A stretch of 60,629 nucleotides of DNA, the filler included, from Basidiobolus meristosporus CBS 931.73 (lineage: Eukaryota; Fungi; Basidiobolomycota): the NCBI GenBank assembly GCA_002104905.1. It is 3 parts of 3 records of this genome, joined end to end, with 100 filler letters (N's around TTAATTAATTAA, not from the genome) between each part and the next. Parts side by side here need not be neighbours in the genome. Positions count along the whole stretch, not along the records: positions 19,375 to 45,110 come from MCFE01000926.1; 2 more parts are not named here. One strand, given 5' to 3'. This document shows positions 1 through 60,629 of this stretch, piece by piece (within the stretch, counting starts at the first letter, position 1; each line of letters opens with the position of its first letter). The notes beneath the pieces are model-generated. The model searched no databases. It had not been told where the DNA came from and worked only from the letters and a program-made list of their open reading frames with translations. Position numbers and translations under genes: made by a program.

Positions 1-829
1 TAGGGTTGGGTGGTGGTACATTGTATGCAGGAAAGCCGAGGTTGTCTTGCGGGGTCTTGATCTCCGAGTCGACCCTAACTTCGGATGGACCGTTGGTAGG
101 GACTCTGGTCTGCTCATGGTTGATGATGATCATGGGGGGTTTCTTGGCTGGATCTAGTCGGGGCACCGAATGCTCCCGTTTCAACCCTTCATTCTCTATC
201 CTCAGCCCCTGCACCTCGGTCTGCAGGTCTTTGATGTAATCGATGGTCAACCTCAACACATTCCCGCGCGCGTACTTGATCCCATCCTCCTGGGCGTTGG
301 GAACGATCTCCGAGAGCTCTTCGATGGCGGAATTAATCAAATCCCGACGCTTCCGCTCCACCCGGTTGTGCTGCTCCCTGCGCTTTTGGAGTCGGTTGAT
401 GGCTGCCTCGCTGTCCATCTCGTCTCGGTTCAAAATGTTCACCCCGTTGACGACGTAGGACTCCCGACGCTTGTTTGACTTGTTCTTGAACAGCTTGTCC
501 GGGGTGAATTCTCTGATGGAATCTTCGAAGCGGTACCCTTTGAGGCGCCGGTTGGCCATATGGCTCGTCAGGGTGGGCTTTTTCGCTGCGCTCGAGGGTT
601 CTCCCGTGGAAGCCTGCGCCGACGAGCCCTCGCCGGGGTTGACACAGGGCTCAGCATTCATGGCCAAGGTTGGGACCGAGACGGGACCACCTGGAGAAAC
701 CGGCCGAGGAGCGAAAGCGCCCACGTGAGGGACAGGTGCGGGGTATCCAGTGGGGGTTTGGGAAAGTGTGGGTGGTTCTTGGTAGGTAGTGACTTGAAAA
801 GAGGGGATCTCTTGGCCCTCTTTCTCCAT
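1..829 (-). CDS. bHLH-leucine zipper transcription factor (USF/MITF/Cbf1/Tye7-like basic region), 3' end beyond the window edge
   Basis: Manual minus-strand translation from ATG at 829 (MEKEGQEIPSFQ...) is open to position 1, so the ORF track (which needs a stop) misses it. It contains VNGVNILNRDEMDSEAAINRLQKRREQHNRVERKRRDLINSAIEELSEIVPNAQEDGIKYARGNVLRLTIDYIKDLQTEVQGLRIENEGLK (bHLH about 221-385, zipper heptads about 170-220). Rich in CGN codons. An upstream exon cannot be excluded (TTCTTCCAG acceptor-like sequence near 899). Confidence 0.9.
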   Translation of the reverse strand, partial: MEKEGQEIPSFQVTTYQEPPTLSQTPTGYPAPVPHVGAFAPRPVSPGGPVSVPTLAMNAEPCVNPGEGSSAQASTGEPSSAAKKPTLTSHMANRRLKGYRFEDSIREFTPDKLFKNKSNKRRESYVVNGVNILNRDEMDSEAAINRLQKRREQHNRVERKRRDLINSAIEELSEIVPNAQEDGIKYARGNVLRLTIDYIKDLQTEVQGLRIENEGLKREHSVPRLDPAKKPPMIIINHEQTRVPTNGPSEVRVDSEIKTPQDNLGFPAYNVPPPNP

Positions 830-997
830 TTCAACAACACTCAGCCCGGGGACAACCTGACTTTGAGAAACGACGGCTGAGGGAAAGTTCACTGCAAGCT
901 GGAAGAAAGGAGTGTCTTGAGCGATAAAAAGAGCAACCAAGTCACCTCGCTGGTTATATCAATGGCCGGTAGGAGATGAATGGCCAGGAAACCGCTG

Positions 998-1114
998 ATT
1001 GGATCACATTGGTACAATGGAATATTGATCTCAAGGGCCGGCACCATTGAATAGGAGAAATCTAACAAATGAATCAGGTATCCAAAACTAACCGAGACCT
1101 CGGCCGTTGATTGG
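998..1114 (-). promoter_or_regulatory. Candidate CCAAT boxes upstream of the bHLH gene
   Basis: ATTGG on + at 998-1002, 1008-1012 and 1110-1114, 170-285 bp upstream of the ATG at 829. Motif match only. Confidence 0.3.
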
Positions 1115-1503
1115 CCCTCGGGGATCACCAGTGATGAACCAACTCAGGGCGAAAGCAGCAGGTGCGACCATTCCGGCTCCTTCTGATCAGCAAGTGGGCA
1201 CTTAGTTAGGGTTAAGTTTAATTCAAATAAAGTTAACTACGTTTCACCCTCGCCAGAATGAGATTTATCTTAGATCCAGGACATTTCCAGAATGGCCGTC
1301 GCCTGGTGGTACGAGCCTTGGCGACGTTGCTTCCTGGACTTCAAGGGGCAACCATTTCATCAATCCCCCTCGCTAGGTCACCCGCCAATACTGGGCTTTC
1401 CTGGGATTGGCCGCGGATGCACCAAACCATCATGTACTCGTTTCATATCGCGTTGCACGGAAATCCCTTCCCCCCAGCCTTCTATCACAGCCAATCCATC
1501 GTG

Positions 1504-1566
1504 CACGTGCTCTGGCCGATACGGTGCTCTCCATATTACCCAGCCTAGATGCTTCCCGCACGTGAC
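1504..1566. promoter_or_regulatory. Two CACGTG E-boxes upstream of the bHLH gene
   Basis: CACGTG at 1504-1509 and CACGTGAC at 1559-1566 (GTCACGTG on minus). Motif match only. Confidence 0.3.
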
Positions 1567-2306
1567 CCGGGGCATTTTCGCTGGATTTTGAGCTTACTGA
1601 TGGTTCCACCTAGCTTTCGTGGTTTTCGGTGGATCACGAGGCCCACAAAACCCTATTTCCAACCCCCTTCAAGGTGGATGGGCTCGCGAATGCTGTGGTG
1701 CTCGGTGGGGGATGAAGGATCTACTGTGGTGCCCGGTTTCACACCGTTGCAAGGTCGCGGAGCATGCTAAACCGGCAGGCAATTTGGCACAGAAGGTACA
1801 CTCAGCTGTTGGTAGTAAAGGTTCATGTGAGCACTGATATGGCTTTTCAGGGGCGATTGTATCGCGGGACAATCCCTCGAAGCTCTCTCATATGCTTCGC
1901 TCACATTCAAAGCCAGGTTACGGGAGTGAATCACCCAAGATGTAGCAGCCTGTATTGGCGGGCAGCTCGTTCCTTCTGTTTGGTCTTCAGTTGCCGAGCA
2001 TCGCTGGTTATCTTTCTGGCATTTTCTAGGCTCCTTACTCAACTCAAATGCGGCCTCAATTGGGAAACCATTGGAGATTCGGGGGAGTTGTTCCACTTGG
2101 ATGGTTAGAGAGCATAGATGCGATCAATTGGTTCCATTGGTGATGTTGGGATATTATGTTCAGCAATTCTCGCTAATTGGAAACATTCCATTCTACACCA
2201 ACTGGATCCTACCTCCGCCCAGTGATTCATTCCTACATGAGTCTGTCTTGGGTACCGACACCGGTATTATACCTATCTTTGGTTTGATAGTGATGTGGAG
2301 GGGTAC

Positions 2307-2352
2307 CCAAAATGCCCACCAAAACGCCCACCAAAATGCCCACCAAAATGCC
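2307..2352. repeat. 12-bp tandem repeat (CCAAAAYGCCCA), about 3.8 copies
   Basis: Directly visible. It explains the HQNA/FWWA repeats in ORFs 2071..2370 and 2193..2429. Confidence 0.9.
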
Positions 2353-3379
2353 AAATACCAAGTTGGATGACACCCAGACTTACGCTTTCGTTGAAAACAA
2401 TGATCATGGATACTGACTGGGATGGCCACACATAACCCAGATCCGGTTTGAGTCGGTCATAATGTCTATAAGTGACCGAAATTCTGTCATAAGTATCATT
2501 CAGCTTTTGGTATTTCTACATAGTTCTTATAGATTGATAGGCATTTCCAATACCATCATGATCTATGGCAATCAGATATTCTATATAACAATGCCCTAAG
2601 AGAGGTACCTATGTTGCATTTCAATCCACATCTAAGAATGTGCTTCTCCATCTTGAAAGAGTCCCAGTCACTCCCAAATCTTTGAGTATCCTAACTCAGG
2701 TTAGGTACTCTAATGAGTATGTAGGTCTATTGGTGGTACTCTTTTGATGGGCTCATTGCAGTGGTGAATACTGGACAGGATAATGGTACTAACTTGCATC
2801 ACTGAATATGTGCAGTAGCAATAAGACAAGATGAATACAAAGTTTGCAATGGAGTCTCAGGTCATACAACTGGTAAATTAAACAAGGCTCTAAAATCACA
2901 AATCTACAAGCTTTTCACACAGCATGCTGCTCTGGATCTTATAGATTTGCCAGGATTGAGAAGAACTGTAATGGATCTGTGAATCCTGCTAGAAGTGCTA
3001 ACCTATAGATGGCAGCTTGAGGTAGCAAAGTTCTATACAATCTTCTTGGTGAAATCAAAAAGCCTATATCAGATGATCCAACTATATACTAATATCTATC
3101 ATAAAGATGTCTAAATTTTGTGGCCACCTGACCATAGACCTTGACAATCATACCACATACTTTAGAGTTAGATCATGCTGAATACTTCTTAACTGATCAA
3201 TTGTTGTAGCACTAAGAAAAAACTTACTCAAGGCTAGTAAAATATCCTCATAATATCTGCAGAACTTTAAGTTTCTCTGAACTGACAACTCTCAAAATGT
3301 ATGCTCTGTTAAATAGTGCTATACTGAGCCTTGAGTGCCAAATAGTGCCATAGTATTGTTGAAAGGCAAAGGACACCTA

Positions 3380-4706
3380 TACTTGGATAAATATTGAGAA
3401 CACTAGTTCTACATACACAGGCAGAGCAGGTTTTCTGTTACCCCCACATACTTGCATGGCATTCTGATGGTATTATTACAATCCACATATATATGAGCAG
3501 ACCTAACCAGCCAATACATGCAATTGCCTTATATGGCAAAAAACTTGATGGTGCTTTGATAGCCTTGTTGTGCACCACCATTGGCATTATCATGGCAGTA
3601 AGGCAGCCTATAGCTAGTACTGTGCAATGCTACCATACCAATTCACTAAATTGTATTTTATTTTTCTACCTCCCCTTGAACCAAGCACATATTCCACTGT
3701 ATAATCACCCCTCTTTATTTGCTTACCCAATACTACTGTGGGCATTTTACATATGGCTCAAGTCAAAAAAAAATACTATGGTCTCCTGCTTGCTAACCTA
3801 TATATACATTTGCACCTGCTGTTATTGACCCACTTCCTGTTGTAATTATTAAGTTGTCACCTAAGTATTCATGCTAACTTAGTCATAGAGATCTGATTTT
3901 TTGATTAGCATTCTGTCCTGACTAAATTTCTTGTTGGAACTTAGAATATTTTCACCAAATTATCAGGTACCCAAATTATGATCTTTCTCAAAGTTGTCCA
4001 AAAGACCCCAAACTTTGAACACATATTCATGGGACCTTCCTTGACAAACTCTACATATTTGTCTGCTCTACTTGATCAAAAGTACAAATACCATACTCTT
4101 GATCAATAAATCTACAAGTAAAGAGCATGTAAATCCACTGGTTCTCCACATCACTACCAATACTCCTCAGAATATTGCAACACTTCCATCACCTCAACTT
4201 TATAGCTTTTTAGTGTCAAACTTTCAAAGTTGCTATATACCTTATATTGCTAGTAACATATACATCTTGCAAACATATACTTGGTTTTCACCACTTTGTC
4301 CATGAATACCACATGAATATCTGCAAAATACTTTTTGGTTCTTGACCAATATTCAACTTCTTGCTGCCAAACTTGAGTCCCCTTATAGACACACTCTGAT
4401 TCTTGTTTAGGTCAGTTCCATATTGGAAGGTGTAAAGTTTGGCTTGTACCAGGGAGAAACCTAGAATACTTTAGTGAAGTTATCCCAACAAGAACCAATT
4501 GCTTGGTGTGTCCAACCTTACCTTTAATTTCTCAGCAAATAACCTATGCATTGGGGCTGCTTTGCTTCCTATCACCAAAGACACAGGTGTCTTCATGTGT
4601 ACATCTGTGCTCAGTACTTTCCAGCAGATCCTGGCTGTCTTCCATATGACAACTCATCACTTCCATGATGGACTTGAAGGTTGTATTCCTGATGAGATTG
4701 GGATAT
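3380..4706 (-). mobile_element. Decayed CMC/EnSpm (CACTA, Tnp2) fragment, C-terminal transposase region
   Basis: Homologous to 21300-22300 of CACTA copy A (e.g. YPNLIRNTTFKSIMEVMSCHMEDSQ). Many stops. Boundaries approximate. Interrupted by a solo LTR. Confidence 0.75.
3838..4182 (+). mobile_element. Solo LTR of the Ty1/Copia family (345 bp)
   Basis: TGTTGTAA...TTGCAACA termini. Perfect 5-bp TSD CTTCC (3833-3837 and 4183-4187). Homologous to LTRs at 4707-5054 and 55324-55673. The host CACTA sequence resumes after the TSD. Confidence 0.88.
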
Positions 4707-6690
4707 TGGCGTAAAATTTGTGATTTCACCTCCATATTAGCCTAAATTAGTCACTTGGATCATTACCTTCAAGTCCTAGAGAATATGGACCAAATTCCTT
4801 GTTGGGATTTACTTGGAATATTTTCACTAAAATACCAGGTACCAAGAACATAAAAATTCTCAAAGTGGTCCAAACAGCCTCAAACTTTGCACATGTGTTC
4901 TTGGGACCTTCCTAAGCCTATTCTATGTGCATGTTATGCTATGACCATGTAACAGTGTAAATACTACTGTAACATTCAACAAATTGTTGAATGAAAACCA
5001 CATAATCTACTTGTACTCACAATCACTTCCAATCTCTACAAGACTCTTACAGCAGGTTATGAGCCACAAGCTGTCACTCTCTGCAATGTCTACTGCTGCT
5101 ATTACTGGAACTTTTCACTCTGCTGAAAAGTTGGATGTATCTAACTACCAATTGTGGAAGGTTACAATGTAGATGCTGCTGTAAGAAAGAGATCTTTGGG
5201 ATATTGACATGGGAGAAGAAAACCCTCTTAAAAACACTGGAGAGGAATGTTTAAAGTACCAAAAGAATGATCAAAGTACATTTAACTGCATTTGCCTTAA
5301 TGTTACAGACAAATAGCTAATTCCATGCTCAAGAGCAAAAATGTCAAGGAATGCCTGGAAGGCTTTAGAAGACACCTACCAGTCATGTTCAGCTGCTAAG
5401 AGAATGTATCTTAGACAAAAACTCTTTACTACAAAGATGCTGCCAGGAGAAGAGATGAATAGTTGAATTAACAGAATTACTCTGCTGGTGGATGAGATGG
5501 AATCTGTGGGCTTACCAACTACTAACAAGGATGTGATAGTAGCCATCCTGAATAGCCTGACAGACCAGCTTCAGGCCCTTGTATCAGCCCTAGAGTCCAG
5601 AACTGAAATTTCACAGTAAATTGTGTAAATGAAAGGCTCCTGGATGAAGAATGAAGAAAATCAAGATAGAAAATGCCTTAATAAGCAATGCTAACCAACA
5701 AAGAAGGTACCTAAGGCCTTACAAGAGCAACAGCAACCTGTTATGCAATTACTGCAAAAGGAAAGGACACACATCAGACAGGTGTCTCAAAAAGAGTGAT
5801 AATTTGCAGAAGAAGCCTGAATAAGTAAGTGCTGCAACAGCTGAAGATAGACTATTCATATCTGCACTGAATATGAACACAAACAGGGATTCTCAGCTGT
5901 AGTATATTGCCTCTGGAGCATTTCAACACTTTATACACCAAAAAGAACTTTTTACCCAATACCAAGAAATTCCAATTAAGAAGGTTTTATGGGTGACAAT
6001 AGAACACTTGATGCAGTGGGAGAAGGAACTACCCAAGTAAACCTTGAAAGCAGTGAAGGAAGCCATACACTGACCTTTAAAGAAGTACTCTTAGTATCAG
6101 AAATAGCCAAGAACCTACTATCCTTAAGCAAGGCCACTGCAGAGGGACTCAGTTTTGGCTTTGACAATTCTGGATGCAGGATCACTGATCAAAATGGTGC
6201 CCATATTGCTTTGGGTATCAGAGATCAGAATCTATACAAGTTGACTGATATTCCATCACACCTGGAAGACAATATAGGTAACTTAAATGAAGAAACACCA
6301 ATGCTTTGGTACAGGAGATTTGGGCACATTAATTTTGATTGTTTGCTCAAAATGATCAACAATCTGCTAATTTCTGGAGTAAAAATTGACCCCCCAGCTA
6401 GTTTGGAGCACTGTGAAGCCTGCATATATGGGAAACAAGCCAGAAGACTGTTCAAGAGCTTTGCGTTAATCAAAACTAAGAAAAAACTACATTCAATTCA
6501 CTCAGATCTATGTGGACCAATGCAAAATTATTCTCCAGGTGGGATGAAGTATTGAATCACTCTTATTGATGATTATTCAAGATACACATGGGTTTACTTC
6601 ATGAAGAGAAAGGAAGAGCCTCTGTCTAAGCTCAGGGAGTCTAATGCCATGGTGGAAAGACCAGCTGCTGAAAAAATCAAGAGAATATAA
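4707..6690 (+). mobile_element. 5' portion of a Ty1/Copia retrotransposon (LTR, PBS, gag, protease, GAG-pre-integrase, start of integrase), 3'-truncated
   Basis: LTR 4707-5054 ending TTACAGCA. Gag has a UBN2-like region and a CNYCKRKGHTSDRC knuckle. ORF 5989..6555 has IAKNLLSLSK, WYRRFGHIN, CEACIYGKQ and IHSDLCGPM. Several stops and frameshifts. Confidence 0.9.
5055..5066 (+). other. Copia primer-binding site (GGTTATGAGCC, half-tRNA-iMet type)
   Basis: Immediately follows the LTR-terminal CA and resembles the GGTTATGGGCCC PBS of Drosophila copia. The same motif (GGCTATGAGCCC) abuts the LTR at 20995-21006 on minus. Confidence 0.7.
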
Positions 6691-7060
6691 GATATATAAC
6701 CAACTTTGGTTGCTATGGATATGTATTTATTCAAGTGGTGCTCTGAGGCCATTCCTACCCAGAGTACATTGGAAGCATTGGGAGTCATATATGGACATTG
6801 TAGGAATATTTATCCAGAAGCAGATCACTAATTCCAACTTGACACATCTACTGCTGTTGCATGAGGAGTTTATGACAGGATTTGAGTGGCTATACTACAA
6901 ATGTAAAGCTGAATGCGTAGATCTTTCCTGCTACTGTATCCATTCTCTACTCCATCTTGCACAGTGTGTGGAGAATATTGGGCCTTGCTTCACCTTGTGG
7001 GAGTTTCCTATGAAGCAGATGTGTGGGGAGATTGGAAGATAAGTCAAGTCAAGGGTACTA
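6690..7060 (+). mobile_element. CACTA Tnp2 fragment
   Basis: WKHWESYMDIVGIFIQKQIT...HSLLHLAQCVENIGPCFTLWEFPMKQMCGEIGR (DUF4218-like Tnp2 C-terminus). Confidence 0.8.
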
Positions 7061-7643
7061 AGTGGTAATAGGTAGCGGTTATCTCACTAATCAATAAGTT
7101 GGAATATTGGAAGAGGGATGATTTATTTTAAGGGATAGCCTCCCTTATGTACTTTTTTGCTGCTCAATTTCTTGCTAGAAAATACTTTCTGGGAGTTTCC
7201 AGAAGGTAGTAGACAGACAATCATGTCATTGTGTACTAAAAATAGCGCAAATTCTTGGCGGATTGTTCCATGAGACATAGTAACACCTAGCCAATCAGGT
7301 AGTGGTAATATGAAACCCCTGTGTCATGTGGTTGCCTCTTATGGTAGTAGGATAGGAGGGTTATGGAACCAAGATGGTCACATGACATGGGCACTATTGT
7401 GGGTACTTGCCTTATATGGTAACTATCATATCTTGGCATCTTGGCAAGGAATAGGAATAGCTTGTGCAATGGGTTAATAGTGACAAATAGTTTGTCAGGT
7501 TGCATAGTAATAATCACATAGACAGAATAGAAAATATTGCAATTTGCGATGATACTAATATAGGGGGGGTAATCCTTTTTTAGGGAAGTGAACGTATGAG
7601 AATGAGCACATCTGCCTGTGGGTGTCACTGTGACCCCACTACA
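7061..7643 (-). repeat. Partial 3' LTR of Gypsy-1 (U3 side)
   Basis: Starts TGTAGTGGGG on minus directly after the PPT. Same terminus as the LTR at 14221-15290. Confidence 0.85.
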
Positions 7644-7682
7644 TCCACCCCCCTCTGAGCTTTGAACTCAGGTCAAAGCAAA

Positions 7683-8969
7683 CTAAATGTGATGTGCAAA
7701 ATTCCGGTGCTTGAATAGCTTAAGTCTGTTTCCTGCCACAGGTGCTCTTAGCGGTGTTTCATCAAGTTCAGACAGGTAGTAGCTTCCATTTCCAATCACC
7801 TTAGAGATAATATATGGGCCAGACCACTTATTGTCAAATTTGCGACTCCACTGCTTGTCTAAAGTGGAATCATAGAGCAGTACTGGATCTCCTTGCAGTA
7901 ATGGCTTTGGTCCAAGGCTATGTGACTTGTCAAATGGTTCCTTGTTCTGAAGTCTTGTCTCTTTGAGTTTTGCAGCTGCTTGGGTAATATCAAGTTCATG
8001 GTGATCAAGCTGTTTGATGCGTGTAGTCAGTAGTTCTTCTGTACTTGTTGTAGTTCTCCACTCTAGCATGTTCCAGGATGTTGAGTCAAGCTCTATGGGA
8101 AGAACACAATCATGTCCATAAAGCAATTTGAATGGAGATAGACCTGTGCTGCATTTTGTAGTGATTCTATCTGCCCAGAGTGCTAGATTAAGTTGTGTAG
8201 GCCACTGTAGTGTCATGTTGTTGCAGCTCTTGACTAGGGAGTTAACCAACGGGCCATGGCCTCTTTCAACCATTCCATTGACCTGTGGGTGATAAGCGGT
8301 GGTGAAAGCAATATGAATCTTGTATTGTGAGCAGAGTTCCTGGATCAAATTTGAAGTCATTTCTCCTTGGTCAGCAACTAACTGGCTGATGCAGCCAAAT
8401 CTGCATATTATATCTTCAAGAATAAATCTCCATATGGTGTGGCTTTTGTTATTGGATAGGGCTTGAGCTTCTACCCACCCACTCAGATCATCTCTGGCAA
8501 CAACAAGGTACTTCTTGGTTCCAGCAGTTGGCATGTGGACCAGGTCAATGCCAACCTTCTGCCATAGACAAGGTGTGTAGGTTGGATGGAGCGGCTCCTC
8601 ATATCTCTTGGTTGACCTTCTTTGGCAAATGTCACAAGATTCAACAAAGTGTTGGACATCATGATACATATGCTCCCAGTAGTACCTACTGGAAACAACA
8701 TTGTAAGTGGTGTCTCTGCCTCTATGACCACTGGGTCTTCCTTTGTGAAGGCTTGACATAATAGTCAGTTGTTCCTGGGGCTCAACTATAACTCTCCTTG
8801 GTGTCTGTCCAAGCTTTACTTGTTTGAAGAGGAGGCCATCCTTTATGTAGAAATGATGGGCCTTCTTCCTGAGCTTTCTGAAATCATGTGGGCTCATTCC
8901 TGGTGGCTTCACTAAGGTTCTCAGATAGTCTTGAATGGTGTTCCACGCAGAGTTGCTGGGCTTCTTCAC
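7683..8969 (-). CDS. pol: Gypsy integrase (HHCC zinc-binding, rve core, GPY/F-like C-terminus)
   Basis: H..GHRG...RYYW...CDIC, WQKVGIDLV, ADQG, YHPQVNGMVER, WSGPY. Open for 428 aa. In frame with the upstream RNase H region across one TGA at 8979-8981. Confidence 0.9.
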   Translation of the reverse strand: MKKPSNSAWNTIQDYLRTLVKPPGMSPHDFRKLRKKAHHFYIKDGLLFKQVKLGQTPRRVIVEPQEQLTIMSSLHKGRPSGHRGRDTTYNVVSSRYYWEHMYHDVQHFVESCDICQRRSTKRYEEPLHPTYTPCLWQKVGIDLVHMPTAGTKKYLVVARDDLSGWVEAQALSNNKSHTIWRFILEDIICRFGCISQLVADQGEMTSNLIQELCSQYKIHIAFTTAYHPQVNGMVERGHGPLVNSLVKSCNNMTLQWPTQLNLALWADRITTKCSTGLSPFKLLYGHDCVLPIELDSTSWNMLEWRTTTSTEELLTTRIKQLDHHELDITQAAAKLKETRLQNKEPFDKSHSLGPKPLLQGDPVLLYDSTLDKQWSRKFDNKWSGPYIISKVIGNGSYYLSELDETPLRAPVAGNRLKLFKHRNFAHHI

Positions 8970-8978
8970 ATGTAGTTG

Positions 8979-11673
8979 TCAGATTTCTGCATCAATTATG
9001 CCATCAAAGTCAGGGTCCATATCTTCAGACAACTGTGGTCCCTTCCTGGAAAGTGCATTGGCCACAACATTTGTCTTGCCAGGGATATGTCTGACCTCAA
9101 AGTCAAACATTTTCAGCCATGCCATCCACCAATTTGTGGCATCATCAGGTAGATCAGGCTTGTTGATCATTCCTATAAGTGGCTTAGCATCTGTCTCCAG
9201 GATGAAATGTGTCATGTAGAGTTGTGACTTCAGCTTTCTCAGCATCTTCACAACTCCTAGTAGCTCTCTCTTAATCTGTGAGTATCTTTGTTCTCTAGGA
9301 GAGAAGAGGCAGCTCTCATATCTGCAGGCATAGCAGTTGCCACCTTCATCATCTTGGCCAAGTAGTGCTCCAGCACCTATAGGACTTGCATCCACTGTCA
9401 AGATAGGTGGGCATTCAGTGTTCTGATAGTCAAGAGGTCTTAGAACCGGTGGAGATACTAAGGCCTCTTTTAGTAATTGCATGGCCTCTTCTTGCTCTTC
9501 TCCCCAGATAAATGGGGTATTCTTTCTCTGTAGTCGGTAGATTGGTTCTGCTATCTCAGAAAATCTTGGGATCCAGATCCTAAAGAACCCACAAGCTGCC
9601 ACAAAGCCGCAAGCTTGTGTTAGATTTGTGGAGGTAGGCCAGTTGCATACTTTTTGTGTTTTGGAGTCTCCAGGTGAATGACAAAAGTGTTGCATTTTTG
9701 TCCAACAATGGATATCTCTGATACACCAAAGCTGCTTTTCTCACCACTGATGGTGAGTCCAGCTTTTTCAATGGCTCCTAATATGGCATCATTGTCTGAA
9801 ATATGGTCATAGACAAACTTTCTTACTCCAGGCATAACTTCAGTTGTGTCCCGGAGTTTTGGTCCTTTGATGCCTATGTCATCAACAAAGACAGTAAGTT
9901 CCTCAGGTATAAACTGGTAGAGCACATTCACCATGCATCTCTGGAACTGAGCCACGGAGTTTGTTGCCCCTTGGCTGAGTCTTGTCATTCTTAACAGTCC
10001 AAATGGTGTCTGGAGTGCAAACATATCTCTTGATGTCTCATCTAGGGGAATATGGTCATATCCTGAGTAGAGATCATATGTTGAGCAGATGGAGTGACTA
10101 CTAAAGCTCTCTGCAAAGTCATCAATAGATGGAGGTATTGCGGCATCTCTGATGGTGACAGCTTTGCAGGTTGCATGTCTTGAATGAATTGCAGCTTTCC
10201 ATTCTTCTTTTTGGTCACAAACCATCTGTTAGCATAAGGTCCATGGCAAGGTTCTAGGATACCAGCTTCAATCTTCTTCTTAAGTAGGTCATGCACATCA
10301 GCTTGGAGTCCTCTAGGTAGTGGGTAAGGCTTAAATGACCAGGGTGTGTGGGGCACTGTATGAATCTTGATAGGTTTTTCAACCAATGTCTTTAAGAGTC
10401 CCATCTCCTTATTGTTATATGAGAAAACCTTATCATGCCTTATCAAGGTTTCTTCAAATAGTAAGATCTCCTCCGGTGTTAGGTTTCCATCACCAATGAT
10501 AAGTTGCTTAAGTCTCTCAGGTGTAAGTTGTATATCTTCTGGTGTTCCTTCTGGTGGTCTGATGTAATCAGCAGGTCAAGATCCATCAGTTAAAGGTGTA
10601 AGTGATGGTCTAATCTTCTGTTCTACTGTCTTGCATTTTGTGCAAACCATAGCAGTCTGCTCCTGTATACCTAATGAGCAGCTCCAAATGTTGAGGTGTA
10701 TATTGTCAGGCTACTCATCTTCTTCCATAATAAGATGTGTCTTCTGGCAAGCGGTATGTGTCCTCTTATTGTTGGGTGCTACCCCACAGAATGTTGACTG
10801 TAGTCCTGGGTTGGATCCTTGTATAGTGTACCACACTGACCCATCAGAATAGTTGGTAGTTGCAGCCTTAGTACTGGTCTCCCATGGTCTGCCTAACAGA
10901 AGGTCAAAGTTTGCCTTCTGGCAGATAAAGAGGGGAAGCCAGACCTTGATTCCTTATACCTCAATAGGGAACTTGTGCACTACACCATAGAGTGGGCTAG
11001 ATCCTGAGTTTGCATCAGTCATGTTCCATCCAATATCTCTATCAACAGGCAGTAGCTCCTTGCTTCTAAGCGTCTTCCAGAAGTCTAGCAGCATAACACA
11101 AATCTCTGAACCACTGTCAATATGACAGTCAACAGGATCATCATAAATATACCCTTTCACCACAGCAGTTGCAACTGAGTAAAAGGTCTTATATTTGGTA
11201 GCATTGCCATCCTTTTTGTGGTCTTCATGGTTTGTCTGGATTATATGGGTGTCCATATGTTCAACAGCTGGTCTTCTTGTTCTAAGCTGCTCATCAAAGG
11301 TCTTTCTAACAGACGGTGATACACTCATGATTTCTCCAACTGACAAAGTGAGGTTCTGCTTCAGTATTTTCTCAGTAATCAATTGGGGGCTTGAGTAGCC
11401 TGCTATCTTTGAGGTCATCTGAAAGTGAGGTAATGGGTCTTGGGTGGGCAGTGTTCCAGGCCTCTTGTCAATAATAACTTCAGGCTCTTCAAATTGTGGT
11501 CTTCTAAGGATGGGTTTGACAGGTTCTTCAGGAAGGTGTCTCTTAGTAGCAAAGGTGTCTACTTTGTATTTTCTGTTGTCAGGGCTGTTTGGACTCACTG
11601 TATGAGTCTCAATAGGGGCATCAACAGTAATCTTTCTAGTTGCTGAGTCAGACTTCTGGAAAAGGGCTCTCAA
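8979..11673 (-). pseudogene. pol: Gypsy protease / reverse transcriptase / RNase H, interrupted by stops and frameshifts
   Basis: IDSGSEI (aspartic protease), TYDLYSGYDHIPL, MTRLSQGATNS, FVDDIGI (RT), TVDASPIGAGA and LETDAKPL (RNase H) across ORFs 10954..11673, 10042..10446, 9620..10225 and 8979..9695. Confidence 0.9.
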
Positions 11674-11682
11674 TCCACCTTT

Positions 11683-12534
11683 TCAGAAATTAGTGGGAAT
11701 CCTTTTTCCTTCTTTATCAGCAAGCATTCCATCAGCATCAAACTGTACTGTTCCTTCTCTAAGTAGCTGGCTAAGCTCTGAGCATTCTTGTCTGGCATGC
11801 TGAGTAGAGTCACACCAAATGCAGTGTCTAGGCAAAGCTCTTTGGCCCTCAGTAGCTACCTCAGCTGAGCCGTTAATCTTGAGGGCTAGCTTTTGTAGCT
11901 GTTCAGCAAGTTGGTCAATTCTGTTGGTAGTGTAGGTCTGATTGTCAGCAACAGCACTCTTTAGCTCCTTGGTTGGCTGGTCTGGCAGATTAGATGTCAG
12001 GAGTCTCATAAAAGTAGAAGTTTGCTTTGCCTCTAGGAGTACACATTTCATCTCTGCAAAGCAAGGAATGCCAGACTTGTCATCCTTGGCTGCATGTAGG
12101 TCAACTTTCCTTGCCAATTCCTGGGGAAGCCCTTGTGCAAGGTAAAGTGTCATGGTAGACTCAGTTATCACCTGGGACTCTAGGAGTGTCTTGGCCATAT
12201 CTTCATACTGTTGAATGAACTCTTCAAGTGGTAGCTTGGAGAGTCCCATCCTTCCAAAGTGTCTGAGGTCTTCAATTCCATTGTATATCTGGGGTCTGCC
12301 ATACTTGGTCTGTAGGTAGGTCTTCATTAAGGTCCAGTCAGTCAGAATGTCTCCTTGTCTGAGAAGCTTAGTAGTGATATCATTGGTGCAGTAGTAGGGG
12401 AAGTCTTCAGCCATTTCTTGTTCAGATAGGCTGCACATGTAGCAGAGCTTCTCCCATTTGAATATGAAGCTCTCCACATTCTTTCCATCAAACTGTGGGG
12501 CTCCATGTGAGAGTGGTAACGGCATAGAGTTCAT
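11683..12534 (-). CDS. gag: Gypsy Gag with CX2CX4HX4C knuckle
   Basis: APQFDGKNVESF N-terminus and CIWCDSTQHARQEC knuckle. In frame with the next ORF across a TGA. Confidence 0.85.
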   Translation of the reverse strand: MNSMPLPLSHGAPQFDGKNVESFIFKWEKLCYMCSLSEQEMAEDFPYYCTNDITTKLLRQGDILTDWTLMKTYLQTKYGRPQIYNGIEDLRHFGRMGLSKLPLEEFIQQYEDMAKTLLESQVITESTMTLYLAQGLPQELARKVDLHAAKDDKSGIPCFAEMKCVLLEAKQTSTFMRLLTSNLPDQPTKELKSAVADNQTYTTNRIDQLAEQLQKLALKINGSAEVATEGQRALPRHCIWCDSTQHARQECSELSQLLREGTVQFDADGMLADKEGKRIPTNF

Positions 12535-12652
12535 TTTGGGTGGGTAGGTTAGTGTTGTAGTCTTGATAATATTAGTAGTCTTCTTTCAAGAAACGGGTAA
12601 CAGCTCAAATCTTCAGATAAATCTTGTTGGGTCCTAGGGAGCTTGTATGAAC

Positions 12653-12670
12653 CCCCCATGTTGGGTGCCA
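12653..12670 (-). other. Primer-binding site, tRNA-Lys type (mutated)
   Basis: Minus strand reads TGGCACCCAACATGGGGG, 4 nt after the LTR-terminal CA. Compare the known tRNA-Lys1,2 PBS TGGCGCCCAACGTGGGGC. Confidence 0.75.
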
Positions 12671-12674
12671 AATA

Positions 12675-13335
12675 TGTGGTGGTGTATAAGTCCAAAGGGC
12701 AAAATACAGCCAACACTTCTCAAGTGTGAATGTGTGTGGGGTGTTCACTGGGTGCAATAACCTCTGACAAAAGCTTGCTAGGAATACTGGGTCTTTTGTC
12801 TTATCTAATGTGATGGGGGATAAAGCCTCAAGCTTGTCAAGGGAAAACTATTGAACTACAATCCCCAACTAAGTTGGCGTCTTAACAAAAGTATATAACA
12901 GCTTTGACGTCCTTTGAGATGACAATGTACTAAAGCTTCCAAAGTCAAAACAACTGTAAACTCCACCAACAGGGACTTGATAAGAATGCAGCTTTGACCA
13001 ATAGTTACAAAGACTGAAAAGTATCTTTGCCTGTACAAGAACAAACTTGGGAAAGAATCAAATATAATAAAAGATACGTACTCTGAGTATTCCTCACAAG
13101 TAGTGCCTCCAAGGTCAGTTAGCTGTCAGCATGGTTTCCTGGGAGTGCTGTCAGGTCTGAGTCAGAAAATAGTGGTAATAGGTAGTGGTGATCTCACTAA
13201 TCAATAAGTCGGAATATTGGAAGAGGGATGATTTATTTTAAGGGATAGCCTCCCTTATATACTTTTTTGCTGCTCAATTTCTTGCTAGAAAATACTTTCC
13301 GGGAGTTTCCAGAAGGTAGTAGACAGCCAATCATA
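12675..13335 (-). repeat. 5' LTR of Gypsy-1, cut by a MITE
   Basis: TGTGGTGGTG terminus next to the PBS. About 90% similar to 14221-14690. Confidence 0.85.
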
Positions 13336-14068
13336 AGACTTGTTCTGTTGGATAGTGCCACATTGTGCCATGAGTGCCAAATGATGCCATAGTGTGCCAG
13401 AGAGGCCAAGTAAGCCTATACTTAGCCACAGAGTGTGAAACATAGATCTGCATCTTCATGCAAAGCAGCCTCTGTGTCTCACTCATTGTGATAGAGAAAA
13501 TCCATTTTTTGACCTTTTTTTTAGGTCAATGTTGTACAGGATGTGCAAGAGCATTAAAGGATTGAAGATATACATCTGGTACTCAATACCCATGGCACTC
13601 TGAATCTAGCTCCTGTGGCTTGTACCATGTCACAAAAATGCATGGCACTATCTTGGTCCACTGGTACTATCTGGCACTATATTTAAATATTAGCCCTAAA
13701 GTAAGATCAATACAAAGCACTTATAGTGCTAGATAGTACCAGTGGACCAAGATAGTGCCATGCATTTTTGTGACATGTTACAAGCCACAAGAGCTAGACT
13801 CAGAGTGCCATGGGTATTGAGTACCAGATGTATATCTTCAATCCTTTAGTGCTCTTGCACATCCTGCACAATATTGATCCACAAAAAAATGTCAAAAAAT
13901 GGATTTTCTCCTGCATCATAGGTGAGACACATGGGATGCTTTGCATGAAGATGCAGATCTATGTTTCACACTCTGTGGCTAAGTATAGGTTTACTTGGCC
14001 TCTCTGGCACACTATGGCATCATTTGGCACTCATGGCTCAATGTGGCACTATCCAACGGAACAAGTCT
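13336..14068. mobile_element. Fold-back MITE (733 bp), Harbinger-like family
   Basis: Termini AGACTTGTTC(T/C)GTTGGATAGTGCCACA match the right end of the element at 41631-45057. Arms 13336-13681 and 13722-14068 are inverted copies (about 93%) around a 40-bp spacer. Confidence 0.92.
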
Positions 14069-14221
14069 TATGATTGGCTGTCTACTACCTTCTGGAAGCT
14101 TCCAGAAAATATTTTCTAGCAAGAATTTGAGCAGCAAAAAAGGATTTAAGGGAGGCTATCCCTTGAAAATAAATCATCCCTCATTCAATATTTCAACTTA
14201 TTGATTAGTGAGATCACCACT
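14069..14221 (+). repeat. Inverted copy of Gypsy-1 LTR segment 13184-13335
   Basis: The reverse complement aligns with about 12 differences in 152 bp, starting exactly at the MITE terminus. Confidence 0.9.
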
Positions 14222-17200
14222 GTGGTGGTGTATGGGTCCAAGGGGGAGATACGTCCAACACTTCTCAAGTGTTTTGTGGGTGGGGTGTTCACTGGGTGCA
14301 ATAATCTCTGGCAAAAGCTTGCTAGGAATACTTGGGTTCTGTCTCTAATCTAATGTGAAGGGGAATAAAGCCACAAGCTTGTCAAGGGAAAACTATTTAG
14401 CTACAATCCCCAACTTAGTTGGCATCTTGACAAAAGTATGTGCTGGGTTCAGCATCCTTTGGGATGACAATGTACTAAAGCTTCTAAAGTCAAAACAACT
14501 GTAAACTCTACCAGCAGGGACTTGATAAGAATGCAGCTGTGGTCAATAGTTACAAAGACAGAAAAGTATCTTTGCCTGTACAAGAACAAACTTGGGAAAG
14601 AATCAAATATAATAAAAGATACGTACTCTGAGTATTCCTCACAAGTAGTGCCTCCAAGGTCAGTTGGCTGTCAGCGTGGTTTCCTGGGAGTGTCATGTGG
14701 TCTGGGGTTGGAAGTTCAGGTAGCAGCAGGTAGCAGTGATCACACTAATCAACAAGTTGGTATATTGATAAAAGGGATGATGATTCATTGTTGAGGGATA
14801 GCCTCCCTTACATACTTTTCTTACTGGCTAAGTGATTACTAATCATGGTGTTCCAGAAGGTTCTGGATATCAATAGAAATCTTAATGACAACAGAATGAC
14901 CTAAGAATGTTCTAAGTAGGTGCCGGAAGGTTCTAAGAGGCACAGAACATCAAACCAATCAGGAATCAGTACTCTGAAGCCTGTGTAACATAGGGATACC
15001 ATATATGGTATGAAAATGGTAGGGATGGTGACACGGGTTGATCATGTGTCACAGGTACTGGCTTGGGTACTTGCCTAATATAGAAGCACTTATAGCTAGT
15101 AATCTACATAAAGTGAGGGGTAACTTATGCAATAAGGTAAGCAGGTGTGATAGTCAACCAGTTTATGGGATAGTACTGATTGGGTAAGACAAATGGGATA
15201 AAACTAAAATAAATGTAGTAGAGATATAGGGAAGTAGAAAATGAGGGAATGAGCACATCTGTCAGTGGGTGTCACTGTCACCCCACTACATCCACTCCCC
15301 TCTCAGCTTTGAACTTGGGTCAAAGCAAATTAATTTTGATGTGCAAAATTCCTATGCTTGAATAACTTAAGCCGGTTTCCAGCAACTGGTGCTCTCAACT
15401 GGGTGTTGTCAAGCTCAGATATGTAACAACTTTCATTTCCAATCACTTTGGAAATGAGGTAAGGGCCTGTCCATTTGTTGTCAAACTTCTGACTCCATTG
15501 TTTGTCCAAGGTGGAATCATAGAGTAATTCTGGGTCTCCTAGTGATAGTGGTTTTGGTCTTGTTGGGTGTGATTTTCAAAGGTCACCTTGTTCTTCAGTT
15601 GTGTATCCTTAAGTTGTTCAGCAGCTCTGCTGATATTCAAGTCATGGTGATCAAGTTGCTGTATGCAAGTTGCAAGGAGGTCTTCAGTCTGCATATTGGA
15701 TCTCCAATTCAATGAGTTCCAAGTGACTGTGTCTAACTCAACTGGTAGTATGCAGTCATGTTCATAGAGTAGTTTGAATAGCAATAATCCAGTTGTTCTC
15801 TTGGTAGTATTTCTATCTGCCCAGAGTGCAAGATGTAACTGCTGTGGCCACAGTTTTGTGTTATTCTTGCAGGCCTTGACAAGAGAGTTCACCAATGGTC
15901 CATGTCCTCTCTCTATCATTCCATTGGCTTGAGGGTGGTAAGCTGTTGTAAAAGCAATGTGTATCTTGTACTTTGAGCACAACTCCTGGATCATTTGGGA
16001 TGTCATCTCTCCTCTGTCAGCAACAAACTGTTGGATGCAGCCAAATCTGCAGATGATGTCTTCAAGTATAAATCTCCATATGGTATGGCTCTTGTTGTTG
16101 GGCAAGGCTTGAGCCTCTGCCCATCCACTAAGGTCATCTCTAGCAACAATCAGGTACTTTTTTGATCCAGCTGTTGTCATGTGGACAAGGTCAATACCAA
16201 CCTTTTGCCATAGGCAGATTGTGTAAGTAGGATGCAGTGGTTCTTCATAATGCTTGGAGGATCTCTTCTGGCAGGCTTCACATGACTCAACAAAGTGTTG
16301 GATATCATAGTACATGTTTTCCCAGTAGTACCTCTGAGCTGTGGTATTGTAGGTGGCTTCTTGTCCTCTATGTCCTCCTGGTTCTCCTTGGTGGATACTT
16401 GTCATGATGTTCAGTTGCTCTTGAGGGGTAGTGACTACTCTTCTTGGCATAAGGCCAGGCTTCACTTGCTTAAAGAGAAGATCAACTTTAAGATAGTAGT
16501 GGTGTGCCTTCTTCCTGAGTTTTCTAAACTCCTGAATTTCCATCCAACTAGGTTTGTTAAGTGTCCTTAGATATTCCTTGATCAGACTCCAGGTAGTTCT
16601 CTCTTGGTCTTTGATGGCAATCTGTTGGATCTCTGCATCAATAATATCATCAAAGTGAGGGTCCAAGTCTTCAAATAATTGTGGTCCCTTCCTGGAGAGT
16701 GCATCAGCCACAACATTTGTCTTGCCAGGGATATGTCTGACGTCAAAGTCAAACATTCTCAGCCATGCCCATCCATTGGTTTGTGGCATCATCAGGTAGG
16801 TCAGGCTTGTTGATCATTCCTACAAGTGGCTTGGCATCTGTCTCCAGGATGAAATGAGTCATGTAGAGTTGTGACTTCTGCTTCCTCAGCATCTTCACAA
16901 CTCCTAGTAGCTCTCTCTTAATCTGTGAGTATCTTGGTTCTCTAGGCAAGAATAGGCAGCTCTTATATCTGCAGGCATAGTGGTTGCCATCTCTGTCATC
17001 TTGTCCAAATAGTGCTCCAGCTCCTATAGGGCTTGCATCCACTGTCAAAATAGGTGGGCATTCAGTGTTTTGATAGTCAAGAGGTCTTAGAACCGGTGGA
17101 GATACTAAGGCCTCTTTCAGTAATTGCATGGCTTCTTCTTGCTCCTCTCCCCAGATAAATGGGGTATTCTTTCTCTGTAGTTGGTAGATTGGTTCTGCTA

Positions 17201-19274
17201 TCTCAGAAAATCTTGGGATCCAGATCCTAAAGAACCCACAAGCTGCCACAAAGCCACAAGCTTGTGTTAGATTTGTGGGGGTGGGCCAGTTGCATATCTT
17301 TTGTGTCTTGGAATCTCCAGGTGAACAACCAAAGGTGTTGCATTTTTGTCCAACAATGGATATCTCTAATACACCAAAGCTGCTTTCCTCACCACTGATG
17401 GTGAGTCCAGCTTCTTCAATGGCTCCTAATATGGCATCATTGTCTGAAATATGGTCATAGACAAACTTTCTTACTCCAGGCATGACTTCAGTGGTGTCCT
17501 GGGTTTTTGGTCCTTTGATGCCTATGTCATCAATAAAGACAGCACGTTTCTCAGGTATAAACTAATAGAGCACATTCACCATGCATCTCTGGAACTGAGC
17601 CACAGAGTTTGTAGCCCCTTGGCTGAGTCTTGTCATCCTTAAAAGTCCAAATGGTGTCTGTAGTGCAAACATATCTCTTGATGTCTCATCAAGGGGAATC
17701 TGGTCATATCCTGAGTAGAGATCATATGTTGAGTAGACGGAGTGGCCACTAAAGCTTTCTGCAAAGTCATCAATAGATGGAGGTATAGCAGCATCTCTGA
17801 TAGTGACAGCATTTGCAGGTTGCATGTCTTGAATGAATTGGAGCTTTCCATTCTTCTTTTTGGTCACAAACCATCTGTTAACATAGGGTCCAGGGCAAGG
17901 TTCTAGAATACCAGCTTCTATCTTCTTCTTAAGTAGGTCTTGGACATCAGCTTGGAGTCCTCTGGGCAGTGGGTAAGGCTTAAATGACCAGGGTGTGTGG
18001 GGCACTATAAGAATCTTGATAGGTTTTTCAACCAATGTCTTTAAGAGCCCCATTTCCTTGTCATTATATGAGAAAACCTTATCATGCTTTTTCAAAGTTT
18101 CTCCAAATAATAGTATCTCTTCAGGTGTAAGGTTTCCATCACCAATGATAAGTTGCTTAAGTCTCTCAAGTGTAAGTTGTATATCTTCTGGTGTTTCTTC
18201 TGGTGGTCTAATGTAATCAGCAGGTTGGGATCCATCAGTCAAAGGTGTAAGTGATGGTCTAATCTTCTGTTCTACTGTCTTGTATTTTGTCCAAACCATA
18301 GCAGTCTGCTCCTGTATACCTAATGAGCAGCTCCAAATGTTGAGGTGTATATTGTCAGGCTCCTCATCTTCTTCCATAATAAGATGTGTCTTCTGGCAAG
18401 CAGTATGTGTCCTCTTATTGTTGGGTGTTACACCACATAAGGCTGACTGTAGTCCTGGGTTGGATCCTTGTATGGTGTACCATACTGACCCATTGGAATA
18501 GTTGGTAGTTGTAGCCTTAGTACTGGTTTTCCATGGTCTACCTAGCAGAAGTTCAAAGTTTGCCTTCTGGCAGATAAAGAGGGGAAGCCAGACCTTGATT
18601 CCTTGTACCTCAATAGGTAACTTGTGTACTACATCATAGAGTGGACTAGATCCCAAGTTTGTATCAGTCATGTTCCATCCAATATCTCTATCAACAGGCA
18701 GTAGCTCCTTGCTTCTAAGTGTCTTCCAGAAGTCTAATGGCATAACACAAATCTCTGCCAATATGGCAGTCAACAGGGTCATCAGATATATACCCTTTCA
18801 CCACAGCAGTTGCAACTGAGTAAAAGGTCTTATACTCAGTAGTGTTGTCATCCTTTTGGTGGTCTTCAAGGTTTGTCTGAATTATATGGGTGTCCATATG
18901 TTCATCAACTTGTTGTCTTGTTCTGAGCTGCTCATCAAAGGTCTTCCTGACAGATGGGAATACACTCATGATTTCTCCAACCGACAAAGTGAGGTCCTGC
19001 TTCAGCAGCTTCTCAGTAATCAGTTGAGGGCTTGAGTATCTTGCTATCTTTGAGGTCATCTGAAAGTGAGGCAATGGATTTTGGGTGGGCAGCATACTAG
19101 GCCTCTTGTCAATAACAACTTCAGGTTCTTTAAATTGTGGTCTTCTAAGGATGCGTTTGGCAGGTTCTTCAGGGAGGTGTCTTTTGGTAGCAAAGGATCA
19201 ACTTTGTATTGTCTGTTGTCAGGCTGCTTGGATTCACTTTATGAGTCCCAATAGGGGCATCAACAGTAATCTTT
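14221..19274 (-). mobile_element. Ty3/Gypsy element Gypsy-2 (same family as Gypsy-1), 5' part lost in the scaffold gap
   Basis: Complete 1070-bp 3' LTR (14221-15290, TGTGGTGG...CCCCACTACA on +). PPT at 15291-15304. IN, RH, RT and PR ORFs at 15539..19095. Confidence 0.93.
15330..19274 (-). pseudogene. pol: Gypsy-2 gag C-terminus and pol (PR-RT-RH-IN) with frameshifts
   Basis: ORFs 18715..19095, 17562..18782, 16749..17483 and 15539..16792 carry the same motifs as Gypsy-1. Integrase stop at 15330-15332 in another frame. Confidence 0.9.
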
Positions 19275-19374
19275 NNNNNNNNNNNNNNNNNNNNNNNNNN
19301 NNNNNNNNNNNNNNNNNNTTAATTAATTAANNNNNNNNNNNNNNNNNNNNNNNNNNNNNNNNNNNNNNNNNNNN
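19275..19374. other. Scaffold gap (44 N + TTAATTAATTAA + 44 N)
   Basis: Directly visible. Artificial spacer with stops in all frames. True gap size unknown. Confidence 0.97.
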
Positions 19375-21116
19375 TCACCATTTTCTCTCTCCACCATAGC
19401 CTTAAACTACCTGAGCTTAGACAGGGCTTCTTCCTTTCTCTCCATGAAGTAGTCCTGCATGTATCTTGTATAATCATCAATAATAGTGATTAAATACTTC
19501 ATCCCATCTAGGAATAAATTTTGCATAGGTCAACACAGATCTGAGTGATTAGATCTAATATTTCTTGGTTTTGATTAACCCAGAGCTCTTGAACAGTTGT
19601 CTGGCTTGTTTCCCATATATGCAGGCTTTACAGTGCTCCAAATTAGCTGGGGGATCAATTTTTACTCTGTAAATTAGCTAATATTTTATCATTTTGCACA
19701 AATAATCAAGATTGATGTGTCCAAATCTCCTGTGCCAAAGCATTGGGGTTTCTTCATTCAAATTACTTATGCTGGATTCTAGATATGATGTAATATAATT
19801 TGACTTGTATAGATTCTGATCTCTGATACCAAAAACAATATGGGCACCATTTTGATCAGTAATCCTGCATACAGAACTGTCAAAGCTGAAACTGAGTCCT
19901 ACTGCAGTGGCCTTGCTTACAGAGAGTAGGTTCTTGGCTATCTCAGGTAGATAGAGTACTTCTTGAAAGATCAGTGTATAGCTTCCTTCACTGCTTCTAA
20001 GGTTTACTTGGATAGTTCCTTCTCCCACTGCATCAAGTGTTTGATTGTCACCCATGAAAACCTTCTTGATTGGAATTTCTTGAAATTGGGTAAAAAGTTC
20101 TTTTTGGTGTGTAAAGTGTTGAGATGCTCCAGAGTCAATGTACCATGTCTGAGAGTCCTTGTTTAGGGTCATATTAAGTGCAGATATGAATAGTCTATCT
20201 TCAGTTGTTGCAGCATTTCCATATTTAGGCTTTTTCTGCTGACTTTAGCTCTTTTTGAAGCACCAGTCCAATGTGTGTCCTTTCCTGTTACAGTAGTTGC
20301 AAAACTGGTTGCTGTTACCTTTGAAGGCTCTTGAATACCTCCTTAGTTGGTTATCATTGCTTATTAAAGGATTTTCTTCTTCCATCTTATTGGTGCTTGA
20401 TTTTCTTAATTCTTCATCTAGGAGCCATCTATATATGGAATTTAAGGTCAAATTTTCAGTTCTGGACTCTAGGGCTGAAAGAGGGCCCTGAGACTTGTCT
20501 GTCAGGCTATTCAGGATGGTAACTATCACATCCTCATCAGTAGTTGGTATGCCCACAGATTCTGTCACATCCACTAGCAGGGTAGTTCTTTTAATTAGAT
20601 TATTCATTTCTTCTCCTGGCTACATATTTGTAGTAAAAGATTTTTGTCTCAGATACATTTTCTTAGCAGCTGAACATGACTGGTAGGTGTCTTCTAATGC
20701 CTTCCAGGCATTTTTTTCCATTTTGCTCTTGAGCATTTAATTGGCAGTTTGTCTTCAAAATTAATGCAAATGCAGTTGTAGGCACTTTGTTCTTTCTTCT
20801 AGTACTTTAAGGCTACCTCTCCCATGTTTTTAGGAGGGCATTCTTCTCCAATGACAATATCCCAAAGGCCTCTCTCTTGTAGCAGCATCCTCAACTTCAC
20901 CTTCCACACTTGGTAGTTATATCCATCCAACTTATCAGTAGAGGGAAAAGTTTCAGTGATAGCAGTAGTAGACATTGCAGAGAGTGACAGCTTGGGGCTC
21001 ATAGCCTGTTGTCAGAGTCTGAGAAGTATTGGAAGTGATTAGCTGGACAAGTAGATTATGTGGTTTTCACTTGATGAATTATTGACTGTAAAAGTAGTAA
21101 ATATACTTTACATGAT
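19375..21116 (-). mobile_element. Ty1/Copia 5' portion (LTR fragment, PBS, gag, PR, start of IN)
   Basis: LTR fragment 21007-21116 and PBS 20995-21006. Motifs CNYCNRKGHTLDWC, WYIDSGASQHF and LWHRRFGHIN. Homologous to 4707-6690. Confidence 0.9.
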
Positions 21117-21299
21117 CCCTATGAAAAATAAATTTGTCCTGCAGGTGGATCCAATCCAGATCAGCCATCAAGATCCCATCAGGAGACTGCAACAATACCA
21201 GCAGCTTGGAATTAGTGACCATCTACACAATCTTGTGATGGGATCATAACTGCGTTTTGCTAATTTTATAGCCAAATAAAGTTGATAAAATATGCCTGT

Positions 21300-24200
21300 G
21301 TTTGTATGGTGTTTTGCCAAAGCTGGTATAGCATTGCTGCAGTCTTAGTGTGCTTTACAACTATTTGAGTGGATCTAACAAGCCAGTACATCCAATTGTA
21401 TTATATGGCAAAAAACTTGACAGTGCTTTAACAGCCTCTTTGCAAGCCTTTGATAGCATTATCACAGCAGTATGGTGGCCTACAGCCAGTTCTGCATAAT
21501 GTTACCATACCAATTTACCAAATGGTATTTCCTTTTTCCATCTCCCCTTGTGCAATTCATATATTCCACTGTAGAGTCACCCCTCTTTATTTGTTACCCC
21601 GCTACTACCTTGGGTATTCCACCTATAGTTTGAGTCAAAAAATACTATGGCCTCCTGCGTACTAACCTCTACAAATGCACACACCTGCCGCAATTGACAT
21701 ATTTCTATCACCTCAACTTCATGGCTTTTTATTGCAATGCTTACAATGCTACCATATATCTTGCATTGCTGTCAGCATATACATCTTGCAAACATATGCT
21801 TGGTTGCCACCACTTCTTCCATAAATACCTCCTGTATATCTGCATAGAGCATTTTGGTATTTAGCCAATATATTCCTTTTCCCTGCTGGATTCTAGTCCC
21901 CCTTATAGGTGCATTCTAGCTTTTGTTTGTGTGAACTCTATATTGAATGGTGTAGAAATTGGCTTGTGACCAGGAGAGATCCATCATACCTTGGTAGAGT
22001 TTTCCTAATAAAAACTGGTTGCTTGTTGCTCCCAACCCAATCTTGCATTACTTAACTGATTACCAACGCATTGAGCCTGCATAGCTTCTTAATGACATAG
22101 GTATAGGTGTCTACATGTGCACATCTGTCCTCAGTATATTTCAACTCTAGCTGGCTGTCCTCCATGTGCCAACTCATCACATCCATCACAGACTGGAAGG
22201 TAATATTCTTGATGAGATTAGGATATGGTGGTACCTGCAACTTGACTTGTCTTCCTATCTCCCCACACATCCAATCCATAGGAAACTCCCAAAAGGTGAA
22301 GCAAGGTCCAATATTCTCAACACACCAAGCAAGATGGAGTAGCAAATGGATACAGTAGTGGCAGAGATCTATGTATTCAGCCTTATGTTTGTAGTATAGC
22401 TGCTCAAATCCTGTCACAAACTCTTTGCACAACAGCTGTAGATGTGTCAAGTTGGCACTGGTGATCTGCTTCTGAATAAATATTCCTACAATGTCCACAT
22501 ATGACTCCCAATGCTTCCAATGTACTCTTGGTAAAAATGGCTTCAGAAGTCCACCTGAATAAATACATATCCAGTTCATTCAGTCCTTGCACTTGCATTG
22601 TTGCATATATATGTGAATGTTGATTGGAGCTCATGAGAGGCACTTAGGGTAGCAGATACTCTGTAATATCTTGCCAATTCTTACAAATTTTCTGGTACCT
22701 CAAAGGGCTCATATAGCTTGAAATGCTCCATGTACAACCTAGTCATCAGTAAAGGGATATTGTTGAAAAGCAAATGCATTGCCCCCAGCAGAAAGCTTTT
22801 GCTCCAACAGATACCATCTATCTTGGGTATTCCCAGTTGGCAATTAATTCCATATTCTGGCCAATGGCTGATAGCTTGCCAACTTTGCTGCATTGTATTC
22901 TGACTTCTGTACATTGTCTTTGAGGGAAAATGATGCTCTTGGTGTTGGTGTTTAGATAAAAATAATGTGTGTGGGTTATGGAGTAAGTCCCCTGGATCTC
23001 CCACATTTGACAGCAGTGCTGTCCATTGTGGCCAGAAAAGCCACCTATTGTGCTGATGGCTGGAGTATCTCCAGTGTAGATAATAATATACACTTTTACA
23101 TGATGGCCATTTACTGTTATCCCACTGAAAGCATACAAAATTCATCCAGTAATGGATACAGGTGGTTATCCAGGTTGAACAGTGATTTAGGCCCATATAC
23201 CAGTGAGGCTACTATCAGATTTTGGCTCTGATACTGTAAGATAGATGGCAGATTCAGGTTGATGAGAATCACTGGCCAGCAGGATTTGCTGGTGGAGTAC
23301 TTGTTTAATGAGAATACATCAAGTGCCAAGGCAAAGGCATGGTCACACATACCTTCAAATAGCCCTTGCTTCTTAGCTATTTGTAATGTTTGCCATCAAA
23401 TATGTTGGATATGTTTGTGCTTGATTGATACTGAGTGTGCTACTGTATAGCTTTGCAATATTTGTTGGACTGCATGAGCTTCTTTATATGGGGTATAGCT
23501 GGAATATATCTGGAGTGTGAACAATGCTTTGCCCCAATGATGGTGAATTCCTGACAAGTTGGACACCTTGCAATGGAGAAATTTTCTGATGTGAATGCCA
23601 TGTAACTATTAACACATCCTGGTATCAGGATGGTCTCTGAGTCTTATGTTGCCAGTCACATGATGGTCTTCCACTTATACCATGTACATGGTAGTTGCAT
23701 CCTGTGATGATTTTGGTAAGAAGTGGTAGTAAACACTCAAAGCCCCCATTACTGATATTAGTGGAATTCACCACTTCTCTAGCCACAACATCACATCCTT
23801 CACCAGTAGATGGATAACTGGACTCACTTGATTCTATAAAGTATCATAGGCATTTTTTTCCACAGGTGTTGTCTCATTGCATAATGGGATTTTGCTGGGC
23901 TCATGCAGGGTACTGTTGTTAGGAAAGATAAGCTCACAATCCATCAATGAGCCTGCTCCTACAGAGCTATCACTCTGCAGGCCATATTCAGAAGGCTGAG
24001 GTGAGCCTAAAGGCATCACAAACTCTCCTAACTCAGTATGCACAAGGTGACAAGTACAGCCAGATGCCATTGTAGAAGTATCAAGTGGTCAGCAAGATAT
24101 TGTTGGTACAGTAGTGACTGGTGAGAGGTCAAATATGACTTGTGTGGCAAAACACTGGCTGTGATCCTAGTAATACTTCCTATGCTATATGCATGCTTCA

Positions 24201-24380
24201 TAGCTGAGAGGCTTGCTATAATAGCCACATAGTCTTATTTCTCTTCTCTGATGGTGTTGTATCAAAGTAGTCTTGTCAATGGGGCAAACAGTTTGACACT
24301 CAACAACATAATGCTATTATATCACTTTTCTGTTGATACTTGTGTTAATTTAAGACAGTCTTGTGTTTGAGACATTGCAC
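21300..24380 (-). pseudogene. Tnp2-family (Transposase_21-like) transposase, degraded
   Basis: FALALDVFSL...CWPVILINLNLPSILQY...YGPKSL...LYPLLDEF, YTGDTPAIS..GGFSGHNGQHCCQM and HLLLHLAWCVENIGPCFTFWEFPM. Many stops. Ends approximate. Confidence 0.8.
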
Positions 24381-24589
24381 CTAAATAGATGTAAGATTCA
24401 ATGATTACCCACCATTTTGAGCACTATAAATAAGGTTGTGGCACCACATACACATGCATAGGTAATGTCATTCCTCTTTTGGTTTGACTCACTTCTGTAT
24501 ATATGCTGCCAAAAAATAACGCAAAGTCATATGGTTCCCAAGTAAACCCCACCGCTGACAGCAGCAGAAGAATGGTTGGACAACAGAGT

Positions 24590-25933
24590 GGGCAAATACT
24601 CAAGAGGCTGTTAGAAGTCTAGCATGCCAATACCTCATGGCTGACATACCATGGCAGCATCAGGAACTCAAGGCCAAGCAGAATGAGCTTGACTTGCTCC
24701 ATGAGAATTATCTTGGATTCAAACAAGCAACCAGTTTTTGGGCCTGCATTAGTATTCTAAGAGAGTAACTGAAGAATAGCAGAAACCATTGAAGGCAGAA
24801 GAACAAGGGTGCAATGACTAAAAACCAGCAGCTTCCTCAAGAGCCCATTACAAGCAGAGCCAGAAGCCTCAAACAAGCATCAAAGAGACATCAGGTAACT
24901 AAAAGAGTGCTGATAAGGGAAAAGCAGGTAGACACATTTGTACCAGCACAACTTATACCATGGAAAGAGTGTACCTCTACTCAAGAAGCACTCTATCAAA
25001 GTAGCAGTGAAGCACCTGGCAGTGATAAAAACAAGTAGCTACCTCAGGAGCCTGTCACAACATGGGCTGAGAGCTTGAAACAAGTGGGAAAGAAGCATCA
25101 TGTTGCCTGCAGAGTGCCAGCAAGGGACAAGCAGGCCAAAGCTGATGCATCAGAGCTCCATTTATCAAGGAGAAGATGTAGTTAATTACAAGAAGCACTC
25201 AGACAAAGTAGCAATGAGAGACCTGGCATTGAGAAAGGAAAAGGTAAAGGGGAAAAGTCTACCCAAACCAGAGACAGTTAAGCATAAGAAAAAAGCAGCA
25301 GTTCTTACCAATTAATGCTATAAGCCCAAAACTGACTGAACACCATCATAACCAAGAAGAATTACCAGCAAGAAAACAACTGTTTTCACACAAGTTGGAA
25401 GCACAGCCAGTTGAGCTACACTCCAGTGAGGTGGATGAGCTTGCAGAGAAAGGCAATTGTGTACCACAGCCTCCAAATCATCCATTGTTGACAGAGTGGA
25501 GAACCCACTGACAGACAAAGTAATAGCATCAAGAGCTCAAAAGGTCATCACAATGCCTTTGGTGGAATTTTGGAACATTAATAGGCACACTAAGAGGTTG
25601 CAGTACTTCTTCAGGAGCAGCGCTCAAGAAAACACACTTGAATATTGCAAGGACTTATTGCAAAGACTGGAAGATGAGGAGCTAGACCTTGCAGTGCTGG
25701 CTGAAGACCACAATGTATGGGAACCAGTGAATGAACAATGGCATGAAGCTGTAGGGTTCTCACCAAAGTCATGGAAACACAGTGTTACAGCAGAAGTACT
25801 TATTGAGTGGTATATTTCAATGGAGTTACTTGTTGAGTGTGGGGCTGGGTTTAAAGTTAGTGTAGGGTGTAGGGACTTGTATAAGTCAATACAATTTGCA
25901 ATTAAGGTACAACTGAAGTTTCAACAGAAATAA
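24590..25933 (+). pseudogene. CACTA ORF2 of unknown function, degraded
   Basis: Divergent from Tnp2. ORFs 24814..25038, 25100..25315 and 25457..25933 have counterparts in copies B (37250-38620, minus), C (48450-49870, minus) and near 58650-59230. Confidence 0.6.
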
Positions 25934-26263
25934 ATCAATTTAGATGCATGAAAAATAAGAGAAACAGTTGAGTCAGATAGTAAGGAGTATGAAAAAGAGG
26001 CAATAGCCAATCAATGCTCACAAACATAGGAGGTGATAGGGTGTCCAGGATCAGAATGTGAGAAAACTGGCAGAGAACCAATCAAAAGCCACTTTTGAAC
26101 TACTATGATGTAAAATTTGACCAAGTTTTTTATTATATCTGGGGTGCAATTAGTTTTTGATGGTCTTTGCATAGTGTCTGGATAATAACAATACCTCTTA
26201 GTCATGGGACTTAGAATCTGTGATAGCCTTTTGATGAAATCATCACAATAGTTTCTCATAGGG

Positions 26264-27960
26264 TAGTACTGCAGCCTGCAGCCAGTTTAGCATAATGCTA
26301 CCATACCTGTTTACCAAATGGTATTTTCTTTTTCTAACTCCCCTTGTGCCATCCATATATTCCACTGTTGAGTCACCCCTCCATATTTGCTTACCCACCA
26401 CTACAATGGGTACTCTGCCTATAGCTTGAGTAAAAAAAACTATTCCTCCTGCTTACTGACCTCCACAAATGTGCACACCTGCTGCAATTGACACACCTTA
26501 ATCACCTCAACTTTAAGGCTTTTTAGTGTGATAATTGCAAAGTAGTCATCTACCGTGTATTGCAGGTGTAATATACATCTTGCAGACATATGCTTGATTA
26601 TCACCACTTTTGCCATGAATACCTCCTGAATATCTGCAAAGAACCCTGTGGTAATTGGCCAATATATTCCTTCTCCCTGTTGGATTCTAGTCCCCACAAT
26701 AGGTGCACTTTAGCACTTGTTTGTGATTTTTGGATTGAATGGTATACAAACTGGCTTGGGATCAACAGAAACCCAGCATACTCTGGTAAAGATGTCCTAA
26801 TCAGAGTTGGCTGCTTGCTGTGTCCAACCCAACCATGCGTAGCTTGACTGATTACCCACAGATTGGGGTTGCTTAGCATCTTAATGCCAAAGGCATAGAG
26901 GGCTCCATGCGCAAATCTGTCCTTAATATTTTCTAACTCTTCCTGGCTGTCCTCCATGTACCACCTAATCACATTCATGACAGACTTGGAGGTAATATTC
27001 TTGATGATATTGGGATATGGTGGCTCTTGCAACTTGACTTGCCTTCCTATCTCCCCACACATCCACATAATAGGAAATTCCCAAAAGGTGAAGCAAGGTT
27101 CAATATTATCCACACAACAAGCAAGATCAAGTAGAGTGTGGATACAGCAGTGGTGGGTTGGTATATAAGCCCAAGGGAGAGATATGTTCAGCACTTCTCA
27201 AGTGTTTTGTGAGTAGGTTGCTCACTGGGTGCAATAGCTTCTGGCAAAAGCTTACTGAGAAAACTTGTGGTCTGTCTCTACTCTAATGTGAAGGGGAATA
27301 AAGCCACTAGCTTGTCAGGGGAAGACTACTGAGCTACCATTCCCAATATAGTTGGCATCTCAACAGATATATGTGCTGGGTCCAGCATCCTTTGGGATGA
27401 CAATGTACTAGAGCTTCCAAGGCCAAAACAACCGTAAGCTCAGCCAGCAGGAACCTGATAAGAATACAGCTGTGATCAACAGTTACAAAAACAGAAAAGC
27501 TTCTATGCCTATAAATGAACAAACTTGGGAGAGAATAAGTATAATAAAAGATACCTACTCTGAGTATTCTTCACAGGTAGTGCCTCCAAGGTCAGTTGGT
27601 TGTCAGTGTGGTGTCCTGGGAGTGTCCTATGGTCTGGGATAGAGAGTACAGGTAGCAGCAGATAGCAATGGTCAAGCTAATCAGCAAGTTGGTATATTGA
27701 TAAAAGGGATGATGAATTATTATTGAGGGATTGCCTGCTGGAAAGCGTACAAAATTCATCCAGCAATGGATATAGGTAGCTGTCCAGGTTCCGTGGAGAT
27801 TCAGGCCTAGATACCAGTGAGACAATCATTAAGTATCTGCTCTGATACTGTAAGATAAGTGACAGATTCAGGTTGATGAGAATCAGTGGCCAGCAAGATT
27901 TTCTGGTAGAGTAATTGTTTAATGAGAATCCATCAAGTGCCAAGGAAAAGTCATGATTAC
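26264..27960 (-). mobile_element. CACTA Tnp2 fragments interrupted by a Gypsy LTR fragment
   Basis: ORFs 26440..26697, 26601..27194 and 27677..27964 are homologous to copy A Tnp2. Confidence 0.75.
27151..27732 (-). repeat. Truncated LTR of the Gypsy-1/2 family
   Basis: Aligns with 14221-14810 (cacttctcaagtg, gatgacaatgtact, gtagtgcctccaaggtcagttgg). Ends approximate. Confidence 0.8.
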
Positions 27961-28049
27961 ACATGTTGAAATATTGGACTATTTGGTATCATTCAGCACT
28001 AAATGCTTACTTTGCAATTCTGAACTAGACTTGGTCACTGTAGGACTAG

Positions 28050-29333
28050 CCTCCACCTATTTGATCATATACCTTTTTTAGTTTGACTTACTCATCTGAA
28101 TGGTGTTTTCTCATCAATTGCATCACTACCACTGGATTGCATTTTGACACATTAGAGGAAATCTATACCTAGTACTGTGGGCCATCTACCCCAATCTACT
28201 CAAGGAGATCCCATGTTAAGCTTCTCTGCTATTAAAAGAAATATTGCCCTACAAGGTTTCATCTTACCATTTGTGGCAACAGCGGTCCTAGAAGCCTTCA
28301 TTCACAGCTGACAGCAATGGAAAACCACCTTGCAGAGGGTATGAATGTCCTAGAGCAAGCTTAGATTACAAGGTCCAGAAGCTCAAATATACTTGCATAT
28401 TCCAGAGTGTTCAGAAACAAGTTCCATATCAGGAGTTCTTTAGATACCTTCCCAGCCAGGATTAACAGACCTTATAGATGGCTGAGGCACTTTGATTCTG
28501 GCAAATACAAGGCATGCTGTGTGAAGCTTTAAGCATTATGTGACATTAAGGGTAACATCATCTGGTTTAGTGGGCCATCTCCTGGAAGTAGGTATATACA
28601 AAGCACTCTGGGGAGAGAATCATTCAGAATTCAGTAGAGGGAAAGATGTATGGCAGTCTTGGCTGATACAGGAGTGGATTGCCAGAGATTAAGATGTGTC
28701 ACAGCTCAAAGGAAGCAAAGGAATGGAGTGCTTAGCAGGAAGCAGAAGCTCTACAATGAGATATTTAATCATTTCCAAGTGAGAGTAGAGCCTACACTTG
28801 GATATCTAAAGATATTAAGCCTTTTAGCAGGTAAATATGGAGGAAAGTCATATATAGTGGAAAGCAGCAGAATAGACTTGTTCCATCATTCCAGCTGATC
28901 ATAGTGCCCAATAGTGCCATAGCAAGCCAGATGGTGCCTGATCATGCCACAGAGTGCCAGATTGTGCCATACAATGCCAATTTGGGATCAAAATCAACAT
29001 GCATATGACCCTAAGATATCAAATTAATAACAAAATATTCAGCACTTTCTGGCAAAATGATCAATGGCACAATGGAACAAGTCTAATAGGTAAAATAATT
29101 AAGACATGTATTAATGCACAGTATACTTGTACAAGAAGACATCCACTGAGAGAAGTGTGTCTGGGGCATTATGATGAGTAAATAAAGCACAAGAAGCACT
29201 GTTCTGAGCAATATAAGTAATATTGAGTCAAATTTCCAGTAACTGTATCCAACCACTGGCAAATGGTACAAATTAGAGTGCCAGATCAATCTGGGTCAAC
29301 AAGCAGGCTGGCACTGTCCAGCCAAACAAGTCT
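28050..29333 (+). mobile_element. Decayed copy of the Harbinger-like element (transposase plus right end)
   Basis: Colinear with 43960-45057. Pseudo-ORF 28083-29181 (ATG changed to TTG, with stops). Degenerate right TIR GGCACTGTCCAGCCAAACAAGTCT ends at 29333. Confidence 0.88.
28874..29084. mobile_element. 211-bp non-autonomous mini-element of the same family
   Basis: TIRs AGACTTGTTCCAT / ATGGAACAAGTCT. Perfect 3-bp TSD AAT (28871-28873 and 29085-29087). The empty site is visible in the intact transposase (CAGAATAGG, about 44775). Confidence 0.92.
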
Positions 29334-30117
29334 CTTATGTAGACAGTGAAGCAATTGCTGCAGGTCATCAGAAGGCAAACAGATAAGATCTGACCTTGTT
29401 GTCAAGTTTGAGAATAAAGTTGAAGGAAAATCAAGCTATTTTCTTGGAACAGAAGTCACATTTAACATACCTATGCAGGTAATTGAGATGAGTCAGCCTA
29501 AGTACATCAGGGACATTCCTGGATGCTTCAAAAAAAATTGCAAGCCTGAAGCAACCCCCATGAACAGTAACCTGAAATTGAGTAAATCTCAACCAGTTTT
29601 AGGTTAAAACAACTCAGATATAGACCAAAGGTATTCCTGTTAATCAATGATTGATAGCCTGCCAGGCTTGATGGTGTCAACGCATCCAGATATTGCAGTT
29701 GCAGCTGGAATAGTCTGTTGATTTGAGTAGATTTACGAATCTGTTCAAATTGCAGCAGTGAAGTAAATCTTTAAATTTCTGCAAGGTACCATCAATATGG
29801 TTCTGGAATACTCTGGAGCCACTAATAGGCATAAATTTGGTGGCTATAGTGATTTATATTGGAGTAGAGATCTGTTTGAGAGATACCCTACCACCTGGTA
29901 TGTGTTTCTTTATGCTGGTGCAACTATCACTTGGAATTACAAGAAACAACCAACTGTGGCACTATCTACAACTGATGCTAAATATATGGCTGCTTGCCAA
30001 GCAACTAAGGAGGCTGTATGGTACAGATATTATTCACAAACTTAGGCTTTAATCAGATGAGCCAACATGTATTTACAAAGATAATCAAAGTTGCATTTCA
30101 TTAGCTAGGAATCCTAC
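29334..30117 (+). pseudogene. Ty1/Copia RT-RNase H fragment
   Basis: HPDIAVAAG, YSDLYWSRD, GATITWNYKKQPTVALSTTDAKYMAACQATKEAVW and DNQSCISLARNP. Confidence 0.85.
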
Positions 30118-33100
30118 TGTTATGATCTGCTACTTGAATGTATAAGTTAGAACAGTTTTTAGTCAATTCAACTAGTTGTATGTTTAGCCTATTGGTATGT
30201 CAGTATTATCTATCAAATTAGTAGCATTAGTCAGCAAATGAATCAGCAGATCCTTATCAGTTAGAAATAGATATATTAAGTAGGATCTTGTTAAGTTATG
30301 ATGATGCAATCAAATGAGTCTTCAGCTACTGCCTACATTAGAAAATATAACTAGTCAGCAATTAATCTGGCAAAATGTATATAAGGAGCTGCTGGAACCT
30401 CAATAAAGATAAGTTCAGGTTTTAGTGAATACAATACTATCTATACTCCCTATTCCTCTACAACTCTTATACCAAGATTTGTAACATTGGTAGCAGCAAT
30501 AACCAGAAACATCCCTCCTGAAGAAAGAAGAAGCCTCCCTAAAGATGTTCAAAAATCCAGAATGGAAGAATGCTATGCAACAAATCCTGGCCCAGCAGCA
30601 ACAATTACTCCAGATCCTAAGCCAGCAGCAACAAGGAATGAATACCATGGCCCAAAGCCAGCAAAACCTTGTCAAGAGCAACTTTAGTGTGAAGGTCAAC
30701 TGGTACAACAGTAGAGTCAACAAAAACCTGTAAACTTGGCTCTTCCAGATTGAAGAAGCTATCAAGGCTAAAGGATTGCTCCAGAAAGTAAGTTACATTA
30801 TGCAGCCTCTTACCTTACATGTGCAGCTTTACAGTGGTACCACAACAAGATCAGGTCAGCCACCATGATGGGATGCTTTACAATCTCTACCTGTGATGGG
30901 TTTGTGATGGAAATTCAGGATGCCTTTGAGCACCCATGCCAACAGACACTACAAGAAGAAAGTTGAAGACACTCAGACAGAAAGGAATGGTCCAAGGGTT
31001 CATATATGAGTATAGATGTCTACATGGGTAAATTGAAAGAATGGACTCTCTGGATCAAGTTGAATACTTTATTGATGGGTTGAAAGAAAGAACTTGTGAG
31101 GAATGGAATTATCAAAGATCATAGACTATTGAAGAAACCACCAAGATTGCCATTGACTATGACTGAGCAATGTTTGGAGTTGGGAAGCCCACAATGACTA
31201 ATCAGAGAGGCTACAATCACTATGAAAGAAGACAATTAGAAGCAGTGCCAATGGAAATAGATGCTATGCAGAAGAATTCTACCTCAAAAGAATGTAAGAA
31301 GAAAGGACTTTGCTTCAATTGCCACCAGCAAGGATATATTGCAAAGTACTGCCCTCAGAGAAGATATGGACACCAGCCATCAAGAGCCTTTAACCATATT
31401 GAGGCCCTGGAACATAGTAACATGGAGGATACACTTGAAGATGACTCAGAACTCACCTTCAATATGACAGAAGAATACATACGCCAGATGACCTCAAACT
31501 CAGGAAAGCTATTATATTTGAATGGAGTAATCAATGGAGTACCTGCCATGATCATGATTGACCCAGAAGAATCACATGAGTACATGTAAGAGCAATTTGC
31601 TTTGAAAGCTGGAGTCAACTCAGAACCCAGCAAATCAACTTCAGTCTCAACAACTGATGGGAACTCTCAAATAACTAACCATATTACTCAGCCAGCAAGG
31701 GTGAAGATCAATGACTATGAAGAAGACTACAGGCCTATATATTTGGGAACTGCAGGTTTGACCTTGTACTTGGGAAAACCTGGCTATTTTGTTGTAATCC
31801 ATCAACCAACTGGAGAGCTCATGCTACTCAGATCTACAAGGACACCAAGACCAATGAGCTATTACCTGCCAGACTGGATTCTAACTTGGTCAATTCCAGT
31901 GTGCGTAAAACAAGTGAACTTAGCAAGACACAGTTCTGTAGAGTACTAAGAAAAGACTCTTGGATGCTCCTCATGGCAGTATTACAGGAGAATTCCTCTA
32001 CTCCAGTACCCCAGAAGGTCCAGACTCCTTTGAAGGAATAGTCAAACATATTTCTAGATGAACTTGTAAGCCTACCACCCTTCAGAGATGTGGATCATGC
32101 CACTGAAACAGGAGATAGCCCTCCAGTGAGTAAACATCTCACAGAATGAGTCCATTAGAGTTGGAAGAGATGAAGAGACAAATAGATTAGTTACTGGAGC
32201 AAGGATACATCAGACCCAGCAAGTCACCTTTGGGAGCACCATAACTTTTGTGAAGTACTTAGCCATGAGTTTTGGCCTCACCAATGCCACTGTAAAATTC
32301 ATGACCCTGATGCAGACTGTCTTCCAGGAGTCCTTAGACAGGTTTGTGACAATCTACATAAATGATGTATTGATATACAACAAGACAGGAGTGGATCACT
32401 TGTTGCACATTGAAAAGGTCTTGAAGAAGCTAAGAGAGCACAAGCTTTATGGCAAGCTACCCAAGTGTGAATTCTTCAAGGAACACATTAAATATTGGGA
32501 CACATAGTGACTAGCACAGGAGCAACCTTAGACCCTAAGAAGTTTGAAGTTACCAAGAATCTGAAGCAGCCCCATAGCAAATCAGAGCTCATATCATTCC
32601 TTGGAATGTTTCCTATTATCAGAAACTTGTCAAGTCCTTTGCTAGTATTGCAGCCCCTTTAACTGATATCCTCAAGAAAGACAATACCTTCAAGTGGGAC
32701 ATAGCTTGTAAGATTACCTTTCAGATGCTCAAGAATGAACTTGCTAAGCTGCCAGGCTTGAGAATACCGGATTTCAGAAAGGAGTTTACTCTGTGCACAG
32801 ATGCTTCAGATTATGCAATTGGTGGAGTGTTGAGCCAACAACTCAAGCGAAAGGGCTACCCTGTTGCCTTTGGGTCCAAGAAACTGAACTCAGCTGAACA
32901 GAACTATCCAGTTCATGAGAAGGAGATGCTTGCTATAATACACTGTTTGAAGACAAGGGGATGCTATATTGAAGGAGACAAATGTACTGTGAGGACCAAT
33001 CATGCCTCCCTCAAGTATATATTTACTCAGAGGGTACTCTCTAGAAGAATGAAAAGATGGAGTGAATACATTCAGCAATTTGATTTGAAGATTGTCTACT

Positions 33101-34825
33101 GCCCTACAAAAACAACACAGTTGCTGACGTCTTTTTACAATTAGGACAAGTTGCACAACTCAACTTGGTGCATGAATCAGATTGGCCTAGCCTATTACCA
33201 AAGTACTTGGAGGACCAAGCCATTCCTAATGAGGTGGCTGAAGATATCAAAAAGATAATCCATGATAAAGCCAGCAAATTTGTAGTACAGGATAAAACAC
33301 TCTACCAAATTGTTGATGGAAGCCCTATTACCTGTTGCCCTTATGTTGCTTGCCTGGATTTAATTCATACGCTACACAATGGTTATGGAAATCTTGGAAT
33401 TAAAGGAATCTATAGCCTTGTGAAAGCCAGAGCATGGTGGCCCAATATGTAACATGACATTGAGAAGCTAGTGAAAACATGCCCAAATTGCCAAATCAAC
33501 CAAGGCCAACCACAGAGAATTGCTGAACTCTTTCCCTTGGAACCTGTAAAACCATTCAAAAGATGGAGAATTGACTTTATTGGAAGACTGCCAACTACCA
33601 GGAAGTGCAACTGTTGGATCCTAGTAGCAACTGACCATACCACCAAATGGCCAATGGCTAAATCTGTACCTACAGCCAGTAAACCGGAAGTTGCAAGTTT
33701 TATCTACCATCAGATCCTTATGAAGTTTGGTTGGCCTGTAGAGATTCTATCTGATAGAGATGCAAACTTTATGGCAAAGACATTGCAAGCTTACCTGGAA
33801 ATGTAGCAGATCAAACACTTGAAAACCTTGGCATATCATCCCAGAACTAATGGGGTCACTGAACAGTTTTATGGATTATATGGAAAAATGCTGACTAAGT
33901 ATAGAAATGAAGTTGTCAGTAGATGGGATGAGTATATAGACCAAGCACTCTTTGCATGCAGAGTAAGAGTACACAACACCACCCAACAATTGCCATTTTA
34001 CTTAGCATATGGATGTGGACCAAGGATTCCAGGAGATCTCACACAACCAAAGCTTACCAACACCTTAGAAGATGAACTCAGTCAGCCAAGTGGACACCAG
34101 CAACTAGAACAAAGACGTCAAGAGGCACAGACCAAAGTACCTCAAAGTGGAGAAAAGATGAAGCAAAGATTTGATAAGACTATAGCACCAGAAGCATTGA
34201 CAGCTGGGAACTTTGTATTGCTCAGAAACAACACTTGGAAGAAGTATGAGCCCCAATGGAGAGAACCATGCAAGATCATCAGAGAATATCCATTTGCAAC
34301 TTACCAAGTAGTGGACCAACAAAGCAATATCTGGGAAGACTTAGTGCATAGGGACAGACTCAAGCTTACAAGACTTGCTGCTAATACCAAACCAGCAAGA
34401 TATTGGTATCACAAGAAAAGAGATTCAGGAGAACCCTCTCAACTTTGATAGGGGAATGTTATCATCTGCTGCTTGAATGTTTAAGTAAGATCAGTTTTTA
34501 GTCAAATCAATTAGTTGTATGTTTAGCTTATCAGTATATCAGTATTGTCTATCAAATCAGTAGCATTAGCCAGCAAATGAATCAGCAGATCCTTATCAGA
34601 CAGAAACACATATATTGAGTAGGCTCTTATTAGGTGATGATGATGCAATTATATAAGTCATCAGCCACAGCCTATGTTAGGAGGTACACTTAGGCAGCAA
34701 TTGATCTGGCAAACTGTGTATAAGGAGCTGCTGGAACCTCAATCCAGATCAGCTCAAGTTTTAGCAAATACAATACTAGCTAAACTCCCTACTCCTCTAT
34801 AAATCTTAAACCAAGACTTGCAACA
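30118..34825 (+). mobile_element. Ty3/Gypsy element Gypsy-3 (unrelated family), decayed
   Basis: Two 369-bp LTRs (30118-30486 and 34457-34825, TGTTAT...AACA, roughly 84% identical). PBS TGGTAGCAGC at 30488-30497 (tRNA-iMet-like). PPT AGGGGAA before 34457. No TSD. Confidence 0.9.
30545..34448 (+). pseudogene. Gypsy-3 gag-pol remnant
   Basis: CFNCHQQGYIAKYC knuckle, MSFGLTNAT and YINDVLI (RT), TDASDYAIGGVL (RH), IDFIG and YHPRTNGVTE (IN). Stops and an internal RT deletion. Confidence 0.87.
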
Positions 34826-36440
34826 CAGCAAGTAACTAATTTTTATTAGGAAAACTCTAACAAGGTATGCCAGATTTCTCTTGGTCACAAGCCAATTTCT
34901 ACACCATTCAATACAGAATTCACACAAACAAAAGCTAGAATGCACTTATAAGGGGGACAAGAATCCAGCAGGGAGAAGGAATATATTAGACTTGTTCCGT
35001 TGGATAGTGCCACATTGAGCCATGAGCGTCAGATGATGCCATAGTGTGCCAGAGAGGTCAAGTGAGCCTAAACTACGCCACAGAGTATGAAACATAGCTC
35101 TGCATCTTCATGCACAGCAGACCCTGTGTTTCTCTCATTGCGCAGGAGAAAATCCATTTTTTGATGTTTTTGTGGATCAATATAGGTCAAGATGTGTAAG
35201 ATTACAGGTGAACTGAAGACATGCATCTGGTACTCAATACCCATGGCACTCTATATCTGGCTCCTGTCGCTTATAACATGTCACAAAAATGCACACTACT
35301 ATCTTGGTACACTGGTACTATCTGGCATATTAGTGATTTGTATAGGTCTTACTTCAGGGCTTATAATTAAATATAGTGCCAGATAGAACCAGTGGACCAA
35401 GACAGTGCTGTGCATTTTGGTGACATGTTACAAGGTGCAGGAGCTAGATTTAGAGTGCCATGGGTGTTGAGTACCAGATGCATGTCTTCAGTTCTCCTGT
35501 GCTCCTACACATCCTGCACAACATGATCTAAAAAAAAGGTCAAAAAATGGATTTTCTCTAGCACAATAGGTAAAACACAGGAGCTGCTTTACATAAAGAT
35601 GCAGAGCTATGTTTCACACTCTGTGGCCAAATATAGGTTCACTTGGCCTCCCTGGCACACTATGGCATCATTTGGCACTCATGGTTCAATGTGGCACTAT
35701 CCAATGGAACAAGTCTGTGGGATAAACACCAAAAAGTACTTTGCGGACATTCAAGGGGTATTCATGGCAGAAGTGGTGACAACCAAGCATATGTTTGTAA
35801 GTTGTATATATAACCTGCTGAACAAGGTATATGGCAACTTTGCAAGCATCATGCTAAAAAGCCATACAGCCAAAGTGATAGAAGTGTGTCAATTGCAGCA
35901 GGTGTGCATGCTTGTAAAGGTTAGTAGGCAGGAGGCCATAGTATTTTTTAAATCAAGCTCTATATGGAATACCTAAGGGGGTGGTGGGTAGGCAAATAAA
36001 GCGGAGTGATTCTACAGTGGAATACATGAGTTGCGCAAGGGAAGGTAGAAAAAGGAAATACCATTTGGTAAATTGGTATGGTAGCAATATACAGAGCTAG
36101 CTGTAGGCTGTCATATTGCTGTGATAATGTCATGCATTCACAGTCCATCAGGTTTTGTAACTTTACTTGTCAGTAAAGTTAGAAAAATGCATTGTGATAC
36201 CCTCTTTAGATTGTTAAAAGGGTCATTAATTCCAAGTTGCTGGTTTTATGATGTCAGGATCATATAATGGGTTGCTCATAATGCCAGCAGCTGGGAGTTA
36301 TTGACTATCTACATGATCTCATGAGAGGATTGTGATGGCATTTTGCTGAATTCACTGCCAAATGAAGTAAAAACTTAATGATGCTTTAGCAGCCACTTAA
36401 CAAGACTTGTACAACATTCTGCCAGTCAAAATGCCTTCTA
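34826..36440 (+). mobile_element. CACTA Tnp2 C-terminal and terminal fragments hosting MITE 2
   Basis: FADIQGVFMAEVVTTKHMF...VIEVCQLQQVC follows the MITE. Homologous to the copy A and C 3' regions. Confidence 0.7.
34988..35716. mobile_element. Second fold-back MITE copy (729 bp), opposite orientation to 13336-14068
   Basis: Same AGACTTGTTCCGTTGGATAGTGCCAC termini. Spacer and arm-diagnostic bases match copy 1 in reverse complement. TSD not clearly preserved (ATT / GTG). Confidence 0.92.
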
Positions 36441-36935
36441 TAAGTATTTGAGCAAGCCTAACCAGCTGATACAGAATCACCCAGTTGGTTGATAAGATGG
36501 AAGTTTTGGGCACACTACCTATCAATGAGGATGTGATAGCTCACATCCTGAACAGCCTGAGAGGCAAGTCTCAGGGCCTCTCATCAGCTCTAGAGCTCAG
36601 AGCTGAAGACTTAAATTACATATACAAATGGCTCCTGGCTAAAGCATTAAGAAATTCAAGCACCAAAAAGAAGGAAGGTATTGTGTTAATAACAAGTAAA
36701 AGCCAACAAAGAAGGTACACAAGACACCTTATTGTTAATGGCAGCCTTTTTTGCAACCACTGCCAAAGGAAAGGACACACATCCAACAAGTGCCTCAAGA
36801 AGAGATTTAGCTGGCAAAAAAAACCAAATTATGGAGGTGCTGCAACAATTGAAGCTAGACTACTCAAATATGCACTAAATATGCAACAAATAAGAATACC
36901 CAGATGTTGTTTATTGACTCTGGAGCATCTGAACA

Positions 36936-39900
36936 CTCTATGAAAATTCTTCTGATGATTGCATCAATAGGTCATCATAAGTTCTAGGTCCTGTAACTAA
37001 AAGGTATTGATTTAATCAGGATACCATGCAAGGACCAACAACAAAGAATTGCACCTGAAATATCATAAATAACCCAGGCAAGGTGTTTCATCACAATAAC
37101 ACACAACTGCCATATGACTGGTGCTCTGCCAGTTTTCTCTATTTCTGATCCTGGACACCCTATCACCTCCAATGTTTATGAGCATTGAATGGCTTTTGCC
37201 TCTTTTTGATACTCCCTACTTCCTGACTCAATCATTTCTCTTATTTTGCATGCATAGAAATTGATTTATTTCTGCTGAGACTTCAGTTGTACCCCAATTA
37301 CCTATTGTATTGACCAATACAAGTCCCTATACCCTACACTAGGCCCAATCCCACACTCAACAAGTAACTCCATTAAAATCCACCACTCTATAAGTATTCT
37401 TACTGTTATACTCTGTTTCCACAGATTTAGCGGGAGCACTAAGGCTTTGTGCAATTGTTCATTTGTTGATTCACATTGTCCTGATCAAGCTCCTCATTGG
37501 CTAGTCTTTGCAGTATATCCTTACAACATGTAGGTGTGTTTTCTTGAGCACTGCTCTTGAAGAAGTGCTGCAATCATTTGGTATGCCTACAAGTTTTCCA
37601 ATTCCACTGAAGGCATTGTGATAGTCTTTTGAGCTCTTGACATTGTAGCCTTTAGTGCCAGTGGGATATCTACTCTGTGAACAATGGAGGACATGGAGGC
37701 AATATTGGACAAATTACCTTTCTTGCATACTCATCTACATTGCTGGAGTATAGCTAAGCTGGCTGCACTTCCAACTCTTGTAAAAACAGCTGTTTTCTTG
37801 TTGGTAAATCTTTCTGGCTTTGATGGTATTCAGTCTGTTCTGGGCCTACAGTATAGATTGGCAGGAACAGCAGCTTTTTTCTTACGTTTCTCTTTCACTA
37901 GCTTGGGTAGACTTTTCCCCTTTGCCTTTTCCTTAATCCCTGCCAGGTCTTTCACTGCTACTTTGTTGGAGTGCTTCTTGTATTGAGCCACATTTTCTCC
38001 TTGATAAATGTTGATCAGATACATCTGCTTTGGCCTGCTAGTCCCTTGCTGGCACTCTGCTAGCAGCCTGACACTTCTTTACTGCTTGTTTCAAGCTCTC
38101 AGTGCATGCTGTTACAGGCTCCTGAGGTAGCCACTTGCTATTATCACTGCCAAGTCCTTCATTGCTACTTTGACTGAGTTCTTTTTGAAAAGAACTAAGC
38201 TTTTTACTTGCTAAATATTGGGCTGGTGAATCTGTGACTGCCTGCTTTTCCCTTATTGGCATGTTTCCAGCTACCCAGTGCCTCATTGACACTTGTTTGG
38301 AGCTTTCAGCCCTGCATGCAACAGGCTTTACAGTGAGCCACTGGTTTCTAGCTATTGCACCCTTATTCTTTTGCCATTAATAGTTTCTGCTATTCTTGAG
38401 ATACATTCTTAGCATACCAATGCTGGCCCAAACGCTGTTTGAATGTTTGAATCCAGAATAATGCTCATGGAGCAAGTCACATGCATTCTGCTTGGCCTTG
38501 AGTACCTGACAGTCCACTGGTATGCCAGCCTTGAGGTGTAGGAGTGATAGACTTCTAACAGCCACTTGATTATCAGCCCCCTCTTCATCATTGTGCTCAA
38601 TGGAGCCATACATCTTCAATGCTTTTTGATTTTAGGTTTTGGTATAAGCACTACAACTTCCCCTCTCATGCTGTGATAATTTTTATGTGTACTTTATATT
38701 TGGGCACTGCTGTTGTGCCTCAAAGACTGTATTATGTTCCTGTGCTGTTACATTGGGAAATGGCTAAATTCTTGGCTATGGCATTGAGCTACTTGAGTTC
38801 CTTCTTTGCAGCAAAGATACTGCTTTCTCTACATGGGATATTAAATGCTCTGTACCTTTTGTCTGCCCATCCTATTTTGGGTTTATTTCCTTATTTCTCT
38901 AGTCCATTGCATCTGTCCTATCAGCCACTGCACCTAATTGCCTCATTCATGCTTTGGTATTAGCCAACAACATACTGGCTAATACATGTGGTAGTGATGT
39001 TGTGATTGCCACTTGCTGGTCTTCAACAGCAGGTACTGCTTTGCTACATTCTCATTGGCCTTAGCAATATGGTAAGCTTGTGGTTCTGCAGAGAATACCA
39101 ATTGCCTACTTATTTGCAAGCCTAAGGAGCCCATATTACTCCCTTCAGTAGGCACACTGTCAACATGGCCTTTTTGGCTGTAGCCCTGCTGCTTGCACTG
39201 AATGCAGAGCAAGCTGTTGTCCAACCATTCTTCTGCTGCTGTCAGTGGTGGGGTGTGGTTGAGAAACAGACGGCTTTGCTTTATTTTTTGGCAGCATTTA
39301 TATGGAAGTGAGTCAAACCAAAGGGGATATGGTGTTACCTATATGTGTGTATGTGGTGCCACAACTGTTTTTATAGAGCTCAATGGTGGGTAATCATTGA
39401 ATCTTACATTTATGCAGGTGCAATGTCTCAAACACATGATTGTCTTAAATTATCATGAGTATTGACAGAAAAGTGATATAATAGCATTATGTTGCTAAAT
39501 GTAAAACTGTTTGCCCCAAGGATAAGTCTACCTTGATTCAACACTGCAAGAGAAGAGAAAAAAGACCATGTGGCTATTATAGCAAGCCTCTGAGCCATGA
39601 GGCATGCAGAGAGCATTGGAAGTATTACTGGGATCATGGCCAGTGTTTTGCCACACAAACCATATTTGGCCATTCACTAGTCACTACAATGCTAACAATA
39701 TCTTGCCAGACACTGGATACTTCTGTGATTGCATATGGCTGTACTTGTCACCTTGCACAAACTGATTCAGGAGAGTTTGTGACACCTTTAGGCTCATCCC
39801 AGCTATTTGAATATGGCATGTAGAGTGATAGCTTTGAAAAAGCTGGCTTACCAATGAATTGTGAGCCTATCTTCCCTGACAGCAGCACCTTGCATAAGCC

Positions 39901-41448
39901 TGGCAAAATCCCATTTTGCAAATAGGCTACATCCATGGAAAAAAATGGCAAGGACACTTTATGAAGTCCGGTAAGCCAGCAAATCCATCTACTAGTGAAT
40001 GAGGTGATTTTGTGGCTACAGAAGTGGTGCATTTTGACCAATATTAGTAATGGGGGCTTTGAGGGATTACACTATTTGTTGCTAAAATCATCCTGGATGC
40101 AACTTACCTATAACATGGTGTAGGTGGGAAACTGTCATGTGGCTGGCAACCTATGACCCAGGAACTGTCCTGATACCAGCATTTGCTAACAGTTGCATGG
40201 AACTCATATTAGAAAATGCCACTGTTGCAAGGTGTCCAAATTGTCAGGAATCCATTACCATTGGGGAAACATAGTTGACACTCTAGGTATATTCCAGTAA
40301 TACCCTGTCTAAAGAAGCTCAAGCAATCCGATAAGTATTTTGAAGCTATAAAATGAGCTCCAATTAGTATTCATACGCATATGCAACATTACAACTGCAA
40401 GGACTGGATGAGCTAGATATGTATTCATTCAAGTGGCATTCTAAGGCTGTTTCTACCAGGAGTACATTGGAAGCATTGGGAGTCATATGCGTACATTGTA
40501 GGAATATTTATCCAGAAGCAGATCACCAATGCTAACTTGATCCATCTATAGCTTTTGTGTTCAGAGTTTGTGATGGGATTTAATCTCTTGTACTGCAAAC
40601 ATAAAGCTGAGCACATAGATCCCTGCCGCTGGTGAAGCCATTTACTATGCCATCTTGCTTGGTGTGTTGAGAATATTGGACCTTGCTTCACCTTTTGGGA
40701 GCTACCTATGGAGTAGATATGTGGGAGATAGGAAGACAAGTCAAGTTGCAGGTCCTATCATATCCCAATCTCATCAAGAACATTACCTTCAAGTCTGTCA
40801 TGGATGTGATGAGTTAGTACATGGAGGACAGCCATGAAGAGCTGGAAAATACAGAGGACAATTGTGCACATGGAGATACCTATGCCTACGGCATTAAGAA
40901 ACTAAGTAGCCCCAATGCATTGTTAATCAGTTAAGTAATGCAAAGTTGGGCTGGGTACAACAAGCACTGATTTATACTTACAAAGCTCTACCAAGGTATG
41001 CCAGATTTCTCTTGGTTGCAAGCCAATCTCTACACTGTGCAATACAGAGTTCACACAAACAAGAGCCAGAATGTACCTATAAGGAGACTAGAACTCAGTA
41101 GGGAGAAGGAATGTATTGGCTAAATACCAAAAAGCTCAAAACACTGTCAGGTTTTTTACCACATAAGGCAATTGGATGTACTGGCTGATTAGATCCAATA
41201 AATAGTTGTAGGTGCATTAAGACTGCAACAATGCCATGCCACCCTTAGCAAATCACTGTACAAACACTGTAATGTATTATCAACTGTACTTGACTGTAAA
41301 ATTAGCAGAACACCATGGTGATCCTCTCACAAGATTGTGTAGATGGTCATTAATTCAAAGCTGCCGGTATTATGGTGGTCTCCTGACAGGATTTTCACAG
41401 CTAATCTGAGTTGGATATGCCTGCAGGACCAAATAATTTCTCATAGGG
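36936..41448 (+). mobile_element. CACTA element copy B, about 4.5 kb, inserted in the Copia protease
   Basis: Termini CTCTATGAAAA (36936) and TTTCTCATAGGG (41448). AACA is duplicated on both flanks. ORF2 remnant on minus and Tnp2 remnant on plus with an internal deletion. Confidence 0.82.
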
Positions 41449-42373
41449 AACACCATACACACCAAAAAGAACTCTTTAACCTATTTCAAGCAATTCCATT
41501 TAAGAAGGATTTCATGGGTGACATTAGGGCACTTGATGCAGTAGGAGTAGGCATTATCTAAGTAAGCCTTTGAAAAGGTGAAGGAAGCCACACGCCTACT
41601 TTAAAAGAAAAACTCTATGTAAAAGATAATAGACTTGTTCCATCATAACATGCCAGGGTGCGCGGCGCAATCCGCGGTTGCTAAGAACGATTGGGCGCGA
41701 TGTTATAGCTACCAGAAGGCAGGATTGTTCTTGGACGATTTTGCACTATGCGGGACGATCTCGCACACTATGGCACAATCTGACACAATGAGGTTGGCGC
41801 GGATGATTGCGCCAACTCGTAATGCTCGCATCACGTGCGCAATCGGATACCGCTATAATGGCAGGTAAAATCCGGTATTTGGATATGTTTCTTTAATGTA
41901 AATGGAAATAAATGTGTATCACACTATAAACTATACTGATACTTACCATTTTGGTTACCCTCACTCCAATTGGACGGTATCTCAGTGGTTAATTGGTCCA
42001 AAAGTATCCTGAAGCTGGCAGCCCCCAATTGGCTCAATGACTACAGAAAAAGCTACCTGATTTGCCATCAAATATCCCATTTTGCCCATTGAGCAAGTAA
42101 ATCCCTGATCCTAGTGATTGAGCAAGGTGTCATAGCTAGCACGCAAGCGATCGTGTAGGTGCGAAACAGATCCAATAGCTGCACTGGTATTACAGATGAT
42201 GTATATATATGCAGGGTGTTTATTTATAGGGGTTCTGTCTCAAATGTAAGACGACCTTGATATTACTTATATCAAAAATTTGATGATCACTGATTTGCAA
42301 TGGCTTGATTTGGATCGCAAAAAAAAAGGGTTGTCAGGATCATTACGAATGTGAGCGATTCAAAGCAATCGCA

Positions 42374-43630
42374 TCATCTTCTCCTGGGTTTTTTTCTCAC
42401 AGGGATTACTACTGAAGCATTTGGTAGTGACTCACTTTGCACACCTATACTACTTCCTGGCTGACTATCATCTTGGCTACTTGTGTATTCGTAGTCAGTA
42501 TTTTGCCTCCTAGTTGATGAGTGCAATGCTGCAGCTTGGCCGCGCTGAATCGCTCCGACTGAACCAACTGAACCAACTGAACCAGCCTGTAGTGCCACAC
42601 GCTGACGCGTTCTTTTACTTGCCAAGGGCTCCGGTGGTTGAGTCACTTCATGTTGGTCATCATCAGTCAGTTCACCAGAAGTAACTTGCTGATGGTCAGG
42701 CAAAACGGCACGCACAGGCACGCCTTGACGCGTTGAGATGGCCCTTGGCTGAGTTCGATGTGATGCCGCATGTTGACGCGACTCAGTCCGCTCCAATGGA
42801 CTTGTGTCTAAATGAGCAGTTTGGCGAGTTCTGGTAGTTTTGCTCTGAAGCGCGCGCGTTGACTCAATGCGTGTTGACTCGACGCGGGGCGTTCTGGTAA
42901 AGGGTGTTGGCGTACTCTGGACTGACGTGCGCCGGCGTGCTGTGGTTGCAAGAGATGGTAGGGAATCCAGCGAGGCGTGCTGGCGCGATCTGGACGATGT
43001 TGCTCGCGGTCTGTATTCTTCCTCCTGAAGCTCACCATCTGATTCCTCAAGGTATTCACTTACCCTCTGTCTGATACTTTGGAGCTGTTGCCTGGATGAG
43101 TCCTGTGTATATTGCTCTCGGAAGCCACTTAGCTCTACTAATATATCACGTAGTACATTAGTCATTTGAGGCAAAAACTCATTCAAAATCTCTTTGGTTC
43201 CCAAAGTTGAGGCACGAACGGACGCGTCCGGCCCGTACTGTGCAAATTGCGCGCGAAATTGTTCCCACGCGGCTTCCTTGTCAAATCCCCTCACTCTCAG
43301 CTCATTCTTGATTTCAATACTTGTCTTGTTATATATCTTTTTACATACATTGGCTGGCATCTTGATGTAGAACTCATGCCACAGCTTTCTACTCCAATTC
43401 TTCCATCTTTGTCAACTCTCTGAGGTATCTAGTTCTGCTAGATTAATCAGTAGTGCCCAAATATCTGTATGAAGGCTCATCATAGACACTTGGGCCATAC
43501 TAAAATCATTTGGCAAGAACTCAAACGGATCCAACATCGACTTTTCCGGTCCGGACCGCGCTTGTGAGCTGGGGGATGGGTTTTGTCTGGGTTGTACTAA
43601 AGATGAGTTGAGGCTTGGTATGGGGACCAT
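42374..43630 (-). CDS. Harbinger accessory ORF1, unknown function; ORFs 43412..43630 and 42374..43360 are one frame separated by a single TGA
   Basis: 43630-43360 = 270 nt, so both are in the same frame. The junction reads ...DTSES*QRWKNWSRKLWHEFYIKMPANV. The C-terminal half is R/S/T/Q-rich and ends in a basic NLS-like PVRKKPRRR. Its position matches the second gene of PIF/Harbinger elements. Confidence 0.7.
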
Positions 43631-43989
43631 AGCAACGGATTTGGATACTTATACAGCAGTATATTGGCATCAACCTGGTCTTATATGAAATATATATGAA
43701 AACTAATGTGATTGTTGAATTTTCCATATATTATGCATGATGCATCTCGGATTGCGTTGACACGGATAAGATCACATCAATCGCAGATTTCCTTTTTGAT
43801 TATAGACCTATGATTAAAGCATCAATAAAAGTACCAAGGCATTGTTTGCGGATGATTTTTGCGACATAATGATGGGATACATGGCAATTGATGGAGATTT
43901 AACCATAATGTGTAAAAAATCAGATAAATATTGCAGATTGCGCTGAATCGATTCAAACCGCCTCCATACGATCATCCATCAATTTTAAT

Positions 43990-44874
43990 ATGACTTACTC
44001 ATCTGAATGGTCTTTTCTCATCAATCCCATCACTACCACTGGATTTCCTTTTGACACACTGGAGGAGATCTATTCCAAGTACTGTGGACCATCAACCCCA
44101 ATCTACTCAAGGAGATCTCTTGTTAAGCTTCTCTGCTATTACAAGAACTATTGCCCCACAAGGTTTCATCCCACCATCCATGGCAACAAAAGTCCTAGAA
44201 GCTTTCATTCCCAGCTGACAGCAATGGAGAACCACCTTGCAGAGGGTATGAATGACTTAGAGCAAGCTTGGAATACTAGGTTCAGAAGCTCCAATAGACT
44301 TCCATATCCCAGAGTGTTCAGCAACAGGTTCCATATAAGGAGTATTTTGGATACCTTCCCAGTGAGGATTAACAGACCTTCTAGAGGGCAGAGGCACTTT
44401 TATTCTGGCAAGTACAAGGCACACTGTGTGAAGTTTCAAGCACTGTCTGACATTGAGGGTAACATCATCTGGTTTAGTGGGCCATTTGCTGGAAGTAGGC
44501 ATGACAAAGCACTCTGGGTAGAGAATCATCCTGAATTCAGTAGAGGGGAGAAATGTATGGCAGACTTGGCCTATATAGGAGAGGATTGTCAGAGATTAGG
44601 ATGTATTACAGCTTATAGGAAGCCAAGGAATGGTGTGCTTAGCAGGAAGCAGAAGCTCTACAATAAGATATTTAATCATTTCAGAGTAAGGGTAGAGCAC
44701 ACATTTGGATATCTGAAGAGATTCAGCATATTGGCAGGTAAATACAGAGGAAAGTCATATATAGGAGAAAACAGCAGAATAGGTAAAATAGTTAAGATAC
44801 TTATCAATGCACAGTATGTTCATACAAGAAGACATCCACTGAGAGAAATGTGTCTGGAGCATTATGAAGAGTAA
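43990..44874 (+). CDS. DDE transposase, PIF/Harbinger/IS5-like (DDE_Tnp_4-type), 294 aa
   Basis: ILDTFPVRINRP, YSGKYKAHCVK, GPFAGSRHD, MADLAYIG and RVRVEHTFGYLKRF are the catalytic motifs of this family. ORF intact. Confidence 0.93.
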   Translation: MTYSSEWSFLINPITTTGFPFDTLEEIYSKYCGPSTPIYSRRSLVKLLCYYKNYCPTRFHPTIHGNKSPRSFHSQLTAMENHLAEGMNDLEQAWNTRFRSSNRLPYPRVFSNRFHIRSILDTFPVRINRPSRGQRHFYSGKYKAHCVKFQALSDIEGNIIWFSGPFAGSRHDKALWVENHPEFSRGEKCMADLAYIGEDCQRLGCITAYRKPRNGVLSRKQKLYNKIFNHFRVRVEHTFGYLKRFSILAGKYRGKSYIGENSRIGKIVKILINAQYVHTRRHPLREMCLEHYEE

Positions 44875-45110
44875 ATAAAGCAAGGAAAGCACTATTCTGA
44901 GCAACATAAGTAAGATTGAGTAAAATTACCAGTAACTGTATCATACCACTGGTATCATGGTAGAAATTATAGTGCCAGATGGTGCCGTAGAGTGCCAGAT
45001 CGATCCGGCACTATAAACCGGCTGGCACTATGTGGCACTATCCAACGGAACAAGTCTATTGCAAAGAATCTACTGTTGGTAAGCAAGGCAACTGTTGAAG
45101 GTCTCATTTT

Positions 45111-45210
45111 NNNNNNNNNNNNNNNNNNNNNNNNNNNNNNNNNNNNNNNNNNNNTTAATTAATTAANNNNNNNNNNNNNNNNNNNNNNNNNNNNNNNNNN
45201 NNNNNNNNNN
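45111..45210. other. Scaffold gap (44 N + TTAATTAATTAA + 44 N)
   Basis: Directly visible. Confidence 0.97.
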
Positions 45211-45387
45211 GCAGTAAATTGGCTCTTCAACTTCGTCATCGGACAAGTCTTTCCACCGATGAAGGATGGCCTAAAGAATTACTCTTTTCTGCCGTTCGCG
45301 GTGATATGTATTTGCGGCACCTTGTTCGTGATGTTCTTTGTCCCCGAAACCAAAGGTCGGAAGGCATCCGGTGCCCCAGGACAGTAG
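45211..45387 (+). CDS. C-terminal end of an MFS sugar porter (GLUT/SLC2A-like); 5' part lies in the gap
   Basis: Manual translation AVNWLFNFVIGQVFPPMKDGLKNYSFLPFAVICICGTLFVMFFVPETKGRKASGAPGQ* gives TM11-TM12 plus the PETKG signature. CpG-containing. Not in the ORF track. Confidence 0.88.
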   Translation, partial: AVNWLFNFVIGQVFPPMKDGLKNYSFLPFAVICICGTLFVMFFVPETKGRKASGAPGQ

Positions 45388-45539
45388 GCTGACTCTAAAG
45401 CGATTTGTAGTGGCATCTCATACCTGTAATAAAGTCGCATCTGTTTCATTCCATATGGAAATTGCGTTTGTATCCCGAATAATACCCATCGACAAGTACT
45501 TAACCAAGGGGATAAGCTACTATCCCTCCACCTATTCAT

Positions 45540-48138
45540 AAGATTGCTTACTCAGTAGATTGGGAGTGTTGGTATTTTTGTACTCATACCCAAATATTAC
45601 ATAAACTTGGTCACTTAGATCACAACCTCTACTATTTCCTGGCCATGTCCTTGGTTGGGACTTACTTTGAGTATTCCCACCAATACAAAATAAAGGTCCT
45701 CTCACTCTATTTGCTTAATATCAAGCAAAAACTGCTCTGGTTCCATCATTAAGACACCATTATTGCAACTGCACATTGAAATTCCCACCCTTCTTGACAG
45801 GCTTATAATGGGACCTTTACAGCATTTTGGAGGTACTCAGTTGGCCTAGATGTCTGAAGTGCCTATTGTGATAGGAAACTTGATGGTGTCTTGGGTACTC
45901 TTACTGCATGATGCCAAAATCTTCATGAACAATAGCTGTGATCATTTCATCAAAAGGTTGACACAGAGCTCAGATATTGTGACTGAGAAGTACTGATGCC
46001 ATCAGGACAACATGTCAAAATCCTCACAACAAAATTTACCCTAAATATTCTGAAAAACCTAGCCTAAAGTTATCATTGAATGGCCCCTAGGTAGCTTTTG
46101 ATTGGCTAACTGCCTATTCCCTCACCTCCTGTTATTCTAGTAAGCCTCTCAGCAATGAAGCATGGGAAACATCACAAAAATCACAGCCAGTGTTTGGCAA
46201 CACTTGCCATATTTCTATGGGATATTTCAATATTGGACTTCATCTAATTTTCAGCTGGTACTCTGCTGTTATTCCAATAGTATCTTACTAGTTTTCAGCT
46301 GGTGACTTTCCTTTAACTTTTCAGTGGTAATTAAGGGTGGAAAACATATTTGCCTGTCTGCCAAGTAGTTAGTACCTAAGATATTGAGAGTTGTTAGTTT
46401 CTCTACACTAAAAATCAGCTGATAATATGATGGTGCTCTGCTAGTCTTTGCTAGCTTTTTTGTTACAGTACTTGGGCATTGATTAATCACGATAGTACCT
46501 ATTATGTCTTGCTGGCCTCCTGATACTGCTATTAGGGTGCACAACCACACTAGCCACCTAAGTCAAACTGCATCAGGTAAGTCCATAACACTTTCTAGCT
46601 CTTCTGAGCCTTTCAAATATAGCCTGTAGAGTAAAATCTCTAGAAAATAATCACCAACAAGTTATGAGCCTATCTTCCCTGACAGCAGATCCCTGCTTGA
46701 GACCAGCAAGATCCCAAAATGTGTTGGCACAACAGCTGTGGAAAAAAATGGGGTGGAGACTCTCCCTATCCAAAATAAATGTGATGATCCTTTTAAAAGG
46801 CTGTCACAAAATTGAAATCCCATGACTAAGAGGCATTGGTCCATCATGATACTGTGCAAAGAATGTCAAAAAAAAATTGCACCCCAAATCTAACCTGGCT
46901 AAAAGTATTTGTCACAACAATACATAAGGGGCTTTTAATTGGTTCTCTGACAATTCTCTCACTTTCTGACCCTGGACCCTCATTCATATCCTACATATGT
47001 GTACATTGATTGGCTATTACCTCCTTGTTATACTTCTAACTTCCTGACTCAACTAAAGCTCTTACTTTTCATGGGTACAAATTGGTTTATTCCCATTCAA
47101 TCTTTAGTTGCGACTCAATTGCCAATTGGACTGATCTATACAAGTCCCTGTACCCAAAACCAAAATTAAGCCCAACCCCACACTGAACAAGTAGCTCCAT
47201 TAAAATTCATAATTCAATAAGTATCACTACTGGAACACCCTTTTTCCATGACTTTGGCAGGAACCCTTGCTATGAGAAAAAATTTGGCCCTGCAGGTGGA
47301 TCTAGTCCAGATCAGCCATCAGAATCCTGCAGTGAGCTTGTCAGAATACTGGCAGCTTGGAATTATTTACCCTCAACACAACCATATGATGGGATTGCAA
47401 CAGCATTTTGCTGATTTTACTGCCAAATAAAGTAAAAACATGTTGGTGTTTAAGCAGTCTTTTGGCAAGAATTGCATGGCATTCCAATGGTTTTAGTGAG
47501 CTCTTCATCTATTTCAGTGGACCTAGCCAGCCAATGCATCCAATTGCCTTATATGGCAAGAAAGTTGACAGTGTACTGATGGTCTCATTGTCAACCTCTA
47601 GTAGCATTATAACAGCAGTATAGTGGCCTACAGCAAGCTTGAATAATGCTACTGTACCAACTTACCAAATGGCATTTTCTTTTTCTACCTCCCCTTGCGC
47701 CATTTATATATTCCACTGTAGAATCACCTCTCTTTATTTGCTTACTCACTAGCACCTTGCGTATTCCACATATAGTTTGAATCAAAAAAACTGTAGCCTC
47801 TTGCTTACTAACCTTTACCTATGCACACACCCACTGCAATTGATGCACTTCTATCACCCTAACATTACAGCTTTTTAGCATGATACTTGCAAAGTTACCA
47901 TACACCTTGTATTGCTGGTAATATAGACATCTTGCAAACATATGCTTGATTGTCACCACTATTCCCATGAATACCTCCTGAATATCTGTAAAGAACTTCC
48001 TGGTACTTGGTCAATGTATTCCTTTACCCTGCTAGATTCTAGTCCCCCTTATAGGTGCACTCTGGCTCTTGTGTTTGTGAATTCCCTACTGAATGGTGTA
48101 GAAATTAGCTTGTGACCAGTAGAAACCTAGCATACTTT
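45540..48138 (-). mobile_element. Degraded CACTA-family debris, including an end at about 47268 and a Tnp2 C-terminus that hosts copy C
   Basis: TGCTATGAGAAAAATTTGGCCCTGCAGGTGGATC resembles the copy A left end. 47400-48138 is homologous to 21300-22000. The left part is highly decayed and boundaries are approximate. Confidence 0.6.
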
Positions 48139-51100
48139 CCCTATGAAAAACTATTGTGAGGATCCCATCAAAAGGCTATCAAAAATTTAAAGTCCTGTGA
48201 CTAAAAGGTATTGATCTTATCAGGACATCATGCAAAGACCATCAAAAAACTAATTGCCCCCCAGATTTCACACAAAACTTAGTCCAGATTTTTCATCACA
48301 ACAATACAAAAGTGGCTTTTGATAGGTTCTCTGCCAATTGTCCTACTTTCTGATCCCAGAAACTCCATTACCTGCTATGTTTGTGTGCATTGTTTGGCTA
48401 TTGCCTCTTCTTCACACTCCTTACTTCCTGACTCAACTGTTTCTCTTACTTTTCATGCATAACATTGTTTTATTTCTGTTGATACTTCAGTTGTACCTCA
48501 ATTGCCAATTGTATTCACCTATACATGTCTCTATACCCTACACTAACATGAAGCTCAACCCCATACTTGTCAAGTAGCTCCATTAAAATCCACCACCCAA
48601 TAAGTAGTTCTGCTGTAATACTCTGTTTCCATTGATTTGGCAGCAACCCCATGGCTTTATGCCACTGTTCATTCACTGATTCCCATCTGTCCTGGACTTT
48701 ACCCAGCACTGTAAGGTCTAGCACCTCATCTGCTAGTCTTTGCAATGAATCCTTGCAACATTCAAGTGCATTTTCTGAAGCACTGCTCTTGAAGAAGTGC
48801 TGCAACCTCTTGGTGTGCCTATAATGTTCCAAAATTCCACTGAAGGCATTGTGACAGCCATCTGAATTCTTGACATTGTTACTTTGTCTGTTGGTGGGAT
48901 CTCTACTCTGTAAACAACAGAGGACATGGAGGCTGTGGTTTACAAAGTGCCTTTCTCTGCAAACACAACTACCTCAATGGAGTGTAGCTCAACTGGCTGC
49001 ACTTCCAACTCTTGTGAACACAGCTGTTTTCTTGTTTGTAGTTCTTCTTGGCTATGATGTGATTCAGTCTGCTCCAGGCTTATGACATTAACTGACAAGA
49101 ACTGCAGCTTTTCTCTTATACATCCCTGTCTCTGGCTTGGGTAGACTTTTCTCATATTACCTTTTCCTTCATCACTTCCAGATCTTTCACTGCTACTTTA
49201 ACTGAGTTCTTCATGTATTGAACTACATTTTCTCCTTGATAAATGCTGCTCTTATGCATTTGTCTTGGCCTGTTTGTCCTTTGCTGGCACTCTGCAGGCA
49301 ACCTGGCACTTTTTTCCTGCTGGTCTTGAGCTCTCAGCCCATGTTGTAACAGGCTCCTAAGGTAACCACAGGTTTTATCATTACCAGGCCCTTCACTGCT
49401 ACTTTGACTGAGTGCTTCTTGAGTGGAACTTCACTTTTTCCTTGCAAATAATGTGCTGGTGCATCTGTGTCTGCCTGCTTTCCCCTTATTGGCATGCTTC
49501 CAGCTACCTGATGTCACTTTGATACTTGTTTGGGGCTTTTGGCCCTGCTTGTAACCAGCTCTTGAGGAAGCCACTGGTTTTGAGCCATTGCACCCTTGTT
49601 CTTCTGCCATTGACAGTTTCTGCTATTCTTGAGGTAATTTCTTAGCATACCATTGCTGGCCCAAAATCCATTGGCTTGTTTGAATCCAGGACAATGCACA
49701 TGGAACAAGCCAAGCACATTCTGCCTGGCCTTTAGTTCCTGGTGGTCCTGTGATATGCCAGCCCAGGGGCCATGGTGTGCTGGACTTCTAACAGTCTCTT
49801 GAATATTAGCCTACTCTTCATCATTTCACTCAGCAGCATCACCAATCTTCAGTATCATTTGATTTTTGGGCTTTGATATAAACACTACATTTTCTCCCTC
49901 CCATTCTGTGATGGGCTTTTCTGTGGGCATTATCTTTGGGCACTGTTGTCATGCTTCAAAGACTGTACTGTATTCCTCTACTGTTACATCAGGAAATGGC
50001 TTAATTCTCAGCTGTGATATTGAGCTACTTGAGTTCCTTTGTTGCAGCAAAGATACTGCTTTCTCTACCCAGGATATTGCTTACCCTACACCTATGTCTG
50101 CTCATCCTATTTCTGGACTATTTCCTGACTTCTCTGGGCCATTGCATCTATCCCATCAGTCACTGCCCTTAGCTGCCTCATCAATGCTTTGGTATGAGCT
50201 GACAACATACTTGCTAATACAGGTTTTTGTGATATTATGACAGCCACCTGCCAGCATTATGGTCAGCTTGCTGCTCTGCAGAGATTCCCAATTGCCTACC
50301 AGACTGAGAGCCTGATGAGTCCACATTATTACCTTCAGTAGGCACACTGTCCATAGGGCCTTTTTTGGCTGTAGCCCTGCTTGTTACACCGAATTTCAAA
50401 GTTAGCTTTTGTCCAACCATTCTTCTGCTGCTGTCAGCAGTGGGGTTTGGTTGGGAACCAGACAACTTTGCTTTATTTTTTGGCTTCATATATAAGTGGC
50501 AGTGGGTCAAACCAAAAGGGAAATGGTGTTACACATATGTGCTTATGCGGTACCACAACCTTATTTGTAATGTTTACTATGGCAGGTCATCACTGAATTG
50601 TACATTCATGTAAGTGGAATGTCTCAAGTACAAGACTGTCTAAAACTTGCATGGGCACTGACAGAAAATGATATATTAGCATAACATTGTTGAGTGTCAA
50701 ACTGCTAGCCCCATGGACAAGATTACCTTGATTCAACACTGTAAGAGAAGAGAAAAAAGACCATGCTGCTATTGCAGCAAGCCTCTCAGCCATGTAGCAC
50801 ACAGATACTGGAGGAAGTATTACAAGGATAACTGCCAGTGTTTTGCTACACAAGTCATATTTAACTATTCACCAGTCACTACAGTGCCTACAATATCTTG
50901 CTGGCTATTTGCAATTTACCATGTACATGGTATAAACAGACAACTGTCATGTATCTGGCAACATATGACCTAGGGACTTTCCTGATACCAGCATGTTTTA
51001 ACAGTAGCATGGTATTCACATCAGGAAATGCCACCATTGCAAGGTATCCAACTTGTTAGGAATCCACCATTGGGGGAAAATATTGATCACACTACAAATA

Positions 51101-53185
51101 TATCTGGGTAATTCCCCACCTAAAAAAGCTCATGCAGTCCAATAAATATTGCAAAGCTATAAATTACAGCACTCAGCATCAATCAGGCACAAATATATCT
51201 GATATATTTGATGGCAAACATTACAAACAGCTGAGTAGTAAGGACTACTTTGAAGGTATGTGTGACCATGCCTTTGACTTAGCACTTGATGGACTCTCAT
51301 TAAGCAAGTACTCTATCAGCAAATCCTGCTGGCTACTGATTTTCATCAACCTGAATCTGCCATCTATCTTACAGTATCAGAGCAGAAATCTGATAGTAAT
51401 CTTACTGGTATCTGGGCCTAAATCACTGTCCAGCCTGGATAGTTACATGTATCCATTACTGGATGAATTTTGTATGCTTTCCAGCAGATGACAGTCAATG
51501 GCTGTCATGTCAAAGCACATATTATTATCTGCATTGGTGATACCCCAGCTATCAGCAAGATAGCTGGCGTTTCTGGGCACAATGCATGGAATTACGGTCA
51601 AATATGTGAGAGCCAGGGGACTTTCTCCATAACCAACATACATTATTACTACCTAAACACCAAAACTAAGAACATCATTTTTCTGTATAGAGAATGTAGA
51701 GAAGTCAGCATGCATACCAGAGAAATTGACAGAATTGGCAACATATTACAGAGTGTCTGCTAACCTATGTACTTCTCATATGCTTCAATCAACATGCTTA
51801 CACACATGCAACAATTCAAGTGCAAGGACTAGATAAACTGGAAATGTATTTGTTCAAGTGGCTTTCTGGGGCCATTGAGGCCAAGAGTACATTGGAAGCA
51901 TTGTGAGTCATATGTGGACATTGTAGGAATACTTATCCAGAAGCAGACTACTAGTGCCCACTTGACACATCTACAGCTTTTGTGTAAGGAGTTTGTGACA
52001 GGATTTGAGAGGCTATACTACAAATATAAAGCTGAACATGTAGATCTCTGCTGCTACTGTATCTATTCTCTACTCCATCTTGCTTGGTCTGTGGTGAATA
52101 TTGGGCCTTGCTTCACCTTTTGGGAGTTTCCAATGGAGTGGATGTGTGGGGAGATAGGAAGACAAGTTGAGTTGCAGGTACTGCCTTATTGAATCTGATC
52201 AGAAATATTACCTTCATGTCTGTCATAGATGTGATGAGTTGGTACATGGAGGACAGCCAGGAAGAGTTAGAACATACTGGGATATGTGTGCACATGGAGA
52301 CACATATGCCTATGGCATTGAGAAGCTAAGCAGCCCCAATGCATGGGTAATCAGTTGAGTGATGCAAAGTTGGGTTGAACAAGAGCTAGAACACACTTAT
52401 ATGGGGGGCTAGAATCTAGCAGGGAGAGGGTATATAATGGTTAAGTACCAGAAAGTTCTTTGCAGATATTCAGGAGGCATTCATGGCAGAAATGGTGGCA
52501 ACCAAGCATATGTGTGCAAGATGTGTATGTTACCAGCAATACAAGGTATACAGCAACTTTGCAAGTATCATGCCAAAAAGCTGTGAAGTTGAGGTGATAA
52601 AAGTATGTCAGTTGCAGCAGTTGTAAGTGTTTGTAGAGGATAGTAAGCAGGAGGCCATAGCTTTTTTGATTCAAACTTCATGTGGAACACCCAAGGTGGT
52701 AGTGGGGAAGCAAATAAAGAGGGGTGATTCTACAATGGAATGTATGAGTTGTGAAAAGGGAAGTAGAAAAAGGAAATACTATTTGGTAAATTGGTACGGT
52801 AGCATTATAGAGAACTAGCTATTGGCTGCAGCAATGCTGTTACAATACCACTAGAGGCTTGCAATGAAGCCAACAATACACAGTCATGTTTTCTGCCATA
52901 TAGGGCAATTGAACTAGCTGGCCGGTTATATCCACTAAAATAGTTGTATAGAGCACTAAGACCATAACAATGCCATGCCACCTCTGGCAAAACACCACCT
53001 AAGCATCATAATGTTTTTAACCTTATTTGGTTGTAAAATTGGCCAAACACTTTTATGATACTGTCATAAGATTGTGTAGAGAGTTGTTAATTCCAGGATG
53101 CTGGTACTATTATGATCTCCTGATGGGATTGTGACAGCTGATCTGGATAAGATTCACCTGTAGGTCCAATTTATTTTGCATAGGG
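48139..53185 (+). mobile_element. CACTA element copy C, 5047 bp, complete ends, nested in an older copy of its own family
   Basis: TIRs CCCTATGAAAAA / TTTTGCATAGGG. Perfect 3-bp TSD TTT (48136-48138 and 53186-53188). The host sequence GCATAC-TTT-AGTAAAG is restored on removal. ORF2 on minus (about 48450-49870) and Tnp2 on plus (about 50620-52830; FDLALDGLSL, GPKSLSSLDSYMYPLLDEF, IGDTPAISKIAG, WEFPMEWMCG). Confidence 0.88.
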
Positions 53186-53404
53186 TTTAGTAAAGCTGTC
53201 CTAATAAAAGTTAGTTGCTTGTTGCACCCAACCCAACTTTGCTTTACTTGACTGATTAGCACTCATAACTGCCAGAATGATGTTTCCTCCTACTCCCCCT
53301 CCTCATTCTGTATCTCTACCAGTTTCTTTGGATTCAGCCATTTTACCAATCAAAGTTGATTTCTTTGACCATTTACTACTATTGGTACTATTCCTGAGGA
53401 CACA

Positions 53405-55673
53405 ATCTTCATTATTATGTGGTTTCCACTTAATGATCAATTGAATGTAAAGTGATATTTATACTTTTACATAGTCTAGGCATAACAAACATGTTGAATA
53501 GATTTAGGAAGCTCTCAAGAATATGTGTGTAAGGTTTGGGGCTGTTTGGATGCTGACTAGTCCTAATTTTGTCTCTAGCTGATGGTATGGTAAATAAGTC
53601 TGCAATCATTTCATCTGAAGGACAATAAACTAAGCTAACTAGGTTATTATCTATAGCTTCACATATGAAATGATGCCTAATATTTATGTGATTAGCTCTA
53701 GCATGAAAAGTTGGATGTCTACCTAATTGTATATATCCCTGATTATCTTAAAATAAAGTAATAGGCATTTTCAATGTAGGCCTAAAGCTGTAAAAGCTTT
53801 TTTGACCACATTGCTTCTTTTGTAGCTTTACAAGCTGACATATACTCTGCCTCTGTGGTAGAAAGTACTACAGTTGGTTGCTTTCTTGAATTCCATGTAT
53901 TTACTCATTGACTGTGAAAAAGGTGTATCCTATGGTGAATCTTGTGTCTTCTAAATTTTGTCCTCAATCAGCATCAGAGTATCTTACAAGATCCTGTTCT
54001 GAGTCCATTTAAGTGTGTCTAAAGCAAATATCAGCAGTTCCTTTTAGATATCTAAAAGTCTGTTTAACTGCTGCAATATGATCAGATCCATAATTCTGAT
54101 TATGCTGGCTGACAACTCCTACTGAATATGCAATATCTGGATGTGTTCCATGTACAATATACATTAGACTACCAGCCATAGACTAGGAATAGTAGTCAGA
54201 ACTTTGAGATAGCACTAAACTCACTTGTCTATGGAGAACTTTATCCCAAAGTTGTAATTGAGCACACCAATATTGAACATCATGAACTCCTTAAATAGAC
54301 TGGGTTTAGTCTCCTCTAAGATTTCTAGGTTATTTGCAGCTATATTAAGATCATATACATATAGATCCAATAGAACTGAACTTGCTCCATCTGCATTATA
54401 GTAGATGCTGTAGTCATTTGTACTCCTTTAGAAACTCAACAATTCCAAACTGGAATCTATCTTGCAATTCCAGGCTCTTGGTGATTTTAAAGACCATAGA
54501 GAGATTTTGTAAGTACACAGACCAAAGAGGGGTTACCTTGGTCAACAAGCCCATCAGCCTGGTCCATGCACATGTCCTCATCTAATTCCTCACTGTGAAT
54601 GCAGTCTTTACACCCATGTGGTGTAAAAAAACTTATACTTAGCTGCAATATCTGATGCTAGTCTGATGGAATCAAACTTGGCTACAAGTGCCAAGGTGTC
54701 AGATATAGTCAGGTCTTTTTGATTGAGAGTATCCTTTGGCCACAATTCTCGCTTTAACTCTTTGATAATACCATCAGCCTTGTATTTTGTCATCAGCACC
54801 CATCTGCATCATATTGACTTTTGGTTGATTGGTAACTTGAATTAGTCACAAGTTTGATTCTCCATAAGTCCTGCTACTCCCAAGTCAATACAGATCTCCA
54901 AAACCTTGACTGAAAGCTATTTAGGGCCTCCTTTTCAGCTTGCAGTTCATCAATATGTACTGAATAGGTATAGGCTAAGTTTGTATAACAATCATTGTCA
55001 TCATCATGTGTCATTTTTGGTCAAAAATCTGTTTTGCATCAAACAGCACAAATCTGGACTTAGTCAGCTTCTTAGGTTCAGCATTGTAGAGCTTGTATAG
55101 CATACTCTTATTGCTGTAGCCCAACAATATGCATATTACACTTTTTGACTATAATTTTGACTGATTTCCAGGCAGTTATCTTGCTTTCAACATAAACCCA
55201 GATATTCTCAGAGGTTCTGCAACTGATATGTGTCCATACCATGCCTCAAATGAAGTTAATTTGCAAAGTATTTGGCTTTAACTTCAGGTATGCAGCTGAT
55301 GCAACTGCTTGTGCCCAAATATCTGCTGTAAAAGTCTTGGAGATATTGGAGGTGATTTGGGAGCGCAAGTAGATTATGTTGTTTTCACTTAATGATTTAT
55401 TGAAAGCAAGAGTAGTATTTATACTTTTGCATGGTCTTGGCATTACAAACATGCTGAATAGGTTAAGAAAGGTCCCAAGAACATGTACGCAAAGTTTGGG
55501 GCTCTTTGGAAAACTTTGAGAACTTTGATGTTCTAGGTACCTGTTATTTTAGTGAAAAATATTCTAGGTAAATCCCAAAAAGGAATTTGGTCAGTATTCC
55601 CTAGGATTTGAAGGTAACAATCTAAGTGACTAGGTCAGGTGATTATTTAGGTGGATTACAAATTTTTACAACA
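53405..55673 (-). mobile_element. Internally deleted Ty1/Copia (5' LTR 55324-55673 fused to integrase core, RT, RNase H, partial 3' LTR)
   Basis: 350-bp LTR homologous to 4707-5054. The LTR end is joined to IWAQAVASAAYLK. RT has KYKADGII and TLALVAKFDSIR; RNase H has DNQGYIQLGRHPTFHARANHINIRHHFI...ADLFT. Confidence 0.85.
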
Positions 55674-55679
55674 GTATCA

Positions 55680-58600
55680 TGGGACAATTTTGGATTATGG
55701 ATCACCATTCATGCCATATCAGTTGTTGATCTGTTTGCACATTCTGCCACTCCATTATGATGATATGTGTATGGTACAGTGGTCTCTTGCTTCATCCTAA
55801 GATTCTTGGATTCTACAATGGGATATATAAATGGTACAATGGGCCATAGCAAAAGGAAATACCATTTGATGAATTTGCATGGTAGCATTATACACCACTA
55901 GCTGTAGTCTGCGGTACTGTGGCTATAATGCAACAGATGTTGGTATTAAGTCCATCAACATAGCACCAAGTATTTTTCCATACATGGCATTTGAATGTAT
56001 TGGCTGGTTGGGTCAGCTCAAATCAGTAAGGGCTGCAATAAGACCATCAGAATGTCTCTGAAAACCTGTTGAAGAGCCACCTAAACACTGTGCACCTTAC
56101 CTACCTATATAGCAAAAACACCATATAATCCCATCATATGATTGTAAAGAGGGTTAGCAATTCCAAGCTGCTGGCATTATAACAGCCTCATTGCAGGATC
56201 TCAGCAGCTGATCTGAATTGAATCCACCCACCAGAACAAGTTGTTCTCATAGGTCTATAGAACCAAATGAGCAATATGTTTAGTAGTAGATAATGTCCTG
56301 TAATGCTAAAGAGGTGTCATGCTTCCAGACAATATCACCAACAGGGGCTGTGAGAGCTTGCTCCTACTTATTGCTAAAGCTATTCAGGATGTAATAACCC
56401 ATTTACATGATCCAGATGGACTTCTGTAGTGCAGCTAGCAAAATATCATGCTGATACTATCCTTATACTGCTATATGTCAATAGTGACATGACATTTATA
56501 TCAGAGAATGCCAGCATGGCAGAGTCCCAAACTTGCATCAAGTCACCACCATATAAGTAAAGAATTAGTTGCATTCTGGTATATTCAATCAATACCTCTA
56601 CTTAAGAAGCTCATGCAATCCAACAAATATTGTGATTATATAGAGTACTACACTCAATAATAATCAAGTTTATACATTTCTTATAAGTTTTTTAGCAAAC
56701 ATCATAAGCAGTCAACAAGTGCAATGGATGGTACTGCTCTTAGATGTGTAATATTTGGGGCACTTACTCCATTATGCACACACCCACATTGATTTTACCT
56801 CAACACCAAAGCTACAAATACCTTCTGTCTGCAGGGAAGATGTACAGAAGTCACCATGCAATTGCAATAAAGCTGGCAAGCTATAAGCCATTGGCCAGAA
56901 TACAAATTAACTGAGAATAATAGACACAGAGAATTTGATGGGGCAAACACTTTACACTGGGAAAAATGCATTTGGACCTTGTGAGAGCTCAGCTACAGAT
57001 TGTTAAGTTGCACAGGGCACAGCTTAATATAAATAAGCTCTTTGAGGTGGCATTGAAGCTGGAAAAAATTCACAAAACATCTCATTGTATCTATTCCCCA
57101 TGATACATCTCAGTGACTCCAGCTAAAGCTCTTGCAACTATGTAATAATGCAAATACAGCAATTGCATGAGCTGAGTGTGTATTTAATAAAGGTATGTTG
57201 TGAAGCAATTTCTATATAGATCACAGTTTAAGCATTGAGGCTTCTATGTCAACATTACAGGGATATTAATCACAGAGTAGCTCACTAATACCAATTTTGA
57301 GCACCTACAACTTTTGTGCAAGGAGTCTGTAACAGGATCTGAGTAGCTTTACAACAGGCACAAGCTGAAATGATAGATCTTCACCACTACTGTATCCAGA
57401 TTCTAATATGCTGTGCTTGATTCATAGAAAACATTGCCTATGCCTCACCTTTTGGGAGTTTCATATGGAGAAGATGTGTAAGGAGATGGTGGAAAAGTCA
57501 GTTTCAAACACTGCAACATTTAGTTGCATCTTACTATTTCCTTCAAGTCTGTCATGGGCTTAATAAACTGGCACATTTAGGATAGCCCCAGAAAATTGAA
57601 ATGTAAGGAGCAAAGATGTGAGCATACTGACACATAGGCCTGTGGTGTTAGGAAGCTAGGCAGCCTCTACACATGGGTATTCAGTCATGTAGACCAAGGT
57701 TAGATTAAAACAACAAGCAACTAGTATAAGTAAGAGCAACTTCACCAAGATTAGGCAGATATCTCCTTGGGAGAGTCAAATCACCACAGCTTTCAACATG
57801 GAATTAATATAAAAAAGAATTATGTACATCTATAAGCTCAACTAAAGTCTAGAAGGGCAAAGTAGTATACAGTCTAAGTACTGAGAGTTATTTTGCAGAG
57901 ATTTAAGAGATAATCATGGCCAAAGCAGTGGCAACCAAGTACACACCTGCAAGATGGGTGTATTGCCAGCTATTCAAGATATAAGACAAATTTGCCAGTA
58001 TCATACTGAATGGCTGTAAAGTCAAGGAAATACAAGTCTATTAGTTGCTGCATATGTGCACACTTATAGATATTGATCAGCATGAGGCTCTTGTACTTTG
58101 CAACTATATCAGGGACTCCCATATTGTTAGTGGGTAACCTCACTTAGAGGTATGATTTACAGTGGAATATATGAGTGAGAAAAAGGAAGGTAAGTAGGTT
58201 AGTTACCATCTGGTAGGCAGCTATGTAGACATTTTGTAGAACCAGCAGTAGGCTGCCAAGTTGCTGTGGTAAAGCCTATAGATGCTGGCATACAGGCTAG
58301 CAAAATGCCATTAAGATTCTTGCCTTATAAGATAACCATATTTAAAGGCTAGGTAGGTCTTGTCAGATACATCCAGGCCACATTGCCTATGAAAAATTAT
58401 TGTGATGATCTCATCAAAAGGCTGTCACAAAATCTTAATCCTATAACTAAGAGGTGTTAATGTCATCAGGACCTAATGCAAGCAACCATTAGAAAATTTC
58501 ACCTCAGACTTCACAGAAAACTTGGTCAAATCTTTGAGCACATCAGTATATAAGTGGGTTTGATATGTTCTCTGTCCATTGTGTCACTTTGTGATCTTAG

Positions 58601-60629
58601 ACACTTGATTGCCTCCAACACTTGTGTATATTGTTGGCAATTGACTTTTTTCACCCTCCTTACTTCCTGACTCCAATATTGCTCATATTTATCATTCATC
58701 CAAACTTGTTTGTTTCTGTTCAGTCTTCAGTTGTCACTCAATTCCAATTTTACTGACATATAAGTCCCTTTACCCAACACTAACATTAAGCCCAACCTCT
58801 CACTCATCAAGTGACTCTATTAGAATTCACTATTCAATTGGTATTTCTGCCATCACACTCCTTACCCCTAATTTAAGCAGGAACACTATGGCTATATGCC
58901 AGTGTTCAATCACTGATTCTCATATGTCCTGGTATTCACCTGGCTCTGCAAGGTCTGGCATCTCAGCTGCCAGTTCTTGCACTACATCATTTCAGTATAC
59001 AAATCGATTTTCTTAAGCACTGCTCTTGAAGTGCTTCCACCTCTTGGGTGCCTATTAAGGTTCTAAAATTTCACTGTAGGAATTATCATTGTCTTCTGAG
59101 TCCTTCATGATGTTGCTTTGTCTGTTGGCAGGATCTCCACTCTGACTACAATGCAGGATGTGGAGGCTGTGGTAGACAGATTGCCTGTATCTGCTAGCTC
59201 ATGTATAGCACTGGAGTGCAGCTCAACTAGTGGCACTTCTAACTCTTGAGAAAGAAGCTGTTATATGGTTGCAACATGCTCCTGGTGTTTAGCTGCAGGA
59301 CACTTCCCTATGAAAAATATTTTGGTCCTGTGGGTGGATCCAATCAGGATCAGCTGTTAGGATCCCATTAAGGGACCATCATAATACCAGCAGCTTGAAA
59401 TTAGAGACCCTCTTAACAATCTTATGACAGGATCACAACAGTATTTGCTAATTTTCCTACAAAATAAAGTGTTAAAACTTGATAGGGCTTGATTGGTGCT
59501 GTGACAATAATTACATGTATTGTTGTGGTCTTATTGCGCTCTACAACTATTGTAAGTGGATCCAACTGGCCAGGTTATCTAATTGCTTTATATGGCAAGA
59601 TATTTGAAAGTATCTTAGTGATCTCTAAGCAAAACCCTGATAGTATTATATCAGCAGTATGGCAGCCTACAGCTAGTTCAGTATAATGCTACCATACCAA
59701 TTTACCAAATGGAATTTTCAATTTCTACCTCCCCTTGTGCAGCTTATATACTCCACCATAGAATCACCACTCTTTATTTGCTTACCCACCACTACCTTGG
59801 GTATTCCACATAGAGCTTGAATCAAAAAAACTATGGCCTCCTGCTCACTAACCTCTACAAATGCACACACCTGCTGCAATTGATATACTTCTATCACCTC
59901 AACTTTACAGCTTTTTAGTGTGATACTTGCCAAGTTGCCATATACCTTGTACTGCTGGTAACATATACATCTTGCAAACATATGCTTGGTTGTGTGACTT
60001 CTGCCATAAATACCTCCTGATTATCCACAAAGAACTTCTTGGTATTTAGCCAATATATTCATTCTCCCTGCTGGATTATAGTCCCCCTTATAGGTGTGCT
60101 CTGGCACTTGCTTGTGTGGATTCCAAATTGCATGGTGTAGAAGTAGGCTTATAACCAGGAGAAATCTGGCATACCTTGGTAGAGTTTACCTAATAAAAAT
60201 TAGTTTGCTTGTGGCACCCAACCCAACTTTGCATTACTTAACTGAATACCCACACATTGGGGCTGCTTATCTTCTTAATGCCATAGGCATAGGTATCTCC
60301 ATGTACACATCTGTCCTGAGTATTTTCCAACTCCTCCTGGCTGTCCTTCATGTGCCAACACATCACATCCATGACAGACTTGAAGGTAATAGTCTTGATG
60401 AGATTGGGATATGATAGTACCTGCAACTTGGCTTGTCTTTCATATCTCCCCACACAACCGCTCCATAGAAAACTCCCAAAAGGTGAAGCAAGGCCCAATA
60501 TTATCCACACACTGTGCAAGATGGAGTAGAGAATGGATACAGTAGTGATAGAGATCTATGCATTCAGCTTTATATTTTGTAGTATGGCCACTCAAATCCC
60601 ATTAAAAACTCCTTGCACAACAGCTCTAG
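55680..60629. mobile_element. Further CACTA-family debris, with ends at about 58385 (ORF2 side) and 59306 (Tnp2 side, running off the window)
   Basis: GCCTATGAAAAATTATTGTGATG at 58385 and CCCTATGAAAAATATTTTGGTCC at 59306. 59400-60629 is homologous to 21200-22450. 55680-58380 is too decayed for exact boundaries. Confidence 0.65.

Follow-up and report, generated by a model that had tools for sequence, protein, structure and literature searches.

[quoted passage not shown] The gene is located at positions 43990-44874 (+) of the window, i.e., of the whole stretch of 60,629 nt that was analysed, in the part derived from record MCFE01000926.1 (19375-45110). Results of our analysis indicate that a sister subfamily shares this trait and that it may be maintained by selection acting on the coding frame.

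The transposase gene and its element

The transposase open reading frame (ORF) has 885 nt and a GC content of 41.8%, from which 38.4 CG dinucleotides would be expected, and it has none. The sequence-only reading of this stretch, in which no CG had been seen between 43971 and 44985 and 35-40 had been estimated for the ORF, agrees with the count. The CG-free run of about 1015 nt (43971-44985) comprises a leader of 19 nt, the ORF, and about 110 nt past its stop codon; the nearest CGs are those at 43969-43970, 20 nt before the ATG, and at 44986-44987. Outside the run, 108 CGs were counted in 2419 nt of the element (observed to expected ratio, o/e, 0.88), which bears out the earlier observation that CGs are dense up to 20 bp before the ATG, in the divergently oriented ORF1, and at the ends of the element. 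The same is true of the claim that the frame and catalytic motifs are intact: all 294 codons are open, residues 120-271 of the product match the Pfam family DDE_Tnp_4 (PF13359) with an E value of 4.3e-24, and the catalytic residues D121, D192, and E236 are invariant in an alignment of 12 sequences (the window copy and 11 homologues).

Among the 16 dinucleotides, CpG is the only one absent from the transposase ORF, and GpC occurs at a normal level (35). All 28 arginine codons are AGA (16) or AGG (12), as had been noted before, and CGN is not used. NCG is absent from the 54 NCN codons, and at none of 64 codon junctions does a C-ending codon precede a codon that starts with G (13.9 expected). When the window copy was pooled with one of its relatives described below (L003), all two-fold pyrimidine codons before G were found to end in T (27/27), and no four-fold codon before G ended in C (0/49). 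The avoidance targets the CpG dinucleotide and not the arginine codons alone. The third bases before G codons are shifted to A, T, and G about proportionally, a pattern that does not separate mutation from selection, and the o/e values of TG (1.02) and CA (1.52), considered as a possible signature of deamination, are similar to those of CpG-normal relatives. When synonymous codons were shuffled 2000 times at the codon usage of the ORF itself, the shuffled sequences had 11.7 CpG on average, and none of them was CpG-free. For an ORF without CpG, the probability is about 2e-15 if the CpG rate of the rest of the element applies and 0.15 if that of the flanking DNA applies. Chance as the cause of the CpG-free ORF is excluded.

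The element is delimited by a left terminal inverted repeat (TIR) at 41628-41641 (+), whose 14 nt are 100% complementary to 45047-45060. The repeat search and the alignment with a Copia paralogue divide these 14 nt at both ends: on the left, the target-site duplication AAT (41628-41630) precedes the 11 nt of the TIR (41631-41641) that lie inside the duplication, and on the right, the TIR proper (45047-45057, -) is followed by the duplication copy ATT (45058-45060). The two copies of the 3-bp duplication differ by one mismatch. The left flank (41343-41627, +) is a CpG-decayed remnant of a Copia pol gene, the insertion target of the element, and the same remnant continues in the right flank (45061-45110, +). 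After removal of the element and one 3-nt unit, which leaves a single unit at the junction, the flanks are colinear and gapless at this junction with the paralogous Copia sequence at 19375-20172 (-), which matches Pol_BBD and gag_pre-integrs; thus, the element inserted into a Copia relic, with formation of a 3-bp duplication. In the source runs, summed contig depth, which does not give a copy number, rises stepwise at the left TIR, and contigs part into unrelated sequence past 45058-45061.

Between the ends, the parts of the element have CpG o/e values of 0.94 (left end, 41628-42373), 0.88 (ORF1), 0.71 (intergenic region), and 0.61 (right end). The left subterminal non-coding region (41642-42373) is CpG-normal and carries one or two GCACTAT end motifs, while the right subterminal region (44969-45046) is composed of repeated, CpG-containing ATAGTGCC and GGCACTAT units, which are kept in the sister subfamily (L001). 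GCACTAT is restricted by its positions to both ends of the element and is not spread over ORF1, so that a shielding of motif-bearing regions by the ORF1 protein in a VANC-like manner is not supported. The intergenic region (43631-43989), a presumed bidirectional promoter, contains 11 CpGs, the last of which, at 43969, is part of a short motif (CGATCA) present also in the sister subfamily.

ORF1 (42374-43630, -) comprises about 403 codons in one frame and is split by an in-frame TGA at 43412-43414 (-) into pieces at 43630-43415 and 43411-42374. The homologue of L003, in which the N-terminal part of ORF1 is conserved, has AGA (Arg) at the position of this stop and reads through. The downstream piece has 328 aa, and a product of this size may possibly be made from a downstream ATG. 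Not all genes of the element are open in the window copy, which provides an example of a broken ORF1 beside an intact transposase. A search for ORF1 counterparts yielded no Pfam family, no homologue in the word search, and no match in the Atlas, and ORF1 does not resemble the corresponding second ORF of another relative (L007). Its single-sequence AlphaFold model is all-helical, at a low pLDDT of 55. The protein acts in trans and is presumably needed. With regard to CpG, ORF1 shows no avoidance bias: it has 14 junctions of C and G between codons (16.7 expected), 19 NCG codons, and 38 arginine codons, divided into 21 CGN and 17 AGR. This use of CGN rules out that the CpG-free transposase results from a simple host preference for certain codons or tRNAs.

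Elements of the PIF/Harbinger superfamily typically have two genes, encoding a DDE_Tnp_4 transposase and a Myb/SANT-like DNA-binding protein, and generate a 3-bp target duplication, classically TWA. The transposase type, the DDE triad, the TIRs, and the 3-bp duplication of the element studied here all fit a PIF/Harbinger-like DNA transposon, and its subterminal motifs and second gene add to the resemblance. It differs in the compact transposase (~290 aa), in which an N-terminal helix-turn-helix was not detected, in an ORF1 without a detectable Myb/SANT domain, and in the duplicated target, which is A(A/T)T and not the usual TWA.

Relatives of the transposase and the genomic background

An exact look-up of the transposase sequence retrieved no identical record. 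A word-index search gave three transposase relatives, and the remainder come from an exhaustive protein search, in which 1756 homologues were found at E<=1e-3. The nearest clusters in the Atlas are labelled mostly Bacillariophyta, a weak lead as to taxonomy. The closest cluster of the protein search (P0001/P0152), with 63% amino acid identity, is represented in four other samples, by the short contigs L001 and L003-L005. Where 36 CpGs would be expected, the transposase ORFs of this sister subfamily contain one (L001) or none (L003-L005), and arginine is encoded in them by 25 AGR codons as compared to one CGN codon in L001 and none in the other three. In L001, none of 58 C-ending codons precedes a G-starting one. 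Outside the frame, CpG is present: L003 has 24 CpGs in 667 nt upstream (o/e 0.96), and L001 has five in 187 nt upstream and four in 178 nt downstream. Conserved between the window copy and L001 are the CpG-containing end repeats and, some 20 nt upstream of the ATG, the CGATCA motif, which likewise contains CpG; apart from this, the upstream sequences of the two subfamilies barely align. As the last upstream CpG of L003 is located 16 nt before the ATG, the boundary at the start codon that had been proposed for the window copy recurs in the sister subfamily, within 16-20 nt of the ATG in both.

The divergence between the window copy and the sister cluster (dN 0.28) is deep enough for dS to be saturated and not computable. 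Over this distance, conserved arginine positions swap between AGA and AGG and never to CGN, which implies that the pressure is ongoing in both lineages. The idea of a long-term recoding of the transposase is thus upheld by a relative that is equally CpG-free and almost as strictly confined to AGR. Within the sister cluster, dN/dS is 0.012/0.14 (~0.09), a ratio that reflects purifying selection on the transposase protein and excludes that a dead copy has recently decayed passively, as the sequence-only reading had argued.

The extreme repetitiveness of the family in the source runs brings a risk of misassembly, and recombination or an assembly artefact might in principle have fused a decayed, CpG-free module with fresh ends, if the pattern did not arise by chance. 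We regard this explanation as hardly credible. The same layout occurs on independent contigs from the four other samples, an open frame, the invariant DDE triad, and the low dN/dS ratio given above would not survive in a passively decayed module, and the N-terminal part of ORF1 and the transposase show a similar divergence between the two subfamilies; chance has been dealt with above.

More distant relatives are different. In seven of them (L002 and L006-L011), with 34-43% identity, CpG o/e is 0.83-1.5, and arginine is encoded mostly by CGN (12-30 such codons in each); none of the four relatives tested for a bias in codons before G showed it. The divergent arrangement of two genes was found also in L003, L006, L007, and L010. 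Equally CpG-free homologues from non-methylating species would have counted against the sequence-only reading; none of these seven relatives is CpG-free. Together, the CpG-free sister subfamily and the CpG-normal distant relatives indicate that the CpG-free frame is a derived trait of one clade, with its origin between the nodes of 43% and 63% identity, and that it has been maintained for a long time and does not extend beyond the ORF. Scans of metagenomes revealed no further members of the clade. The host of the sister subfamily may be identical or closely related to that of the window copy, so that the two do not represent independent host backgrounds.

The genomic surroundings of the element set a limit on how its CpG content can be read. 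The 22-kb flank consists of relics of Copia, Gypsy, and other transposable elements (TEs), with a CpG o/e of 0.05 and o/e values of 1.4 for TpG and CpA, and includes five CG-free runs longer than that of the transposase. A search with an integrase of the flank matched metagenome proteins only. No host gene is present in 19375-45110, where the neighbours of the element, read earlier as host genes with free use of CGN, are dead TEs. The probability of 0.15 given above for a CpG-free ORF at the flank's CpG rate means that the ORF is as CpG-depleted as dead TE DNA. What the CpG-free ORF contrasts with is the remainder of the element, not the genome. AGR-rich arginine usage is a known correlate of CpG loss, and the flanking TE ORFs have 88 AGR codons and three CGN codons; the exclusive use of AGR, which had been taken as a mark of this particular ORF, does not distinguish it from them.

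Both the low CpG o/e of the flank and the arginine codons of its ORFs would be expected if all host genes were CpG-depleted and AGR-using and the transposase had drifted to the composition of its host. ORF1 and the ends would then be the exceptions, for instance as fast-evolving sequences or as constrained binding sites, and the end repeats that keep CpG are indeed conserved motifs. Such a host-wide bias appears improbable to us. The flank, as dead TE DNA, is uninformative on host genes, and a general pressure would be expected to erode also ORF1 and the 1.4 kb of non-coding element sequence, which in two subfamilies stand at an o/e of 0.7-0.94, the level expected of neutral, unmethylated DNA. 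Moreover, the lack of CpG at all 64 and 58 codon junctions in the window copy and L001, respectively, exceeds an ordinary codon bias.

Decay of copies and maintenance of the CpG-free frame

Contigs that match the element number about 24,500 in the two source runs at an identity of at least 80% and about 6,400 at an identity of at least 99%, which indicates that the family is very abundant and has been recently active. Differences between copies are mainly of one kind, with C>T or G>A at 149 of about 237 variant places. Among the 40 best-supported variant places, 38 are in 41862-43849 and two in the transposase ORF. In a comparison of L003 and L004, which are contigs from different samples, 9 of 26 CpG-site columns of the 5' flank differ, as compared to 10 of 268 other columns, several of which are former CpGs; in the transposase ORF, the difference is 1 in 885. 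The sole CpG of the L001 ORF, in a CGC (Arg) codon, corresponds to CAT (His) in L003-L005, which indicates that a CpG inside the frame is a liability. In these comparisons, copies erode mainly at CpG, and the transposase frame has no such sites.

It is quite conceivable, if still somewhat short of probable, that selection keeps the transposase frame CpG-free, because CpGs in it would invite methylation, silencing, or lethal hypermutation. The element of the window is a PIF/Harbinger-like transposon of very high copy number, present as a young copy in an older, CpG-depleted Copia relic, and TE copies in this host lose CpG far faster than other sites. The losses would be supplied by a CpG-to-TpG/CpA hypermutation, most likely by deamination of 5-methylcytosine. 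That methylation is the cause of this hypermutation is an inference; the low CpG o/e of the flank and the predominance of C>T and G>A among copies would be indirect evidence that the host methylates CpG in TE copies. Purifying selection at the protein level would let through only synonymous or conservative routes, i.e., CGN to AGR, NCG to NCH, and NNC before G to NNT, NNA, or NNG before G. The CpG-free end state, in which no CG methylation is possible and no target of decay is left, would be held by selection from then on. Propagating copies stay CpG-normal at their ends, in the promoter region, and in ORF1. The sequence-only reading had proposed a recoding of this kind as a candidate strategy for evading CpG silencing; by extension, selection might favour the mutational robustness of a trans-acting gene over thousands of copies.

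Alternatively, in propagating copies, methylation may be confined to the gene body of the transposase and spare the promoter, ORF1, and the ends in the manner of a CpG island, and the CpG-free frame may be a by-product of passive CpG decay filtered by purifying selection. An ORF with a CpG o/e of zero, equal to the methylation-decayed background of the flank, would be expected in this case, as would the mutation of the one sister CpG to CpA despite the change of Arg to His. The lower GC content of the transposase ORF (42%) than that of ORF1 (50%) is what a loss by C>T and G>A would leave, and a CpG-rich promoter with a CpG-poor body is the layout of genes in globally methylated genomes. This explanation is possible, yet we consider it rather doubtful. 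Despite the deep divergence of the two subfamilies, the methylation boundary would have to be fixed in both of them at no more than 16-20 nt from the ATG. Gene-body methylation usually leaves the first few hundred bases of known systems unmarked. ORF1, which is also a transcribed gene, keeps its CpGs, and decayed copies lose CpG in their flanks too.

That the CpG-free run continues for about 110 nt past the stop codon may suggest a transcript unit, a point in favour of gene-body methylation. The extent of the run in both subfamilies, over the short leader, the ORF, and these 3' nucleotides, would be expected also if the transposase mRNA avoided CpG because of a host sensor of CpG-containing RNA analogous to ZAP or because the transcript is constrained in some other way. 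About 2.3 CpGs are expected in the 3' stretch past the stop, so that their absence there is not significant alone and lends little weight to either explanation. Selection at the RNA level seems very improbable to us, given that the other gene of the element, ORF1, has a CpG-rich transcript and that CpG-RNA sensors are not known from organisms other than animals.

Sequence alone does not separate the two main explanations, and it is by inference that we favour selection over methylation confined to the ORF as what maintains the CpG-free state. In both subfamilies, the CpG boundary stays with the ORF, at 16-20 nt from its start, which fits a coding unit better than a chromatin domain, and the apparent absence of CpG erosion elsewhere in propagating copies is also in favour of selection. 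Several considerations speak against it. If propagating copies escape methylation, as the o/e of ~0.9 in ORF1 and the ends implies, CpGs in the transposase should bring only a small mutational cost, and a small cost within the lineage implies weak selection, unless there is a benefit at the level of the family, with trans-acting transposase supplied by older copies, or silencing is involved. Furthermore, ORF1 is presumably needed in trans and yet is CpG-rich, and a recoding of one gene of the two is left unexplained. Neither selection nor gene-body methylation would explain the CpG-rich ORF1 well. As the promoter region keeps its CpGs, the element as a whole is not methylation-proof. It may have a two-compartment design, in which the CpG-purged transposase would allow thousands of decaying copies to keep this gene intact and the ends, the promoter, and ORF1 would be similar to CpG islands; we put this forward tentatively, as a possibility that falls short of being the probable one.

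Known systems and significance

A full-text literature search for CpG-free transposase frames yielded no earlier report. To our knowledge, such a frame has not been described for the PIF/Harbinger superfamily, nor has an evolved counter-defence in the synonymous sites of a transposase gene for a eukaryotic DNA transposon. The nearest described precedent is the ONSEN retrotransposon, whose LTR promoter of ~440 bp has no CG or CHG sites and whose methylation state was measured (PMC3907296). In both cases, one functional module of a TE is devoid of symmetric methylation sites and offers no substrate for maintenance methylation; in the element described here, the lack of CpG is complete over the whole run, with 0-1 CpG in the sister ORFs. 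Unlike in ONSEN, the module is a 0.9-kb coding frame of a DNA transposon, and the promoter keeps its CpGs.

Other similarities are more general. In globally CpG-methylated genomes, genes combine a CpG-island promoter with a CpG-depleted, methylated body, usually with an o/e of 0.2-0.3 in the latter. The transposase gene resembles them in that a CpG-normal, possibly bidirectional promoter region lies beside a CpG-poor transcribed body. In contrast to such genes, its depletion is total, the boundary is at the start codon, the unit is mobile, and 2.3 kb of the same unit (ORF1 and both ends) are CpG-normal. RNA viruses and retroviruses suppress CpG and thereby evade the vertebrate sensor ZAP, and engineered CpG-free transgenes resist silencing. 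In these cases, as in the transposase, the coding sequence of a parasite or a transgene has been synonymously rid of CpG with its function kept, although there, selection is exerted by an RNA sensor or by the silencing of transgenes in mammals. Some fungi subject their repeats to repeat-induced point mutation (RIP) or to a CpG-targeted, RIP-like hypermutation. The predominance of C>T and G>A changes at CpG among copies of the family is similar to the outcome of such a process, to which a frame without targets would be immune. However, thousands of copies with at least 99% identity still carry CpGs, which argues against an efficient RIP.

Hosts silence and erode transposons by means of cytosine methylation, and the known counter-measures of transposons are anti-silencing proteins or promoters free of methylation sites. 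If selection is the cause of the CpG-free frame, the transposase gene would represent an evolved counter-defence encoded in synonymous sites, the arms race over methylation and mutation would be fought at the synonymous sites of a whole coding frame, and the mutational robustness of a trans-acting gene would be selectable at the level of the transposon family. If methylation restricted to the gene body is the cause, the element would sharply report the methylation boundaries of its host. The element provides a natural experiment, in which compartments with and without hypermutable sites are present in the same element, at the same copy age and at the same genomic sites. These two compartments may allow the measurement of methylation-driven decay and the question to be asked which TE genes survive heavy methylation.

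Retroelement surroundings and relative age of the insertion

The Harbinger-like element is inserted exactly in a Copia pol remnant (window positions 41343-41627 and 45061-45110), which is paralogous to a Copia fragment located 21 kb upstream (19375-20172, minus strand). Nearly all CpGs are gone from both of these paralogous fragments, and therefore most of this CpG decay predates the insertion of the element.

A Gypsy-type retroelement remnant with RT_RNaseH and rve integrase domains (31170-34448, plus strand) is broken up into several ORFs and is likewise almost devoid of CpG; the proteins closest to it are all metagenome sequences. A second Copia gag-like ORF (36485-36943, plus strand), itself with no match in Pfam, is similar by eye to the Retrotran_gag_2 ORF (20245-20607, minus strand), and thus at least three Copia-derived fragments are present in a stretch of 25 kb. 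Two further ORFs of the minus strand, 22052-22579 (175 aa) and 26601-27194 (197 aa), are paralogous to each other and have in common a long conserved stretch, …CFTFWEFP..WMCGEIGRQVKLQ.PPYPN.IKNIT…, with no match for either of them in Pfam. Probably, they are leftovers of an unclassified repeated element.

ORF1 and internal segments of the family

ORF1, the second gene of the element, is divided into pieces of 72 aa and 328 aa by an in-frame TGA (43412-43414, minus strand), the counterpart of which is AGA (Arg) in L003, a copy of the sister subfamily. Hence, the window copy may rely on ORF1 protein supplied by other copies. Many family contigs from the source sequencing runs change to different, mutually consistent sequence at positions corresponding to window 42050 and 42700, which fall in the left region of the element and in ORF1. 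These switches indicate at least one putative subfamily with a replaced internal segment.

C-terminal extension of distant transposases

Several distant relatives of the window transposase (proteins P0010, P0011, P0012, and P0002, the last encoded by L011 412-1551) contain a C-terminal extension of ~80-90 aa, which is absent from the window transposase. The match of the P0012 extension to the Chromo domain (PF00385) suggests that insertion in the lineages with this extension may be chromatin-targeted.
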